Shown here: piece after piece, positions 1 through 64,000 of the stretch
How the letters are laid out: each line of letters begins with the position of its first letter
Numbering within the stretch: the stretch's first letter is position 1
From: Candidatus Marinacidobacterales bacterium
GTDB lineage: Bacteria > Acidobacteriota > Vicinamibacteria > Marinacidobacterales > SMYC01
Direction: 5' to 3'
NCBI GenBank assembly: GCA_965237955.1
Contig: OZ250169.1
Coordinates: 7,200,001-7,264,000, forward strand
DNA: 64,000 nt
Made by a program: the position numbers and the translations under genes
The notes under the pieces: generated by a model
What the model saw: the letters and a program-made list of their open reading frames with translations, nothing else
Told to the model about the DNA's origin: nothing
The model's database searches: none

Positions 1-734
1 TGCAGCTTCTGACTCTCATCGCGATGGAGCCACCCGCGTCGTTCGACGCCGACGAAGTGCGCAACGAGAAAGTGAAACTGCTCTCCGCGGTACGAGCCGT
101 GACGTCGGAGCGCGTCGCAGTGGATACGGTCCGCGGTCAATACCGCGGTTACACCGAAGCGGAGGGCGTCGACGATGCATCGCAAACGGCCACCTTCGGT
201 GCGGTCAAGCTCTTCATCGACAACTGGCGCTGGCAGGGCGTCCCGTTCTACTTGCGCTCCGGTAAGGCGATGAGCGAGAAAGTCTCCGAGATTCTGATCC
301 AGTTTCGACGTCCCCCGTACATCATGTTCCCTCTCGCACCGGGCGCACGGCTTGCCAACAACTACCTCGCCATCTGCGTGCAACCGGATGAAGGCATGCA
401 TCTTCGCTTCGAAACAAAAGTGCCGGATACGCTGTCGGAGCTTCGATCCGTCGACATGGAGTTTCACTACGCCGACGACTTCGACAGCATCGCGATCCCG
501 GACGCCTACGAGCGATTACTGCTCGACGCGCTCCAGGGAGACGCGTCCTTGTTTTTGAGACGCGATGGCATCGAGCGCTCCTGGGAGATCATGGACCCGA
601 TCATTCGAGGCTGGGACAGCGACGACGCTCTCCCACTCGAGATCTACGAACGCGGCAGCTGGGGCCCGGGCGCATCGGGAAAGCTGCTGGCGGCAGACGG
701 TCGTGAGTGGCAACGCGGCTGCGGAATCCATTGA
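1..734 (+). CDS. zwf: Glucose-6-phosphate 1-dehydrogenase, 5' end outside window
   Basis: Motifs DNWRWQGVPFYLRSGK, QPDEG, DAYERLLLDA, GSWGP; followed by pgl. Confidence 0.97.
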   Translation, partial: QLLTLIAMEPPASFDADEVRNEKVKLLSAVRAVTSERVAVDTVRGQYRGYTEAEGVDDASQTATFGAVKLFIDNWRWQGVPFYLRSGKAMSEKVSEILIQFRRPPYIMFPLAPGARLANNYLAICVQPDEGMHLRFETKVPDTLSELRSVDMEFHYADDFDSIAIPDAYERLLLDALQGDASLFLRRDGIERSWEIMDPIIRGWDSDDALPLEIYERGSWGPGASGKLLAADGREWQRGCGIH

Positions 735-1432
735 ACGTCTTCTCCGATCGAGACGCGATGAGCTTCGCCGTGGCCCGAGCCTTCGTCGACACGGCGAAAG
801 CCTCGGAGCGCTTCGCGGTCGCGTTGATGGGCGGTAGCACCCCAGTGTCTTTCTATCGACACCTGGCCACCAACTTCGCCGACCAGGTTCCGTGGACGCG
901 TGTTCACATTTTTTGGTCGGACGAACGCTACGTGGCGCCTGACCATCCGGACAGCAACGTCGGGATGGCGCGGAAAACGTTCATCGACGCCGTGCCGATT
1001 CCCAAAGAGAATGTGCATGCCCCGAGAACGGATCTGGCGGATCCCGACGACGCGGCGCGGCTCTACGAGGAAGACCTCCGCAGTCTCCTCGGGCACGAAC
1101 CTCGTTTCGATTGGATGCTCCTCGGCCTCGGCGAAGACGGCCACGTCGCGTCGTTGTTCCCGGGCGGGGGAGCGGTCGAGGAACGTGATCGCCTCGTCGT
1201 CGCCGTACGCGATAGCCCAAAACCACCACCGGTCCGCCTCACCGTGACACCGCCTCTCATCAATCTTTCTCGAGAAATTCACATGCTCGTCGCCGGTGCA
1301 TCCAAGCGACACGCGCTTGAGAAATTCGCGGGAAAACAGTCAACGACGTGGCTACGCCCTCCGACCCTTTGGGTTGACCGCGCCGCTTCGATTGGAGATG
1401 ATCCGCGCCGCGCCGAGACCATAAATCAGTAG
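731..1432 (+). CDS. pgl: 6-phosphogluconolactonase
   Basis: GGSTP, FWSDERYV, DSN, LLGLGEDGHVASLFP; TTG start overlaps the zwf stop. Confidence 0.95.
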   Translation: MNVFSDRDAMSFAVARAFVDTAKASERFAVALMGGSTPVSFYRHLATNFADQVPWTRVHIFWSDERYVAPDHPDSNVGMARKTFIDAVPIPKENVHAPRTDLADPDDAARLYEEDLRSLLGHEPRFDWMLLGLGEDGHVASLFPGGGAVEERDRLVVAVRDSPKPPPVRLTVTPPLINLSREIHMLVAGASKRHALEKFAGKQSTTWLRPPTLWVDRAASIGDDPRRAETINQ

Positions 1433-1439
1433 GAGCGGG

Positions 1440-2063
1440 ATGAAGAAGACCATCGCCATTAGTGCACTCGCGCTTGCGTTCGCCGCAGGCACCTACGCCC
1501 AACAGGGGCACAAAGAGACAGACCGCCTCATCAAGAGAGCGGAAAACATGAAAAAGGACCTCGAAACCGCTACGGCCCAGGTTCACAAAACGCTGGACTA
1601 CTACAACACCATTATGAAAGGTGGCTCCGGCGACACGCGCAAGCTGTACAAAGACCTCACGAAAGCCATCGAGAACACCGAGAAGCGAGCCGCAAACGTG
1701 ACGAAGCGCGTCGAGGAAATGGAAGCCGAAGCCCACTCGTTCTTCGGCGAGTGGACCCAGAGCTTGCAGGGAATCACGAGCGAGGATTTGAAGAAGCGCA
1801 GCCAGGACCGGCTCAACAAGACACGCGTCCACTTCAGCGAGATTCTTGCGGCCGGCCGCCGCGCGGGTGCGGTGTTCAATCCGTTCATGGGCGCGCTCAA
1901 GGACCAGGTGGTTTACCTCGGCTACGACTTGAACGCGAGCGCGGTCGCGAGCCTCTCGGAGGACGCGAAAAAACTCAACGCAGAGGCCGACAAGCTGTTC
2001 GCGAGCATCGACGACGTCCAGAACGTCGCGGGCGAGTACGTTCTTTCGCTGAAGCCCGAGTAA
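1440..2063 (+). CDS. Secreted coiled-coil protein, DUF2959-like
   Basis: AGGAG RBS, signal peptide, helical body with FGEW and ALKDQVVYLGYDLNASAVASL. Confidence 0.7.
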   Translation: MKKTIAISALALAFAAGTYAQQGHKETDRLIKRAENMKKDLETATAQVHKTLDYYNTIMKGGSGDTRKLYKDLTKAIENTEKRAANVTKRVEEMEAEAHSFFGEWTQSLQGITSEDLKKRSQDRLNKTRVHFSEILAAGRRAGAVFNPFMGALKDQVVYLGYDLNASAVASLSEDAKKLNAEADKLFASIDDVQNVAGEYVLSLKPE

Positions 2064-2071
2064 GATTCTCT

Positions 2072-3524
2072 CTAGGGGTTGTCGGACGCCGCAGGGATAC
2101 GGGCGGCGTCCACATCCCATCCGCCACCGAGGGAGCGGTACAGCACGACCAAGTTCTGCACCGCCAAGCCTTCGCTTTCCGCAAGCTGGTCCTGGAACCG
2201 AAATAGAGAACGCTGGCTGTCGAGCACGTTCTGGAAGTTGGTCAGACCGGCGAGGTATTGGGTGCGCACCAGGTCGACCGAACGCTGAGCGGCGTCGGCG
2301 GCTTCTCTCAGACGCTCGCGGCGCTCCTGCTCCTTGACGTAGGCAATCATCGAATTTTCGACGTCTTCGATCGCGATGAGCACCGTTTGCTCGTAAGCGA
2401 GAAACGCCTGCTGAGTGCGGGCCTCCTCGACACGGACGCGGCTATGAATCCGTCCGCGGTCGAACAGGTTCCAATTGAAGCCGGGGATGATGCTCCATGC
2501 GGTGCCTGTGCTTTCGTTTCCGATATTTCCCCAATTGAACGTAAAAAAACCACGCAGGGAGAAGCTCGGGTAGAGATCGGCCGTCGCTACTCCGATAAGA
2601 GCCGTCTGAGACGCAAGGGAGCGCTCGGCGGCGCGAATGTCGGGGCGCTGCCGCATCACGTTCGCCGGGATACCAACGGCTATGGAGGCTGGTGGCGTTG
2701 GGACCTCGCTTTCTAGTGAAAGCTCTTCGTGGAGCGCGCCCGGCGTCACCGCGAGAAGCACAGCCAGCCGGTTGAGGGCAAAGTTCAGATTTTGTTCGAG
2801 TCGCGGGATCGTCGATTCGGTATCGCCGAGATTCGACTCTGCTTGGGCCACGTCGAGCGCCGAGGTGAGTCCGGCATCGAAGCGATCGCGCGTGAGCTGC
2901 AGACTTTCTCGCTGCGATTCGACGTTTGCGCGTGCAAACTCGATACGCTTCTGAAACGCCCGGACATCCACGTACGCGAGTGCGACTTCGGCGAGAAGCG
3001 ACACGAGCACGTCTCGATAGTCTTCGATGGTCGCCTCGTAGCCGGCTTCAGCGGATTCGATGTTGCGAGCGAACTTGCCGAAAATATCCATCTCCCACGC
3101 CGCATCGACGCCGATGGACAAAAGAGCGTTGGTATCGGTGGCTCCAGGAAGCGCAATCGGGAGCGCCGCTTTGCTCTGTTGACCGAGGTTGACATCACCG
3201 ACGGCGTTCACGACCGGCATACGTTCCCCGCGTGCGACGCCGACGAACCCGCGCGCTTCGCTAATGCGTGCGACCGCCTGTCGCAGATTCAAAGTTCTCC
3301 AGCTGGGCACGCTGGAGGAGCTCCTCGAGCTTGCGATCGTTGAACACGGTCCACCACGTCTGGAGGTCCGACTCGCCCGCGTCGAGGCCGTTAACGGCTG
3401 CCGTACGCCACTGGTCCGGGAGCGGCTGCTCGTTCGGAAGTGGCGCCGGCTGCTCGTAGTCCGGCCCCACTTTGCACGCGGACGCGAAAGCGGCCGCGAC
3501 GAAGAGAACCTTGAGAGTCTTCAT
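2072..3524 (-). pseudogene. RND efflux outer-membrane lipoprotein (NodT/OprM family), frameshift near 3290
   Basis: Lipobox ASACKVGPDY in ORF 3261-3524; WEMDIFG, RQRPDIRAAE and LYRSLGGGW in ORF 2072-3310. Confidence 0.9.
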
Positions 3525-6092
3525 GGCGACTCCGTTGCGCTCGTCGCCGTCGGAATAGGCTCCTTACCGCTCCGGTCGCGCAGCTTTTGTACGAGCACGA
3601 AGAACACGGGTATGAGGAAGACGCCGACAATCGTCGACACGATCATACCGCCGAACACCGCTGTCCCGAGCGCTCGCCGGCTCGCGGAGCCGGCGCCCGA
3701 GGCTACCAGAAGAGGCAGGACGCCGAAAATGAACGAGAACGCTGTCATGAGAAGCGGCCGGAATCGGAGACGAGCCGCTTCCACCGCGGCCTCGAGCGTC
3801 GGCTTGCCTTCATCACGGAGCTGCTTGGCGAACTCCACGATGAGGATCGCAGTTTTCGCCGAGAGACCGATGAGTAGCACCAGACCGATCTGTGTGTAGA
3901 CGTTGTTGTCGAGCGCTCTCAGCCAAGTCGCGAGAATCGCACCGAGGAGCGCGAACGGAATCGAGAGCAGTACAGCGAACGGAATGAGCCAGCTCTCGTA
4001 CTGCGCGGCCAGGAAGAGAAACACGAAGACGAACGCTAGGCCGAAAATCATCGGGGCCTTGATTGCCCGCGGCCAACTGCTGGTACGTAACCCCCGTCCA
4101 CTCGTACCCCATGGACGGGGGGAGGAGCCGCTCGGAAAGCTCCTCCATGGTTCGAACGGCCTCGCCCGAGCTGAACCCGGGCCGGGGAGCGCCGGTGATG
4201 CTTGCGGCTGGGTAGAGGTTGTAGCGGGTAATCGCTTGGGCCCCGACAGTGTTTTGAATACTCAAAAGCGTCCCGAGCGGGATCATGTTGCCCTGGGCGT
4301 CTCTCACTTCGAGCTGATTGATGTCTTCGACGCGTGAGCGGAACTCGGCATCCGCTTGGATCATGACGCGATACGTGCGTCCGAAGAGATTGAAATCGTT
4401 CACGTACGCCGAGCCGAGATACGCTTGCAGCGTGGCGAAGATATCCGAGAGCGGGATTCCGAGTGTTTTTGCCTTGGTGCGGTCGAGCTCCAGGTAGAGC
4501 TGGGGCACGTTCGCGCCGAAGCTGTTGTTCACGCGGGCAAGGTTCGGCTGCTGGTTCCCCTCGAAGGCGAGGTCATCGGCGATGGTTTGGAGCTGCTGCA
4601 CCCCGGCCGCCCCGCGATCTTGGAGCATGTACTCGAAGCCGCCCGCGCTCCCGAGGCCCTGGATGGGTGGAGGGATGAACGCAAACGACGTGCCCTCCTG
4701 AATCTGAAGGAGCTTCTGCGTCACCGCGTTCGCGATGGCGGTGGCATGCAGCTCGGCGCTCGGTCGATCGCTCCAGTTCTCGAGCACCGCGATGGCGGCG
4801 CCGCCGTTGCTGCTCTGGATCCCGTCGAGGAACGAGTAGCCGCCAATGGTGATGACGTCGGCGACGCCGGGCGTCTCCATCAGCGTCTGGGTTATTCCCT
4901 CGAGCACCTCCGCGGTGCGCTCGAGCGACGCACTATCGGGCAGCTTCACGTTAGCGTAGAAGTATCCCTGGTCTTCGTCGGGGATGAACCCCCCGGGAAC
5001 GACCATGAAACCGAATCCGGTCATGACGACGACCGCGACGAACAGGACCATCATGACGGCGACCCGACGCACGAATAGCTGGACGTAGCTCATGTAGGAC
5101 CTGGTCGTGCGATCGAAGATGTCGTTGAACTTGGTGAAAAACCAACCACGTTTCGCCGTCGACGACGGACGAAGCAGCATCCCGCAAAGAGCCGGACTCA
5201 GCGTCAACGCGTTGATCGACGAGAACACCGTAGCCACCGAGATGGTGATGGCGAACTGTGTGTAGAGGCGCCCGGTGATACCGCCCATCATCGCCGTGGG
5301 TACGAACACCGCAAGTAGCACTAGCGTCGTCGCGATGACGGGACCGGACACTTCATCCATCGCCTTCGCGGCGGCCTCCTTCGCGGAAAGCCCTTCGTCA
5401 TTGATGAGGCGCATCGTGTTCTCGACGACGACGATCGCGTCGTCCACGACAATACCTATGGCGAGCACCAGCCCGAACAGAGACAGCGTGTTGATCGATA
5501 GCCCCATCGCCAGCATCACGCCGAGGGTACCGAGAAGCGAGACCGGGATCGTGATCGACGGGATGAGCGTCGTCCTAAAATCCTGCAAAAAGACATAAAC
5601 CGTGAACACGACGAGAAGAACGGCGATGAACAGCGTCTCCACGACTTCCGCGATGGAAGCTTCGATCGAACGCGTCGAGTCGAAGGCGATCGTGTACTCG
5701 AGCCCGTCGGGAAACCGCGTCGCCATCTCGTCCATCGCTTCTCGGATGCCCGCAGCAATCTCGAGCGCGTTCGCGCCCGGAAGCTGATAGACCGCGAGCC
5801 CGATTGACGGCTTGCCGTTGAGCTGGACGAACCAGTTGTACGCCTGAGCTCCGAGCTCGACCCGAGCCACGTCGCGCACCCGCACGATGCGGCTCCCGTC
5901 GACTTTGAGGATCATGCTCTCGAACTCCTCGACGGTGGACAGGCGCCCGAGCGTGTTGACGGTGTACTGGAAGTCGAGTCCCATCGGAGCCGGGGGCGCT
6001 CCTATCTGTCCCGCGGCCACTTGCACGTTCTGCTCTCGAATGGCGGTTACTACGTCGTTGGTGGTGAGTCCGCGCGCCTTGAGCCGCTCTGG
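3521..6092 (-). pseudogene. HAE1/AcrB-family RND permease, 5'-truncated at about 6092 and frameshifted near 4055
   Basis: [30 protein letters not shown] and [10 protein letters not shown]; homology begins abruptly at PERLKARGLT. Confidence 0.9.
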
Positions 6093-8392
6093 CGGTGGAG
6101 CTCGCAGAGTTCCGCGCGGTCGGATTGGATAGCGCCGTCGAGGTTTCCTGGGAGACCGCGACCGAGCTCGACAACGTGGGCTTCCACCTCTTCCGCGCCA
6201 CATCGCCGTCCGGGCCCTACGTGCGCATTACCGGCCAACCGATCCCCGGCCTCGGAAGCTCGCCGGTGGGTGCGTCGTATCGATACGTCGATCGCGACGT
6301 CGTCAACGACATCACCTACTATTACGAGCTCGAGGACATCGACTCCGCGCGCACCGAGCGGCACGGTCCGGTGCACGCGGTCCCAACGAAAGTGGACACG
6401 CCGGAATCCGCCCCCGAACCCCCAGACGACACGACCCGCATCACCTACGGCACGCCCGAGAACAACTCCATCGAGGTCATCCGCCGAACCCGTGGCTACG
6501 TGATCGTCGAGCTCGTGACCGAAGGTTTCTACGCCGAGCCCGTCGAAGACGGCTCGGTGCGCATCATCGTCCCGGGATTCGAAGAGGCAGAAGCCGCGGC
6601 GCTCCCTGTCGAGCGTATCTTGCTCGACGCTGTCGCGGGCCGACGGGTCACGATCGGCAAGGCAAGAGCATCCGGTATCGCGACGTTCTCGGGATTGAGG
6701 CCCGCGGGGGCGTCCGTGCCTGACGTCGTTGCATCGCGGGACGGCACCGTGCGCGCCCGCAAGCGCCGCGCACGGCGAGCGCTCGCGTCGCGCGAGCTCG
6801 TTCCCGGCGAGTGGGCGCGCCTCGTCGACGTCGCCTATCAAGGCGAGGCCAAAAAGGCGCTCATCGAGCTCGCACCTGTGAGGTGGGATGGACCGAACGG
6901 CGAGCTTCTTGTCGCGAAGCGACTCAGGGTTCGCGTCAGCTTCCGCGGACGGGACGAGACGCGCCGGCGCACCGCCCGTCGTGGTGCCGTCGTGGCGCGG
7001 CTCGCTACCAGGGAACGCGGGATCTACGCCGTACGCTTCGAGGACGTCTTTGCGCGGCGGCGTCCCCGAACCGATCTGCGTTTGAGCCGCCAAGGTGCAA
7101 CCGTTCCGTTCCACATCGAGCCCCCGGGTCCGTTCCGTCCAGGCTCTGTCCTCTACTTCCTGAGCGATGGGGCGAACGCCAACCCCTACGGCCACGAGGC
7201 GGTGTACGAGCTCGAGGTCAGTAAGTCGGGTGAACGGATGCCGATGACCGATAGCGCTCCCGGTTCGACCGCACGCCACTATTGGACAACGGAGCGACGC
7301 GAAGAGAATCGCTACTACCAGGCCGCGCTCGTCGACGCGGAGGACCGATGGCTGTGGGATCTGCTCTTGGCCCCGGCGACGAAGTCGTACGAGTTCTCGG
7401 CGTCCGGACTCGCGCCGGGGAACGAGCCGAGCCGCGTGCGTGTGTGGCTTCAAGGAGCCACTCATTCATCTCACTCCGTCCGCTTGAGCGTGAACGGTGT
7501 CGCTCTAGCCGAGGCACGTTGGAACGGAAAGACGGCCCACCGGATCGATGCGGACATCCCGTCTGGAGCTCTCGACGAACACGCCAACCAGCTCGAGCTC
7601 CAAAACGATGCGAGCTTCTCGATGGTCATGCTGGATCGCTTCGAGGTGGACTATCCTGTAAGGCGTCGAAACGCGGCGCCGGTCGTGGTCCTCGATGTCA
7701 CCGACCACGCTCCGCGCTGGCTCGAGCCTCCCTTCCGCATCGAGGATGGGCGGCGCTACGAATGGCGACAGAACCGCTCTCGGCAGAGGTGCGACGGGCG
7801 CGGGACATGAAACGTTTTCTCAAGCGTCGCCGCGCCGAATGGATCCTGTTGGGACCACGGACGCTTCTCGACGCGGCGAAGCCACTCGTCGCGCACCGGC
7901 GGCGCCAAGGTCTCCGCACGAGGAGCGTTGCGCTCGAGGACGTCTACGAAGCGTTCGGACACGGCGAAACACCGCCAGGAGCGATCCGCGAGTTCTTACG
8001 TCATGCATACCATGAGTGGCGCGGTCTCCGGTACGTCGTGCTCCTCGGCGACGCAACCTTCGATTTCAAGGACCACCTCGGCACCGGCGTCCAAAACCAG
8101 GTACCACCTCTCATGGTGCGTACGAGCTATCTGTGGACCGCATCCGACCCTGCGTATGGCGCCGTCAACGGAGAGGATCTGCTTCCCGATATTGCCGTCG
8201 GTCGACTGCCGGCGGCATCACCAGAAAGAAGTCCTGACGATCGTCGAAAAGATTCTGGCGCATGAACGCGTCGCATCACACCCGGGGCCGGTCGTGCTCG
8301 TCGCCGACAACCCCGATCGCGCCGGCGACTTCGTCGCGCACGCGGAGGAGCTCTCGGCGAGCGTGCTCTATGGCTGGGAACAAAAGAAAATC

Positions 8393-9776
8393 GGGTCTAC
8401 GCGGGTTCGTGTGGGTTGAAAACGGCATTTCTGGGTAATGGCGGAAGGAATGCCGCCACGATCTTCAGCTTGAGATATCCCTCGTCACGATAGCCGTAGG
8501 CGCGTCGTTGCAGAACACGGATTTTGTTGTTGACCCCTTCAACCAGTCCGAGACTGACTTTGTTCTCAGGATGACAGTAGGAGGCGATACCATCCCAATG
8601 GGACTCAATCATTCCGGCGAACTTCTGGTAGGGATGCAGGCGCTGCCATTTGAGGCTGTCTTTCCAACGTGTGAAAAAGGCGCGAGCCCCGCGTTCGGTG
8701 CGGTAATCCCAGAGTTGCCCGAAGGCCTCCTTCAAAACATAGGCGGTGTTCAGGCGCCGGTTGGCCTGGAGCAACTTCTTGAGTGCGCGGCGACCGTCCA
8801 GGCTCAGGTTCTCCCGCCGGGAAAGCAACGTGTAACGCTGCCCCTTGATATACGACCGGTCCTCGCCGCTGAGGCGTTTGTACTCACGGCGCCGGACCTC
8901 ATCGAGAGCCTTTGACAGGTGACGCATGATATGAAACTTGTCGAAGATGATCCGCGCATTGGGTGCGTTGTTAATCACCGAGTTCCGGAAGGGCTTCCAC
9001 ATATCCATGGCGGCCAGCTTGATACGGGCGCTTTTCTTCCCGCCCAGCGCCTTGAAGAACAAATCGATGTCGGTTTCTTTGCGACCCTCACCGCCCACCC
9101 AGATGGGACGCGCCCGCTCCAGGTCGCTGACAATGACACGATAGTTATGTCCCTTGCGGATGGAGATCTCATCGATACCGATGGCCCGAGGCGCCGGCAG
9201 CCCCGCCCGCTCGACTTGCTCTTGCATGTAGAGCTTATCCAGGTCCTTCACCGTAGTGTGGTGCAGACGTTCCATCTCGGCCACCGCCTTGTTCGGCATA
9301 TCCCGGCACAGCTTGCCCACATGCGTCGCAAAGCGCTGGGTGTAGCGCGGGTTGTTCGCCAGCCAGTCCAAGTGTTCTACATGCACACCACCGCACCCAC
9401 GACAGTTGACGCGCCAACGCTCGTATTCCAGATAGATCCGCCAGCCTGCCAACGACAGGTCGCGGACCCGGCACACTTGCTTGTCATAGCGCCCCCGGCA
9501 CCGATGCCCACAGTACGAGCACACGGCTGTTTTTTTCGCCTCTTGAGCTGGATGACGCGGGCGTATCGGTCACCGAATACACCGTTCAATCGGGCGCCAG
9601 CCACGAAACCTGGTAGCGCAAAAAGCGAGCGGATCGACTGGGGATTTTTCACTCGGTTAGCCTATCCTAAAAACGGATCACTTCTCAGCACCTGATGAAG
9701 TGCTGAATACCTTTTCCACACAATGAGTTACACTATTTCTCCGTCAGCATTCGCCCACAGATTTCCGCGTAGACCC
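8393..9776 (-). mobile_element. ISL3-family IS, 1384 bp
   Basis: IRs GGGTCTACGCGG-N5-TGTGGG at both ends; 8-bp TSD AGAAAATC at 8385-8392 and 9777-9784. Confidence 0.95.
8397..9652 (-). CDS. ISL3 transposase in two frames joined at an A7C run near 9530
   Basis: Zn finger CSYC/CRGC, IGIDE, AMDMW, FDKFH, EGVNNKIR. Confidence 0.9.
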
Positions 9777-10408
9777 AGAAAATCTATCTCACCGAGCAGT
9801 CACCAGCGGAAGCCCGCGCGGCCATCGTCGATGCGTTCGGTGCCGAGGCGTCGCTCGTGAGCTACATCGGTCATGGCGCGATCCACTTCTGGGCTGACGA
9901 GAACATCTTCAATAGCGGCGACGTCGCGACGCTCGGCGAGCGCGACCGCCTTCCGCTTCTGCTGACGATGAACTGCCTGAACGGATACTTTCACTTCCCG
10001 TACTTCGATTCCCTGAGCGAGTCGCTTCTAAAGGCCGATGGCCGTGGAGTCGTGGCCGCTTTCTCCCCCACGGGCCTGAGCCTCGAAGACCCGGCGCACG
10101 TGTATCATCGCGCACTTCTCGAGGAGCTCATGAGCGGCCAGCACGAGAGACTCGGAGATGCCATCCTCGCTGCGCAGAGCGTGTATGCGAAAAGTGGCGA
10201 GCTCCCCGAGCTTCTGAGCATTTATCATTTACTCGGCGATCCGGCTCTCGTCATAGAGACCCGCTAGCGCCCGTACTGTACTTCTAGATCCAAGCCAGCA
10301 AGATTCTCCTCCTCACGCGCAGATGCCATTCGTCCATGAAAGGATTATGTCCTTTCTAGTTGCAGTCCTATCTGACCGAAGGACGCAGTAAACTAACTTG
10401 GCATCTTC

Positions 10409-11683
10409 ATGTATCGTTTTTTCGTTTTGGTCGCGACTCTGTCGATCGCACTTCCGTCGTTCGCTCAGGAGACGCGGCAGGAGCTCCTGCGGGAACAGCG
10501 CGAAGAAAAGCGAGCGCACGTCGAACCCTACAAACTCAACCGCGTCGAAGAACAGATGGTTCGATTCGACAAGGCAGAGTCGCCGACGATCGCCGATCGG
10601 AATTGGAAGGGCTTCTATCCCCGCATTGCTTGGCCGGCTCGGGGCTCGGGCGCGGCGCTCGGGTTCCGGTACTGGCAGCGTGATTTTTGGGGGCGCATCG
10701 ACGCGGCAGGTGCAGCATTCTATTCGCTGAAAAGCTATCAACATTATGACGTTCAGCTCGGGCTCATCCCTCACGTGGGACGGCGCATTCCGCAGAAGTC
10801 TTGGAGGGGGGACGATGTCTACGAGCTCGCGAGCACGCAGCCGGGCTTTGCGCGCATTCCGTTCTACATGACGCTCCGCTATCGCTACCTTCCACAGGAG
10901 GACTTCTACGGGCTCGGACCGGACTCAGAGCTCGAGAATCGGACGGCCTATCTCCAGGAGGAGGGCCGTCTTTATTTCACGACCGGATATCAGTTCACCA
11001 GTCACTTCGTTTGGCTTCTCAACGGCGGTTACCAACGGAACGAGATCAGAGCGGGCAAGTCGAGCACTTTCCCGAGCACCGAGGAAGTCTTCGACGATAT
11101 GACAGCGCCGGGCTTGGCGAGTCCTCCGAACTACGTTCGTTGGGGCACCCAGTTCTTCGTCGACTACCGGGACGAACCCGGAAACCCTCACAGGGGATTC
11201 ATGGTCGCGCTCGCGTACGCGCGGTTCGATGACCGAACCGAGGACAGTTTCAGCTTCGACCGCTATGGTCTCGACGCGCGCGCGTTCGTCCCGCTGGGCT
11301 CACCCCAGCGCGTCCTCGCCCTTCGAAGCGCGTTCCTCATCGACGAGGCTGACAGCGGAAACGTGGTGCCGTTTTTCATGCAACGCTCGCTCGGTGGAAG
11401 CCATACGCTTCGCGGATTCGACAGCTTCCGATGGCGCGGCGCCAGGGTCATGCTGTACCAAGCCGAGTACCGCTGGGAGCCGCTTTCGTTTTGGGACCTC
11501 AACATCTTCGTAGATGCCGGCGCAGTGGGCGGGCCGGTCGAGAGCTTGAGCTTCGACAACCTCGAAGTGGACTGGGGGTTCGGCAGCCGCTTCAAAACGT
11601 ACCGCGACATCGTCGTGCGGTTCGAGATTGCGTTCAGCAACGAAACGACTCGTTACTACCTTCGCGGGTCGACATCGTTCTAG
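10409..11683 (+). CDS. Omp85 (BamA/TamA-type) surface-antigen beta-barrel protein
   Basis: Signal peptide, SLGGSHTLRGFD (VRGF/Y-like), YQAEYRW, FVDAG, terminal F. Confidence 0.85.
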   Translation: MYRFFVLVATLSIALPSFAQETRQELLREQREEKRAHVEPYKLNRVEEQMVRFDKAESPTIADRNWKGFYPRIAWPARGSGAALGFRYWQRDFWGRIDAAGAAFYSLKSYQHYDVQLGLIPHVGRRIPQKSWRGDDVYELASTQPGFARIPFYMTLRYRYLPQEDFYGLGPDSELENRTAYLQEEGRLYFTTGYQFTSHFVWLLNGGYQRNEIRAGKSSTFPSTEEVFDDMTAPGLASPPNYVRWGTQFFVDYRDEPGNPHRGFMVALAYARFDDRTEDSFSFDRYGLDARAFVPLGSPQRVLALRSAFLIDEADSGNVVPFFMQRSLGGSHTLRGFDSFRWRGARVMLYQAEYRWEPLSFWDLNIFVDAGAVGGPVESLSFDNLEVDWGFGSRFKTYRDIVVRFEIAFSNETTRYYLRGSTSF

Positions 11684-11692
11684 GAGTTTTCG

Positions 11693-12708
11693 ATGAAAGC
11701 CGTTCTATTGTTGCTGCTGCTGGGACAGAAGTTCTACTCAGACGATCCCATCAAGGACGACCACGACAATCTGCCGATCGATCCGCCCGCGATGATCGAG
11801 CTGAGCGCGACGTACGACTTGTTGTCGAACACCTTTGCTGCGCCGGAGCTCGAACAGCCGATTCCACGCGCGATGAACACCAACACCCTCGGCGAAGTGC
11901 CGAACTCGAGCTGGTTCACGAACCGCATCGGCGTGAGGAACATGAGCCTCGAGGAGCTCGCCCAAGGTCCCGGAAGCGGGGGGGGGCCGATGTCAGCCGA
12001 CCACTCACCATCGTCAGCGCGAAGCAAGGTGGTATCACCCCCGGCTTCACCATCCGCGACTCCCGAGGCAACGTGTACTTCATGAAGTTCGACCCAAAAG
12101 CGCATCCGAGTCTGTCGACCGGAGCAGATACAGTTTCCAAGAACTTTTTCCACGCGATCGGCTACAACGTTCCCGAAGCCTACATCGTTTACGTTCGAGC
12201 GGATAACTTCATTCTCCACGCCAGCGCGGTGATCAATTTGCCCGGCGGCAAGGAAGTACCTATGGATCGCGAGTACCTGGAGTTCATGCTCGATAACGCC
12301 GCCCGTGTCCCCGACGGCAACATCCGGGCGGTAGCGAGTCTCATGGTTGAAGGGGAGCTCCTCGGCCCGTTCAGGTTCCACGGCGCCCGGCCCGACGACC
12401 CCAACGATATCTTTCCTCACCAGCATCGGCGTGAGCTCCGCGGCTACCGCATTTTTTGCGCATGGCTCAACCACGACGACTCTCGCAGCATCAACACGCT
12501 CGACACGTTCTCGGACCAATACGTACGCCACTATCTGATCGATTTCGGTTCGACACTAGGAAGCGGCTCGGACGTGTTCAGCAACATCGCACCGCAGGAC
12601 CCTAGAGCTGGCAACGAGTACGTGATCGACCTGTCCGCGGCGTGGAAGACGGCTTACACGCTCGGGCTCTGGGAGCGGCCATGGCGGCAGGTGAAGTACC
12701 CGTACTCC
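11693..12708 (+). pseudogene. Secreted atypical kinase-like protein; frameshift in G-run near 11980; 3'-truncated near 12708
   Basis: Signal peptide; KQGGITPGF, YFMKFD, WLNHDDSRSIN, YLIDFG; sequence composition changes after YPYS. Confidence 0.6.
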
Positions 12709-13154
12709 AACTTAAGGATACGCGGTTTTCGACCAAGCCGCCAACTGACACGAGTCAGCAACCACGGTGAGAATCGTTTGCCGAAATAAGGATTAAATGA
12801 CTCCGTCTCCGGTGGGGATGCCCGACAGCTCTTGCCGGCCGAGCGCGGTGTAAACGGCCAGAACTCGGCACGAAATTCATCGCCCTACTGTGCGCCGCAA
12901 CAAAGTCTCTTCAGATGGCGCTTGTGAGAGTAAACTCCCGTCTTCATTACCGGGATACGCATCACCTGGAGATCACCCTGGGCGAATACGCGCACCTTGC
13001 AGGTGAGTTTCGGTGTTATCAGAGGAAGGCCAACGGGTTCGCGCGGGGTGCAGACGTTGCCATTCTCCGGGAGTAGTTAACGAGTAAGGGGCAAGCCCTC
13101 ATAGACCTAGGTCGGAGCCGCGGCTCCGGCGCGGGGATAGACTAGGAGAAAACC

Positions 13155-13391
13155 ATGAGTGACGTAATTCCGTACCCTATCAACTTCGAAACCAAGGGAA
13201 TCACCGGCCGTGATGGTTACATCGTTGCCGAAGCCCTCTATTTTGCCACCAAGTGGATTGACGAGATGCCAGACAAAGTGCGGCCATCATCCGACCAGCG
13301 CGACATTTTGCGAATATTGAATGCCGCCTTTCCGGGATTGGGTAGATGTTTTCGGGCCCGCCTAGAGAACCTGCAAATTGTCCACCTCTAG
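13155..13391 (+). CDS. Small hypothetical protein (78 aa) in a lower-GC insertion
   Basis: AGGAG RBS, intact ORF. Confidence 0.6.
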   Translation: MSDVIPYPINFETKGITGRDGYIVAEALYFATKWIDEMPDKVRPSSDQRDILRILNAAFPGLGRCFRARLENLQIVHL

Positions 13392-13400
13392 CACGCAGAC

Positions 13401-13442
13401 GGGTTAGGGACTGGCCGCCAACACTTGGTTGCGGAAGCACCC
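13401..13442. repeat. 42-bp dispersed repeat, copy A
   Basis: 37/42 identical to 25450-25491, same orientation. Confidence 0.85.
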
Positions 13443-13573
13443 GCACTCCGGCGTTTCGAACGTCGGCTCTCCGAACCCGAGGTTGATTGCATCCGGCGGC
13501 GCCGCCTCCACCACGCGACGGATGAGAGAGATGCCGAGGCCTTCGAGACGAGAAGCGGGCTTTGGCAACGGGT

Positions 13574-14413
13574 TCAGGGACGCAAAGCGTCCTCGAGCGC
13601 GACCGCGGCGTCGGTTCCCGGGTCGCGATATTTGACGATCACGGGTGCGTAGAGATGCACACCTTTCGAGGCGGCGAAGCTTCCGCCGGCGGGCCGGCTT
13701 CCGGGAACCACGACCGCTCGCGGCGGTATGGTCAGCGGCGAGTCGGCGCTCGCCCGGAGCACGTCTTCCTTGACCAGATCGTAGACCGGTGTCGAGCGAG
13801 TCAGGACGGTGCCCGGCGCGAGCACCGCTTCGTCGCGGACGAGCGTTCCCTCATAGATGCCGCAGTTGCCTCCCACGAGAACGTTGTCTTCGATGATGAC
13901 GGGCCGTGCGCCGATCGGCTCCAGCACCCCGCCGATTTGAGCGGCGGCCGAAAGATGAACCCGCTTACCGACTTGTGCGCACGAGCCGACGAGAGCATGT
14001 GAGTCGATCATCGTGCCTTCATCCACGTACGCGCCGACGTTGATGAACATGGGCGGCATGCACACCACGCCCGACCCGACAAAAGCGCCATCGCGGATCG
14101 AGGAGCCGCCGGGCACGACGCGCACTTGCTCCTCGAGCTCCAACCCTCGAAGGGGCAACGTGTGCTTGTCGAAAAAACGCATCCGCGGCTGGTCCATGGA
14201 GAAGTCCGTGACCTGCCCGATGCGGAAACCGAGGAGGATGCCTTTCTTGACCCAGGTGTTCACCACCCAACCGTCGCGCCCGGGCTCCGCCGCCCGAACC
14301 TCACCCCGCGACAGCTTCGCGCGAAGCTCCACGAAACTGCTCTCCGCGTTCGGTGGAAGCCGGGAACTCTCGTAAAGCTCTTCGATCGCGTTTTGCAGCG
14401 CGGTCGTGCTCAT
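13574..14413 (-). CDS. dapD: Tetrahydrodipicolinate N-succinyltransferase
   Basis: WVKKGILLGF, FFDK, GSCAQVG, IGGVLEP, hexapeptide repeats. Confidence 0.96.
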   Translation of the reverse strand: MSTTALQNAIEELYESSRLPPNAESSFVELRAKLSRGEVRAAEPGRDGWVVNTWVKKGILLGFRIGQVTDFSMDQPRMRFFDKHTLPLRGLELEEQVRVVPGGSSIRDGAFVGSGVVCMPPMFINVGAYVDEGTMIDSHALVGSCAQVGKRVHLSAAAQIGGVLEPIGARPVIIEDNVLVGGNCGIYEGTLVRDEAVLAPGTVLTRSTPVYDLVKEDVLRASADSPLTIPPRAVVVPGSRPAGGSFAASKGVHLYAPVIVKYRDPGTDAAVALEDALRP

Positions 14414-15324
14414 CGAGATGTCTCGGCGCCCCGAGACGCTTCGACCAGGTCGAGACGCGCCAGGTGCCCTCGAAGCTCGTCGCGGTTTTCGAGCTCCATC
14501 GGGACCAGGGGAAGCCGGTAGTTCTCCTCGATGAGGCCCATCATCGAAAGCGCCGCCTTCACCGGAATGGGGTTGGTCTCGATGAAGTTCGCTTTCATCA
14601 ACCCCAGTAGTCGGAAGTGCATATCGCGCGCATCGGGAAGCCGACCCGCGAGCGCGTGGCGGACCATGCTGCTCATCAACTTCGGTGCCTCGTTGCTGAC
14701 CACCGAGACCGCACCGTCACCGCCGAGCGCAATGATGGAAAAGGTCAAGTCGTCTTCGCCGGAGAGGACGCTGAAACCCGGAGATCTCTCCGACAAGATT
14801 TCCATGGCTTGTGACACGCTGCCCGAGGCCTCCTTGATCCCGCGGATGTTGCCGTGCGCGGCCAGGCGTTTTACCGTCCCGGGCAGCAGGTTCGAGCTGG
14901 TTCGACCCGGCACGTTGTAGAGGATGACGGGTACTGAAACTGCGTCGGCTAGCTCCGAGAAGTGGCGGTACATCCCTTCCTGCGTGGGCTTGTTGTAGTA
15001 CGGTACCACCGAAAGAATGCCGTCGATCCCGAGCGATGCCGCGGCTCGTGCTTGAGCGACGACGCGTTCGGTGCTGTTTCCGCCCGCGCCGGCGATCACC
15101 ATCGTGCTCGTGTCGGTCCGTTGGCGCACGATCTCGATGACGCGCAGCTGCTCGGCGTTGCTGAGAGTCGCGCTCTCCCCGGTGGTCCCGCAGGGAACGA
15201 TTCCTTCGACGCCTCCCTCCAACTGCAACCCCACGAGCTTCTCGAGTGCTTTCTCGTCGATGGATCCATTTCCGGTAAACGGCGTCACCAGAGCGGTAAA
15301 CGTTCCTTGCCATTGCTCAGCCAT
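14410..15324 (-). CDS. dapA: 4-hydroxy-tetrahydrodipicolinate synthase
   Basis: GTTGE, PYYNKP, LYNVPGRT, GIKEASG, ETNPIPVK. Confidence 0.97.
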   Translation of the reverse strand: MAEQWQGTFTALVTPFTGNGSIDEKALEKLVGLQLEGGVEGIVPCGTTGESATLSNAEQLRVIEIVRQRTDTSTMVIAGAGGNSTERVVAQARAAASLGIDGILSVVPYYNKPTQEGMYRHFSELADAVSVPVILYNVPGRTSSNLLPGTVKRLAAHGNIRGIKEASGSVSQAMEILSERSPGFSVLSGEDDLTFSIIALGGDGAVSVVSNEAPKLMSSMVRHALAGRLPDARDMHFRLLGLMKANFIETNPIPVKAALSMMGLIEENYRLPLVPMELENRDELRGHLARLDLVEASRGAETSR

Positions 15325-15327
15325 GAC

Positions 15328-16065
15328 TTACTCCAGCTCCATCAGAGCAGAAAACTCGAAGACTCCTCGTTTGCCACGAATCCATTCCGCGGCAAAGAGC
15401 GCTCCTCGAGCGAAGCCCTCCCGGCTTCTCGCGGTGTGAGCAATCTCCACGCTGTCGGCGACGCTGTCGAAGCCCACGACATGCCGACCGAAGGCGGCCC
15501 CCGCCCTCAGCGATGACACGTGGAGGGCGTCGGGAGCGATCTTTCCCGTTGGATTTCCCGGTTGCACGTGGGTTTTCGTCGGCGTCTCCGCGAGCACGAT
15601 CTGCGCTAGTCGGTGCGCCGTTCCACTGGGAGCATCGACCTTGTCGCGGTGATGGTGCTCGAGAATGTAGGCGTCGTAGTCGGGAAAGCGGCCGAAGAGG
15701 CGCGCGCCGTTCTCGGCGAGCTTCAAGAAAAGGTTCGCCCCAATCGAGAAATTCGCCCCGTAGACGAGAGCGGTACCGTGCCGCTCTACCGACTTCCGCG
15801 CATCGTCGAGTTCATCGTACCACCCCGTTGTCCCGACGACGATTGGCACTCCCGACTCGGCAGAGCGACGGATGTGGGTCAAAGCGGCGTCGCCGCGGCT
15901 GAAGTCGACGACCGCGTCGGCGGCGGAGAGAGCGCCCGCGTCGAGGCCGACCCCGTCTCGATTCGAGCCGCTGTCCAAAACCAGCACGATCTCGTGCCCG
16001 GCGTCGGACGCGAGCCTCGACACCTCTGAGCCCATCCGACCCTTTCCCACGAGGACCAATTTCAA
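15328..16065 (-). CDS. dapB: 4-hydroxy-tetrahydrodipicolinate reductase
   Basis: GKGRMG, VVGTTGW, NFSIG, EHHHRDKVDAPSGTA; TTG start overlaps the lysC stop. Confidence 0.95.
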   Translation of the reverse strand: MKLVLVGKGRMGSEVSRLASDAGHEIVLVLDSGSNRDGVGLDAGALSAADAVVDFSRGDAALTHIRRSAESGVPIVVGTTGWYDELDDARKSVERHGTALVYGANFSIGANLFLKLAENGARLFGRFPDYDAYILEHHHRDKVDAPSGTAHRLAQIVLAETPTKTHVQPGNPTGKIAPDALHVSSLRAGAAFGRHVVGFDSVADSVEIAHTARSREGFARGALFAAEWIRGKRGVFEFSALMELE

Positions 16066-17495
16066 GTTGTCGACTCCGTGTCCACTCGCGCCGTGTCTGC
16101 CGGCTCTGCCTCCACCGGCTCGAAGAGCTCGGGTTGGTCCACGCCCGCGAAGAACTCTCGATGAAGCCGCCGAACGACTACATCGGCATCGCGCTCGCGC
16201 ACCACGAAGGAGAGGTTCATCTCCGACGCCCCATGAGAGATCGTCCGCACATTGACCCAGTCGAGGGCGCCGAACGCGCGCGCGGCGATGCCGGGAGTCG
16301 AGCAAAGCTCCTCCCCGACGACACACACGATGGCGCAGCCGTGCTCCACGGTCACTTCGGCAAACACCGATAGCTCCTCGACGGCGTCGGACAATTTCTC
16401 GATAGAGTCGACGGTCAAGGAGACACTGACCTCGGAAGTCGAAACGAGGTCCACCGAGACCTCGTGACGATCGAACACCTCGAACATCGACTTCAAGAAA
16501 CCGTGAGCCATCAGCATGCGGTGTGACTTCACGTCGATCACGGTGATGCCCTTCTTCACCGCAATGGACTTTACCGGTACGCCCGCCCGACGCAACCGGG
16601 CGGTGATGGTCGTGCCACTCGCGTCGGGCCGGCGTGAGTTCAGGATCCGCACCGGGATGTTCCGGGCGACGGCGGGCTCGATCGTGGCCGGGTGCAGCAC
16701 CCGGGCACCGAAGTACGCGAGCTCGGCGGCCTCGTCGAAAGACAGCTCCCGAATTTTCCGGCTCTCGGGCACGATCCGATGATCCGCGGTGAGCATCCCG
16801 TCCACGTCGGTCCAGATCTGGATTTCGTCGGCATCGAGTGCCGCTCCGAAAAGCGCGGCCGTGTAGTCCGAGCCGCCCCTGCCCAAGGTCGTTGTCTCGC
16901 CGTCCGGTGTCGCTCCGACGAAACCTTGCACGACGGGGATCTTACCGGCCGCAAGCTCGGGAGCGATGGTCTCCTGGCAGCGCTCGGCGACTCCCGTGAG
17001 CATGGGACGTGCCTTGCCAAAACGCGCGTCCGTCAGCATGACGTTCTTCGCCTCCACCGGCACGACGTCGAGTCCCCCGGCGCGCGCTTTCGCCGTGAAC
17101 AAGAGTACCGACAGCCGCTCTCCGTAGCTCACCATCGCGTCTTGGATGCGCGGGGTGAGCTCTCGCAGCAGAGCGACGCCGCGCACGAAATCCGTGAGCT
17201 CTTCTTCGCAATGCGCGGCCTGCTCCATGACTTCGCCCTGGGCGCGTTGTCCGAGCTCCAGGTCCAGCGCTATCGCACAGTGCTGGCTGACGAGGTCGGA
17301 CAGGATCTGGCGGGCCGCGGCGACATCACCGGAGAGCGCCGTTCGCCCGACGCTGAGGAGGGTATTCGTTGCGCCGGCGACCGCGGACAGCACGACCAAA
17401 GGACCGCGCTCCCGCTCGCCGGCCACGATCTCGACGGCTCGGCATACGGCCGGCGCGTCTTGCACAGACGTGCCGCCAAACTTCATGACAATCAT
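16062..17495 (-). CDS. lysC: Aspartate kinase (lysine-sensitive type with ACT domains)
   Basis: MKFGGTSV, TLGRGGSDYTA, WTDVDG, STSEVSVSLT. Confidence 0.96.
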   Translation of the reverse strand: MIVMKFGGTSVQDAPAVCRAVEIVAGERERGPLVVLSAVAGATNTLLSVGRTALSGDVAAARQILSDLVSQHCAIALDLELGQRAQGEVMEQAAHCEEELTDFVRGVALLRELTPRIQDAMVSYGERLSVLLFTAKARAGGLDVVPVEAKNVMLTDARFGKARPMLTGVAERCQETIAPELAAGKIPVVQGFVGATPDGETTTLGRGGSDYTAALFGAALDADEIQIWTDVDGMLTADHRIVPESRKIRELSFDEAAELAYFGARVLHPATIEPAVARNIPVRILNSRRPDASGTTITARLRRAGVPVKSIAVKKGITVIDVKSHRMLMAHGFLKSMFEVFDRHEVSVDLVSTSEVSVSLTVDSIEKLSDAVEELSVFAEVTVEHGCAIVCVVGEELCSTPGIAARAFGALDWVNVRTISHGASEMNLSFVVRERDADVVVRRLHREFFAGVDQPELFEPVEAEPADTARVDTESTT

Positions 17496-17780
17496 CGACG
17501 TCTAAGGATAGGAAAATTCACACGTGTCTGGCCCCGGTCCGCACGAAATTTCCCCACGGGGATGGGACTGTGCAGTCCGATTGAGTCCTGGTGAGGGTAG
17601 CAGAACTCGAGCAAACAGGGCAAGGCGGCTGAGAGTGTCTCCCGCCGGCACCAGCGCCCTGAGAAGGTTAGACTCTCCCCGCCGATTTTCTTGAGCGCTT
17701 CTCTCTGGACAAGCGTTCGAGGAATCGGGCATACTCGGGACCGAACGAAGACTCTTCCTCGACTGCAAGGAGGTGGTTGA

Positions 17781-18368
17781 ATGGCTCTCGTTAGCCTCGT
17801 TAGCCTCGTTAGATTGTTCGGTGCTCTATGCCTAGCTCTCGCACTTCTTGCGCCTGCCAATCTGGCCGCGCAGGATAAGCCGGTCGTGGTCATCGAGACG
17901 AGCATGGGTGACATCACGGTCGAGCTCAATCGGGCGAGAGCTCCAAAGTCCGTGGAAAACATCCTTTCCTATGTCAACGGCGGTTTTTACGATGGCACGA
18001 TCTTTCATCGCGTTATCTCCAACTTCATGATCCAGGGAGGAGGTTTCACACCCGACATGGAGCGGAAGCCCACTCGGGATCCCATTCAGAACGAAGCGGA
18101 CAACGGGCTGAAGAACCGGCGCGGCACGCTGGCGATGGCCCGCACCGCAGAGATTCACAGTGCAACCGCCCAGTTCTTCATCAACGTCAAGGACAACTCT
18201 TTCTTGGATCACAAAGGGAACAGCTCGCGCGATTATGGATACGCCGTCTTCGGGAAAGTCACCGATGGCATGGATGTCGTTGACAAGATCAAAGACGTCA
18301 AGACAGAAAAAGACGTCCCGACGGAGACCGTTCTCATCAAGACGATCCGGCTTCAGACGGTGGAGTAG
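17781..18368 (+). CDS. ppiA: Periplasmic cyclophilin-type peptidyl-prolyl isomerase
   Basis: [38 protein letters not shown]; signal peptide; AGGAGG RBS. Confidence 0.92.
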
Positions 18369-18482
18369 CGTCGCGGCGCAGGTGTCGCACGACCTGCGTC
18401 CAAGCGTGGCGTGGATGTTTTACGCTCCTTCGCCCGGTCTTGACGCAAGCGTAGGCATCGCGCGTCCCCGCCTCTGTGCCGC

Positions 18483-18845
18483 CTAGTAGCTCAGGTTGCG
18501 GTCGTGCTCCACCGCCAGGTCCGCGTATCGCTTTGGATCCATCCAGCTCGCGTTGACAGCGTTCAAGTCGTCCTCGGAGACCCCCCGGGCCTTCCCGCAG
18601 AGTCCTCAGACGTAAACAGGGATGTTGTGCTCCACCGCGAACTGAAAAAGCTCCTTGAGCGGCGGCAAACTCACCGGAAAGATGCTCTCGCGAATCGCCT
18701 GCTTCATCAGCAGGGTGCCATCTCCGACGACGGCCACACTCACCTGGTGGCCTCCCTCTACGGCACCCTTCGCAACCACAAACGGAAGTCCGGCCCGAGT
18801 GGGATCTTCCGAGCCGTGGGTTGAGGTAATGAGAATCTTGGCCAT
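18483..18845 (-). CDS. DsrE-family protein with in-frame TGA at codon 80 (UxxC), probable selenoprotein
   Basis: AGGAGG RBS; THGSEDPTRA...IPVYV-TGA-GLCGKARGV... stays open to TAG at 18483; hairpin immediately 3' of the TGA. Confidence 0.85.
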
Positions 18846-18940
18846 AGGAAACCTCCTAAGAACCAGATTGTACGAGGAAAAGGCCGGCGAGTGAAAGCGT
18901 GGAATGGCGAGCTTCGTCTTCACCTCCTGGCTGTCCAACC

Positions 18941-19810
18941 TCAGGGCTCGACGTCCAGGGCAACGTCGAGAGCGCGAGCGCTGTGGGTCAAGGCGCCCAC
19001 CGAGATCCGATCGACGCCCGAATCGGCCACGGCCCGAATGTTCTCGAGGGTGATCCCTCCGGAGGCCTCGGTGAGGATCTTCCCGGCACACATTTCGACA
19101 GCGCGCCGCAGGGTGTCGGGGTCCATGTTGTCGAGCAGAACGGCATCGACTCCGAGGAGGAGAAGCTCTTCGAGCTGATCGAGGCTGTCGACTTCGACCT
19201 GGATCGTCGTCAGAGCGCCAAGGCTCTCGCGAGCCCGCTCGACCGCCTGGCGGATGCCGCCGGCGAGCGCGACGTGATTGTCCTTGACGAGCACGGCGTC
19301 GTAAAGCCCGTAGCGGTGTGTTCCTCCTCCCCCCGCGATGACGGCGTATTTCTCCAGAACGCGGAGCCCCGGCGCCGTTTTTCGCGTGCTCACGAGGTCG
19401 GGGGGATTGCGGCCGATGGCCTCCTGAAACGTGCGTGTAGAGGTGGCAATGCCGGAAAGCCGCCCGACGAAATTGAGCGCGGTGCGCTCACCGGTGAGGA
19501 TCGAGCGGGCGTCTCCGGAGAGACGAGCGAGAGGCTCGCCGTACTGCACGTCGCTGCCGTCGGCGGCGAGCGATTCAAAGACGAGATCGGGATCGAGCCG
19601 GGCAAAGACCCGCTCCGCCATGAACAGGCCGGCGAGGCGCCCGGGCTGTCTCGCAACGAGGTGCGCGATCGCCTGCCTTTCCGGCGGCACGATCGCGTTC
19701 GTGGTGATGTCACCTGCGGCCGCCAAATCCTCTCTCAAGGCGTCCTCGACGAGAGTGTCGGTGACGGTCGCGTGAGGCGGCTGCGGGTGCAGCTCGTTCG
19801 GCCTGTTCAT
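18941..19810 (-). CDS. nadC: Quinolinate phosphoribosyltransferase
   Basis: ERTALN, STRKTAPG, HRYGLYDAVLVKDNH, LLDNM, EASGG. Confidence 0.97.
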   Translation of the reverse strand: MNRPNELHPQPPHATVTDTLVEDALREDLAAAGDITTNAIVPPERQAIAHLVARQPGRLAGLFMAERVFARLDPDLVFESLAADGSDVQYGEPLARLSGDARSILTGERTALNFVGRLSGIATSTRTFQEAIGRNPPDLVSTRKTAPGLRVLEKYAVIAGGGGTHRYGLYDAVLVKDNHVALAGGIRQAVERARESLGALTTIQVEVDSLDQLEELLLLGVDAVLLDNMDPDTLRRAVEMCAGKILTEASGGITLENIRAVADSGVDRISVGALTHSARALDVALDVEP

Positions 19811-19820
19811 CGGCCACGTC

Positions 19821-20846
19821 TCACAGCTCGAGCATCCGCTCCACGGCTCGTCGCGCCCGCGCCGCGATCTCCGGGGCGATCTGGACCCGATGCGTCATCG
19901 TCTGGAGCGCGTGGAGAATGTTGGCGAGCGTGATGCGCTTCATATGGGGGCAGAGATTGCAGGGACGGATGAACTCGGTATCCGGGTTGTCGATCTGGAC
20001 GTTGTCGCTCATCGAGCACTCCGTCACCATGAGAACCCGGCCGGGTTTGTGGTCCGAGACGAAGCCGCTCATCGCGGAAGTGGAGCCGACGAAGTCCGCT
20101 TCCGCGAGCACACCGGGTGGGCATTCCGGGTGCGCCAGAATCGTGATGTCGCCGTACTGCTCGCGCGCGCTCAAGAGATCCTCTGCCGTGAAACGCTCGT
20201 GCACCTCGCAGCGGCCTTTCCAGAGGATGACGTCGACCTTCGTCTGCTGGCTCACCCAGCGCCCAAGGTACTCGTCGGGGAGGAAAATGACCCTTTCGGC
20301 GCCGAGCGACTCGACGATCTCAACGGCGTTCGACGAGGTGCAGCAAACGTCACTTTCCGCCTTCACTTCGGCCGAAGTGTTGACGTACGTCACGACCGGA
20401 ACGCCGGGGTAGCGCTCCCTGAGAAGACGCACGTCCGCACCCGTGATGGAGGCGGCAAGAGAGCAACCGGCTTCCGTGTCGGGAATGAGAACCGTTTTTT
20501 CCGGGTTCAAGAGGCTGGCAGTTTCCGCCATGAAGTGCACGCCGGCGACGACGATGACCTCGGCGTCCGTCTCCCCCGCGAGTCGGGCGAGAGCAAGCGA
20601 GTCCCCCGAGCGATCGGCCACGCCGTGAAAGATCTCCGGCGTCTGGTAGTTGTGGGCGAGCACGATGGCGTTTCGCCTGCGCTTCCACTGCTCGATAGCG
20701 TGGATGTAGGGGGCGTGCACGCGCCACTCGAGCGCCGGCACGACGGCTCGCAGTCTCTCGTAGAGCGGCTCGGTCTCTCTCGCAATCTCGGGCGTCCACG
20801 GGGGCGGCCCCAGGGCGACCGCGGACTCGGTATGGCCGTGTGTCAT
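19821..20846 (-). CDS. nadA: Quinolinate synthase
   Basis: [39 protein letters not shown]. Confidence 0.97.
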
Positions 20847-20900
20847 GGTTCTCGTCCCTTCATTATGCTCGCCAAATAAAAAGCGCGCCAACGCGCCTGA

Positions 20901-20921
20901 TTATGCTCTGGAAGAGTATAA
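20901..20921. promoter_or_regulatory. NadQ operator palindrome upstream of nadA
   Basis: TTATGCTC-TGGAA-GAGTATAA fits the ttATRCTC-N5-GAGYATaa consensus; extra half-site TTATGCTC at 20863-20870. Confidence 0.85.
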
Positions 20922-20939
20922 AGTAGCCTGGAGAAGTTG

Positions 20940-21827
20940 TCAACCGCGCCGGGGAAATCGCACTCCGGCACTCGGCCGCTCGCGTACGACATCGCGTCGA
21001 AACCGAAAGATCTCCGCCGGACGTCCGCCCGTTTCGGCAAAGCTGGCGCCGGTGCCTTCTACGAGCCGGCCCGTCTCGAGAAGTCGCCGGAAGTTCTGCT
21101 TGTGCAGGCGCACCCCGGCGAGAGCCTCGACCACCTTCTGAAGCTGGAGCAGCGTGAACGTCTCCGGCATGAGCTCGAAGACGATGGGCCGGTAGCGGAT
21201 CTTGCTCCGCAGGCGGCCGAGCGCGGTGGCGAGGATGCGCCGATGGTCAAGGGCCATTTCGCGGCCGGAGTGCGTTGCCAGGCGCGCCTCCCAGAGAATC
21301 TCGTAACGTTCCAGCACGCGCTCGGGATCCCACGGTGCTTTTCCTTGACCGAAAGCGATCTGGACTCGCTCTTTCCGTTGTTTCGGGGCTTTGTCGACCC
21401 AGCGCCTGAGCCTGGGCAGAAGCTCCTTCTGGAATTGGGAAGTCGGTCCCTCCCGACGATCTTCCCACGGGAAGAACGAGTAGACGTCGAGCCACCCGGC
21501 CGTGCCCTTCACGAGCGCCTCCTCGCGGACGAGGGCGAGATACGCGACGGAGATCACGCGCATCTCTGCGCTGGCGAACGGATCGCGGTCGAGATCGCCG
21601 AACGTGTAGAGCTGCTCGACGTAGCCGAGCTCGAGGCCCGTCTGTTCGCGGACCCAGCCTCGAAGACCGAGCTCGAGCGTCCGGTCCTCGATGGGATCGA
21701 GAGGTCCGAAGGGAAGGGCGGAAATCCCGCTCGGCTCCTGCGTCACGGTGAGCACCCGCGGGCTGTCCCCGGTCACGGCGAGAATCGCGGCGTTGAGCCC
21801 CACGCGGAGCGTGGAATGTCTTCTCAC
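20940..21827 (-). CDS. nadQ: NadQ-family (Nudix-like plus wHTH) NAD biosynthesis regulator
   Basis: LPFGP, GYVEQLYTFGD, DHRRILATALGRLRSKIRYRP, HKQNFRRL, TGGRPA; adjacent to nadA and the operator. Confidence 0.85.
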   Translation of the reverse strand: MRRHSTLRVGLNAAILAVTGDSPRVLTVTQEPSGISALPFGPLDPIEDRTLELGLRGWVREQTGLELGYVEQLYTFGDLDRDPFASAEMRVISVAYLALVREEALVKGTAGWLDVYSFFPWEDRREGPTSQFQKELLPRLRRWVDKAPKQRKERVQIAFGQGKAPWDPERVLERYEILWEARLATHSGREMALDHRRILATALGRLRSKIRYRPIVFELMPETFTLLQLQKVVEALAGVRLHKQNFRRLLETGRLVEGTGASFAETGGRPAEIFRFRRDVVRERPSAGVRFPRRG

Positions 21828-22129
21828 GAAGCCCGGAAACTAGCACGAGCGCCGTCCGCGAGGCAATGTGGGACGATGGTTTGTGCGGCGACAGCCCCGT
21901 CAGGGAGTCTCCGGTGTCTCGTCGAAAGAGATGAGCCAGATGTCCGACTCGTTGGGTGCTTCCGCCACGAACTGTTGGTGGCCAAGTCCTAACCCGCTTG
22001 CGTGCTTGAGCCTGAATTCGAGAGACGCACTTCTTTCGTCCATAGGGCCGACGCGAAGTGAAGAATCTGAGCTGTCTCAACCCCGAGTGTCCGCTGCATG
22101 GAAAAGTCGGTTCCGGCCGCAAGCAAACC

Positions 22130-22300
22130 GAAGCGTCTACGCCGCTCTTCGACGGTCCGCAGCGAGCCCGCAAACCCGAGTGAGGCGTAGGCGGCGACGA
22201 CGGCGACCACAACGGAGAGCCCCACCAGGATCGGGTGATACGTTCCCTGAATCACGAGAGTCTTCTCGGACGCGTCGCGCAGAAACTCCAAATACGGCAC
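22130..22300 (-). pseudogene. MHYT-domain N-terminal fragment
   Basis: GTYHPILVGLSVVVAVVAAYASL, after which similarity ends. Confidence 0.55.
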
Positions 22301-22305
22301 GGGTG

Positions 22306-23451
22306 CTACTTTAGGAAGATGCTCTTGGGGATGTACCCGGTGACGACCTGAGTGAGGTCGACGACCTCGCTGACGCGGAAATCAACGGCGATGCTGGCGA
22401 GCGAGAGTGCCTTGTCCGGCGTGAGCCCCTTTTCTTTCACGAGAAAGTCCACGACCTCCCATGTCGCGTGTCGGGTCGCTCGGTCGAGATCGAGGTCGAT
22501 CCCCATCAGGAGGTAGTGGGTATCCGTTTCCGCGCGCGGGCCCGCCAGGCTTACACCTTTGTGGACAATGAACCGAAAGACGCCGCTGAGCGACTGCTCG
22601 ATCGCGGTGCCGCTCACCTCGCCGTCGCCTTGTGCCCCGTGCGGATCTCCGGTGTAGAAGAGCGCACCGGGGTGGAAGACCGGAAGGTAGACGGTCGTTC
22701 CAGCCTTGAGATCCTTGACGTCCAGGTTCCCACCGAAGGCGCCCGGAGGTCGAGAGCCCTGCACGCCGGGAAGCGTTACTCCGGGTTCGCCGACCACGGG
22801 GTCGGGGGCCACCGCAAGGATACCCATGAAGGGCGCGAGCGGTACCCGGATGTTCTCAGCGATGAAAGCAACTTCACGTCCGTCGACCTCGCCGGTACGA
22901 ATCACGTGCCGCGTCCTCTGTGGGATGTCCAGCAGGGGGTCGTCGGCACGGACACCTGGATAGCTCGACGAGAACACGCCTCCTGTGGCGCTCGTGTTGT
23001 TGATTCCCCAGGGTACACGCGTCTCTATATCGAGAATCTGCACCTCGAGCATGTCACCGGGCTCCGCACCCTCGACATAGATGGGGCCGGTAATCACGTG
23101 GCCGCTGCGACCTTCTCTCGGACGCTCGTCGCGCGAAGCCCAAAAGTCCACAACGTCCTCGAGAATCTCTTCCCGGGGTACTCCCAGCCCGGTTAGATAG
23201 GTTTCGGGATTCTCATTCTGGGTCGCGCCTGCGTGGGTCAGGGTGTCGATGCGCACCGTCTGCCCGGAACGAACGGTTAGAACGGGCTCTTTGTCGATCG
23301 GATACCAACCCCAACTGAGATTCTCCGGTCGCGAGGGCACGTAGTGATCGGCTGCCAGGGGTTCGTCCTGAGCGGCCGTGACGCCAGGAAAGCCGATAAC
23401 GCAGAGCGCGATCACGAGACGACGCGCGCGTCGAGCCCATCCGCGTAACAC
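22306..23451 (-). CDS. Acetamidase/formamidase family protein, secreted
   Basis: HVITGPIYVEGAEPGD, FGGNLD, GDPHGAQGDGEV. Confidence 0.92.
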   Translation of the reverse strand: MLRGWARRARRLVIALCVIGFPGVTAAQDEPLAADHYVPSRPENLSWGWYPIDKEPVLTVRSGQTVRIDTLTHAGATQNENPETYLTGLGVPREEILEDVVDFWASRDERPREGRSGHVITGPIYVEGAEPGDMLEVQILDIETRVPWGINNTSATGGVFSSSYPGVRADDPLLDIPQRTRHVIRTGEVDGREVAFIAENIRVPLAPFMGILAVAPDPVVGEPGVTLPGVQGSRPPGAFGGNLDVKDLKAGTTVYLPVFHPGALFYTGDPHGAQGDGEVSGTAIEQSLSGVFRFIVHKGVSLAGPRAETDTHYLLMGIDLDLDRATRHATWEVVDFLVKEKGLTPDKALSLASIAVDFRVSEVVDLTQVVTGYIPKSIFLK

Positions 23452-23542
23452 CGTCGCATTGTCCTCTATGCCGGATCCAAAAAGCTAACGCCGGAAGCCG
23501 GAGATACCATCGCGCTCTCAACCTGCATCGTTGGAACTTCCG

Positions 23543-25255
23543 CTATTGCCCTCGATAACCGGGCCCTCTGAGGACCTGCCCTGGACGCTCGTCCGTGATC
23601 TTGCCGTCGTCGACGACTGCGCGGCCATTGACGAGGACGTAGCGCACCCCCACCGAGTAATGGTTGGGATCTTCGAACGTCGCGACATCGCGGATGGTGT
23701 TCGGATCGAACACGGTGATGTCCGCCGCCATCCCGGGCCGGAGAATGCCTCGGTCCTGGAGTCCCACGCGCGTCGCGGCTCGAGACGTCATTTTGCGGAC
23801 GGCTTCCTCGAGGGTGAGGAGCTTTTCATCACGCACGTATTTTCCGAGGATGCGCGCAAACGTCCCCCAGGCGCGAGGGTGCGATTTGCTCGTCGAAAGA
23901 GACCCGTCCTCCGCACGCGCGGAAGAGTCGGTATCGATCGAGACCAGAGGGTGACGCAGCGCGGCCCGCACATCGTCCTCGGTCATGATAGAGATGATGC
24001 ACGACGACTCGGCGTGGTCGGCGATGACGAGGTCCATGAGCGCATCGCGCGGATCCTTGCCCATTTCACGCCCGATCTCCGCGAGGGTCATTCCCTCCCA
24101 CTTCCGCAGGGCGGGGTCGAGCACCGAGCTGAGCATCACGCCCTCGGCACCCCCCGAGCCGTACCACTGGTTCTCCCACTCGGTAATGGAGGCGTCGGCC
24201 ATCTCGGTCTTGATCCGCTCCCGTAGCGCGGGGTCTCGCAATCGCGCGATCATCTCGTCGGCGCCACCTTCTCGAACCCAGACGGGAAGGCAGGCATCGA
24301 GGCCATTCGAGGCTCGATCGTACGGATACTGATTGGCGCTCACGTCGAGGCCGCGTGCCCGCGCCTCCTCGAATCGAGCGAGAACTTCTGGCATCTTCCC
24401 CCAGTTGACCTTGTAAGCCGTCTTCAAGTGCCAGACCTCGGCCGGGATCCCGGCGCGCTCGGCGATCGTGAAGACTTCGTCGAGAGACTCGAAGATGAGG
24501 TTGCTCTCCGAGCGCTGGTGGGTGATGTAGATGCCACCGTGTTCGGCGGCGACCTTGGCCAGCTCGATCAATTCCTCCGTCGAGGCGAAGCGGTCTGGAA
24601 CGTATTGAAGCGAGCTGCTGAGCCCGAGCGCTCCGTCCTCCATCGCCTCGGCGACGAGCTTCTTCATCGCTTCGAGCTCATCTGGGGTCGCCGGGCGATC
24701 CTCGCGTCCGATCACATAGTCGCGCACGCCGCCCGAGCCGACGAAGGTAGCGATATTGATGGCGGGGCGAGAGCGGGTCTCGACGCGGTGGAAGTACTCC
24801 GCCAGGGTGTGAAAGTCCTGCTCGATACCGAATCGGCGGTAGCTCGCGGACGCCGCTTTCATCATGCGATCGTTGACCGGCGCGATGGAGGCTCCCTCCC
24901 CGGTGACCTCGGTCGTGATGCCCTGCATGATCTTGCTCGCCGCCCGGCCGTCGACCAGGATGCTGAACTCCGACTGGCCCAGCATGTCGATGAACCCGGG
25001 GGCAACGACGAGACCGAGAGCGTCGATACGTTGCCCGGCGTGCGCGCCGTCAAGTTGTCCCAGGGCTGTGATACGGCCGTCCGTGATCCCGACGTCACCG
25101 ATGAACCAGGGCGCACCCGTCCCATCGACAATCCGCCCTCCCTCGACGGTGACGTCGAAGGACGGGGGCGTTTGGGAGCCGAGCGCGAAGACCTCACCGA
25201 GCACGACCACCAGGGCCGCGAGGAACAAGAGCGTTTCGCCGCGGTTCGATATCAT
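23543..25255 (-). CDS. D-aminoacylase-family amidohydrolase
   Basis: VAPGFID, QGITTEVTGEG, HPRAWGTF, EEAVRKMT, ADITVFD. Confidence 0.92.
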   Translation of the reverse strand: MISNRGETLLFLAALVVVLGEVFALGSQTPPSFDVTVEGGRIVDGTGAPWFIGDVGITDGRITALGQLDGAHAGQRIDALGLVVAPGFIDMLGQSEFSILVDGRAASKIMQGITTEVTGEGASIAPVNDRMMKAASASYRRFGIEQDFHTLAEYFHRVETRSRPAINIATFVGSGGVRDYVIGREDRPATPDELEAMKKLVAEAMEDGALGLSSSLQYVPDRFASTEELIELAKVAAEHGGIYITHQRSESNLIFESLDEVFTIAERAGIPAEVWHLKTAYKVNWGKMPEVLARFEEARARGLDVSANQYPYDRASNGLDACLPVWVREGGADEMIARLRDPALRERIKTEMADASITEWENQWYGSGGAEGVMLSSVLDPALRKWEGMTLAEIGREMGKDPRDALMDLVIADHAESSCIISIMTEDDVRAALRHPLVSIDTDSSARAEDGSLSTSKSHPRAWGTFARILGKYVRDEKLLTLEEAVRKMTSRAATRVGLQDRGILRPGMAADITVFDPNTIRDVATFEDPNHYSVGVRYVLVNGRAVVDDGKITDERPGQVLRGPGYRGQ

Positions 25256-25354
25256 GCGGCGATGCTATCAGCGCAGGAGGGCGTTTACCATTCCATCCGC
25301 ACTCGCTTGCCTCAGTACGGGAAATTGTCCCGCAGGGCTAGGCGCGGTTCGTTT

Positions 25355-25452
25355 CCGCGCCGAACTCCTCTCGCATGATCTTGACGATGTCCTCAGCGTG
25401 GCTGTCGTCCTTGGCGTAAACGAGCGTCTTCGGCACTTCCGTGCGACCGGGG
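25355..25452 (-). pseudogene. hsdR: About 33-codon remnant of type I restriction enzyme R subunit
   Basis: Translates PGRTEVPKTLVYAKDDSHAEDIVKIMREEFG, a recognisable HsdR helicase-region motif; ends at the 42-bp repeat. Confidence 0.75.
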
Positions 25453-25491
25453 TTAGGGGCTGGCCATCAACACTTGGTTGCGGAAATACCC
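25450..25491. repeat. 42-bp dispersed repeat, copy B
   Basis: GGGTTAGGGGCTGGCCATCAACACTTGGTTGCGGAAATACCC; 37/42 identical to copy A. Confidence 0.85.
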
Positions 25492-25562
25492 ATTGAGTCG
25501 GTATCAGCTATACTTGGGAGTTACAAGAACAATCCATGATGTTTGCCCTCTAGGCGGAGACC

Positions 25563-25970
25563 ATGACGACGGACCACGCAGACCCGCGGAACCGGCGCGG
25601 TTCGAAGCGCATCAACGCGCGAATACGCATCTTGTTTACCCGCGCGGGAACCGGCGTTGCCATCGAGGCGGAGACCGACGACATCAGCGCGGACGGTGTG
25701 TTTGTTCGAACCCGCCGTCGACCGCCGGACGCGGGTACCAAACTCGCGCTGCTCCTGAAGCTGGAAGATCCCGCTCAGGAGTTGATGCTGGAAGGAATCG
25801 TGGCCTGGGTGAGCCAGGGTGTACTTACTGAATCTGGGCAAACGTCGCGAGGGATGGGCATCCGCTTCGTGGATGTGGATGACGAAACGCGAAAGGTTCT
25901 GACGCAAGCCCTCGAGCGGACTGAGGAGGCAAGTGCTCCACCGCAGGAAGTCGGCGATGGCAGCGCCTAG
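25563..25970 (+). CDS. PilZ-domain protein
   Basis: RRGSKR (RxxxR), DISADG (DxSxxG), GMGIRF. Confidence 0.9.
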   Translation: MTTDHADPRNRRGSKRINARIRILFTRAGTGVAIEAETDDISADGVFVRTRRRPPDAGTKLALLLKLEDPAQELMLEGIVAWVSQGVLTESGQTSRGMGIRFVDVDDETRKVLTQALERTEEASAPPQEVGDGSA

Positions 25971-27119
25971 TGCTCGAACGCGCACCCGTTAAAGGACTCG
26001 GAGCGACGGGATCTCAGGGAGGTCATCGAAGACCGCGCCGAGAGTCTTGCTGTGCCCTCCGCAGACGGGGTCAGTTCGAGAGCCGATAGGTAAACTTTAT
26101 GCGCTCATCGGCCACTCCGCTCAAGCGGAACACGATGCGGCGGGCGTCGATTGAAAGCACGTGACCTTGCGCCGCTTTGATGCTCCCCGGAACGAAATGC
26201 TCGGATCTTGAAAAATCGAACCTCCAGAGGCCCTCACCGCTGGCTTCGGGGGACAAGAAGGCTTCGATAGTGTTTTCACCGCGGCGTCCCTCGAAATCGT
26301 GTCTGAAAGGGCCCGCACTGTTGGTGTTGTCGAGCCGGGCGCCATTCAACACGACGCTTCCGCGAGATGTTCCGTCGGAAGGGCTCATTCCCAGAAAGCT
26401 CGTGAACGAGCTTCGGAGAGCTTGCCGGAGTTTCAGGGGGAGCGTGATGCCCTGCACGGTTACGTCGCTGGCGCTTGCTCCATCCGTCACAGTCAAGGTG
26501 ATGGTGACCACCTCGTTGTTGCATGACGGCCAGTTCCGGGTGGGTTTTTGCTCCGAGTGGTTGGTGACACCTCCACCGGCGGCGCCTCCGTCGATGACCC
26601 AGGCGTAAGTGGTGACGGGCCCGGTCGAGCATCCGCCATCGAGTTTCAAATTGCAGGATCCACCGGGGAAGTTGAATGTGAAGCAGGCTGTCACTGCCGG
26701 TGGCGGTGGTGGTGGTGGTGGCGGTGGCGCACCTGGTGGTGCTGGAGGCGGTGGCGCACCTGGCGTCGCGACGGGATCTTCTGGGGTTTTCGGGTCCGAG
26801 GGTCCCGTCGCGACGACGACAACCCCTCCGACGCCGGCAGCGCCCGCACCGATGGCAACGGCCGTCCCGCTGCCTGCTCCACCAGCGATTCCGGAGGTCA
26901 CAACACCCGTCGTGGCAATAGTCCCTATGATTTCCACGGTCTCGAAGCCGGGAGGAAGTGCTGATGCTCCAGCTTCCGTGGCCCCTACGATGATGCCCGG
27001 TTCTTCGCCGGGCAAATAGGCGCCTGGGCGGTCCTTGCATTTCTCTCGAACCTCGGGGTCGTGCTCGACATCCACGGCATTGTTAAAGGCGACGTCCACC
27101 GCCTCGATGTAATAAATGA

Positions 27120-28838
27120 GGTTCTCCTGTCGTTTCGGGGGATCTGATTTGTGTTGGAGGGCATGGCCTATGGACGCTGCCGCGATTGTGGAAAACGCCG
27201 GAAACTCCGGGCGAGAGAGGCGTTTAGGGAAAGGTTGTGAGCACGTACAAACGTGGAGCGGCGTTTTCCACAATCGCTTGGAAAACGCTTCGCGTTTCCC
27301 ACGAGCGCCCACAGGCCCCTCCTGATATATATACAAGAAAGATTAATTCATATGGGATAAGGAAGGGGGGGCTCGATTAGTGGAGGCTATGGAAAACGCC
27401 CTTCCAGGCTTCGAAGAGAACTCAGTCGTGAGCAAGGTCTGAACGACCAGAACCGTGGGGGCGTTTCCCACAGCCTCGTCTCCCGCTGAGGGGCAGTGGC
27501 ATTTGGTGAGGCCCGTGGGTTGAGAGGGTAAGCCATGTGTAGATGCGCATCGGCGAGAACGCTAGAATCTTTTTTTCCGAAAGAGAAAAGAGCGTTCCCG
27601 CGATGCGCGTTACTACGTTAGTCAACAAGCTCATCGGATTGCAAGGCCTGTGGGTCCGAGGTTTCCACTTCCAGGCGGACAAAGCCAGAGTGGTGGTGGA
27701 TGTAGTACCACGGAGGAGGAAGCCTCTGTGCGGGATTTGCGGACGAAAGGTCCGCAAGAACAAAGATCGCTACAATCGCTACTGGCGGCACTTGGACCTG
27801 TTCGGAGTCCGGACCTATCTTCGCTACTCGATCCGACGAGTGGTATGTCGGCGGTGTGGAGTGGTCAGAGAAAAGGTGCCTTGGGCCGACAAGGGAAGCC
27901 GCTTTACCAAAAGCTTCGAACAAGAGGTAGCGTGGCTGGCACAGAGGACGGACGTCAGCGCCGTAGCGAACTATTTCCGAGTGACGTGGCGTTCGGTGCG
28001 ACGGATCATCCAGCGAGTGGTTGCCGAGCAGCGGGATGAGCGGCGCGAGCTCGATGGATTGCGGGTGATTGGGATGGACGAGATCAGCTACCGCAAACGC
28101 CACAAGTACTTAACAGTGGTAATAGACCATCTCAGCGGCCGGGTCGTCTGGGCGGGAAAGGAGCGCAAGGCCAAGACGCTGCTGCGGTTTTTCCGCAAGC
28201 TCGGACCACAAAGAGCCGCGGAGCTCGAAGCGGTCAGCATGGACATGTGGGAGCCGTACATAACTGTCGTCGGCAAAAAGGCTCCTCAGGCACGGGTGAT
28301 CTTTGACCGCTTCCACATCGTCAAGCATCTGAACGAGGCCGTGGATAAGACCCGGCGCGAGCTGGTGCGCGAGCTCAAAGGGACTGCCCGGCGCAACCTC
28401 AAGAACACCAAGTTTCCCCTTCTCAAGGCCAAACACAACCGCAGCGCGAAAGACAAACGGGTGCTCCGCGAGCAGGTGCGAGCTAATCGTCGCCTCTACC
28501 GCGCCATGCTTCTGCGCGACGACTTCATGGACCTCTACACCTACAAAACCGAGACATGGGCCAAGAAGTTTCTCCGAGGATGGCTGCGGCGCGCTATGAG
28601 CTCGAGGATAGAGCCCGTCAAACGCGCGGCGAAGATGATCCGCAGCCACTTCGATGGCGTCATCGCGTGGGTCACGTGGAGACTCAGCAACGGCCGACTC
28701 GAAGGAATGAACAACAAAATCCGGCTGCTGAGCCACCGCAGCTTTGGACTCCACTCTGCCGAAGCTCTCATCAGTCTCGTCTACCTAAACTGTGGCGGTC
28801 TCACCCTCGAGAGGATCCACTGAAATGGCAGGAGAGGC
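27120..28838 (+). mobile_element. ISL3-family IS, 1719 bp
   Basis: IRL GGTTCTCCTGTCGTTTCGGGGGATC and IRR (reverse complement) GCCTCTCCTGCCATTTCAGTGGATC; 8-bp TSD ATAAATGA at 27112-27119 and 28839-28846. Confidence 0.95.
27603..28823 (+). CDS. ISL3 transposase
   Basis: CGIC/CRRC, IGMDE, SMDMW, FDRFH, EGMNNKIR. Confidence 0.95.
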   Translation: MRVTTLVNKLIGLQGLWVRGFHFQADKARVVVDVVPRRRKPLCGICGRKVRKNKDRYNRYWRHLDLFGVRTYLRYSIRRVVCRRCGVVREKVPWADKGSRFTKSFEQEVAWLAQRTDVSAVANYFRVTWRSVRRIIQRVVAEQRDERRELDGLRVIGMDEISYRKRHKYLTVVIDHLSGRVVWAGKERKAKTLLRFFRKLGPQRAAELEAVSMDMWEPYITVVGKKAPQARVIFDRFHIVKHLNEAVDKTRRELVRELKGTARRNLKNTKFPLLKAKHNRSAKDKRVLREQVRANRRLYRAMLLRDDFMDLYTYKTETWAKKFLRGWLRRAMSSRIEPVKRAAKMIRSHFDGVIAWVTWRLSNGRLEGMNNKIRLLSHRSFGLHSAEALISLVYLNCGGLTLERIH

Positions 28839-29389
28839 ATAAATGATCCGTGCCGTTCCCGGGCTGGGCTTGGGCAGGATGCTGACAAAGTTGTCTTCAT
28901 GGATGACCATCTCCACCCAGTAAAATTTCGGATAGTGGTCGGCGCGGAAATAGACCTTGGCGGTCCGAACGTCCTTTCCGGGCTGGATGGCTGCATCGAC
29001 CACCGGGTATTTGCCCACGCCGGTACAATCGAGCGGGTCGTGGGAGATGTCGGGAGTTGTTTGAGTTCGAGCCGGTGCTGCGAATCCGAGAACGACGAGG
29101 AGCGGGAGACTTTTCAGACCCATCTTCGTCACGGTACGCGCGCGTCTGGAGGGCGACGACGAACGCGTGCAGTTCTGACCCATGGGCTCTTGACTCCGTC
29201 TTAGCTCGGCTTTCGGACGAGGGGATCTCGATCGATAAACTGGTCCCGCAGTAAGTACGCAAACCCTATGCCAAGGGGAGCAGACGTTTTCCGACCCGTA
29301 TCCCATTGATCGAAAAGGGGATACGTGCGATTCTCGCGAAGAAAAGGCATAGCTGGCGTGGCCGTTTCCCCACACTGAGACAAGAGTTA

Positions 29390-30030
29390 AAGTGACCCCC
29401 GGCAAAGCCGGGGGCCTATTCATAAGAGCCCCTCGAAGGGGCTGTTCATGAGCCCCCTAAAGGGGGCGATCTTGCTCCCCAACTACGAGCCCGACCAATC
29501 CATATTCAGCTGGTCCAGACGTTGGTCCTCCTGCTCTTGGAATGTACTTGCGGACCATCTCTTCGTCCAAGCCTACGGTCGACACGAAGTAACCGCGTGC
29601 CCAGAAGCTTTCGCCGGTGAAGTTGCGTCTGCGTCCGCGGAAGTTCCGTGCCACCGAGATCGCACTCTTGCCTTTGATGAACCCCACCACGTTCGACACC
29701 GCAAACTTCGGTGGGATGCTGATGCACATGTGGACGTGGTCCGACATCAAGTGGCCCTCCAGAATCCAGGCCTCTTTTTGTTTCGCCAGCTCGTGGAGAA
29801 TCTTTCCCAGATGCGTTCTGATTGCACCATACATCTTCTTCCTTCGGTACTTCGGGATGAACACAACGTGATATTTGCAGTCCCATCGTGTGTGGGATAG
29901 GCTCTTGTATTCTTTCACCTTGGTAGTCCTCCTTGTTTGGAAGTTCGCGCTTTCCAAGGAGGACTTTCTTTCCTACTTCCTTACACGGTCAAACCTCTGG
30001 GAGTCACCCCGGCAGAGCCGGGGGTTTACC
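29390..30030 (-). mobile_element. tnpA: IS200/IS605-family element (tnpA only; CDS about 29500-29957 with a 3' frameshift)
   Basis: YHVVFIPKYR, DHVHM (HUH), FWARGYF; sub-terminal hairpins CCCCGGCA(A/G)AGCCGGGG near 29397 and 30007. Confidence 0.92.
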
Positions 30031-30108
30031 TCAATGAATTATCCAACTAGGTCCTCGAACCAGTGTCGGTCGTCGAGCTCGGATTTCCGGTGCTCGCGGA
30101 GATCTTCC

Positions 30109-32346
30109 TCACCAGCTGATGCTCTTCGAGAACTTGCCGCCGTCCGCAAGCGTGACCGTGGCTGCGATCTCCCCCTGGTGCTGCGACTCCTTCCAGGTAC
30201 CCGCGATCTCGTAAACAAGTGCGGTGGCTTGCGGGTCGATTCGCTGGATGCGAGTGGGAATCTGGGCCCCCTTGCCGGTGGTCTTGCCCCCGAATCGGCT
30301 CACCAGCTCCAGGCTTCGGACCTCGATGGGTCGATATCCCTCGTTAAAGACTCTCACCCGGAGCACATAGGGCTCGCCCGGCTTGGCGTCGGTTGGGTTG
30401 AGCTCGATGATGATCTGAGCTGGGAAAAAGGGATCGGCCGTTTCATTGACCTTGAACCGGTCTTCCATCTCGAATCCCACAACTTCTTCCGTGTCGGATT
30501 GGCTCGGAGTAAATTCGGTCTTACTCTCGACGAAGCGTCGTGCCGGCGCCGCGGCCTGCCGCTTGGCCTCCGCCTGGTGTTTGAGACTTATGGCTCGATC
30601 GAGCCCGTTCTGGGCTTCGCGGCTTTCCGGCTCGTACTCCATGGCCTTTTTGTAGGCGTCAATGGCTCCTTGATAGTTACCTCCCTCGAGAGAGAGCCTT
30701 CCCTGTTGGACATATTGCGCAGCGAAGGATTTCAGCTCTGCCTCGGCTTGCTTGGCTCGGAGCTTGTCGCTCAGCTCGCTCCAGCGCGGGCTTTTAGGGT
30801 CCAGACGCTGCCCACGGGCAATGAGCGACTGGGCCTCTTCGAGCTGGCCGTTACTGAGCGCCAATGCGGCGTCGGTGGCAAAGGTTGCGGCCTGCTCACG
30901 AGGAGTCGGCTTGGATGAAGGAACGGGCCTGAGCTTTTCAACTGGCGGGGACGGTTGAGCCGGCTTGGATTTCGCTTGGTCTTCTGCCGCTTTCCTGACG
31001 GCTTCCTGAAGCTCGAGAGCTCTCGGGTTTCCCGGCTCAATCGTCAAGATGTTTTGCACCGCTTCGAAGGCCTGGGCGATTTGTCCGTTCTCGAGAAGCC
31101 CCTCGGCAAACTGGAAACGCTTTTCCAGATCGACGGGGGCGGGGGAGGACCCCAATGCCGACGCGGGGGGTGGAGAGCTCTCGGGTTGATGGAACACGAG
31201 AAGATACGCCCCTACTGCCGCGCCAAGAAGGACAACCGCAGCCGCCACCTGTGGCAGCCGGCTGGGGGCGGGCGGGCGGGCAACCCTCGTGGGCCGGATG
31301 CGACTCTTCGAGGGTGTCGATGGTCTAACGGGAGCCGGCCTCACCTCGGTGGCAGGCATCCCCTCGCTGGGTGCCGGTTGAGCCACACCGATCTGGGTGG
31401 ACGTTCCGGTCTGTTGTACGGGAACTGCGGCCGCGTCGGTGCCACCGGGCCGCTTGGCTCCATGGCTTGTCTGTCGAAGGGATCCCGGGTCAAGAGCGCG
31501 AAAGATGGGTTTTTCGGGCAACCCCGCTGAATGATCACGCAAGAAGTTCTCGATGGCCTTCGCCATCTTCTCGGCGCTCGAGTAGCGATCCTCGGCATCC
31601 TTGGCGAGGGCCGAGCTTACAATCTCCTGGAGCTCCGGGAGTTCCCGTCCATCGGGCATGACCAGCTCGGGCGGGTCTTCCGTGAGAGTCTTGAAAAAGA
31701 CCGTCTCGATGCTCTCTCCGGAAAAGAGCATTTTGTCGGTCAAAAGCTGGTAGAGGACGATGCCAACGCTGAAAATGTCCGAACGGCCATCAACCCTCTC
31801 GCCACGAATCTGCTCGGGAGACATATAGCTGGCGGTCCCGAGGACCATCCCGCTCTGGGTTTGAGAAGACTTCATCCAGCGGGCGACGCCAAAGTCCATG
31901 ATCTTTGCACCGTCTTTGGTGACGAAAATATTGGCCGGCTTGACGTCACGATGGACGACCCCGGCGCCGTGGACGTGATGCAGTCCTCGACATACCTGGG
32001 CGACGATCTCGAGCCTTCGAATGACGGAGGGAGGGTTTATCTTGACGAGATGCTCAAGGTCGGTTCCCTCGAGGAGCTCCATCGCGATGAAGGGTGAACC
32101 CTGCTGATCGTAACCAAGGTCGTGAATGGTGACGATGTTGGGATGGTGGAGACGAGCAACCGCCTTCGCCTCGCGCTCGAAACGATCCCTCATCTCCGCA
32201 TCGTTGATCGAAGAGCCCGCCATGACCTTGATGGCGACGTCGCGCTCGAGAACGGGATCGTGCGCGAGGAAGACCATCCCCATATTCCCTTTGCCGAGCA
32301 ACTTGCGAATCTCGAACTTGCCCAGCTTGTTGGGTGGGGAGCGCAT
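30109..32346 (-). CDS. Hanks-type Ser/Thr protein kinase with TM segment and TPR repeats
   Basis: LGKGNMG, VAIK, HRDVKPAN, MDFG, YMSPEQ; hydrophobic segment; helical repeats. Confidence 0.95.
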   Translation of the reverse strand: MRSPPNKLGKFEIRKLLGKGNMGMVFLAHDPVLERDVAIKVMAGSSINDAEMRDRFEREAKAVARLHHPNIVTIHDLGYDQQGSPFIAMELLEGTDLEHLVKINPPSVIRRLEIVAQVCRGLHHVHGAGVVHRDVKPANIFVTKDGAKIMDFGVARWMKSSQTQSGMVLGTASYMSPEQIRGERVDGRSDIFSVGIVLYQLLTDKMLFSGESIETVFFKTLTEDPPELVMPDGRELPELQEIVSSALAKDAEDRYSSAEKMAKAIENFLRDHSAGLPEKPIFRALDPGSLRQTSHGAKRPGGTDAAAVPVQQTGTSTQIGVAQPAPSEGMPATEVRPAPVRPSTPSKSRIRPTRVARPPAPSRLPQVAAAVVLLGAAVGAYLLVFHQPESSPPPASALGSSPAPVDLEKRFQFAEGLLENGQIAQAFEAVQNILTIEPGNPRALELQEAVRKAAEDQAKSKPAQPSPPVEKLRPVPSSKPTPREQAATFATDAALALSNGQLEEAQSLIARGQRLDPKSPRWSELSDKLRAKQAEAELKSFAAQYVQQGRLSLEGGNYQGAIDAYKKAMEYEPESREAQNGLDRAISLKHQAEAKRQAAAPARRFVESKTEFTPSQSDTEEVVGFEMEDRFKVNETADPFFPAQIIIELNPTDAKPGEPYVLRVRVFNEGYRPIEVRSLELVSRFGGKTTGKGAQIPTRIQRIDPQATALVYEIAGTWKESQHQGEIAATVTLADGGKFSKSISW

Positions 32347-32687
32347 GACGGCAGTCTTGTCCCGCATGTTAGGAAGGAGGAGCAAGAACCGTGCCGGAAA
32401 GTTCGGCCTCGACGGGGGGTCTAGCCGTCGGGCCGTCGCGATGTATGTCGAAACGGCAGAACCATTTACAGGAGAAAGCGTGGCGACACACCAACGAGTC
32501 GTCGGGAAACGGTCGGGAGGCTTGAACGCGAGCTCAACGGGTTACGGTCTGAGAAAACCCACGCCGGTGGGTTGAAAACACCACAGGCTTGGGGCAACTT
32601 TCACATCCTGGAGATGAGACGAATTTCGGCCCTGGAAACCTGCCTCTCGGTTGATTCGTCTCTCTCAAGCCGCTAGATTTCCCCCAA

Positions 32688-32782
32688 TGGCCCTCACCTC
32701 CGGAACACGCCCTAGGTCCTTACGAAATGGTGTCGCTGCTCGGCGCTTGGCAGCATGACAAAGGTCTATCGCGCGCGCGACG
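32688..32782 (+). pseudogene. N-terminal remnant of a second Ser/Thr kinase
   Basis: MALTSGT.LGPYEMVSLLGA...VYRARD with indels. Confidence 0.6.
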
Positions 32783-33126
32783 TCGAGCCCTCATGGTCGC
32801 GGGGCGCTGGGCCGCGATTCCGGAGTTGTAAGCGGGGTGGACTGAAACCCAGAGCAGCTCACCATCCAACACGAAACCGGATCAGATCCAGCCTATCCTT
32901 GACATTCGGGCTGCGCATCGGCGATCTCGCGTTAATAGGACGGTAGGACACGTGATTCCGGCGGTGTCCAGGAAGGTCGGCGTCAAGCTGAAGAAACCGG
33001 ACACGAGTGGATCTCCCGCGCCGAAGGCTTCACAATATCTGTATATGTCCAACACCGTTAGGAGTGAGTCGAGGGCCTCTGTGCTGTCGATGGCACTTCC
33101 TTGGATGTCGGAGCTCGTCGTGCGCC

Positions 33127-34426
33127 ATGGCTGAAACAAGCTCGAGAGACAAACGCGCGCGCTGGTACTTGGAGAGGTCCGTCGACTACGGCAAGACCAT
33201 CCAGCGGGTCGTCATTCAGAACCTTCCTTTGCAAATCGGTCGCTCCGATGAGTTAGACCTCCACCTCCCCGCACCGTCTGTTTCCTATCTTCATGCCGAG
33301 CTATTTCTCGAACGCGACGTGGTGACGATTCGGGACATGAACAGCACGAATGGTACCTTCGTCAACCGGGAGCGCGTCACGGTGGCGGAGCTGCAGGCAG
33401 GGGACGTCCTCCACATCGCCGAATTCGAGTTCCGGCTGGGACGTGATCCCGTTGACCAGCAAACCAGCGTCGGCACGGCCCCAGCAATCGCAACGGTCTC
33501 GCTAGTCCCCTGTATCAGAACAAACTAGATAAAGCAGAGCTTGCCGAAACCATTCTAAGTGCATGAATCTTATGAATCTTATGGGCTGGCGAAAAGCCTA
33601 ACTTTGTATAGTAATCAAAGATCCAGGGGACTAGACCCCATCGATCTGTCTGAGAACTTCCCCGGGGGCACCCGGGAGTTGTCTGAGCTCTTGGAGAAGT
33701 CCCTCACGTTTCCCGTGTTTCAGCCCATCGTCACGCTTCCAGAAGCCCGTGTCGTGGCCTACGAAGTCATCGGACGCGGACTGCATCCGTCGCTGCCAAG
33801 GGGGCCCACGGGAGCTTCTTCGCATAGCGGAGAGCGTGGGACTCGCGGCCGAACTCAGTCGCGTTTTTCGGCGCACGGCCGTCGAGCTCGTGAAACAAGC
33901 GGACAAGAAACCTCCTCTGCTGTTTCTCAACACTCATCCCACGGAGATTGGCAAACCCGAGCTGGTTGAATCGTTGGAGCAACTCAGGCAGACAGCGCCC
34001 GATCTCGATTTCGCGCTGGAGATCCACGAGGGCAGCGTCGCGGAAACCAAGATCATAGCTGAGCTCAAGACAACCCTCGAGGAACTACGCATCGCGCTTG
34101 CTTACGACGACTTCGGATTGGGAGAGCGCTTCCTCCAGCTCGCAGACGTGGCGCCCGACTACCTCAAGTTCGACATTCGCATCGTGAAAAAGATCGTCGC
34201 GGCTGCGCCTGCCGAGAGACGCCTGTTGTCGACGCTAGTGGATGCCACCCGAGAGATGGGGAGCCTCTCCATTGCCGAGGGCGTCGAGACACAGATGGAA
34301 GCCGAAGTGTGTTGCTCGCTAGGTTTCCAATTGGCCCAAGGCTACATGTATCGCAAGCCCTTGACCCTGGACCAAATTGGCCAGGACGGTGCTCCTCTCG
34401 AGGTCATCAGCGGATCGGCCGGGTAG
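33127..34426 (+). pseudogene. FHA plus EAL-domain protein interrupted by a MITE and frameshifted near 33810
   Basis: FHA motifs IGR, SVSYLHA, DMNSTNGTFVN; EAL-domain motifs FQPIV..YEVI, LEIHE, YDDFG, YLKFD, AEGVE, AQGY. Confidence 0.85.
33502..33634. mobile_element. 129-bp MITE with CTAG at both junctions
   Basis: Ends CTAGTCCCCTGTATC and GATCCAGGGGACTAG; AT-rich interior; excision restores TVSLDPIDL in frame. Confidence 0.85.
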
Positions 34427-34656
34427 CCCGCTCTAGTGGTCTGGCAAGGCCGATGTTACGCTGAACGCGATTCTGGTGCTGCCGTCATTAAGTGTTGTTA
34501 AAACTCAGTTAAGTCTCAATAGCGCTATTGATTACGGCCGATTTTGGCACCGTTGACTCTAGCTCACGGAAAAAAGGTCATAAGCAACAAGTTCCCAAGG
34601 AGATAGGGGCGGATTAGCAACAGTAGATGGAGCAAGCACCGCTCGCGCCTTGCCAT

Positions 34657-37117
34657 TTAGCTAATCCTCTTTGTAAGACGCTCGGCACCGGAGCTCAGCT
34701 CAGCGGAGGAATGGAGCTCGGCCGGATCGAAGGCGTCGACCTGGATCGCCTCGTCGCGCGCCTCGTCCGCATCCTTCAACTTTTCGCGCTCGGCCTCGGT
34801 GATAACACCTGCCGCGAGCGCACACTCGACCTGCAGGTCACCGGGTACGCAATCGAGCAACCCCGCCCGCACCGCGTCGCGGATCTTGGTCTCGACCGCG
34901 AGGGCATCGACGGCCTTGCTGAGCGCCGCCTCCAGCCGCCCCAGACCGGGCTCCTCGGGACCCGGGATGTAAATGTCCGCAGTGAGGCGGCGGCGCACCT
35001 CATTATCCTCGAGCAGGCTCCGCGCCACGGAAGCCCCAAGGCGATCGCTCGGAGTCTTCTCGCGCTTGCCGAGAGGAAAGATCAGCGGGCGTAGGAGCCA
35101 TGCCACGGGCCGGTTGGGCAGGTTATCCAGCACTCCGGCGAGGGCGGTCTGGATGTTGTGTAGCGCGTGCTCAGCGGACCACTGGACGAACGGCACGTCG
35201 CGATCGAGCTTGCCGTCATCTGAGAACCGTTTCACTGCGGCGGACCCTAAATAGAGCCATGCCAGCGCATCGGCGAGCCGCCCGGTGATTTTTTCCCGGC
35301 GCTTGAGCTGGGCTCCCAACGTGCCCATGGCCGCGTCAGAGATCAGTGCAAAAGCGGCGCTGAACCGCGTCAGTCGCTGCAAGTAGGTCCGCACCGGTCC
35401 CCGCCCGGGAACCCGAGCCAGGTGCCCGTTCGTGAGCCCAAGCGCGAACGCCCTGACGGCGCTCTGGAACGTGAAACCGACGTGTCCGAAGAAGGCGCGG
35501 TCGAAGCGTGCCACGTTGCCCGCGGCAACCGAGGTGATCTCCTCCTGCACGTACGGGTGGCAGCGGATGGCACCCTGGCCGTAGATGATCATCGACCGTG
35601 TCAGGATGTTGGCTCCCTCCACCGTGATCCCGATGGGGACCGAGCTGTAGATACGCGCGAGGATGTTGCGAGGCCCGCGCATGATGGCGGCACCCGCACG
35701 GATGTCCATGGCGTCGTTCACGACCGTCCGCACGCCTTCGGTGAGATAGGCCTTGACGATCGCCGAGACGACCGCCGGCTGCTCTCCCGCGTCCACAGCG
35801 CTCGCGGTCAGGACGCGAGCGCCATTCATCAAATACGTGAGCCCGCCGATACGCGCCAGCGGCTCCTCGATACCCTCGAAGCGACCGATGGGCGTGTCGA
35901 ACTGCTCTCGTACCGTCGCGTAGGCGCCCACCACGCGCGTCGCCAGCTGTGCCCCTCCCACCGAGAGGGAGGGAAGGGAAATCGCACGGCCGGCAGCGAG
36001 GCTCTCCATAAGCATGCGCCACCCCTGCCCCGCCATTGCCGTCCCACCAATGATGAAGCTGAGCGGCACGAAGACGTCGCGTCCCGAGTTCGGTCCGTTA
36101 TGAAAAGGCACCCCCATTGGATCATGGCGCTTCCCGATCTCGATTCCGGGCAAGTTTGAGGGAATGAGCGCGCAGGTGATGCCGATATCCTCACGGTCTC
36201 CCAGGAGGTGGTCCGGGTCGCGCAGACGGAACGCGAGACCGACCACGGTGGAGACGGGGCCGAGGGTGATATAGCGCTTCTTCCAGTTGAGCCGCATACC
36301 GAGGACGTCCTTGCCCTCGAAGATTCCGCGGCACACGATTCCCTCGCTCTGCATGGCCGCCGCGTCACTGCCAGCCTCGGGCCCGGTGAGAGCGAAGCAT
36401 GGGATTTCCTCTCCGCGGGCAAGCCGCGGCAGGTAGTGTTTCCTCTGCTCCTCGGTACCATAGTGCAGTAGCAGCTCCGCGGGTCCGAGCGAGTTGGGGA
36501 CCATCACCGTCACCGTGGCGGCTGAGCTCCGGCTGGCGAGCTTCGTGACCACGGCAGAGTGCGCAAGCGCCGAGAAGCCCAGACCGCCGTACTCCTTCGG
36601 GATGATCATCCCGAAGAATCTCTGGCGCCCGATGAATTCCCAGACCTCGGGGGAAAGATCCCCGTCCCGAGAAACCTGCCAGTCGTCCACCTTCTCGCAG
36701 AGCTCTTCGACAGGACCGTCAAGGAACTGCCGCTCCTCGTCGGAGAGGCGCTGGATCTGGAAGTCGAGAAGTTTTTGCCAGTTGGGATTGCCGGAGAATA
36801 GCTCTCCATCCCACCAGACCGTTCCCGCTTCGAGGGCGATCCGCTCCGTGTCACCCAAACGCGGGAACATGCGAGCGGCGAGAGGTAGTAGTGCTGCCGA
36901 CACGACGGCTCGTCGCAGAAGAGGAACTCCAAACACGATGGCCACGGCCGCGAAGAGTCCGGCGGATATGAGCCAGGCGACGGGAATTGCCGGGTGTACG
37001 ACCGGCTGAAGCGAAGAGAATAGCCGCACCTACGAATACCCACGCCCAGTATCCTCGGCCGGCATAGAGCAGGGAGAGCGTGACGATGGCGACAGCCGCG
37101 ATGCCTGCGATCCACAT
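34657..37117 (-). CDS. fadE: Acyl-CoA dehydrogenase, FadE type (frameshift near 37020)
   Basis: EAGTVWWDGELFSG, VMVPNSLGPAELL, CFALTGPEAGSDA, ITVEGANILTRS. Confidence 0.93.
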
Positions 37118-37697
37118 GGTTTACCTCCTTAGGCCGTTTTTGGCCTGGCCTTTGTATGTGATCCTTTGCCGGAATTCCGCGCTTCCTCTCGACCCAACCG
37201 TCCCGGGTTTTGGCGCAAGAGCGTAGCCTCCCCTGGCACCCCGCACCATTACCGTTTCAGTGATCGTGGAACGGGTTAACACCACAAAGCCAGTGCCTGT
37301 ATCACCTCATCAACCGCTAGATTCATACTTGAAGGACAGAGTTACTCTCGCACGGTAAGCGGAAACTTTCCCTTTCTCAACGGTCACTTCCAGGGGACTC
37401 CGGCGCCACAATTCTCTCAGTGGTCACCGTGATCTCGCGGCGAATGAGGTTCGTGTAGATCGCTTGGGCGAGCTTCGCCAAACCCTGGAGATCGCCGTAA
37501 TCGCCTTCTCCTTCCTCGAAGCTCGTCTCGCCGAGAAAGCGCCTGGGGCTGCGTTTGCCGTCTTTTTTTGAACTTTTCGTCCATCCCGAGCCAGCGATGG
37601 AGTCCTGGTCCTTCCGCTATGGTCTTCCGGAGGCGGCTGAAAAAGGATCCACCTGACTCTGAAGCCGTTCGAGTTGGCGATGGTGTTGCGTATGGCC

Positions 37698-37847
37698 TTA
37701 CCGCTCCTCGACGGGCTGCACTTCTGTGGCTTCGGCCCTCTTTTCTGTACCCTCTCGCACTTCTTTGCCAAACATTTTCTGGAATCTGCGCCTCCGCTCG
37801 ACCCAACCCTCACGCTTATTCCTGTCATGAATATCTCTCGCCATCAT
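37698..37847 (-). CDS. 49-aa charged small protein, below the ORF-track cutoff
   Basis: AAGGAGG RBS; MMARDIHDRNKREGWVERRRRFQKMFGKEV...EER; downstream of a candidate ECF promoter. Confidence 0.55.
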   Translation of the reverse strand: MMARDIHDRNKREGWVERRRRFQKMFGKEVREGTEKRAEATEVQPVEER

Positions 37848-37995
37848 CTCAAAGCCTCCTTAGAAATCGGAATCGAGTGCGGTGGCCATCCCTCCCACGC
37901 GGCCGCGAAATCGGCTACGCATCGGGACTTGGGGACGAGCCACGCAAAGCAAAATATTCAATTTCGTGGCTTGCCCTTGCTAAGCCCTCGCTTCT

Positions 37996-38030
37996 CGATA
38001 GTGAGTGCACGAAGGGCATGATTTCTTACG
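37996..38030 (-). promoter_or_regulatory. Candidate ECF sigma promoter
   Basis: CGTAAGAAAT-N13-CACTCACTATCG. Confidence 0.75.
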
Positions 38031-38118
38031 CGTTGAATTGACGAAGAGCTGAGCCGTGGTCTCGCAAGGGGTTTCTGAAGAGCGCGGGCTTGAGTCCGTC
38101 CTTGGCCGGCCGCTCGAA

Positions 38119-38152
38119 TGTAATGATTCCCGCCTTGGTCGCACTCACTATC
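38119..38152 (+). promoter_or_regulatory. Candidate ECF sigma promoter
   Basis: TGTAATGATT-N13-CACTCACTATC, 43 bp before the PEGA gene. Confidence 0.7.
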
Positions 38153-38195
38153 ACGAGGGCGCACTGAGGCGCGCTCATTATGAGGAGGAATTCTG

Positions 38196-38624
38196 ATGCG
38201 AAACGCAATAAAGAGTTTGGCGTTCGTGGCAGCAATAGCTGCCGCGGCATTCATATCGTTTCCGGCCGAGGCCGATGCGCAGCACCATGGCTATGGCCAT
38301 GGTTACTACGGCCATGGCTACGGGCACGGCTATGGGAGTTACGGCCCGTATGGTTATGGGGCGAGCCGATACTCCGATAGCGGAGCCGTTCGGATCGAAG
38401 TCAACCCGAAGCCATCCCGTGAGGACATTCAAGTTTACGTGGACGAGGCGCACGCTGGCGTCGTCGACAACTTCGACGGTTTCTCTCAGAGGCTTTATCT
38501 TTCTCCGGGAAAACACGAAATCGAGATTAGGCTTGATGGATATGAGACCCTTCGGCTGGCCATTTTAGTCAGCCCCGGTAACACCTACCACATTCGTGGC
38601 GAGATGAAGCCTCTCGCCGCATGA
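38196..38624 (+). CDS. Secreted PEGA-domain protein with His/Gly/Tyr-rich N-terminus
   Basis: Signal peptide, HHGYGHGYYGHGYGHGY, VYVDEAHAGVVDNFDG, PGKHEIEIRLDGY. Confidence 0.85.
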   Translation: MRNAIKSLAFVAAIAAAAFISFPAEADAQHHGYGHGYYGHGYGHGYGSYGPYGYGASRYSDSGAVRIEVNPKPSREDIQVYVDEAHAGVVDNFDGFSQRLYLSPGKHEIEIRLDGYETLRLAILVSPGNTYHIRGEMKPLAA

Positions 38625-38724
38625 GCTTAAGGAGATCCGGGACGCATGGTACCCATCAAAACAGTACTTGCGTCCCGTTCTCTCCGCCTATCACGGCTTT
38701 GTTGGATTCAACTTACAGTAGAAG

Positions 38725-39099
38725 ATGGAGGTCGATAGGGATATATGGATCGGAAACGAGTGGAAGAGGCCTTTCTTCACCCTCCTCGGCGAGAAGTTGA
38801 GTCTCGACAACGTCGAGCATGACCTCATCCGCGAGAAGGGCAATCTGACCACCTTCCGGGAGCCTCGGATCCATTTTGCTTTGAACTGCGCCTCAAAAGG
38901 CTGCCCCGCCCTCATGAACCGACTTTATGTGGCATCCAAGCTAGATCGACAGCCACGGCTTGCCGCCAAGACTTTCCTCAGAGATCGAAGCCGCAACTAT
39001 TTGACGAATCAACGGCCACGCTTCATCTCTCACCCATCCTGGCGATCTGGTACAAGTCGTATTTCAAAAAGTTCCATACCTCAGTCTGTAACTTTGTAG
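38725..39099 (+). pseudogene. DUF547 C-terminal fragment
   Basis: SLDNVEHDLIR, EPRIHFALNCASKGCP; N-terminus missing and 3' end degraded. Confidence 0.75.
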
Positions 39100-39111
39100 C
39101 AACGTGGAATC

Positions 39112-39450
39112 ATGAGAGACACGACTGCTCGAAAAAACTCAGTCGCCCTGCTCACTCTACTGCTCCTTCTGTCCATGCATGGCGCAGCGGGCGCGGCCGA
39201 CCCGCTGCGGCTCGCACTCGGGTGGTACGACGGTTTTCACATCTGCAGTGTCATGACGAAGCCGATCCAATCCACCGTCGTCGATATTTTTGCGACGTTC
39301 GGCGTCCTAGCATTCTGGAAGGCGGAAGACGGGCTAATGTTCCGACATACGGTCCGAGGGCGACTGCTGCGACGCCGGCTGGAGGTCGACTCGGAGTACG
39401 TGCGCGAATTTCTCACAAAATTCCAGAGGCGATCGCAGCGTAAGTCATGA
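39112..39450 (+). CDS. Hypothetical protein, possibly degraded
   Basis: ORF with a signal-like N-terminus only. Confidence 0.3.
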   Translation: MRDTTARKNSVALLTLLLLLSMHGAAGAADPLRLALGWYDGFHICSVMTKPIQSTVVDIFATFGVLAFWKAEDGLMFRHTVRGRLLRRRLEVDSEYVREFLTKFQRRSQRKS

Positions 39451-39487
39451 GCCTCACTCAGATTCGACACCGGTCAAGTGGAGCGAA

Positions 39488-41626
39488 TCATCGGGTTGGA
39501 TACAACGCGAGGTGACCACCTGCTTCTCGGCAAGCGAAAGGGTCATGGCTCTTTGGAGGCACGGCAAACGTTCCGTACAAAACGTCTCCCAGAAACGGCG
39601 GATTGAAATTAAAGTCTGCGTCGGGACATTCATGATGCAGCCTATGATGCCGGTTCTGATAATCTCTTATCCAGTTCAATAGGGGAATATAGCTAATTAT
39701 CCTATCGACGAAATTGTCTTCGACATGTCCAAACCAGTGGCTTACCTCGAAGACAACGTAATGCAAAACGACACCTCCGAAAAACGCCAGAAGCAATTGA
39801 CTCGGTAGGAGAGCCTGAACGACAACGTAGTGAACTAGAAAAGCAGCGGGAAACAAATACCGGAGGTGCCCCCACCATAGTTGAAGGTTCGAGGTGGTGG
39901 CGGCTCCTGACACATGGTTTACCCGACTTTGGCGTGCTTGTCGAGCGCTTGATTCTCAGTGACCTCCGCTAACTTCGCTTCGAGGATCGGTAGCGATTGG
40001 TATCCAATGATACGACGGAAATTTTTCTCCGTGGCGAGCAGAGCCGAAGCGGCCCATCTCAGAACCATCTTGCCATTGCGCCAGCGGGTGACGCGACGGG
40101 TACGACCTCGCGCACCGCTGAAGCACGACTCGATGATGTTCGTCGATCCAAGGCAGCGTTTCAGAGATGCGGGGAGGTCGAGCTCGTTGATGGTGAACAT
40201 CTCGTCGAGCCCCTCCCGGATGCTCTCCGCCGCCGAGGGGTAGTCGTCCTCGAGCCACTTCGCCTGTTGCTCCAACCGCGCTTTGTCCTTCTTTGCTGGG
40301 AGCTGCCAGGCCGAACGCAGGCTCGCTTGCACTTGCGGCTTCAGCTCCTGCGGCAGATAACCGAGCACATTGCGCTCCTTGTGCTTCCTGCAACGCTGGA
40401 CCTTGTTGTGGGTACCGAACACAGCGTCGACGGCGACCCGTAGCGCCTTGGAGCCATCGATCACGAACAGCCGACACCGCTCTGGGCTCAGGCCTCGTTC
40501 GACCAGGTCCTCCAGCAGCGCCTTGCACACTATCTGGTTCTCCGATGCTCCATCCCGAAGCCCCAGAACATGCTTGTATCCCTCTGTATCTACGCCGATT
40601 GCCGCCAGCGCGTGGTGCTCGCCGAAGCGAATCCCGTCCAGGTACACGACCGCGATCTCCAGCTCGTCCAGCGGACGCTCCATCAGCCCCTGCAACTGCT
40701 CCGCGCTTGCTTCCACGAACTCACGGCTCACCTCGCTCTTGCTAACCCCTACCGTCTCCGCCATCTCGGGAAGAACCGACGCGTACTTGCGCGTCGACAC
40801 ACCCAGCATCAGGATTTCCCAGATGCGTTGGCTCAGCCGAGACGAGTTGTTCACCGCTTCGTAGGCAGGAATCGCAACCTCCCCTCCCTCTGCCTTTCCC
40901 TTACGCCGCAGACGTGGCCGGCTCACTCTCAACTTCCGCTCCGCAAGGCTTACTACGCCACCCTGCCGGCCGTGCCAGCGAACATCGCTACCCTTCTTCC
41001 CCGGGTGTTTCTCCCCAGCCACACTTTGGGCTGACAGATCCAAGACCGCTTCGATCGTCGCTCGGCCAGCAACGTCGATCACTTCGTCGATCGCTATCTC
41101 GGTTCGCTCAATCGCATCCAAGAACGGCAACAGAGCTTGCCCCTTCGAGCTCAGTATCTCTCGAAGCTTCTTCCTGTTCTTCGCATCGATGATTTGGTAA
41201 TTTGACATCGTGGTGGCTCCTTTCTTTTTCCTTCACAGCCGGATTCTATCGAACCCGGCCTTAGGAGCCGCCACTCCTAACCTTCAACTATCTCAGGGGC
41301 ATCTCCCAAATACCAATTCGCTGCTATATGCTTCAGGTCACTCTCTTTTTGTGTGGTGAAATTATCGCCATTGAAAATCGTGTGGTGTTCCAGATGCTTC
41401 TTCCTGATAAATGCAAAATGTTCAATACCGCCATGCATAACGACTCTGTGGTGCCATATTCGAAGAAATGCGTGTAAACAATTCCCACCAAGAACAAAAG
41501 ACCCATGTTCCACGACAAGTCTCTACTTACCAGATCATCGAGATGAAGCAAGGTGATCAAAAGAAGGGGGGTGATGGCTGCAAGCACGACGATTACGATG
41601 GGTTTGTGAAGCTTTATTCCTGCCAT
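39488..41626 (-). pseudogene. Sterol desaturase / fatty-acid hydroxylase family membrane protein split by IS256; frameshift near 41455
   Basis: His boxes HRVVMH, HLEHH, HWFGH, HHRLHH; removing the IS restores NWYLFPAAF. Confidence 0.8.
39862..41306 (-). mobile_element. IS256-family IS, 1445 bp; transposase 39919-41208
   Basis: IRs GGAG(G/A)TGCCCC...ATAGTTGAAGGTT; 8-bp TSD CAAATACC; GVSTR, YLDG, VIDG, QRC, STNIIE. Confidence 0.95.
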
Positions 41627-41775
41627 GTCAGATTCCTCCTTCCACTCTCTCGATAGTGAGTCAATGCACTCATCGGGGCCTCGGTCGATCGCTGCGGGAT
41701 GCTGGACGCCGGTTCCAGAGAGCTGAGGGGAGCTCCGTGGAGCTCCCCCCATGGTCGTGCCGCTCCGTGTGTGGC

Positions 41776-42228
41776 TCAGGACGCTCCCGCCAAAGCCTCC
41801 GTCGAGTCGAAAGCGCGATGCCTCAGAAAAGCGTAGCTCGTCCCGAGGATGGCGCCATAGACGAGATGGCCAACCAGGCTAGGAAGCATGTTGCCGGCCG
41901 CAACAAGATTCCAATTCACGCCGAGCCCCATACCCATGGAAAGTGGCATCAAGGTCAACGGCCCCAACAGCCACCAGATCCCACCGTACGCGAGACCGCG
42001 GGCCAGGCCATCAACGAGGCGTCGGATGCCTCGCCCGAGGAGCACACCGAAACCAGCACCGATGATGGCACTGTTGACCATGTGGATGAAGAAGCCGAAA
42101 ACGGCCGAGGGATGGCCCGCCATCTTCCCTATCATCGGGAGCATTCCCATCATGCCCATCATGGCACCAAAGACGGCGCCTCCGGCGAGTCCGCCGTAGA
42201 TTCCCAGTCTAATATTCCTCACGTTCAT
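41776..42228 (-). CDS. Met-rich four-TM membrane protein
   Basis: GGAGG RBS; GAVFGAMMGMMGMLPMIG, HMVNS, GPLTLMP, SLVGHLVYG. Confidence 0.75.
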   Translation of the reverse strand: MNVRNIRLGIYGGLAGGAVFGAMMGMMGMLPMIGKMAGHPSAVFGFFIHMVNSAIIGAGFGVLLGRGIRRLVDGLARGLAYGGIWWLLGPLTLMPLSMGMGLGVNWNLVAAGNMLPSLVGHLVYGAILGTSYAFLRHRAFDSTEALAGAS

Positions 42229-42370
42229 CTCTTCCTCCAGGTAATTGTTAGGGTCGAATCGAGGATGGTGAGACCGAACGCGGGCCCGCAACCGATCATC
42301 TCCATTGCGAGCCGCTTCATCGGCTACTCGCTCGAGCGTCACTTTGCGATCGGCCCGAGCATCCCAGCCT

Positions 42371-42405
42371 CGATAGTGAGTGTGGGAAGGCGGGGATTTC
42401 TTACA
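42371..42405 (-). promoter_or_regulatory. Candidate ECF sigma promoter
   Basis: TGTAAGAAAT-N13-CACTCACTATCG. Confidence 0.75.
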
Positions 42406-42474
42406 GGCGGGAGTCGCGGGGCGAGCGGTGAGAACGATGCCGGATTCCTCAGGAGCGGTGCTCGAGGATAATGC

Positions 42475-42858
42475 TCAACTCGGCGTCCGCATCGGGGACG
42501 GCGAAGCGGAAGAGGCTTTCGGGGCAGTGCTATCCAGACGGGCGAAGTTACGTAGGCTCCTGAATACGTCGACGATGCGATTAGAGGCAATCTGGTTGAG
42601 CTTGCTAATTCCTTCGAGCACTTGGAGCGTTCGGCGCAGTTCATCGTTCTCCCGGAACTCGGCGGGAGCTGCCTTCAACAGCTCTAGAAGCTTGTCCATG
42701 GCTTGGACCATCAGCTGGCCGTTCGAGTCGATCACGCCAACCGGACTGTTGATCTCGCGTGCAACCCCAGCCACAAGAGTCCCCTGGCTTGTCATCTTTC
42801 GTCCAATCGTTCCGGTCACCACCGCAACTTCGGGTTTGTTAAGTTCGTGCCTTGCCAT
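42475..42858 (-). pseudogene. Histidine kinase HisKA fragment
   Basis: GTLVAGVAREINSPVG (phospho-His replaced), RSLRNFARLD; no ATPase domain. Confidence 0.65.
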
Positions 42859-42874
42859 TACTCTTCCCTTCTCC

Positions 42875-42911
42875 CGATCGTCAGTGTAAGAAGGCGAGGA
42901 TTTCTTACACT
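42875..42911. promoter_or_regulatory. Overlapping divergent ECF promoters, one facing the sigma gene
   Basis: Minus strand TGTAAGAAAT-N13-CACTGACGATCG; plus strand TGTAAGAAGG-N13-CACT. Confidence 0.7.
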
Positions 42912-42934
42912 CCGGGTTGGCGAGGAGACGAGCC

Positions 42935-43549
42935 ATGGCAACGGCGGAGGGTTCCGACAGCATTACGGTGCAGATGGAGGATGCCAAGTTCGCCGCGCGA
43001 ATTCGGGCGGGCGAGCGTGAAGCCCTCCAAGCCGTAGTGCATGCCTACATGAGTCAGCTCCTGCGCGCCGCGCGGGGCGCGGGCTTGAGCCCCCATCGCG
43101 CCGAGGACGTGACCCAGGCCACGTTTGTGACTTTCATCGAGATCGCCCCCCGCTTCGAGGGAAGGTCCCATGTGCGCACTTTCTTGTTCGGCATCCTGTA
43201 CAAGAAGATTGCCGAGGCCCGCCGCGAACTCCAACGGAATCAACAATTTGACGCTATCGATGATGTCGTGGAACAACGGTTCAAGACCGACGGGAGCTGG
43301 CAGCGCCCACCGAGACCGATCGACCTCCAGCTCCACGATGCAGAAATTCGAGACGCGATCGACGGCTGTCTTGAGCACGTATCCACTCAGAAGAGAATGG
43401 CCTTTGTGCTTCGCGAAGTCGAAGGCCTCGCGACAGAAGAAATTTGTAAGATTCTGGAAGTGACGCGCACTAACCTAGGAGTGCTGCTATATCGTGTTCG
43501 CGACCACCTTCGGGAATGCCTGGAGGCAAAGGGTGTGAGAGAGCGTTAA
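42935..43549 (+). CDS. ECF RNA polymerase sigma factor
   Basis: AEDVTQATF, RFEGRSHVRTFLFGILYKK, FVLREVEGL..EEICKIL. Confidence 0.92.
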   Translation: MATAEGSDSITVQMEDAKFAARIRAGEREALQAVVHAYMSQLLRAARGAGLSPHRAEDVTQATFVTFIEIAPRFEGRSHVRTFLFGILYKKIAEARRELQRNQQFDAIDDVVEQRFKTDGSWQRPPRPIDLQLHDAEIRDAIDGCLEHVSTQKRMAFVLREVEGLATEEICKILEVTRTNLGVLLYRVRDHLRECLEAKGVRER

Positions 43550-43551
43550 TA

Positions 43552-43863
43552 ATGATGCTGAAATGCCGGGAGCTCACGCGCATGATTGCCAGCGACGAGC
43601 TACCCGAGGCCAGGTGGCCGGTGAGGATGGGAGGATGGCTTCACCTGCTAATGTGCCGGCACTGCCGCCGCTACGCAGCACAAATCCGCACCCTTGCCGC
43701 CGGAGCTCGGAGGTCTTGGGGACCGGAAGCCGAAGACTCAGCAAGGCTCGATCAGCTCGAGCGCAGAATCCTGGAGCGCTGTCTCGGTGAGTCGGAGAAC
43801 TCCATTTCGTCTGCCCGTGGACCGGGTACGCCTACGGATCCGGACGAGCCCCAGCGATCGTGA
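43552..43863 (+). CDS. Soluble zf-HC2 (ZAS) anti-sigma factor
   Basis: MLKCRE...HLLMCRHCRRY (HxxxCxxC), directly after the sigma gene. Confidence 0.88.
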   Translation: MMLKCRELTRMIASDELPEARWPVRMGGWLHLLMCRHCRRYAAQIRTLAAGARRSWGPEAEDSARLDQLERRILERCLGESENSISSARGPGTPTDPDEPQRS

Positions 43864-43900
43864 TGCTCTCGCCGAAAATAAGGGCACAGCTCGCACGGCG

Positions 43901-46354
43901 TCATGCGCTTCTTGTGAACGAGGTCGAATCTGCTTCTGCGCCTCGTGTACGACACCCCGCCGTAAGCATCGGGTTCAACCGCGATGGCCGGATGCTCGGG
44001 AGGCTCAAACATGTACCGCTAGAGGTCATCTTTGTCCGGTCGTTGATCGCCGTTTCTTCTGCGCCTCTTCGATGGCTTCGAACATGGGAACGAGGTGGTC
44101 CATGTAGATGTGCTCCTCGCCCGAGAACTCCATGTACGGCTTGTCGTCTGTCAGCGCGGGGGCGTTCGCGGCCAGAATGCGCAGTCCTTCCCGCGTCGAG
44201 GATCAAGGTTTTGAGAACGTGTTCGGGTGTTGGGAACTCGAGTCGCTCCAAATCCTTCCGGACCTCCGGAATCTCGAACGCTCGCGCCAACGTTTCGGCG
44301 TTCAATCCGTGAGGGCCTTTGCTGCCCACGAGAAGGCCGGCGCCGTGAATCTCCCAAAGCGATGCGTGCGGAAACACTTCGATGAAAGTCTGGCTGATCA
44401 TCCGAACGTCTTCCAGAGACATCAAGTGAAACGGCAGCCACTGACAGATGACACCTTGTTCCGTGAGCCTCGTGCGAGCGGCTTCGTAGTATTCGCGTGT
44501 GTAGAAATTGATCATGCCCGAGAACTTGGGCGGCATGGGCTCGCTCGTGATCACGTCGTAGGTCTCGGCCGTCGCTTGAACGTGATTGCGCCCGTCTTCG
44601 ACGATTGCTCGGGTGCGTGGATCTAAGAGCACGTCGTGGTTGGATGTAGAGAAGTGAGGCGCGAGCCCATAGACCTCACCGCTGATGTCCACGATGTCGA
44701 GCTGCTCGATGGGGTGGAGCGTCGCGTCCCCAGCCGTACTACCGGTCCCGAAAGCTATGACCAGAACGCGCGTCGGATCATCGTGTAACAGCATTGGAAG
44801 ATGCGCCATCATCGGCATGTAGTGCGCGAGGCCCGAGTTCTCCGTCGCCATGAAGCCGTTGATATAGAGCTGCCGAACTCCGGAGTCTATGTGCTCGTAG
44901 ACGGCAAACGTCGCGTCCGCGGTCTCGCGATGATCGAGCAACTCCATTCCCAGGTCGGGATTCGCAAAGAGCCGGTCGTTAAGAAGGTCGGGGCGGTCGA
45001 TGGCTCTTAGCGTCATCACCGAAGCGAGCACAATCACAGCGGGCGCTGCGAACCAGGCTGCTTTTCGCGAAACGTAATATCCGAAAAGGGCGGCCACCGC
45101 GACATGCACGACGATCACCGTCAAATACGTTCGAGCGACTCCGACCGTCGGTATCAGCGCGAAGCTGAACACCAACGCGCCCACGGCGGAGGCCAACGCA
45201 TTGATCATGTACAGCGAACCGAGCGAGGCTCCCATCCGCGCCATGCGAAGGCTCAAGACTTGGATCGACAACGGAAACAACATGCCAGCGATCGTGGCTG
45301 GCACGAGCAAGAGCACGGCGGCCGTCAGGAACTTGGCTACCAGTAGGCCGGACGGGCCCAGGTGCGCGCGATACACATGGTGGAAGTCGACCAACTGCCC
45401 GAGGAGCGGCATCGTCAATAACAGAGCACCCGAAAAGGCGAGCTCTACGACCGCGAGTCGCTTCAACAAGGCGTGGCCCATGTCGGTATCGAGCGGGACA
45501 GCCCAGTGGGCGGCCAGAAAGCTTCCGAGCGCGAGCGCCAGCAGCACCGTGGCCAGAATGATCGCGAACGTCTGGCTCGTGCTCCAAAGCGCGTGTACGA
45601 GAGCACGGGTCCACAATACTTCGAGTCCGAGCACCGTAAATCCGGACAGCGCTGCGATCGACACCACGAGCTTCTCCGAGACGCTGAAGGATGGCAACGA
45701 CGCCTTCTCGGCCTCAGCGGCCGGCGTCAAAGGCTCGCGAACCAAGAAGCGGTCGATGGTGAAAAACGCCACCGCGAGGAGCATGTTCGCACCGGCGACC
45801 AAGCTGTTCGTGAAAGAGATCCCGAACTGCCCCAACAAGTAGATGCCGCCCGCAACGCTCCCGATCATGGCGCCCAGGGTGTTCATGCCATAGAGCCATC
45901 CGAAGTGCTGCCCGAACCTGTCGGGCACGCGCGCGGCGAAGCGCACCAAAACCGGCAGCGTCCCTCCGATGAGCGTGCAAGGAACGAGGAGAATCATCGA
46001 CGTGAAGGCGAGTCGCACGACGGGCAGCAGCCACCGCAGCTCCTCGGACGCGTAGACATGCGGGTAGACGGCGTTCAAGGAACGAAGCGCGACCGGCAAC
46101 AGGAGCGCCGAAACGGCAATCCCGAGCTCGATCGCGGCATAGAGGAGCAAGGGACGGCGGACGCGGTCGGCGATGCGGCCGAACAGCCACGCCCCGAACG
46201 CCAGGCCGAGCATGAAGCACGCGAGCACGGTTCCCACTGCCGACGTCGTCGCGCCGAACGAAAGCGTCAAAAGCCACAGCCACAGGACCTGGTACACGAG
46301 AGCCGTGGCGCCGGAGAGCAGGAAAAGAAGTAGCAGAAGCCCGCGGAATTTCAT
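43901..46354 (-). CDS. Fused MFS-like / spermidine synthase-like protein (probable frameshift near 44190)
   Basis: LSGATALVYQVLW, LYGMNTLG, VLVIAFGTGST, EDGRNH, YDVITSEP, QWLP. Confidence 0.88.
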   Translation of the reverse strand: MKFRGLLLLLFLLSGATALVYQVLWLWLLTLSFGATTSAVGTVLACFMLGLAFGAWLFGRIADRVRRPLLLYAAIELGIAVSALLLPVALRSLNAVYPHVYASEELRWLLPVVRLAFTSMILLVPCTLIGGTLPVLVRFAARVPDRFGQHFGWLYGMNTLGAMIGSVAGGIYLLGQFGISFTNSLVAGANMLLAVAFFTIDRFLVREPLTPAAEAEKASLPSFSVSEKLVVSIAALSGFTVLGLEVLWTRALVHALWSTSQTFAIILATVLLALALGSFLAAHWAVPLDTDMGHALLKRLAVVELAFSGALLLTMPLLGQLVDFHHVYRAHLGPSGLLVAKFLTAAVLLLVPATIAGMLFPLSIQVLSLRMARMGASLGSLYMINALASAVGALVFSFALIPTVGVARTYLTVIVVHVAVAALFGYYVSRKAAWFAAPAVIVLASVMTLRAIDRPDLLNDRLFANPDLGMELLDHRETADATFAVYEHIDSGVRQLYINGFMATENSGLAHYMPMMAHLPMLLHDDPTRVLVIAFGTGSTAGDATLHPIEQLDIVDISGEVYGLAPHFSTSNHDVLLDPRTRAIVEDGRNHVQATAETYDVITSEPMPPKFSGMINFYTREYYEAARTRLTEQGVICQWLPFHLMSLEDVRMISQTFIEVFPHASLWEIHGAGLLVGSKGPHGLNAETLARAFEIPEVRKDLERLEFPTPEHVLKTLILDAGRTAHSGRERPRADRRQAVHGVLGRGAHLHGPPRSHVRSHRRGAEETAINDRTKMTSSGTCLSLPSIRPSRLNPMLTAGCRTRGAEADSTSFTRSA

Positions 46355-46784
46355 CTCTAACGATGATACGACGCGGACCGAGGGCCGTCGAATCCTGGTG
46401 TCGACTAGAATCAGCGAGATTTGCCCCGAAGGGCATCCAACGGATGGATCCGTGTCGCCCGCCGCACCGGGACGTAGAGTGGTTCAATGCGAAACGGTCA
46501 TCTCCAATAGTGTGGTCAGTGCCCGCTACACGCCTGGGGAAGGGAATATCTGGTAGTTACTATTCTTTGAAGTTGGGAAAGCAGAAGAGAAAGGCACCTC
46601 CGTGAATTTTCTGCGGGTTCTGAGCGGCGGGCGAGGCTCGTCCAAGCCGGTCGGATGACGCGTCTGCCGGAGCGCGAAATTGCGGGTCAAGTAGCGAGAC
46701 CTGCGTGCCGCTGGCTACGTCCAAAAAAACACGCGATCGGCTCTTCATCACGAACACTGACGCGAGGTCCGCTGCTCTCGCATC

Positions 46785-46870
46785 CGATCTCGAGAATGCC
46801 ATGGACGCGGCCCGGCCGGTGCCGGTCCCTGCACCGGTGACCATGGCAACCTTTGAGTGGGCGCTCACGT
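46785..46870 (-). pseudogene. SDR oxidoreductase N-terminal remnant
   Basis: KVAMVTGAGTGTGRAA Rossmann motif only. Confidence 0.5.
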
Positions 46871-46914
46871 TAAGCTGTCCGGGTGACGGCGCTACGGCAC
46901 CACTCCGGGTTCGG

Positions 46915-48810
46915 CTACGACCCGATGAAGTCGACGGCGACGAGCCGCCCATATCGCTCGGCGGCCCCGTCCTGCACGGGCGCGGGAATATAGCGAACCA
47001 CCACGAGCTCATCGAGGGGCCCACAGTAAAAGTCCCGCGTACCCACACGCTCTCCGTTCTCAAGTATCTCGACCCGGGCCAGATCGACGATGTCCAGAGC
47101 GTATACGAGATCGCCGGCGTCGACGATGAAGCGGTGCCCCTCGGTGCAGTCGAACCGAACCAGCTTGCCGCGAACTTCGACGTTCTCGGTGCTTGGAACT
47201 ATATCGCCTACAGGGGTCCGGGTGACATCCGCCACCTCGTCGGCCGTTGCGGCAGACGCGCTCTCGTCGACTCCGGCCACAGCTTCGCCCTCGGCAGCTC
47301 GCGCCGCGGCCGCGGCCTGCTGGGCCTCGAGCTTCAGCTTTGCGTCGGCATAGTCGTACTGCCGGCGCACGGAGGCATTGAATCCCGGATCGAGCTCGCG
47401 GTCGAGAAGCTTCTGATAGATCGCACGCGCGGTGGCGTAGTTACCGTCTTTGGCGTAGAGCTGACCCACCACGAACACGAGCGATGGATTGCCCGGATCT
47501 CTCTCCAAAGCATCCGTGGCGACCTGGAGCCCCTCTTCGCGCTTCTCGGCGTGGAACAACGCCAGGAAGCCGAAGAGCCGAGCCGCGTCCGTAAGCTCCG
47601 GGGCTTCGCGTATCACGAGCCGCAAGGAATCCATGACGGGAACCGTCGTCTCTTCCCTCAGCTTTGACGCGGTTCCGCCGTGCGAGCTCACAAACAGCTG
47701 CGCGTGCCGCAAATGGACGTGGGGATTGGTCGAGCCATTTCGGATGGCCCGCTCGAGGAAGCTCGTAGCCTCAGCTGATTTCCCCTGCCGGTCGCGGAGA
47801 ATCGCCATGGCTTTGTAGGCGGTCACCTGATCCGGATTCGCTTCAATAGAGTTCGCCAGGCTCGTTTCAGCCTCGTCGTAGTAACGCGCCGCCATGAAGA
47901 GTTGTCCCATGTGGGCCTCGGCGGCGTCGTCGTCCAGCTTCGTGATCCGAAAGTCCTTGTCCATTTCGAGCGGAGGAAGATCTAGTTTGAGGTATCGGGT
48001 GATGCGTTTCCTGATGTAGACAGCGACGTCCCTATCGATCTCGTCGAGCGTCTTGCCCATCGCTTCTTGAAAGGCGAGGAGGGGCTCCCCGCCTTGGCGA
48101 AGCATGTGCAGGTACTGGCCCAGACGCTGGGGACCGTTTTCTCGAAGCTGTCCGATCAAGAGGTAGTGCACGAGCGCCCAGGACTGCGCATCGAACAGCG
48201 AACGCTTGCTCAAGTCACGGTAGTAGTCGGACGAATGGTCTACCGCGAAGAGTTCACGGATTGGCACCCTGCGGAACTCGCCCATAACACGCCGGTACTC
48301 GTCGCGCATCTTGCCGATATTCGCCCGCTTGTTCGTGATTTCCGTATTGCCGTAGAAACGCGAGAGGCCGTTACTGAGCCAAACCGGGTAGTCCGCCTCG
48401 TTGTAGCTTCCGAGAAGATGCATGTAGTGGCCGAACGCCATCTGCCGCGCCGCTTTCGAAGATCCGTCGCCCCGCAGAAGCACGATGTCCCGGAGCGGGG
48501 TCGGGCGGTACATCCCGGCCCACTCCTCGCGCTCGCCCTCGGCCGTCGGCTGAAACGGACGCATCGATTTCTCGTTCTTGAAGAGGTAGAAGACGGCCGG
48601 CTTGGCGCTAGCCACCCGCTGCGCCGGAAAGATCTCGGTGATGAGACGCCTGAGCTGCTCGAGGTCTTCTAGAATCGCTTTGGCGCGCCCTTCTCGACCG
48701 TTGCTGACCACCGTGAAATGCTCGGATATCGCCTCGAACCATTTGTCCTTCGCCTCGGCGGTGACGCCAAGCGCCAAAATGAGGAAGAGTGTTGCCAGGA
48801 ACGGACGCAT
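46915..48810 (-). CDS. Secreted TPR protein with a DUF1570-like N-terminal domain
   Basis: Signal peptide, SEHFTVVSN, PVWLSNG, QSWALVHYL, TPR repeats. Confidence 0.75.
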   Translation of the reverse strand: MRPFLATLFLILALGVTAEAKDKWFEAISEHFTVVSNGREGRAKAILEDLEQLRRLITEIFPAQRVASAKPAVFYLFKNEKSMRPFQPTAEGEREEWAGMYRPTPLRDIVLLRGDGSSKAARQMAFGHYMHLLGSYNEADYPVWLSNGLSRFYGNTEITNKRANIGKMRDEYRRVMGEFRRVPIRELFAVDHSSDYYRDLSKRSLFDAQSWALVHYLLIGQLRENGPQRLGQYLHMLRQGGEPLLAFQEAMGKTLDEIDRDVAVYIRKRITRYLKLDLPPLEMDKDFRITKLDDDAAEAHMGQLFMAARYYDEAETSLANSIEANPDQVTAYKAMAILRDRQGKSAEATSFLERAIRNGSTNPHVHLRHAQLFVSSHGGTASKLREETTVPVMDSLRLVIREAPELTDAARLFGFLALFHAEKREEGLQVATDALERDPGNPSLVFVVGQLYAKDGNYATARAIYQKLLDRELDPGFNASVRRQYDYADAKLKLEAQQAAAAARAAEGEAVAGVDESASAATADEVADVTRTPVGDIVPSTENVEVRGKLVRFDCTEGHRFIVDAGDLVYALDIVDLARVEILENGERVGTRDFYCGPLDELVVVRYIPAPVQDGAAERYGRLVAVDFIGS

Positions 48811-49103
48811 GGTGCCTCCTTGGGGGGCTGACCCATTATGCCTAGACGGACTCCACTGTCAATTGCCTTCAGCGTCGATTCGCTCGAGTCCGACTGGCCG
48901 CGCGGTCAAGCGTCCATCGGAATGCAGTACATCATTGCAGGCTCGCTTGTCTCTTGGAAGTCGCATCCACTCCAGCGGCTCTGGGCTCCGATGGCTCGCC
49001 GCTGGCGAAAACCGATAGTTCCCGATCGGGGTGTTCGCGCTTGCAGGTCCTGACAGGGCTTATATAAGTCGTTCGGTCGAGTTTCGGCACATTACGCGGT
49101 TCG

Positions 49104-50549
49104 TCAAGTCTCGAGAGCCTCCCAGCCGCCGCCGAGAGATTTGTACAGCCGGATGAGACGGGTGCGGACCTCGGTCTCGCTGAGCGTCATCTGATCGTCT
49201 ACCTCGCGCAATCGCCGCTCGGCATCGAGCACGGTGAGGAAGTCCGCGAGGCCCAGACGATAGAGTGAGCGCGCGATCCCCGCGGCACGCTCGGCGTCCA
49301 CGCGTGCCTCCATGAGCCGGTCGAGCACGTTCTTCTCCTCGACGTAGCCCACGAGCGCCCCTTCGACGTCTTCGACCGCCACGAGCACTGCTTGCTCGTA
49401 TCGGGCGAGGGCCGCGTCGGATCGGGCATCGGTGGCTTCGATCTGTGCCCGAATCTCACCGCGCCGAAAGATCGGCCACTGGAAGAAGGCGCCCAGAAGC
49501 CCGGTGCCGCTCGACAGGCCAAAGAGATCCGATGGGGAGGTACTCTCGAGCCCGATGACACCGCGGACAAAGAAGCGTGGATAGAGCTCCGCGGTCGCAA
49601 CACCGATATCGAATCTAGCCGCGGCTAACTCGCGCTCGGCCCTTCTCAGGTCGGGGCGCCTCAACAGAAGCTCGGGTGCATGGCCCATCGGAACCTCTGT
49701 CGGAAAAGGCGGCAGGGGCGCAGGCACGAGAAGCTCGTCCAGAACATCGGCGGGCAGACGAGCGGTGAGCACGGCGAGCCGGTAGGCGCTTCGACGGATA
49801 GCGGCACGCACGCGTGGAACGCTGGCCTCGGTCGTCCTCAGCTGCGAGCGGGCCTGGGAGACTTCGAGCTCGCTGGCGAATCCCGTCGTTCTCTGGTCTT
49901 CCACGAACTCCAGGGTCTCGGACTGGATACGAACGTTGTCCTCGGCCACACCAAGGCGCCGTTGCGCTCCTCGAAGCTCGATGTAGCTGAGCGCGACTTC
50001 GGAGACCACCAAGAGCTGCACGTCGCGGCGGCTCTCGATCGCGGCGCCGAGCCGTGCGCTCGCGGCGTCCACGGCGCTTCGCGTCGCTCCGAAGACATCG
50101 ATCTCCCAGGAGGCGTCGACGTTGAGATTGACGAGATTGTCTTCCAGGCTTCCGAACCCTTCGCGGACCAGCGCGGGGCCCGGGCCGAAACCATTCTCGC
50201 TGGCGCGAAGACGTGCGGCGCCACCACCGGCCTCGACGTCGGGGTAGTGACCGCCGGCGGCCGAGCGCCGAAGGGCGCGTGCCTCGCGCACGCGGGCCAC
50301 GGCGATACGGATGTCATGGTTCTGGTTGACGGCGCGCTCGACGTACGACACGAGGGTCGGGTCCTCGAGCGTTTTCCACCACTCGAGAATCGGGGGCCCG
50401 CTCGACGAGGCCACAGGCTCGATCCAGCTCGAGGCCATCACAACGTCGGGCGTGACGATCTCGGGACCCACGGAGCAGCCTGCCACCGCTATCATTATTA
50501 ATAGCAACGCGATCCACATACGACGCATGGATTTCCTCCTATCTGTCAT
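49104..50549 (-). CDS. RND efflux outer-membrane lipoprotein
   Basis: Lipobox VAGC, SWEIDVFG, RRPDLRRAE, LYKSLGGGW. Confidence 0.92.
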   Translation of the reverse strand: MTDRRKSMRRMWIALLLIMIAVAGCSVGPEIVTPDVVMASSWIEPVASSSGPPILEWWKTLEDPTLVSYVERAVNQNHDIRIAVARVREARALRRSAAGGHYPDVEAGGGAARLRASENGFGPGPALVREGFGSLEDNLVNLNVDASWEIDVFGATRSAVDAASARLGAAIESRRDVQLLVVSEVALSYIELRGAQRRLGVAEDNVRIQSETLEFVEDQRTTGFASELEVSQARSQLRTTEASVPRVRAAIRRSAYRLAVLTARLPADVLDELLVPAPLPPFPTEVPMGHAPELLLRRPDLRRAERELAAARFDIGVATAELYPRFFVRGVIGLESTSPSDLFGLSSGTGLLGAFFQWPIFRRGEIRAQIEATDARSDAALARYEQAVLVAVEDVEGALVGYVEEKNVLDRLMEARVDAERAAGIARSLYRLGLADFLTVLDAERRLREVDDQMTLSETEVRTRLIRLYKSLGGGWEALET

Positions 50550-53500
50550 GATTCGACGCTCTTCGCGGAAAAGAGCGGCCCGAGGCGGCGCGCCTCGGTG
50601 AGCCAGCGGAAACTGAAGCTCGGCGTCATCGTAAGCCGGTAAGCGGCGGGCACGAAGACCACCGCGAGGATGGTCGCTCCGGACACGCCTCCCGCCAGCA
50701 CGATCGCGAGCGGCGGCCAGAAGTCACCGCCGACGAAAATGAGAAGGGGCAGGAAGCCGCCCACCGTCGTCAACGTCGTCGAGATGACATGGCGCAGCGT
50801 TCCCATCACCTCATCGGCCGTCGCCTCCACCTCGCCCCGGCGGGCGGCGGGGTTCGCTCGAATGGCGGCGAGAACCACGATGCTGTCGTTGAGCGCGACG
50901 CCGATGAGCCCGAGCGTTCCCAGTATCGTCGTGAAGCTCACGGGAAAGCCGTAGGCCCAGGTAGCGACAAGAGCGAGTCCGATGGACTGGATGGCCACGA
51001 CTCCGAGCACGCCTGCCAGGCGAACGCTCGAAAACGTCAGAATGATCGTTGCGATCATGAGGATGAGGAGCACGGGGAGATAGATCATCAGGCTGCCTAT
51101 GGCTTTGTTCTCGTCCTCCGCATCGCCGCCGAATGAGAGCCGATACCCGGAGGGCAGTAGAAACCCCGCTTCTTCGAGCTGAGCAAGCACGTCATCGGTC
51201 ATATCGATGGCCAGGGCATCGTTTCGCGTATAGCCGTAGATCAGGTTGGCACGGAGGCCGTCGTGGCGAGTGATCGCGGATACCTCCGGACGAAGCACGA
51301 GCTCGCCGAGAATCGAGAGCGGCGTCCAGCCCGGGCGAGAGGCAGCCGTCAGCTGCGTCGAGCGAATGTCGAAGAGGTCGCTCCGGTGCTCGTCCTCGAA
51401 GCGGATCCGAACGTCGAGCTCCTCCAAGTCCTCGATGACGGAGCCCCCGAGTGTACCTTCGAGGCCTCCTTGAAGCTGGGTAGCGATATCCGAGAGGGTC
51501 AGGCCCGCGAGCCGCGCCTCGTCCTCGTCCGCGTCGAGCCATAGCTTGGGCTCACCCCGCCCCATCGTCGCCTGGGTATGCAGCACGCCCGGATGCTCGG
51601 CAAGGCGCAGACGGAGCTCATCGCCGAGATCTTGCAAGGTCTCGATGCTGGGACCGTAGAGTCGAAACTCCACGTCGGCCTCGACGGGTGGTCCCTGGGC
51701 AAACTGGCTCACCACAATCTGCGCTCCGGGAAAGGCTTCGTCGAGGCGCCGCTGGATTTGCGGGATGAGCCGTTTCACTTCGTCATTCGAGTGGGGCGAG
51801 CGGACGGTGACGACTGCCTGCGCGTGGTGGCGCGCGTCATCCTGATTCATGACGGCGTTGTAGTAGACCGAGGGGAAGCTTCCACCGATGAGCCAGTCCA
51901 CACGACGGATGGCCGGGTCTTCGCGTAGCAGGGCTTCGATCGCTTCGACTTCGCTCCGGGTGCGCTCAATGGAAGCTTCCGTCGGGAGCCACAGCTTCAG
52001 GTCGAACATGTCGCGATCGACGGGCGGGAAGAACTGGCTTCCGAGACTTCGTGACGCGACAAAGCCGGCTACGGGCAGCAAGGAGGCGAGGGCAAGCATC
52101 ACGATGGGGACGCGCAAACCCCGGACGAGTCCGCGCCGGGTCACTCGCGCGAACCGCTCGTTGCTGACACCGCTCCTCCACCAAGCACGCTTTTTGGCCG
52201 CGGGCCGCGCTTCGGCGAGCCACCCGGCGAGGGCGGGGATGATGGTCATCGCGAGCGCGAAAGATGCGATCAGAGCAAGGATGACGCTTCCTCCGATGGA
52301 GCCCACGAAGTCCCCGACACTCCCCGGCATGAGCACGATGGGCGCGAAAGCGAGCACCGTGGTGACCGTGGAAGCCGCGAGCGGGACGAAGAGATGATGC
52401 ACTGACGCGGAGACCGCCTCCGCCGGAGTGTCTCCTCGTTCGAGGTGCTTTCTCACCTCATCGACGACGACGATGGCGTTATCGATGAGAAGGCCGAGCG
52501 CCACGACCATTCCGAAGATCGAGATCTGATGGAGCGCCCCGCCGCTGAAGGCAGTGCCGAACAGCACGATCGCCGCGGTCAGGGGAAGCGCGGAAGCGAC
52601 GACGACGGAGGAGCGCCATCCCATAACGAAGAAGATGACGACGACTACCACCAGCGCTCCTGCGAGAAGATTCATAGCCAGCTCTCGGAGACGCTCGTTG
52701 GTGTAGCGTGTCTGATCGAATACGACCTCGATCGCCACTCCGTCGCCCACTCCGGCGGCGAATGAGTCCACGATTTCGAGAGACTCCTCGGCCCATTCGT
52801 CGACGCGCCGGTGCGCCTGGACTTTCGCTCCCACGTACACCGCGCGGCGTCCGTCCGCGAGCCCGATCTCTCGGGGCGGAGACTGCCAGTCGCGCTCGGC
52901 ACGAGCGATGTCGCTCAGTCGCAGCAGGGTCCCGTCGGTCCCTTGGCGCAAGGGGATGCTCCCGATCCGGGAAAGGAGTCGAGCTCTCCGGCGACTTCGA
53001 GAATCAAGTCGTCGCGACCGCTTCGTAGCATGCCCGCGGGGACCTTGGAGTCCGCCGCGCGGATGCTCGCCGCGAGATCCGAAGGCGTCATCCCGAGAGC
53101 GGCGAGCTCCTTGGGGTCGACGGTGACGGTTATCTCCTCGCGGGGAGCGCCGAAGAGACGGACGACCTGAGTGCCGGGGGTCGTGCGAAGCTGATCGGCG
53201 AGCTCTTCGGCGAGACGGTTCAGGATCCCGAGCTTGGGCTCTGCGGTGTGCTCCCAGATGACGCCTACGATCAGCGAGTAGGCCACCGGCCCTCTCTGGT
53301 CGTCGAGAAACGGAGTGGCGGCTTCGTCAGGTAATTCGGGCTCGGCTTCGGCAAGCTTGTCGCGAATGAGGGAGAAGACCTTCTGGCTCTCGTAAACCCG
53401 GTCGGCGAGCTCGACGGCGATGATCGAGACGCCGGCACGGGATGTCGATCGCATCTCCTGTATCTCCGGCACCTCTTGAAGTCGCTCCTCGAGCTTCTCG

Positions 53501-53691
53501 GTGACGAGGGCTTCGACTCGCTCGGCGGAGGCGCCGGGGACAAGGGTTACGATCAACGGGTTGCGGTTCACGATGCGCGGATCCTCGAGCCGGGGCATGG
53601 AGACGAGCGCGGAGAGGCCAGCGACGAAAATCACGAGCACCGAGAGGACGAGCAGGTATTTGTTTTTCAAGAAGAGGGTGGCTGAGGTCAT
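50546..53691 (-). pseudogene. RND permease with frameshift near 52950
   Basis: MPRLEDP, ALGLLIDNAIVVVD, GVALNDSIVVL, TTLTTVGGFLPL. Confidence 0.9.
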
Positions 53692-54836
53692 CGGTCCGAC
53701 TCCCCGCCGAGCGCCACGCGCTGGTTCGGGACCAGGCGTTGAAGACCCTCGGTGACGACGAGCTCGCCGCTGGTCAGAGTTCCGCGGACGAAGACGCTGT
53801 CTCCGTCAACGTGCAGCAGCTCGAGCTCACGGCGTTTCAGGATGTGCGTGGAGGGCCCGCTGGATTCGAGGTGTGCGGCAACGTAAGTCGCCCAGAGACC
53901 ACGGGAGCTTTCGGTCAGAGCGCTACGAGGCAGCCAGAAGCCGCTCTTTTCGATCGCCTGGGAGAGCTCCAGTTCGACGAGGTCGCCGTGCCGGAGAGCG
54001 TTCTCCTTCGTCGAAAGTGTCAGGACGACGTCGACCGTGCGCGTCTCGCGATTGCGTGCCGGGAGGAGGGCTCTGACCGTTGCGGAAAGCTCGCGACCAT
54101 CCGCGCGCACGACGCGCTCGTCACCGATCTTCAACGATTTCGCGAGCTCAGAACTGATGCCGACCCGGACCTCGGGACGTCCCATCTCGAGAATCCGAAA
54201 CAACGGCTCGCCTGCCGAGACCACGGCGCCCTCGTCGACGAAGCGCCTGGCGACGACGCCCGAGAAAGGCGCGCGCAGGCGCGACTTCGCGATATCGACA
54301 TCGACGCTCGCGATTTGCGCTGCCACCCTGCGCACCACGGCCTCCTCGGCCGCGTAACCACGATCGGCCTCGTCCCACTGCTGGGTGGAGACGGCGTTCA
54401 ACTCGAGAGCTTCGAGCGTGCGCTCGCGTGTGCTCGCCATCAAGGAGAGCCGTGCCTCCGCTTCGCGAAGGCGCGCCTAGAGCTCCGCCCGTTTCGCTCC
54501 GAGGCGTAGCGTGTCGACCCGCGCCAGGATCTGCCCTTTCGCTACGCGGTCACCTTCGTCGACGAGGATGCTGAGCACAGCGCCACCGAGCTCGAATCCC
54601 ATGTCGGTGCTGCGGCGCGCTTCGATGCGGCCCACGAAGGATCGGCGCACCACGTAGCTCGCCTGCTCCTGGACCGCCTGCGTCGCGACGACGAGCACTC
54701 GCGCTGGCACCGGGTCAATATCAGCCACATCCGTGCGAACGGTGTCACCTTTGGCAAGCGCCACCAGGACGCTCCCCACGGCGACCGCGAAAAGCCCGCT
54801 CACGCCAAGCTTCCCTTTCCTGCCTTTGGTTTTCAT
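53688..54836 (-). pseudogene. RND membrane-fusion protein with frameshift near 54475
   Basis: GFELGG..VDEGDRVAKGQILA, LRAPFSG, VVTEGLQRL. Confidence 0.88.
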
Positions 54837-54854
54837 CGGTTGGCCTCCATTCAA

Positions 54855-54864
54855 TGTATATACA
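54855..54864. promoter_or_regulatory. Candidate MarR operator upstream of the MFP gene
   Basis: Palindrome TGTATATACA, same core as 55338-55349. Confidence 0.65.
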
Positions 54865-54882
54865 ACCAAAACGTCAAAAAAA

Positions 54883-55329
54883 TTACTGTGTCGGCAGATA
54901 GCGGTTAGCCACCGCCTTCAGCGTGGCCGCACCCTCGTCACCGAGAACCCCGACCGCCGCTTGCTGTGCTTTGCGCCATGACGGCAGGGCCTCCTCCAGA
55001 AGCTTCCTCCCTTTGGCGGTGATGGCGACGGTGTGGCTCCTTTCGTCCTCCCCGGGAAGCGTGCGCACCCAGCCGCGCTTTTTCATGAGTGAGAGGTTGC
55101 GGCTAAGCGTCGATTTCTCGATATGGAGATATTCCGCGAGCTGTGCCTGTTTGACAGGCCCCACCTGGTGAATCGCCGTCAGCATGTTGGCCTGGCTGGT
55201 GGTGATGCCGAGGGGCCTGAGGGCATCGTCATAAATGCTTGTGATGATGCGGTTTAGCATCCTGATCCGCACGGCGAGGCAGTTTCGCCCGATCTCGCGC
55301 CCAGCCCGACTTTCTGTGTTCTCGACCAT
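54883..55329 (-). CDS. MarR-family regulator
   Basis: IYDDALRPLGIT, IEKSTLSRNL, EDERS..ITAKG. Confidence 0.92.
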   Translation of the reverse strand: MVENTESRAGREIGRNCLAVRIRMLNRIITSIYDDALRPLGITTSQANMLTAIHQVGPVKQAQLAEYLHIEKSTLSRNLSLMKKRGWVRTLPGEDERSHTVAITAKGRKLLEEALPSWRKAQQAAVGVLGDEGAATLKAVANRYLPTQ

Positions 55330-55337
55330 AGATTATA

Positions 55338-55349
55338 TTGTATATACAA
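55338..55349. promoter_or_regulatory. Candidate MarR autoregulatory operator
   Basis: Perfect 12-bp palindrome TTGTATATACAA just upstream of the marR start. Confidence 0.7.
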
Positions 55350-55395
55350 CTATTGTCGATGTAAAGGAAAAAATTACTCCTTGATCCTGCCCATG

Positions 55396-56749
55396 CCGTC
55401 GTGTCCAAAAATACAAACGAACTCAAGACCGGCTCGACGGGACGTTTCGGAATAGACGTATCTACGCTTGATTGGCCAATGGGAGCTAGAATCCTCGGTC
55501 ATGAGCACGCCGATCCAGCCCTTGACATTGTTGGTCATCACCATCGCTGGTTGGATCCAGCGTGACCAACAGGCCGCTATGGTCTACTTGCTCGAGGAGA
55601 ACAAAGTCCTCAAAGATCGGCTTTGCGGGAGGAAGCTTCGTCTCACAGACGACGAGCGACGTCGGCTCGCGGTAAAGGGTAAGGCGCTTGGCCGGAAACT
55701 CTTGGCAGAAGTCGCCGGTATCGTCACACCGGAAACCCTTCTGGCTTGGCACCGAAGGCTGATTGCGCGGAAGTGGTACTACAGCGAGCGAGCGGCGGAA
55801 ACAGCCCGGACGGCCCCGGGTCATGGCCGAGATTAGCGAGCTCGTGGTGGGGATGGCGAAGTCAAATCCGAGGTGGGGGTATACACGCATTCGCGGCGCC
55901 CTCTCGAATCTCGGCCATACGGTAGCCAGGAGCACCATCGCCAATATTCTGCGAGAACATGGCATCGAGCCCGCGCCGGAGCGAAGTGAGCGGACGCCGT
56001 GGCGCACGTTTCTCGCCGCCCATTGGGAAACCGTTGCGGCGACCGACTTCTTCACCGTCGAGGTCGCCACAGTTCGCAGGCTCGTGACCTACTATGTGCT
56101 CGTCGTCATCGAGCTGTCTTCGCGAAAAGTGCACATTGCCGGAATCACTCCGGGGCCGGATGGCCCGTTCATGATGCAGGTCGGTCGGAATCTCACCGAC
56201 CCATTCGACGGCTTTCTGCGCGGCAAGCGATTCCTCATCCTGGACCGCGACAAGAAGTTCACCACGGAGTTTCGCGATTTGCTCGAGCACGCCGGAACGG
56301 ACGTCATTCGGCTGCCGCACCGTTCGCCGAACCTGAACGCTTATGTCGAAAGGTTTGTTTTGTCGATCAAGAGCGAGTGCTTGGAGCGGATGATCTTCTT
56401 CAGTGAGCAATCGCTGCGCCGTGCCGTCGCTGAGTTCATCCATCATTATCACGGAGAGCGCAACCATCAAGGGCTCGGGAACGCGTTGCTCGAAGCGGAA
56501 GAATGCGTCGGCAGTCCTCACGGGAAGGTGCGATGTCGTAAGCGATTGGGCGGCTTGCTCAGCTACTACCACCGCGACGCCGCATAGGAGTTCGGGCGCG
56601 CCAGTTGGACGGAACGGATGGTCTGCAGGAGAGGTCTGCTCGGGGTCGCCTATCGCAGAGCCAGTACCGCGTCGGCTGGTCTCCGCGAGTTTTGAGAACG
56701 CCTCTAGGATTCGACCTTGCCGCTCCGTTCGCGTTTTCGGACAGGACGG
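55396..56749 (+). mobile_element. IS with integrase-core (rve) transposase, CDS 55501-56587 with frameshift near 55790
   Basis: Imperfect IRs CCGTCGTGTCCAAAAATACAAACG / CCGTCCTGTCCGAAAACGCGAACG; [36 protein letters not shown]. Confidence 0.88.
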
Positions 56750-57545
56750 GCGCGAGCTCGATGGATTGCGGGTGATTGGGATGGACGAGATCAGCTACCG
56801 CAAACGCCACAAGTACTTAACAGTGGTAATAGACCATCTCAGCGGCCGGGTCGTCTGGGCGGGAAAGGAGCGCAAGGCCAAGACGCTGCTGCGGTTTTTC
56901 CGCAAGCTCGGACCACAAAGAGCCGCGGAGCTCGAAGCGGTCAGCATGGACATGTGGGAGCCGTACAGAACTGTCGTCGGCAAAAAGGCTCCTCAGGCAC
57001 GGGTGATCTTTGACCGCTTCCACATCGTCAAGCATCTGAACGAGGCCGTGGATAAGACCCGGCGCGAGCTGGTGCGCGAGCTCAAAGGGACTGCCCGGCG
57101 CAACCTCAAGAACACCAAGTTTCCCCTTCTCAAGGCCAAACACAACCGCAGCGCGAAAGACAAACGGGTGCTCCGCGAGCAGGTGCGAGCTAATCGTCGC
57201 CTCTACCGCGCCATGCTTCTGCGCGACAACTTCATGGACCTCTACACCTACAAAACCGAGACATGGGCCAAGAAGTTTCTCCGAGGATGGCTGCGGCGCG
57301 CTATGAGCTCGAGGATAGAGCCCGTCAAACGCGCGGCGAAGATGATCCGCAGCCACTTCGATGGCGTCATCGCGTGGGTCACGTGGAGACTCAGCAACGG
57401 CCGACTCGAAGGAATGAACAACAAAATCCGGCTGCTGAGCCACCGCAGCTTTGGACTCCACTCTGCCGAAGCTCTCATCAGTCTCGTCTACCTAAACTGT
57501 GGCGGTCTCACCCTCGAGAGGATCCACTGAAATGGCAGGAGAGGC
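56750..57545 (+). mobile_element. 3' remnant of the ISL3 at 27120-28838
   Basis: Nearly identical to 28043-28838 (two substitutions seen), includes IRR; 5' part absent. Confidence 0.92.
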
Positions 57546-57664
57546 CTTATAACTACGACTACTCATGACTAGAACCCTTGCCCACCTTCCTGTCCGTCGG
57601 TCTAGCGCGAGGGTCAGCGGCGCGGCCACCCCTGGTGGCCGGCAAGCCGTTGACCAAACCCATA

Positions 57665-59426
57665 CTAATAATGATACTGCCGGCGTGGAAGGGAAGGGCC
57701 ACGTCCGACCGACCCCCGCGACATGTCTTCTCGCTTAACAAATTGGTCGAATAAACGCGACACTATATGTGTGTATCCCTTGGCCTCAGGTACCGACAGA
57801 AGCCACGATCCCTCGTCTGCCCGCGAGAACCAAAGCCCGGTAGAGTCGTCGGGAACTCCGGGCGACAGGTCGCGATGGACTGAGCCAATGAAGTCACCGA
57901 CGTAAGGCAAAACTTTCACGTTGTAATGCCCGAAACGCTTATCACCGATCGCCCGTTGCAGTAACTGCTTATGCAGCTCTCTCTTTCGAGGATATCCTGA
58001 ATCTAGTTGAAATCGGTGAGTGACTCCCTTCAAGATCGTCGGTGTCAAAGCTGGCGATCAAAAAGAAAGGAGCCACCCGGTGAGAGCAGATACGAAGAAG
58101 AGAAAGAATGCAACACAGATGCTGAGGGCGACGCAGGAGCAAGAGTGGTGGGCGGATCAAGTTGTGCATGTGATGCTGGAGGGCAAGCGAGCGCTGGACG
58201 CCGCGATGCTCGATGTCGGACGCCTGGTAGCTGAGACGCTCATGTACATGGAGCGCGAAGAGAGATCTGGGCCAGACTACCATCCTACGTCGTCCGGGCT
58301 TCGCAAATGGGCGAGTCAACGTGGGTCGATCTATGTCGGTGACCAGAAGCTCCCTGTCGAGCACCCTCGATTGCGGGGCCCGGAGGGTGAGGTCGGGCTG
58401 AGAACCTACGAGCAGCTCAAGAATCGCGGGGGCTTTTCGGAGGAACTCCTGTCGGAGGTGCTTCGGGGAATGTCTGCTCGCAAGTACGAAGAGACGGTGA
58501 CGGCGGCAGGCAAGGCTTTCGGTGTGACGCCGAGCTCGGTGTCCCGCCATCTGGTCGAGGCGACGGCGAAGCAGCTGAAGCAGTTCCAGGAGCGCAGTCT
58601 CGAAGAGTTTCCGCTCTTCGCGATGTACCTAGACACGGTCCACCGCGGCGGTCAGGCGTTCGTGGTCGCGCTCGGCGTGGACCGTGAAGGGAAAAAGCTC
58701 CCCCTGGGCTTCTGGGAAGGGGCGACGGAGAACCACGAGATCTGCGAGGAATTGCTGGAAGAGTTGGAGCGACGGGGGTTAAAGCTCTCCAAACGGATCC
58801 TCTGGGTAACCGATGGTGGCGGGGGGATCATCAAGGCGCTCAAAGACCGATACGGCAAGAAGCTCATCCACCAGCGGTGTACTTTGCACAAAGACCGCAA
58901 CATCCAGCGCCACCTGCCCAAACGCTACCGCAAGCAGGCACACCACCTCTTCGCGACTGCCTTGGAGCAGAACAGCTACAAGGACGCGAAGAAGATGTTG
59001 CAGGAGTTCGAGCGCTGGCTTCGCGACATCAACGAGTCGGCGGCAGACTCACTCCTCGAGGCACTCGAGGAGGTGCTGATGCTCCACAAGTTGAAGGTCC
59101 CCGCTCTACTGCGCCAGAGCCTGCACTCGACGAATCCTATAGAGAGTATGTTCTCCATGGTTCGTAGTTGCGAGCGCAACATCAAACGCTACCGTAACAG
59201 CAAAATGCGCCAGCGACGGCTCGCCGCTGTGCTGCTGCACTGCGAACAACAGTTCAGACGAGTCAAGGGGCACGCATCCATCGACGTAGTGGTTGCGGCC
59301 ATCGATGCGATCCAACGAGAGGACGAGATGCCTGAGGCCGCGTAAGGTCAGGGGCGTAGAGCTGGAAATGACCACGAGTCGCTTATGATGGTTTCAACTA
59401 ATTCCTTGACATCCTCTCTCTTTCAT
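57665..59426 (-). pseudogene. Small hypothetical gene interrupted just after its start by IS256
   Basis: Removing the IS gives MKERELHKQLLQRAIGDKRFGHY... with an upstream AAGG RBS. Confidence 0.55.
57988..59416 (+). mobile_element. IS256-family IS, 1429 bp; transposase about 58080-59345
   Basis: IRs GAGGAT...TAGTTGAAA; 8-bp TSD TCTCTTTC; GMSARKY, YLD, VTDG, HQRC, STNPIE. Confidence 0.95.
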
Positions 59427-59631
59427 TGGTCACCTTCTGGCGCGCGCCCCTTACCACGATTCGCGGATTCTTTGTCGGCGGTCGACTGTAATCCGCGATC
59501 GAGTCGCTTTCGGGTCTATTGACTGCCTTTCCACCACGCCCGACAAGAATCCCCGATCGGCAACCTCGGTCGCGAGCGCGCTCGACTTTGGCGCCATGTG
59601 ACATAATACGTCGTCGGCTTGCCTTGAGAGG

Positions 59632-60486
59632 ATGACGATGGCAAATAAGCGGGCAGGGAGAAAGAAACTGCCCAAGAACTTGGACGCGAACCTCTCGGGC
59701 TCCAAGCGCGAGAAGCTCAAGAGAAAGACCTATACCAAGGCCCTGGCAGATTTTCAGGTCGAGCTGGTCAAGCTCCAGAAGTGGATCCAAGACAAGGGGC
59801 TCAGGGTCGTCGTTATTTTCGAGGGACGCGACGCCGCCGGCAAGGGCGGTGCCATCAAGCGCATCACCCAGAGCCTCAATCCACGTATCTGTCGCGTGGT
59901 AGCCCTCGCTACGCCCACCGAGCGGGAGAAGACCCAGTGGTACTTCCAGCGCTACGTTGCTCATCTCCCCGCCGCTGGCGAGATGGTGCTCTTCGATCGG
60001 AGCTGGTACAACCGCGCCGGCGTGGAGCGCGTGATGGGATTCTGTACCGAGGAGGAGTACCAGGAGTTCTTGCGCTCGTGTCCGGAGTTCGAGCGCATGC
60101 TGCTTCGCTCCGGGATCAAGTTGATCAAGTATTGGTTCTCAGTGAGCGATGAAGAGCAAGAGTGTCGCTTTAAACAGCGCATCAACGATCCAATCCGCCG
60201 CTGGAAGATCAGCGAGATGGATCTCAAGTCGCGGGCAAAGTGGGTCGAGTATTCCATGGCCAAAGACGAAATGTTCAACCACGCCGATATCAAGCAGGCC
60301 CCTTGGTTCGTGGTCCGAGCGGATGACAAGAAGCGGGCTCGACTCAACGTCATCGCACATCTGCTGAGTCAGATCCCGTACAACGAGCTCAAGGACCCGG
60401 AGGTTAAACTGCCCCGGAGGCAAAAGAACGTCGGGTACCTACGGCCCCCGATTTCGGACCAAACGTTCGTGCCGGAAGTGTTCTAG
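59632..60486 (+). CDS. ppk2: Polyphosphate kinase 2
   Basis: FEGRDAAGKGG, WYFQRY, FDRSWYNRAGVERVMGF, DDKKRARLN. Confidence 0.97.
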   Translation: MTMANKRAGRKKLPKNLDANLSGSKREKLKRKTYTKALADFQVELVKLQKWIQDKGLRVVVIFEGRDAAGKGGAIKRITQSLNPRICRVVALATPTEREKTQWYFQRYVAHLPAAGEMVLFDRSWYNRAGVERVMGFCTEEEYQEFLRSCPEFERMLLRSGIKLIKYWFSVSDEEQECRFKQRINDPIRRWKISEMDLKSRAKWVEYSMAKDEMFNHADIKQAPWFVVRADDKKRARLNVIAHLLSQIPYNELKDPEVKLPRRQKNVGYLRPPISDQTFVPEVF

Positions 60487-61027
60487 GTCTGTAGAAACCA
60501 CGGTGCTTCCGCCGTGTACTGTTGCTGATGTGTACGCATTCTCTTGCAAAGAAGGCGCTTACGCCCAGTTTAACGCGAACCGAAGTCGACGGGGCCTAAT
60601 TTGACTGTAAGCCATTGCACGATAACGCCCTGCATTGCACCAACGTTTCTTGACGGAAGCACCGCTGGCGCAGGCCTTTTTGCCCTCGTGAAGCTGATCG
60701 AGGGAGGCTGACGTCTAACAGGAAGGCTGACGTCAAGCCCAGGGAGCGGACGCGATGAAGCATTGGCGGCGCCTATCGGGGACGCGAGAAACAGCAGTTC
60801 CACGCCACGACGATCCCACCGGCGATCGCCGTCTCGGCAGCCCCGCGGCTGGAGGCTGTGACCGCTCAAGAAGACGACGACCTTACTCCTCACGACGAGG
60901 CGATCCTCGACGAGCTGCACAACTTGTATTCCACGAAGTCAACGTGCTTCACGAGTGCACAGGGTGATTGCCAAGGCTATGATGGGCGTATTGAAACGAG
61001 GCGACAAGGCGTAGTGGATTGAATCTC

Positions 61028-61249
61028 ATGCACAAAGCCGAGATCGTTTTTCTGAGTTTCTTGCTCACCTTTGCGGGCCTGTCGCCGGCGGAAGACCTAT
61101 CTGCGCTCCGGAAGGACATCCAGGCCTTCAAAAGCGACCCCCGCGGTCCCTATCAAGCCGTCCGTTGGTTCTGTCCCGACGGCTCGGTAATCCCCCCTCA
61201 GGATCGCTGTCCAGAGCCGGGCGGCATACAGCACGCCCTCCCCAAAAGC
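61028..61249 (+). pseudogene. 5' fragment of a secreted protein truncated by IS5
   Basis: Signal peptide, DPRGPYQAVRWFCPDGS..C..GGIQHA; stops at the IS end. Confidence 0.6.
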
Positions 61250-62336
61250 TGCCTTGGTGCACAACTCCGATAGAGGCCGAGAGCTCGCTTGGCCCCGACT
61301 CCCATCATCCGATCATCTCGCTATCAGGCATCCCGAGCGCCGTCATCGTGTTGAGAATCTTGCACCCGATCCTTGCCTCGACTCTCTGTGCCGCCAACCC
61401 TCTCGCTCGCATCGCTGAGCCCACGATAGCCTTGTAGCGATGGAACGTTGTCTCGACTTTGATCCGTTTGCTGTAGCCCGATTCTGTGTGCCACTTTCGT
61501 TTGCCGAGCCGAGCTTGTGCTGCAATGTTGCGATTGCGCTGTCGGCTGCTCGCCGGCCCCGATGCGAGCTGGGCGCCCTTGCGCGGCGGTATCAGCACCC
61601 TCGGCGAGCAATGAGCGCTGTGATTCTCGATTGCCTCATAGACGCCGCCGGCGTCGTATGCGGTGTCAGCTCTGGCAGATGAGATGGGACTGTCGATCTG
61701 TCCGACAAGCGATGCAACCCGCGATGAATCGCGGGCTCTTTTGCTCGTCAGCTCGCCGGCGACGACTTCGCCACTCTGCTCGTCGACACACAGATGGAGC
61801 TTGCGATAGTCCCTGCTCTTTGGTGCTCTGCGCAGCTGGCCGGCGTGGACAGCGAGACCGCTGCTGTCGATCAAGATGTGCAACGGCGTCTTCTGCTTGT
61901 CTTGGTAGAAGGGGACCTTACCCAGCTTCGCCTTGCGCCTCGAGATCGTGGTGTGATCGGGCACATCATTGTCTAGCTTCATCAGAGCGAACAACGATCG
62001 CAGCAATCCCTCGCTCTGCCTAGATGACAGATGAAACACCATGCCCAGGGTGACAGCCGTCTCGATGGCGTGGTTCGAGTACTTGCGTTGACGGCCCGGT
62101 TTCCTCCTCCTCGGCCGGGGCGCGTCCCAGTTCACAAGCTTGCCGGCGGTGAGCGAGATCCAGACGGTCAGGCTCCCACGGTTGCGTAGACCCGCCTCAT
62201 ATTCACGCCAATTCCTCACGCGATAGGCCTTCTTCACATACTTCCGCTGAGTGCGTTTGAAAATGCTCATGGGGAACCTCGAATCCGTGAGTAAAGGACA
62301 ATTGTGGACCGAGATCGCGAGTTGTGCACCAAGGCA
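61250..62336 (-). mobile_element. IS5-family IS (IS903-like); transposase 61305-62270
   Basis: Perfect 18-bp IR TGCCTTGGTGCACAACTC; NWREYEAGLRNRGSLTVW, PDHTT, IDSSG, RKLHL, ADTAYD; no TSD. Confidence 0.93.
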
Positions 62337-62692
62337 TCGACGACGTGCTAGTCGGTGAGTTCGACGGCCTGCCACCCCACGTCGTAGAGAAAGTAGACGA
62401 GAGGATACAGCGGGCACTGGAGAAGAGTGCTGCCCGAGACAGCGACGACTATGCCGCGCTCCCTGGCAAGCTCGAATTCTGCGACCTGCGAGAACTCCAG
62501 GACACCATTACCAGCAGATCACTTTGGCCGCAGTTCTCTGAACGCTTCTCCAATAAGGAGACGCTGGTCGGAAAGTTCGGGCAACTGGCGGAGCTTCGCA
62601 ATGGTATCCGGCACGCACGAAGGGTTGACGAGGTGACCCGCAAAGAGGGTGAAGCCGCCATTCTCTGGTTCGAAATAGTGCTTGAATCGTAA
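62337..62692 (+). pseudogene. C-terminal Swt1-like HEPN fragment, possibly the tail of a GmrSD/DUF262-type protein; 5'-truncated by IS5
   Basis: LEFCDLRELQDTI..LWPQF, ELRNGIRH (RxxxxH). Confidence 0.65.
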
Positions 62693-62767
62693 CCCATAAC
62701 CTCGGGCAGGATCCGGCGATGAAACATTCCGGGGTAGACTACCGAGGAGATCGTTGGGGAGGTTACA

Positions 62768-64000
62768 GTGACTGGGGAAATTAAATGGAGTACATCTGCC
62801 GCTATAGCCCGACGTCTGGGCGATCAGCTCATCAAAGACCCACATACTGCCTTTTTTGAATTAATCAAAAACAGCTACGACGCTGATGCGACTAAGGTGG
62901 AAGTAAATTTCCACCGGCCTTTATCTGACGCTGCGAAGATCGTGATCCGAGACAATGGAACAGGTATGACGATCGGCGACCTACAAACGAAGTGGGCTCG
63001 AGCAGCTGGAGAAAACAAAGTGCAGGAGCCGTACACACCCTGCTTCTCAAGGCGTCGACTCGGAGCCAAAGGAATAGGTCGTTTCTCCTTGGCAAAGCTC
63101 GGTGACAATGTCAAAGTCATCACGAAGACGGAGCGAGATCGGTTACAGATCCAATTCACGATTAACTTCGCAGCATTTACAGATGACAAAGATTTTGAAG
63201 ATATGGATTTTCAGTATACAGAAGGCGCGCCGCGTCGCGGGTTCCAGCGCGGTACGATTCTTGAACTTTCGGCACTACGTGATCGCTGGGGGAAGCGGGA
63301 AATCCGCAAGATCCGACACCAGCTCTCCCATCTCATCGATCCTGATGTAGAAGACCAGAATTTTCGTATCATCTTCAAATGTCGGGAATTTCTTGAATTT
63401 GACGGCCCTCTCGATAATCCAATCGCTGGTAAAGAGACGCATCGCGTCGGATTCTCGATAGAACCGGACGGTCGCTACGAAAGGACTGTTGAAATTAATG
63501 GACTTCCAAAGAACGAAAAGGAATTACGAACTCCGTTGCCTTGCGGGCCAGTGAAGGGCGTTATTCGCTATTACAAGCACGGAGTGAAGCAGCAAGACAG
63601 AAAGCTTTCGGAAGGCGCTGAGGAATCCCACATGGGGGTAAAAGTCTACCGGGACGGCTGTCGCGTGCGGCCTTATGGTGAAACGTCGGACGATTGGCTT
63701 TCGATCTCCTCTAAACGGGCCAGGGCAGGCGGTAAGTATTATGTTCAGCCTCTTGCCGTTGCCGGGTCGGTCCATATTTCCGCAACTGGAAATAATAACC
63801 TAACGGATGCGACCAACCGGGAGGCAGGAATGATCGAGAACGAAGAGTTTGGAGCGTTGCAAAGGTTCGTTTTAGAACACGTAGAACTGCTGAACAAACT
63901 TCTTGAGCAGGAGACACGTTCCGAATCGATCAAACAGAAACGACATACGGTGAAGAAGATCCTCAACACCGTAATCGACTGCCTCCAACGCCAAGACAGC
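62768..64000 (+). CDS. GHKL (MORC/HATPase_c) ATPase, runs off the window; absent from the ORF track
   Basis: GGAGG RBS, GTG start; LGDQLI, ELIKNSYDADA, IRDNGTGM, GAKGIGRF, VKVYRDG.RVRPYG; lower GC. Confidence 0.88.
   Translation, partial: MTGEIKWSTSAAIARRLGDQLIKDPHTAFFELIKNSYDADATKVEVNFHRPLSDAAKIVIRDNGTGMTIGDLQTKWARAAGENKVQEPYTPCFSRRRLGAKGIGRFSLAKLGDNVKVITKTERDRLQIQFTINFAAFTDDKDFEDMDFQYTEGAPRRGFQRGTILELSALRDRWGKREIRKIRHQLSHLIDPDVEDQNFRIIFKCREFLEFDGPLDNPIAGKETHRVGFSIEPDGRYERTVEINGLPKNEKELRTPLPCGPVKGVIRYYKHGVKQQDRKLSEGAEESHMGVKVYRDGCRVRPYGETSDDWLSISSKRARAGGKYYVQPLAVAGSVHISATGNNNLTDATNREAGMIENEEFGALQRFVLEHVELLNKLLEQETRSESIKQKRHTVKKILNTVIDCLQRQDS

Follow-up and report, generated by a model that had tools for sequence, protein, structure and literature searches.

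A DsrE-like UxxC gene with a probable selenocysteine codon, annotated as ending at its in-frame TGA, in a Marinacidobacterales genome

The minus strand of the DNA analysed here carries, at positions 18483..18845, a DsrE-like gene that in all probability encodes a selenoprotein and that public annotation has cut short. Positions refer to the window, by which we mean the whole stretch of 64,000 nucleotides from contig OZ250169.1 (7,200,001 to 7,264,000) of the Candidatus Marinacidobacterales bacterium assembly GCA_965237955.1. We put at about 92% the probability that this is a 120-codon gene of the DsrE fold in which UGA specifies selenocysteine (Sec), and that its product is a stand-alone UxxC selenol protein of redox or reactive-sulfur chemistry. 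Taken by itself, and judged from sequence comparison, the decoding of codon 80 as Sec appears close to certain. The original prediction had proposed just this, a UxxC gene of the DsrE family recoded for Sec, and it is strongly supported by the Sec machinery of the host, by the conservation of the TGA among relatives and by the domain that is completed when the codon is read through. The result is chiefly an annotation correction for a selenoprotein gene whose family was already known.

The reading frame and the Sec machinery of the host

The frame opens at an ATG (18845-18843), 6 nt behind a Shine-Dalgarno-like AGGAGG (18852..18857, minus strand) that is similar in relatives, and runs for 79 codons to TGA 18608-18606. 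Table-11 ORF calling ends the dsrE gene there, and the public protein of the host genome is this 79-aa form (P0273). Beyond the TGA the same frame continues as GLCGKARGV... for a total of 40 codons to TAG 18485-18483, giving a coding sequence of 120 aa with one in-frame TGA and the motif U80-G-L-C83; the original prediction had described the frame in this way, though without naming the strand, and its coordinates are confirmed. The predicted Sec codon, codon 80 (18606..18608, minus strand) and the U of UxxC, lines up with the leading Cys of the CxxC in homologues and with the first Cys of PDB 3MC3. At Cys83 (TGC, 18597..18599, minus strand), the second residue of the motif, 66 of the 67 distinct relatives with a TGA also have a Cys codon. 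The read-through protein matches Pfam DsrE (PF02635) with 54 bits over residues 3-119, the cut-off being 22.7, and the truncated 79-aa piece scores 24 bits. This gene is the one PF02635 match in the host genome (8.13 Mb, 98% complete). A search with the DsrE-like protein matched no NCBIfam family model, an Rfam scan of 17400-22400 gave no match, and the interval read on the plus strand yielded no meaningful product.

The TGA was checked in contigs of public sequencing runs, not in raw reads, and it is unchanged in the two spanning contigs whose differences are fully accounted for. One (X1 record 5), which may stem from the source sample, has no differences over 18570-18709; the other (X5 record 22) has four, all away from the TGA. 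For X2 and X6, none of the differences listed falls at the TGA, the listing being short of 78 rows. The codon is not an assembly error. Four metatranscriptome contig sets yielded short, low-depth pieces only, among them a 151-nt contig that covers the TGA and contains a single difference.

All four of selA, selB, selC and selD, which the original prediction had named as genes to look for, are present in the host genome. Profile searches gave 544 bits for selA, 366 for selB and 275 for selD, all above cut-offs, and the tRNA set includes a tRNA-Sec (TCA) and one tRNA-Trp (CCA). Host SelD (L007; 4040942-4041856 of the host contig G000:C1, minus strand) has Cys, not Sec, in CGGCAAK; it lies inside a 750-aa open frame and is therefore fused to an N-terminal domain.

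At least eight further Sec candidates lie on the same host contig: 1696754 (+), 3961678 (+), 5216091 (+), 5825260 (+), 5975183 (+), 6707262 (-), 6249356 (-) and FdhA near 6965.5 kb (-). A loose TGA-hairpin filter passes 3.0% of genome TGAs (6408/215,902), and seven of the candidates were chosen by eye among 184 filter hits. The apparent Sec genes that score above model cut-offs are FdhA, with its TGA at the usual place, an ArsC-like gene (selenoprotein model NF041106) and the gene of an NF041057 protein. Candidates resembling GlcF, ResA and peroxiredoxin fall below cut-off, the U of the GlcF-like one lying inside a CxxUxxCxxxC Fe-S motif, and two more, 5825260 and 6707262 (LSPT-U-xx-C), are without an NCBIfam match. 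In several host candidates a short stem capped by a GGU or GGGU loop lies at a comparable distance from the TGA. About 18 of the filter hits on this contig fall in a multi-copy repeat that is probably an insertion sequence (for example at 351978, 365524 and 527363).

Codon 80 among relatives and the hairpin behind it

We examined 121 dsrE loci including the gene itself, of which 118 matched and three did not; the metagenome loci are the best 80 of 164 confirmed matches, and L018, L019 and L024 were left out as duplicates before codons were counted. Codon 80 is TGA in 98 of the 118 loci, TGC or TGT in 19 and ACG in one frame-disrupted copy. The 19 Cys loci bear out the claim that the TGA stands at the first Cys of a CxxC, as do database representatives, 40 of 149 of which are full-length CxxC proteins (taken from the best 150 of 521, with the 4226-aa P0229 left out); another 52 end at this point, 16 have SxxS, 22 are of other types and 19 are partial. 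The next stop follows the TGA after exactly 40 codons in 92 of the 98 TGA loci, five others reaching the locus edge and one distant paralogue having 39. It had been proposed that homologues be aligned past the TGA, and they are conserved there: over 71 distinct genes aligned without gaps, the share of the majority residue is 0.70 ahead of the TGA, 0.67 behind it and 0.18 past the true stop, and within 40 codons past the true stop a further stop is present in 46 of 69.

In the tree (66 rows, 120 columns, with no resolution at its deep forks) the host protein groups with eight other rows in a clade supported at 95/96, the named members of which are Acidobacteriota. Family f41 includes two TGA-form genomes with selA and three Cys-form genomes (99% complete) without selA above cut-off, and its Cys forms are placed among TGA forms; because the three Cys genomes are one genus, the contrast amounts to about one independent event. 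All five other genomes with the TGA form have selA, which says little since selA occurs in 40 of 41 near relatives. Some full-length close relatives have S, G, R or W at position 80 (P0284, P0003, P0285, P0011 and P0010), which may reflect loss of Sec, other codes used in gene callers, or errors. P0284 (SxxS), from a single 723-bp contig, is the sister of the host protein, and P0123, P0141, P0147, P0156 and P0179 form a supported, Cys-less SxxS clade. From such full-length SxxS relatives it follows that the DsrE fold is not always dependent on the motif, and the natural U, C and S variants are easy material for testing the biochemistry of the family. A plasmid search returned only seven records, all distant. 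A second, distant DsrE subfamily was seen in L023 (genome G001), with TLLV-U-IPC; here too a TGA form branches from within Cys forms, which suggests a separate gain of Sec.

If the TGA were a true stop, it would have arisen by nonsense mutation, come from faulty assembly or closed a functional 79-residue protein. Gene callers do give 79 aa here and for most homologues, 116 of 120 database homologues (the best 120 of 221) ending just before codon 80, and the few full-length relatives with a non-Cys residue at that codon also fit. Against this, TGA occupies codon 80 in 80/80 metagenome loci (the best 80 of 164) and 7/7 genome loci with the frame kept behind it; genuine stops vary among TGA, TAG and TAA (37, 22 and 12; n=71) whereas the internal codon is invariant; the structural model described below needs residues 81-119; and the public contigs keep the TGA. 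We therefore regard termination at this codon as highly improbable. Fainter still is the prospect that an alternative genetic code reads UGA as Trp or Gly. The W of P0010 and the G of P0003 at position 80 could be taken that way, but TGA serves as the stop codon of neighbouring genes, nadC among them, the host has its tRNA-Sec (TCA) and a lone tRNA-Trp (CCA), and distant homologues have Cys. Given that 116 of the best 120 of 221 homologues stop before what we read as a Sec codon, the family is much commoner than databases show; the passages of PMC1088965 and PMC1794560 that deal with it first reported it from few sequences.

Sec decoding in bacteria calls on a hairpin behind the UGA, and the candidate that is conserved here is a 5-bp stem, GGCCC/GGGUC, at 18579..18591 (minus strand). 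Its loop, GGG at 18586-18584, lies 19 nt after the UGA, and the stem is extendable to about 18597/18575. In an alignment of 67 distinct TGA windows, from which duplicate or short windows and L023 were left out, the hairpin (positions 18-30 from the U) is paired in 96.7% of cells and has the pattern GGCCC-GKG-GGGUC, the loop being GUG in 59 of 67 relatives and GGG in the host gene. Nine double changes were found (G-C to C-G or A-U, C-G to U-A), and 0 of 500 shuffles scored as high in a control that ignores relatedness; a window slid by +3 had a covariation score of 0.150 vs 0.126, yet only 35.5% of its cells were paired. Among 52 four-fold degenerate columns the four least variable are those of codons 86-89, which make up the hairpin, and two of them are invariant. 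In three close Cys-form genes codons 86-89 are relaxed.

The original prediction had singled out a different SECIS-like hairpin, a CGGG/CCCG stem with an AAGG loop (18578..18605, minus strand), which overlaps the conserved hairpin and competes with it. That structure does have the lowest energy of the possible folds, yet conservation lies elsewhere: its energy is within chance (z -1.33, 21/200 shuffles as stable), it is paired in 74% of cells, and two of its four inner pairs are present in only 44/67 and 26/67 windows. According to the relevant part of PMC13188914, the bacterial SECIS consensus calls for a G among the first two loop nucleotides, with a spacing of 16-37 nt. An AAGG loop 12 nt after the UGA places the minimum-energy hairpin outside that description, to which the conserved hairpin, compared by hand, conforms (GGG loop, 5-bp stem, 19 nt); off consensus, without excess over shuffles and poorly conserved, the AAGG-loop structure was rejected as a SECIS element, and the covarying hairpin at 18591-18579 takes its place as the candidate. 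In the host gene the conserved core has -6.2 kcal/mol and its extended form -9.1, whereas the minimum-energy fold of 45 nt reaches -20.6. Folding without the UGA and the 9 nt that follow it makes the conserved hairpin the best structure (-10.8). A ribosome at the UGA would melt the bases just behind it, which would let the conserved hairpin form instead of the competing fold, and SelB with Sec-tRNA, as in established bacterial Sec decoding, could bind the G-rich loop 19 nt past the UGA. The tight pattern of the hairpin, which was itself derived from the dsrE family, occurs behind a TGA twice in the genome, once of them here. The covarying 13-nt hairpin provides a precise SECIS candidate for the DsrE-like UxxC family.

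The neighbouring nad genes

Upstream of the selenoprotein unit, and outside it, lie nadC (18941-19810), nadA (19821-20891) and the gene of an NrtR-like regulator (20940-21827), all on the minus strand (18941..21827). The spacer from the nadC stop to the ATG measures 95 bp (18940-18846). It contains a sigma-70-like site, TTCACT-17-TACAAT (18867..18895, minus strand), identified by consensus match only. The TACAAT box and the ribosome site are part of the dsrE block and recur in relatives under different upstream genes, the -10 box accompanying dsrE in L010, L011 and L025; the -35 box lies within a nad-derived block. By DNA comparison with the relative G008, the two blocks join at 18884..18887: the sequence 18483-18887 shares 91% identity with G008 contig C4 (L018), and 18884-21232, up to where the fetched locus stops, shares 96% with G008 contig C2 (L158). 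Because the blocks match separate contigs, the spacer is a junction. At the protein level G008 nadC is 97% identical to that of the host, and the dsrE product 90%. A likely promoter of nadA-nadC, a strong sigma-70-like site TTGACA-17-TATACT (11/12), was noted between nrtR and nadA at 20943-20915 (minus strand). Further along the window, a 426-aa ORF at 27543-28823 (plus strand) is presumably an ISL3-type transposase, by its looks.

The gene order invites the view, put forward in the original prediction as possible co-transcription with the Fe-S-dependent NadA, that the selenoprotein is an accessory of NAD synthesis, giving sulfur or redox support to NadA under co-regulation in an nrtR-nadA-nadC operon. 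The distance of 95 bp and the shared strand stood up, and the functional tie to nadA and nadC did not, since linkage is lacking at other dsrE and nadC loci. In favour of an accessory role, a search of the spacer turned up nothing resembling a terminator, so that nad read-through transcription is possible in the host genome; the -35 box of the promoter-like site belongs to the nad-derived block; and no nadB above cut-off was found in the cluster or the genome, which makes the pathway look incomplete. However, nadA, nadC and nrtR queries hit the gene's own locus only among the 121 dsrE loci (at least 1 kb of upstream sequence is present in 59 of 96 Sec loci), and dsrE lies within about 1.5 kb of none of 13 other nadC loci. 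In three of four relatives with a TGA-form gene no nadC was found (74-96% complete), in the fourth, G008, the two genes are on separate contigs, and the spacer itself joins two separate blocks. We consider an accessory role in NAD synthesis quite unlikely, and the nad operon very likely a chance neighbour of dsrE; no selenium link to NAD synthesis is revealed. The 393 ORFs flanking the 96 Sec loci give no pathway clue, their largest neighbour groups, labelled by eye, covering at most seven loci. Among 41 relatives nadC is patchy (14/41), and two other genera (G008 and G012) have the nrtR-nadA-nadC block at 96% identity; from this pattern the block may have been transferred recently.

Fold, proposed chemistry and known relatives

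AlphaFold2 modelling with Cys in place of Sec gave a pLDDT of 97.8 and a pTM of 0.90. Residue 80 ends a strand (77-80) before a helix (81-86), and residues 81-119 supply three helices and two strands. All ten Foldseek matches with E up to 0.001 are DsrE-family chains (3MC3, 3PNX, 1JX7, DsrEFH, TusBCD and 2QS7), the best being 3MC3 (TM 0.84, 28% identity; profile E 1.5e-15). In the model Sec80 would thus occupy the strand end at which DsrE proteins hold their active Cys. We propose that Sec80 attacks a sulfane sulfur or S-S bond, as in a persulfide, polysulfide or thiosulfonate, that Cys83 would resolve the product as a selenenyl-sulfide, and that a thioredoxin-type partner may re-reduce it. 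By comparison with homologues, the active form is probably a homotrimer or hexamer.

DsrE-like UxxC selenoproteins have been described before. The passages on them in PMC1088965 (2005) place them in Sargasso Sea data and one genome, a passage of PMC1794560 names one for Desulfovibrio vulgaris, and catalogue entries in PMC9312934 and PMC13188914 list WP_014524487.1 as PF02635/UxxC with its function uncharacterised. The review PMC13188914, where it deals with such proteins, calls them largely uncharacterised; PMC12013277 holds no DsrE passage, and our literature search found no published experimental study of a DsrE-like selenoprotein. As far as the published descriptions go, the host gene shares PF02635, UxxC, the in-frame UGA, a consensus-fitting downstream hairpin and Cys homologues with this family. 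It has every feature of the family that we tested, and its likeness to the published references (WP_014524487.1 and AACY01486889) is one of family features.

The best match in sequence and structure is DsrE3A (SSO1125 of Sulfolobales, PDB 3MC3; Mcup_0681 of Metallosphaera cuprina), whose first Cys corresponds to U80. In the pertinent passages of PMC4175335 that residue is equivalent to the active Cys of DsrE and is the site of thiosulfonate binding, and DsrE3A has Cys-X7-Cys and works with TusA beside sHdr genes, whereas the host protein has UxxC and the host no TusA. DsrE3 proteins form homotrimers and hand sulfur on to TusA, according to passages in PMC4175335 and bioRxiv 10.1101/2023.12.18.572138. 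SaoD (CD2369 family) is, like the host protein, DsrE-related, with CxxC, but as portrayed in the corresponding part of bioRxiv 10.1101/2022.07.06.499078 it is never a selenoprotein, has an extra invariant Cys and belongs to a SAO gene cluster, whereas the host protein has U80 and C83 only. DsrEFH and TusBCD (PDB 2HY5 and 2D1P) have the fold and the active-Cys position in common with the host protein; they are hetero-oligomers of three paralogues feeding DsrC or TusE, in contrast to the one PF02635 gene of the host. E. coli YchN (PDB 1JX7) has the same fold (TM 0.71), with CKTC vs UGLC at the same strand-helix junction, but is 17% identical and has Cys in place of Sec. We know of no function for YchN.

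What the selenol does is less firmly indicated than its presence. Neither TusA (PF01206) nor DsrC (PF04358) had a match in the 98% complete host genome, and the protein therefore stands outside the canonical sulfur relay. By analogy with its homologues, reactive-sulfur transfer or detoxification has about an even chance of being its function; some activity of another kind is a distinctly weaker prospect. Intermediate between these, and a tentative choice, is peroxide or disulfide reduction, which would make the protein a UxxC reductase and not a sulfur carrier. UxxC is among the thiol-redox motifs in the relevant list of PMC1088965, many homologues are named 'predicted peroxiredoxin' by JGI (an automatic label), TusA and DsrC partners are lacking beside a single PF02635 gene, and twin-arginine-like leaders on paralogues suggest activity outside the cytoplasm. 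Set against these points, the fold is not thioredoxin-like, and all the DsrE-fold proteins characterised in the cited passages of PMC4175335 and bioRxiv 10.1101/2023.12.18.572138 bind or transfer sulfur via the equivalent Cys. Taken further, the same idea would make the large, partner-less DsrE subfamily a group of selenium-dependent oxidoreductases (selenol persulfide or peroxide reductases) rather than sulfur-relay carriers, a speculative but possible reading. The subfamily would then comprise cytoplasmic UxxC proteins, exported leader-bearing forms, CxxC proteins in hosts that lack selA and SxxS proteins devoid of redox activity. If true, hundreds of database entries that stop at residue 79 would conceal an enzyme activity that is new. 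The reading that we retain, a stand-alone UxxC selenol protein of redox or reactive-sulfur chemistry, accommodates either activity.

The leaders were observed in two DsrE paralogues with UxxC or CxxC, L020 (G016) and L021:1417-1857 (G001), which begin with an N-terminal twin-arginine-like leader (MRRGFL...A-H-A). Similar leaders occur in P0129, P0146, P0148 and P0150; the leader label was given by eye, Pfam matching DsrE only. Their N-terminal sequences suggest that the leader-bearing paralogues are exported.

Follow-up and report, generated by a model that had tools for sequence, protein, structure and literature searches.

The window, by which we mean the whole stretch of 64,000 nucleotides analysed, carries the gene of an ECF sigma factor of 204 aa (42935..43549, + strand) followed by that of a soluble zinc-finger (ZAS) anti-sigma factor of 103 aa with a Cys...HxxxCxxC motif (43552..43863, +). 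The sigma factor is ECF293-like, with three conserved cysteines in region 4. Around this pair lie four copies of the motif TGTAAGAAWT-N13-CACTCA, a bipartite element with a fixed 13-nt spacer. Site 1 (37996-38030, - strand; 28.8 bits; flanks like the sigma 5' region) precedes the gene of a 49-aa small protein (37698..37847, -), and site 2 (38119-38153, +; 27.4 bits) that of a His/Tyr/Gly-rich PEGA-domain protein of 142 aa with a hydrophobic N-terminus (38196..38624, +). Site 3 (42371-42405, -), the best promoter match at 34.6 bits, stands before the gene of a Met-rich membrane protein (41776..42228, -), and site 4 (42875-42909, -) is a conserved, divergent predicted promoter that immediately precedes the sigma gene and faces the other way. 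An earlier note had described these genes as an ECF regulon; its gene descriptions mostly hold, except that the desaturase gene is broken by an IS256 element and a frameshift and that the sigma gene starts at 42935.

At up to three mismatches the window holds four matches against 0.01 expected, a number reached in 0/100 shuffles. Sites 1-4 score 27.4-34.6 bits with a weight matrix. They and one identical copy of site 3 rank highest of all matches in the 8.1-Mb genome, ahead of a sixth at 20.1 bits. The copy lies in a partial duplicate of the locus. When the spacer was set to 11, 12, 14 or 16, the weight-matrix scan of the genome gave no site of at least 18 bits, and a spacer of 15 gave three, two of them of at least 20. 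Such a scan of the genome and its relatives had been asked for in the earlier note, and it finds the motif sharp, rare and conserved. Four of the five matches claimed there stand with their 13-nt spacer, the end of site 2 having been placed 1 nt short, at 38152, but the fifth does not: at 42885-42919(+) (quoted as 42885-42911) it scores 4.1 bits and was rejected as a promoter, being the palindromic counterpart of site 4, in which the -35 arm recurs, inverted, inside the spacer. A lone -10 half at 41651-41661(-) indeed has no -35 in the window, but it was originally a full site whose -35 half was deleted; contigs of runs X6 and X7 continue beyond 41661 with a perfect 13-nt spacer and a -35, the site being whole in other strains, and genome G008 has a full site before the same gene.

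The divergent site lies directly upstream of the sigma gene and points away from it in 55/63 loci (Acidobacteriota, Gemmatimonadota and others), with a best spacer of 13 in 55 loci and 14 in one; the 55/63 is partly circular because the weight matrix was trained on those sites, and the p-values overstate because the loci are related. Among six held-out clade genomes, two of them from one genus, it is present in 5/6. Read from TGTAAG to CACTCA, 20 of the 22 sites not adjoining the sigma gene lead into a gene that has a ribosome-binding site, as against 5/22 when read backwards. A purine occupies the predicted +1 position at 69/76 intergenic sites. From these sequence patterns the motif is likely the -35/-10 promoter read by the adjacent ECF293-like sigma factor. 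RNA runs contributed contigs of small share. Our literature search found no paper on the motif arms together with an ECF sigma factor; the original ECF classification and some supplements, which lie outside that search, may list the motif.

The core target is the Met-rich protein (150 aa, 13 Met, two invariant His), which is present in 36/62 loci and has 1161 homologues. It is DUF6789/DUF1440-like: DUF6789 matches at 16.8 bits (E 0.0077, below the Pfam gathering value of 27.1), PF20587 occurs in 2 of the 120 homologues listed, and its Atlas neighbours at 0.93-0.96 include DUF1440/DUF6789 clusters. The predicted fold has four long helices (pLDDT 89.5) and no Foldseek match at E 0.001; the best VIA-align match (Z 6.5, rmsd 3.9, 117 aligned) falls within the range of common helical bundles, and no function is inferred. 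Three other targets in the window are broken. A desaturase/hydroxylase-like gene with His boxes (39488..41626, -) is frameshifted and split by an IS256 element (39862..41306, -) with an 8-bp target duplication, of which the genome holds 34 further near-full-length copies. A DUF547 remnant (38725..39099, +) covers profile positions 41-125 of 125. A HisKA remnant with His replaced by Arg (42475..42858, -) is an internally deleted relative of a longer kinase-thioredoxin frame in locus L023; its reading as a His-less decoy protein was rejected, since deletion has left a remnant here and 1/62 loci has a homologue of it. Open frames are kept in the sigma/anti-sigma switch and in the Met-rich, PEGA and 49-aa genes, the last of which has a homologue of 46% identity, likewise preceded by the motif, in locus L009.

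The best family match of the sigma factor is TIGR02943 (Sig70_famx1), at 107.8 bits and short of the curated cut-off of 162.2; the model has matches in 0/14 control genomes. In a tree, the clade and 11 relatives, including a match from N. gonorrhoeae, stand apart from 10/11 other ECF sigma factors of the genome (98/93), the outgroup being thin, with one long outgroup row at the midpoint root. The definition of ECF293 in the part of PMC7826278 available to us names a soluble zinc-finger anti-sigma factor at position +1 and three region 4 cysteines, and both are found here, the cysteines in 58, 56 and 57 of 58 sequences at the three columns. An extended linker is a further ECF293 trait; about 38 residues separate the sigma2 and sigma4 Pfam matches here. 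Cupriavidus RpoQ was dropped as a relative, since it is described, in the portion of PMC13492112 at hand, as an ECF16 member with a membrane anti-sigma factor.

The anti-sigma factor matches NF052368 at 46.7 bits, slightly below the cut-off of 50. Its Cys5, His31, Cys35 and Cys38 are invariant in 58/58 homologues, and a homologue directly follows the sigma gene in 59/62 loci. The structure model of the pair scores 0.78 against 0.00 for the best control, with contacts agreeing at 99% and a partner pLDDT of at least 85; the mark used was reached by 116/157 solved and 2/215 mismatched pairs, and a pass may reflect likeness to solved pairs. The anti-sigma factor is predicted to hold the sigma factor inactive. 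The signal is likely a thiol-reactive stress; redox or metal fits the family and the neighbouring genes, and we add arsenic as a candidate. The arsenosugar gene arsS is found in 8/62 loci, and one lineage has arsS-arsM, both arsenosugar genes, after the anti-sigma gene. No paper joining arsenosugars with a sigma factor emerged from the literature search.

A further copy of the motif, absent from the earlier note, lies inside the sigma gene at 43445..43479 (+), in the region 4 codons. It scores 19.4 bits, and its predicted start at 43480 is 72 nt before the anti-sigma ATG. It is the best coding-strand match in 56/58 sigma genes and reaches at least 14 bits in 45/63 loci, with less than 14 bits in 18/63; a purine stands at the predicted +1 in 41/45 of these internal sites. 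It was absent from 11 proteobacterial and actinobacterial sigma relatives and from three relatives of 45-49% identity. That such a match should be a by-product of helix-turn-helix conservation and common descent, the intergenic sites being true promoters and no feedback existing, is suggested by the conserved residues encoded there (Cys-Lys-Ile and Thr-Asn), by a score lower than that of the intergenic sites, with deviations at -28 and -8, by its loss in several loci and by the relatedness of the sequences. The signal, however, sits at synonymous positions and runs against the codon usage of these genes. When about 188 third-codon positions (188-189 wobble columns) are ranked by constraint, the top four lie within the internal site, whichever of three redundancy levels is used. 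At one codon, which encodes 10 different amino acids, 58/58 genes have C as the last base, the next best of 73 variable columns reaching 0.73, and Cys is encoded by TGT in 54/56 cases within the site versus 55/125 elsewhere in these genes, and Thr by ACT in 37/55 versus 70/520. The codon signal holds among 22 genes of less than 70% identity (z 4.6-6.2), and the conservation includes the +1 purine. We consider the by-product explanation unlikely. The constrained third-codon positions imply a sigma-dependent anti-sigma promoter, and the internal copy is predicted to act as a self-limiting brake. We found no paper in the literature search on an internal promoter with synonymous constraint.

It could also be supposed that the repeats in the window are relics of duplication in a decaying, IS-rich island, or sites of another DNA-binding protein. 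Site 1 with its flanks aligns to the sigma upstream region of locus L023 (74.5% over 102 nt), flanks are common to sites 1, 3 and 4, and a second copy of the locus with a deleted sigma and the three broken targets point the same way, as does genome G008, which, without a sigma factor of this kind, keeps three strong sites spread over two contigs. Against this, the spacers vary freely while the two arms, their spacing and the base at +1 are kept across several phyla, the genes behind the motif differ from lineage to lineage, and the motif co-occurs with the sigma gene: among 61 relatives, seven have the motif and six the sigma gene, and all six sigma-bearing genomes have the motif. We regard relics or foreign binding sites as very unlikely. 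The regulon, which the earlier note had called self-contained, is local in this genome, but G008 departs from this, as does G184, with one site on a contig other than that of its sigma gene. A motif-only scan of metagenomes gave 24 loci, of which 14 have, no more than 1.5 kb away, homologues of the sigma, anti-sigma, Met-rich or PEGA protein, five are of low GC without a module gene, and five others have no match to proteins of the window. A strict pattern, too strict for co-occurrence, matched four of 301 genomes of the phylum, compared with 15 having a sigma match at 1e-35; two of its three foreign matches have the sigma gene and one is AT-rich without it.

Positive autoregulation, in which the sigma factor would drive its own operon from 42885-42911(+) or the motif would be read in reverse into the sigma gene, is highly improbable: in most loci a conserved site does lie close upstream of where the sigma gene starts, one of the three 45-49% relatives (at 46%) has a 14.4-bit site facing the sigma gene, and N. 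meningitidis sigmaE is autoregulated according to the accessible text of PMC2893595, but a site pointing into the sigma gene on its strand occurs in 0/63 loci at 14 bits (the highest score, 8.5, belongs to the same palindromic lineage) and in 0/6 held-out genomes, and the TGTAAG-to-CACTCA direction, besides being that in which non-adjacent sites enter genes, matches the Neisseria -35 with its mapped start in that source. The earlier claim that the sigma factor is autoregulated through an upstream site is therefore unsupported. The sigma gene may be served by a weak sigma70-like element (42836..42864, +; score 9.9) head to head with site 4, which is uncertain in this genome; a consensus scan of the window finds no sigma70-like promoter facing the sigma gene. 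With a sigma70 matrix, the median score facing the sigma gene is 7.6 at 54 adjacent sites versus 4.1 at 22 others, and only 22/54 adjacent sites reach at least 8.

Taken together, the neighbouring ECF293-like sigma factor probably reads the motif as its promoter; this sigma factor would be held by the zinc-finger anti-sigma factor and limit itself through the internal promoter copy. In the proposed mechanism, a housekeeping promoter that faces the ECF promoter would give joint expression of sigma and anti-sigma. Zinc would be stripped from the Cys/His site by a thiol-reactive stress (an oxidant, a soft metal or arsenite), freeing the sigma factor, which would then transcribe the divergent Met-rich membrane protein gene and a variable set of genes for exported or redox proteins, and also, from the internal promoter, the anti-sigma gene by itself. 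Polymerase sitting at the divergent promoter may hinder the housekeeping promoter, and the two effects together would make the response terminate itself. A bolder version is rather unlikely: a clade-wide ECF switch with solely negative self-control, in which the DNA of the -35-reading domain would double as the promoter making the anti-sigma factor (and arsS-arsM in one lineage), the target promoter would collide head-on with the housekeeping promoter, arsenite binding to the three-Cys zinc site would be the trigger and the Met-rich protein an uncharacterised effector.

For this clade of uncultured Acidobacteriota and Gemmatimonadota, a sharp predicted promoter, start site, core effector and feedback design are now proposed. 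Promoter prediction for ECF sigma factors usually looks ahead of the sigma gene along that gene's strand, and would miss this divergent one. The internal site would be a clean case of dual coding, and the motif, with its five strong sites in 8.1 Mb, is rare enough that it could also find use as an orthogonal, self-limiting switch.

Among known systems, Neisseria sigmaE/Ecf-MseR of ECF293 (old ECF13) is similar in having a soluble Cys...HxxxCxxC anti-sigma factor directly downstream and three region 4 cysteines (PMC2893595 and PMC7826278, as far as available). The mapped Neisseria promoter given in the accessible sections of PMC2893595 has a -35 GTMAGBWTT, a 12-13 spacer and a -10 CGTCTAAH; the GTAAG-type -35 and 13-nt spacer are shared, with one mismatch past the core, whereas the -10 here is CACTCA and not CGTCTAA. 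As in ECF293, the regulon is small and relatives have redox/metal-type neighbours (MsrPQ, thioredoxin/CcdA and DUF692 clusters). The same sections report no response of Neisseria sigmaE to peroxide, to diamide or to singlet oxygen; by the available parts of PMC2893595 and PMC7826278 no promoter is conserved across ECF293 subgroups and the signal is unsettled; no paper on Neisseria MseR with copper was found in the literature search. The present sigma factors form a separate clade (95/98) with 28-35% identity to named relatives, and the ECF293 phyla given in the available text of PMC7826278 include neither Acidobacteriota nor Gemmatimonadota. Unlike in Neisseria, the promoter here is directed away from the sigma gene, the internal site is missing in the named relatives, and a Met-rich membrane protein, not MsrAB, is the core target.

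The feedback logic equals that of C. glutamicum SigH-RshA, where, according to the portion of PMC3489674 at hand, sigH-rshA is transcribed from housekeeping promoters and a SigH-dependent promoter serves the ZAS anti-sigma gene alone, for a proposed faster shut-off; here that logic is suggested by clade-wide codon constraint, and few local genes replace the large dispersed regulon of another organism and sigma factor. The main target promoter here, in addition, faces the housekeeping promoter. In E. coli, rpoE is also positively autoregulated and RseA is a membrane protein. Its rseAP3, a sigmaE-dependent anti-sigma promoter inside the sigma coding region described in the accessible part of PMC8595263, is alike in its location within the sigma gene, but lies more than 230 nt upstream of rseA.

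A pattern scan of the window for TGTAAGAAAT-N13-CACTCACT returned four sites with at most three mismatches (0.01 expected): 37996-38030(-) before a 49-aa gene, 38119-38153(+) before the PEGA gene, 42371-42405(-) before the gene of a Met-rich membrane protein, and 42875-42909(-), divergent and directly upstream of the sigma gene. Under a weight matrix trained on 55 sites from related loci they score 27.4-34.6 bits and, together with an identical copy of the third site at genome position 8.10 Mb, form the top five of the 8.13-Mb genome, the next best reaching 20.1 bits. Of the five matches with 13-nt spacing listed in the earlier note these four stand; the fifth, 42885-42911(+), which points into the sigma gene, is rejected as a promoter, being the mirror image of the fourth with 4.1 bits. 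The lone downstream half noted at 41651-41661(-) does lack a -35 in the window, but it is a promoter clipped by deletion: in contigs from runs X6 and X7 the sequence goes on past 41661 through a perfect spacer to the -35, and in the related genome G008 a complete site of 34.6 bits precedes the same desaturase gene. A contig from run X8 carries ~680 additional bases at the 41661 junction. Descent accounts for part of the motif repetition in the window, as the first site can be aligned, flanks included, to the region upstream of a sigma gene. A dispersed repeat starting TGAAAGAATAC, present around 29849-29917 and in no fewer than five further places of the genome, gives motif matches with six mismatches and is probably a mobile-element end unrelated to the motif.

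With TGTAAG placed at -35, positions -11 and -7 are A without or almost without exception, and the predicted +1 is a purine in 69 of 76 intergenic sites, so that the geometry fits a putative promoter. The claim that the sites aim into genes is borne out by the 22 sites not adjacent to sigma, 20 of which have an ORF with a ribosome-binding site ahead, against 5 when read in reverse. We retrieved 67 loci and used 62 plus the window, leaving out five where the sigma match was partial. In 55 of the 63 the strand opposite sigma carries a site of at least 14 bits between -200 and +40 of the sigma match start, a count that is partly circular since the sites trained the matrix. Thirteen genomes obtained later, one of them duplicating a training locus, served as a held-out set; they add six members to the clade, two of which share a genus, and five of these six carry the divergent site at 21.9-32.1 bits. 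The scan of genome and relatives proposed in the earlier note was run: the five top sites are local or in a duplicate, and among 61 related genomes the sigma occurs in six and the motif in seven, which include all six. In the seventh, G008, sites precede desaturase, Met-rich and PEGA genes, and a cognate sigma was not found in the 96% complete assembly; these three strong sites and the genes they serve (L126, L127) form an orphan regulon. A metagenome scan by DNA pattern only gave 24 loci; in 14 of them module genes lie no more than 1.5 kb away. Judged from sequence, the motif is a real, conserved predicted ECF promoter belonging to the adjacent sigma.

The sigma gene (42935-43549) has its best family match in TIGR02943, below the cut-off of that model, and the 103-aa protein downstream (43552-43863(+)) matches the anti-sigma model NF052368 just below cut-off. 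Cys5, His31, Cys35 and Cys38 of the anti-sigma are invariant in 58/58 homologues, and region 4 of the sigma holds three conserved cysteines. A 48-row tree puts 26 clade members on one branch (support 95/98), apart from a Neisseria-containing branch, and splits the clade plus 11 named relatives from 10 of the 11 other ECFs of the genome (98/93); the sigma is a member of a distinct ECF293-like clade. For the modelled sigma/anti-sigma complex the score was 0.78, the best control giving 0.00; contact agreement was 99% and partner pLDDT 85 or higher. Solved pairs attain this mark in 116 of 157 cases and mismatched ones in 2 of 215; resemblance to solved pairs may account for the pass.

The earlier note took the sigma to be autoregulated, and this part fell: no 14-bit site occurs on the sigma strand within 600 nt upstream in any of the 63 loci, the best score within 300 nt being 8.5 bits. 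Positive autoregulation is thus not supported by the sequences. A site is instead predicted inside sigma region 4, at 43445-43479(+) by the weight matrix, where 56 of the 58 full-length sigma genes have their top coding-strand match (five frameshifted or short ones excluded). It reaches at least 14 bits in 45/63 loci, is weaker than the intergenic sites (below 14 bits in 18/63), has its end 63-77 nt ahead of the anti-sigma start in 40 of the 44 cases measured, and recurs in five of six held-out clade genomes (11.6-15.2 bits). The codons at the site are TGT for Cys (54/56 vs 55/125 elsewhere), ATT for Ile (42/52 vs 127/570) and ACT for Thr (37/55 vs 70/520). Among 188-189 third-position columns, the four with the strongest bias all lie inside the element whatever the redundancy level (z 4.6-6.2 with 22 genes below 70% identity). 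At the codon giving the first base of the -10, 58/58 genes have a final C across 10 amino acids, and no other of the 73 variable columns exceeds 0.73 (5e-4 with one observation per amino acid). The signal of this putative promoter is carried by synonymous positions, and the predicted feedback layout of the ECF promoter is inverted. The internal site is absent from the 11 named relatives and from three more distant sigmas (L140, L141, L142; 45-49% to the clade), which at the divergent position have TGTAATGTC as a variant -35. L142 has an additional site facing its own sigma, possibly a switch of feedback design.

We propose that a housekeeping sigma70 promoter would read the sigma gene, facing the ECF promoter. 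When a sigma70 matrix was applied to 110 nt beyond the sites, median scores toward sigma were 7.6 beyond 54 sigma-adjacent sites and 4.1 beyond 22 others (p about 0.001, kin among loci not being independent); the strongest elements mostly end 23-44 nt from the ECF -10. This is the weakest step of the model, because the window candidate scores 9.9 yet fails a consensus scan.

In the window, reading frames are uninterrupted for sigma and anti-sigma and for the Met-rich, PEGA and 49-aa proteins. A frameshift and an IS256 insertion disrupt the desaturase gene, the start of DUF547 is missing, and what is left of HisKA is a remnant. In contigs of other strains the IS is absent and the DUF547 sequence longer. 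After DUF547, a 112-aa ORF with a hydrophobic N-terminus (39112-39450(+)) has no family match and no homologue in the 62 loci. A second locus copy (L001:12536-13688; G000:C1 about 8100464-8101701 in this genome), 95-96% identical with a 933-nt deletion, keeps the Met-rich gene and its site, a region-4 stub of sigma in frame with an upstream start, and an anti-sigma with Tyr in place of the first Cys; the deletion joint recurs in X6 and X9 contigs. An intact desaturase-like paralogue without the motif lies at G000:C1 about 1265800-1266500.

The Met-rich protein occurs in 36/62 loci and has 1161 homologues; some of its Met, His, Trp and Pro residues are invariant, and fold searches gave no match. 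Other first genes vary: PEGA, BON, fasciclin, DUF4136, DUF3179, thioredoxin, DUF302 and a second, different ECF sigma, the last in L045 and L058, which suggests a sigma cascade. At L012:7-255 the first target encodes 82 aa; with its hydrophobic N-terminus and its Cys-Gly repeats this protein is reminiscent of precursors of metal-binding peptides, and neither Pfam nor NCBIfam gave a match. The arsS gene is found in 8/62 loci of two lineages: directly behind the anti-sigma with arsM in six loci of one lineage (L016, L022, L024, L026, L027, L028), some 850-2900 nt past the sigma start, and in DUF3179-thioredoxin-arsS behind the divergent promoter in the near-identical L013 and L034, arsM being traced in one. 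The arsS/arsM copies tested exceed NCBIfam cut-offs; arsS has no match in this genome. A cassette of FAD oxidoreductase, radical SAM and metallophosphoesterase follows the anti-sigma at L023:8900-11782; the same cassette lies 33 kb from our locus (G000:C1:7276375-7280222), beside a distant ArsM-like gene, and is not preceded by the motif. Close to the L045 locus there is a radical SAM-ArsM-like fusion.

It is established that attack on thiols causes ZAS proteins to free the sigma they bind. The named relatives neighbour MsrPQ, thioredoxin/CcdA, peroxiredoxin or DUF692 clusters, the last type including copper-binding bufferins (PMC12452194). For Neisseria sigmaE, PMC2893595 describes no response to three oxidants. 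By our inference, oxidant or disulfide stress would be the leading candidate for the inducing signal, though less likely than not, with a soft metal close behind; arsenite is less likely and another agent least likely.

No report of this promoter or layout was found in open-licence literature, and its parts and logic are each precedented. The conserved, predicted ECF promoter with its inverted feedback layout belongs to a distinct ECF293-like clade. The invariant anti-sigma Cys/His set and the three region-4 cysteines are features listed for ECF293 (PMC7826278). The Neisseria sigmaE promoter (PMC2893595) resembles this motif in its -35 and spacer and differs in its -10. The design of the predicted internal promoter, serving the anti-sigma only, is shared with C. 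glutamicum rshA (PMC3489674) and E. coli rseAP3 (PMC8595263).
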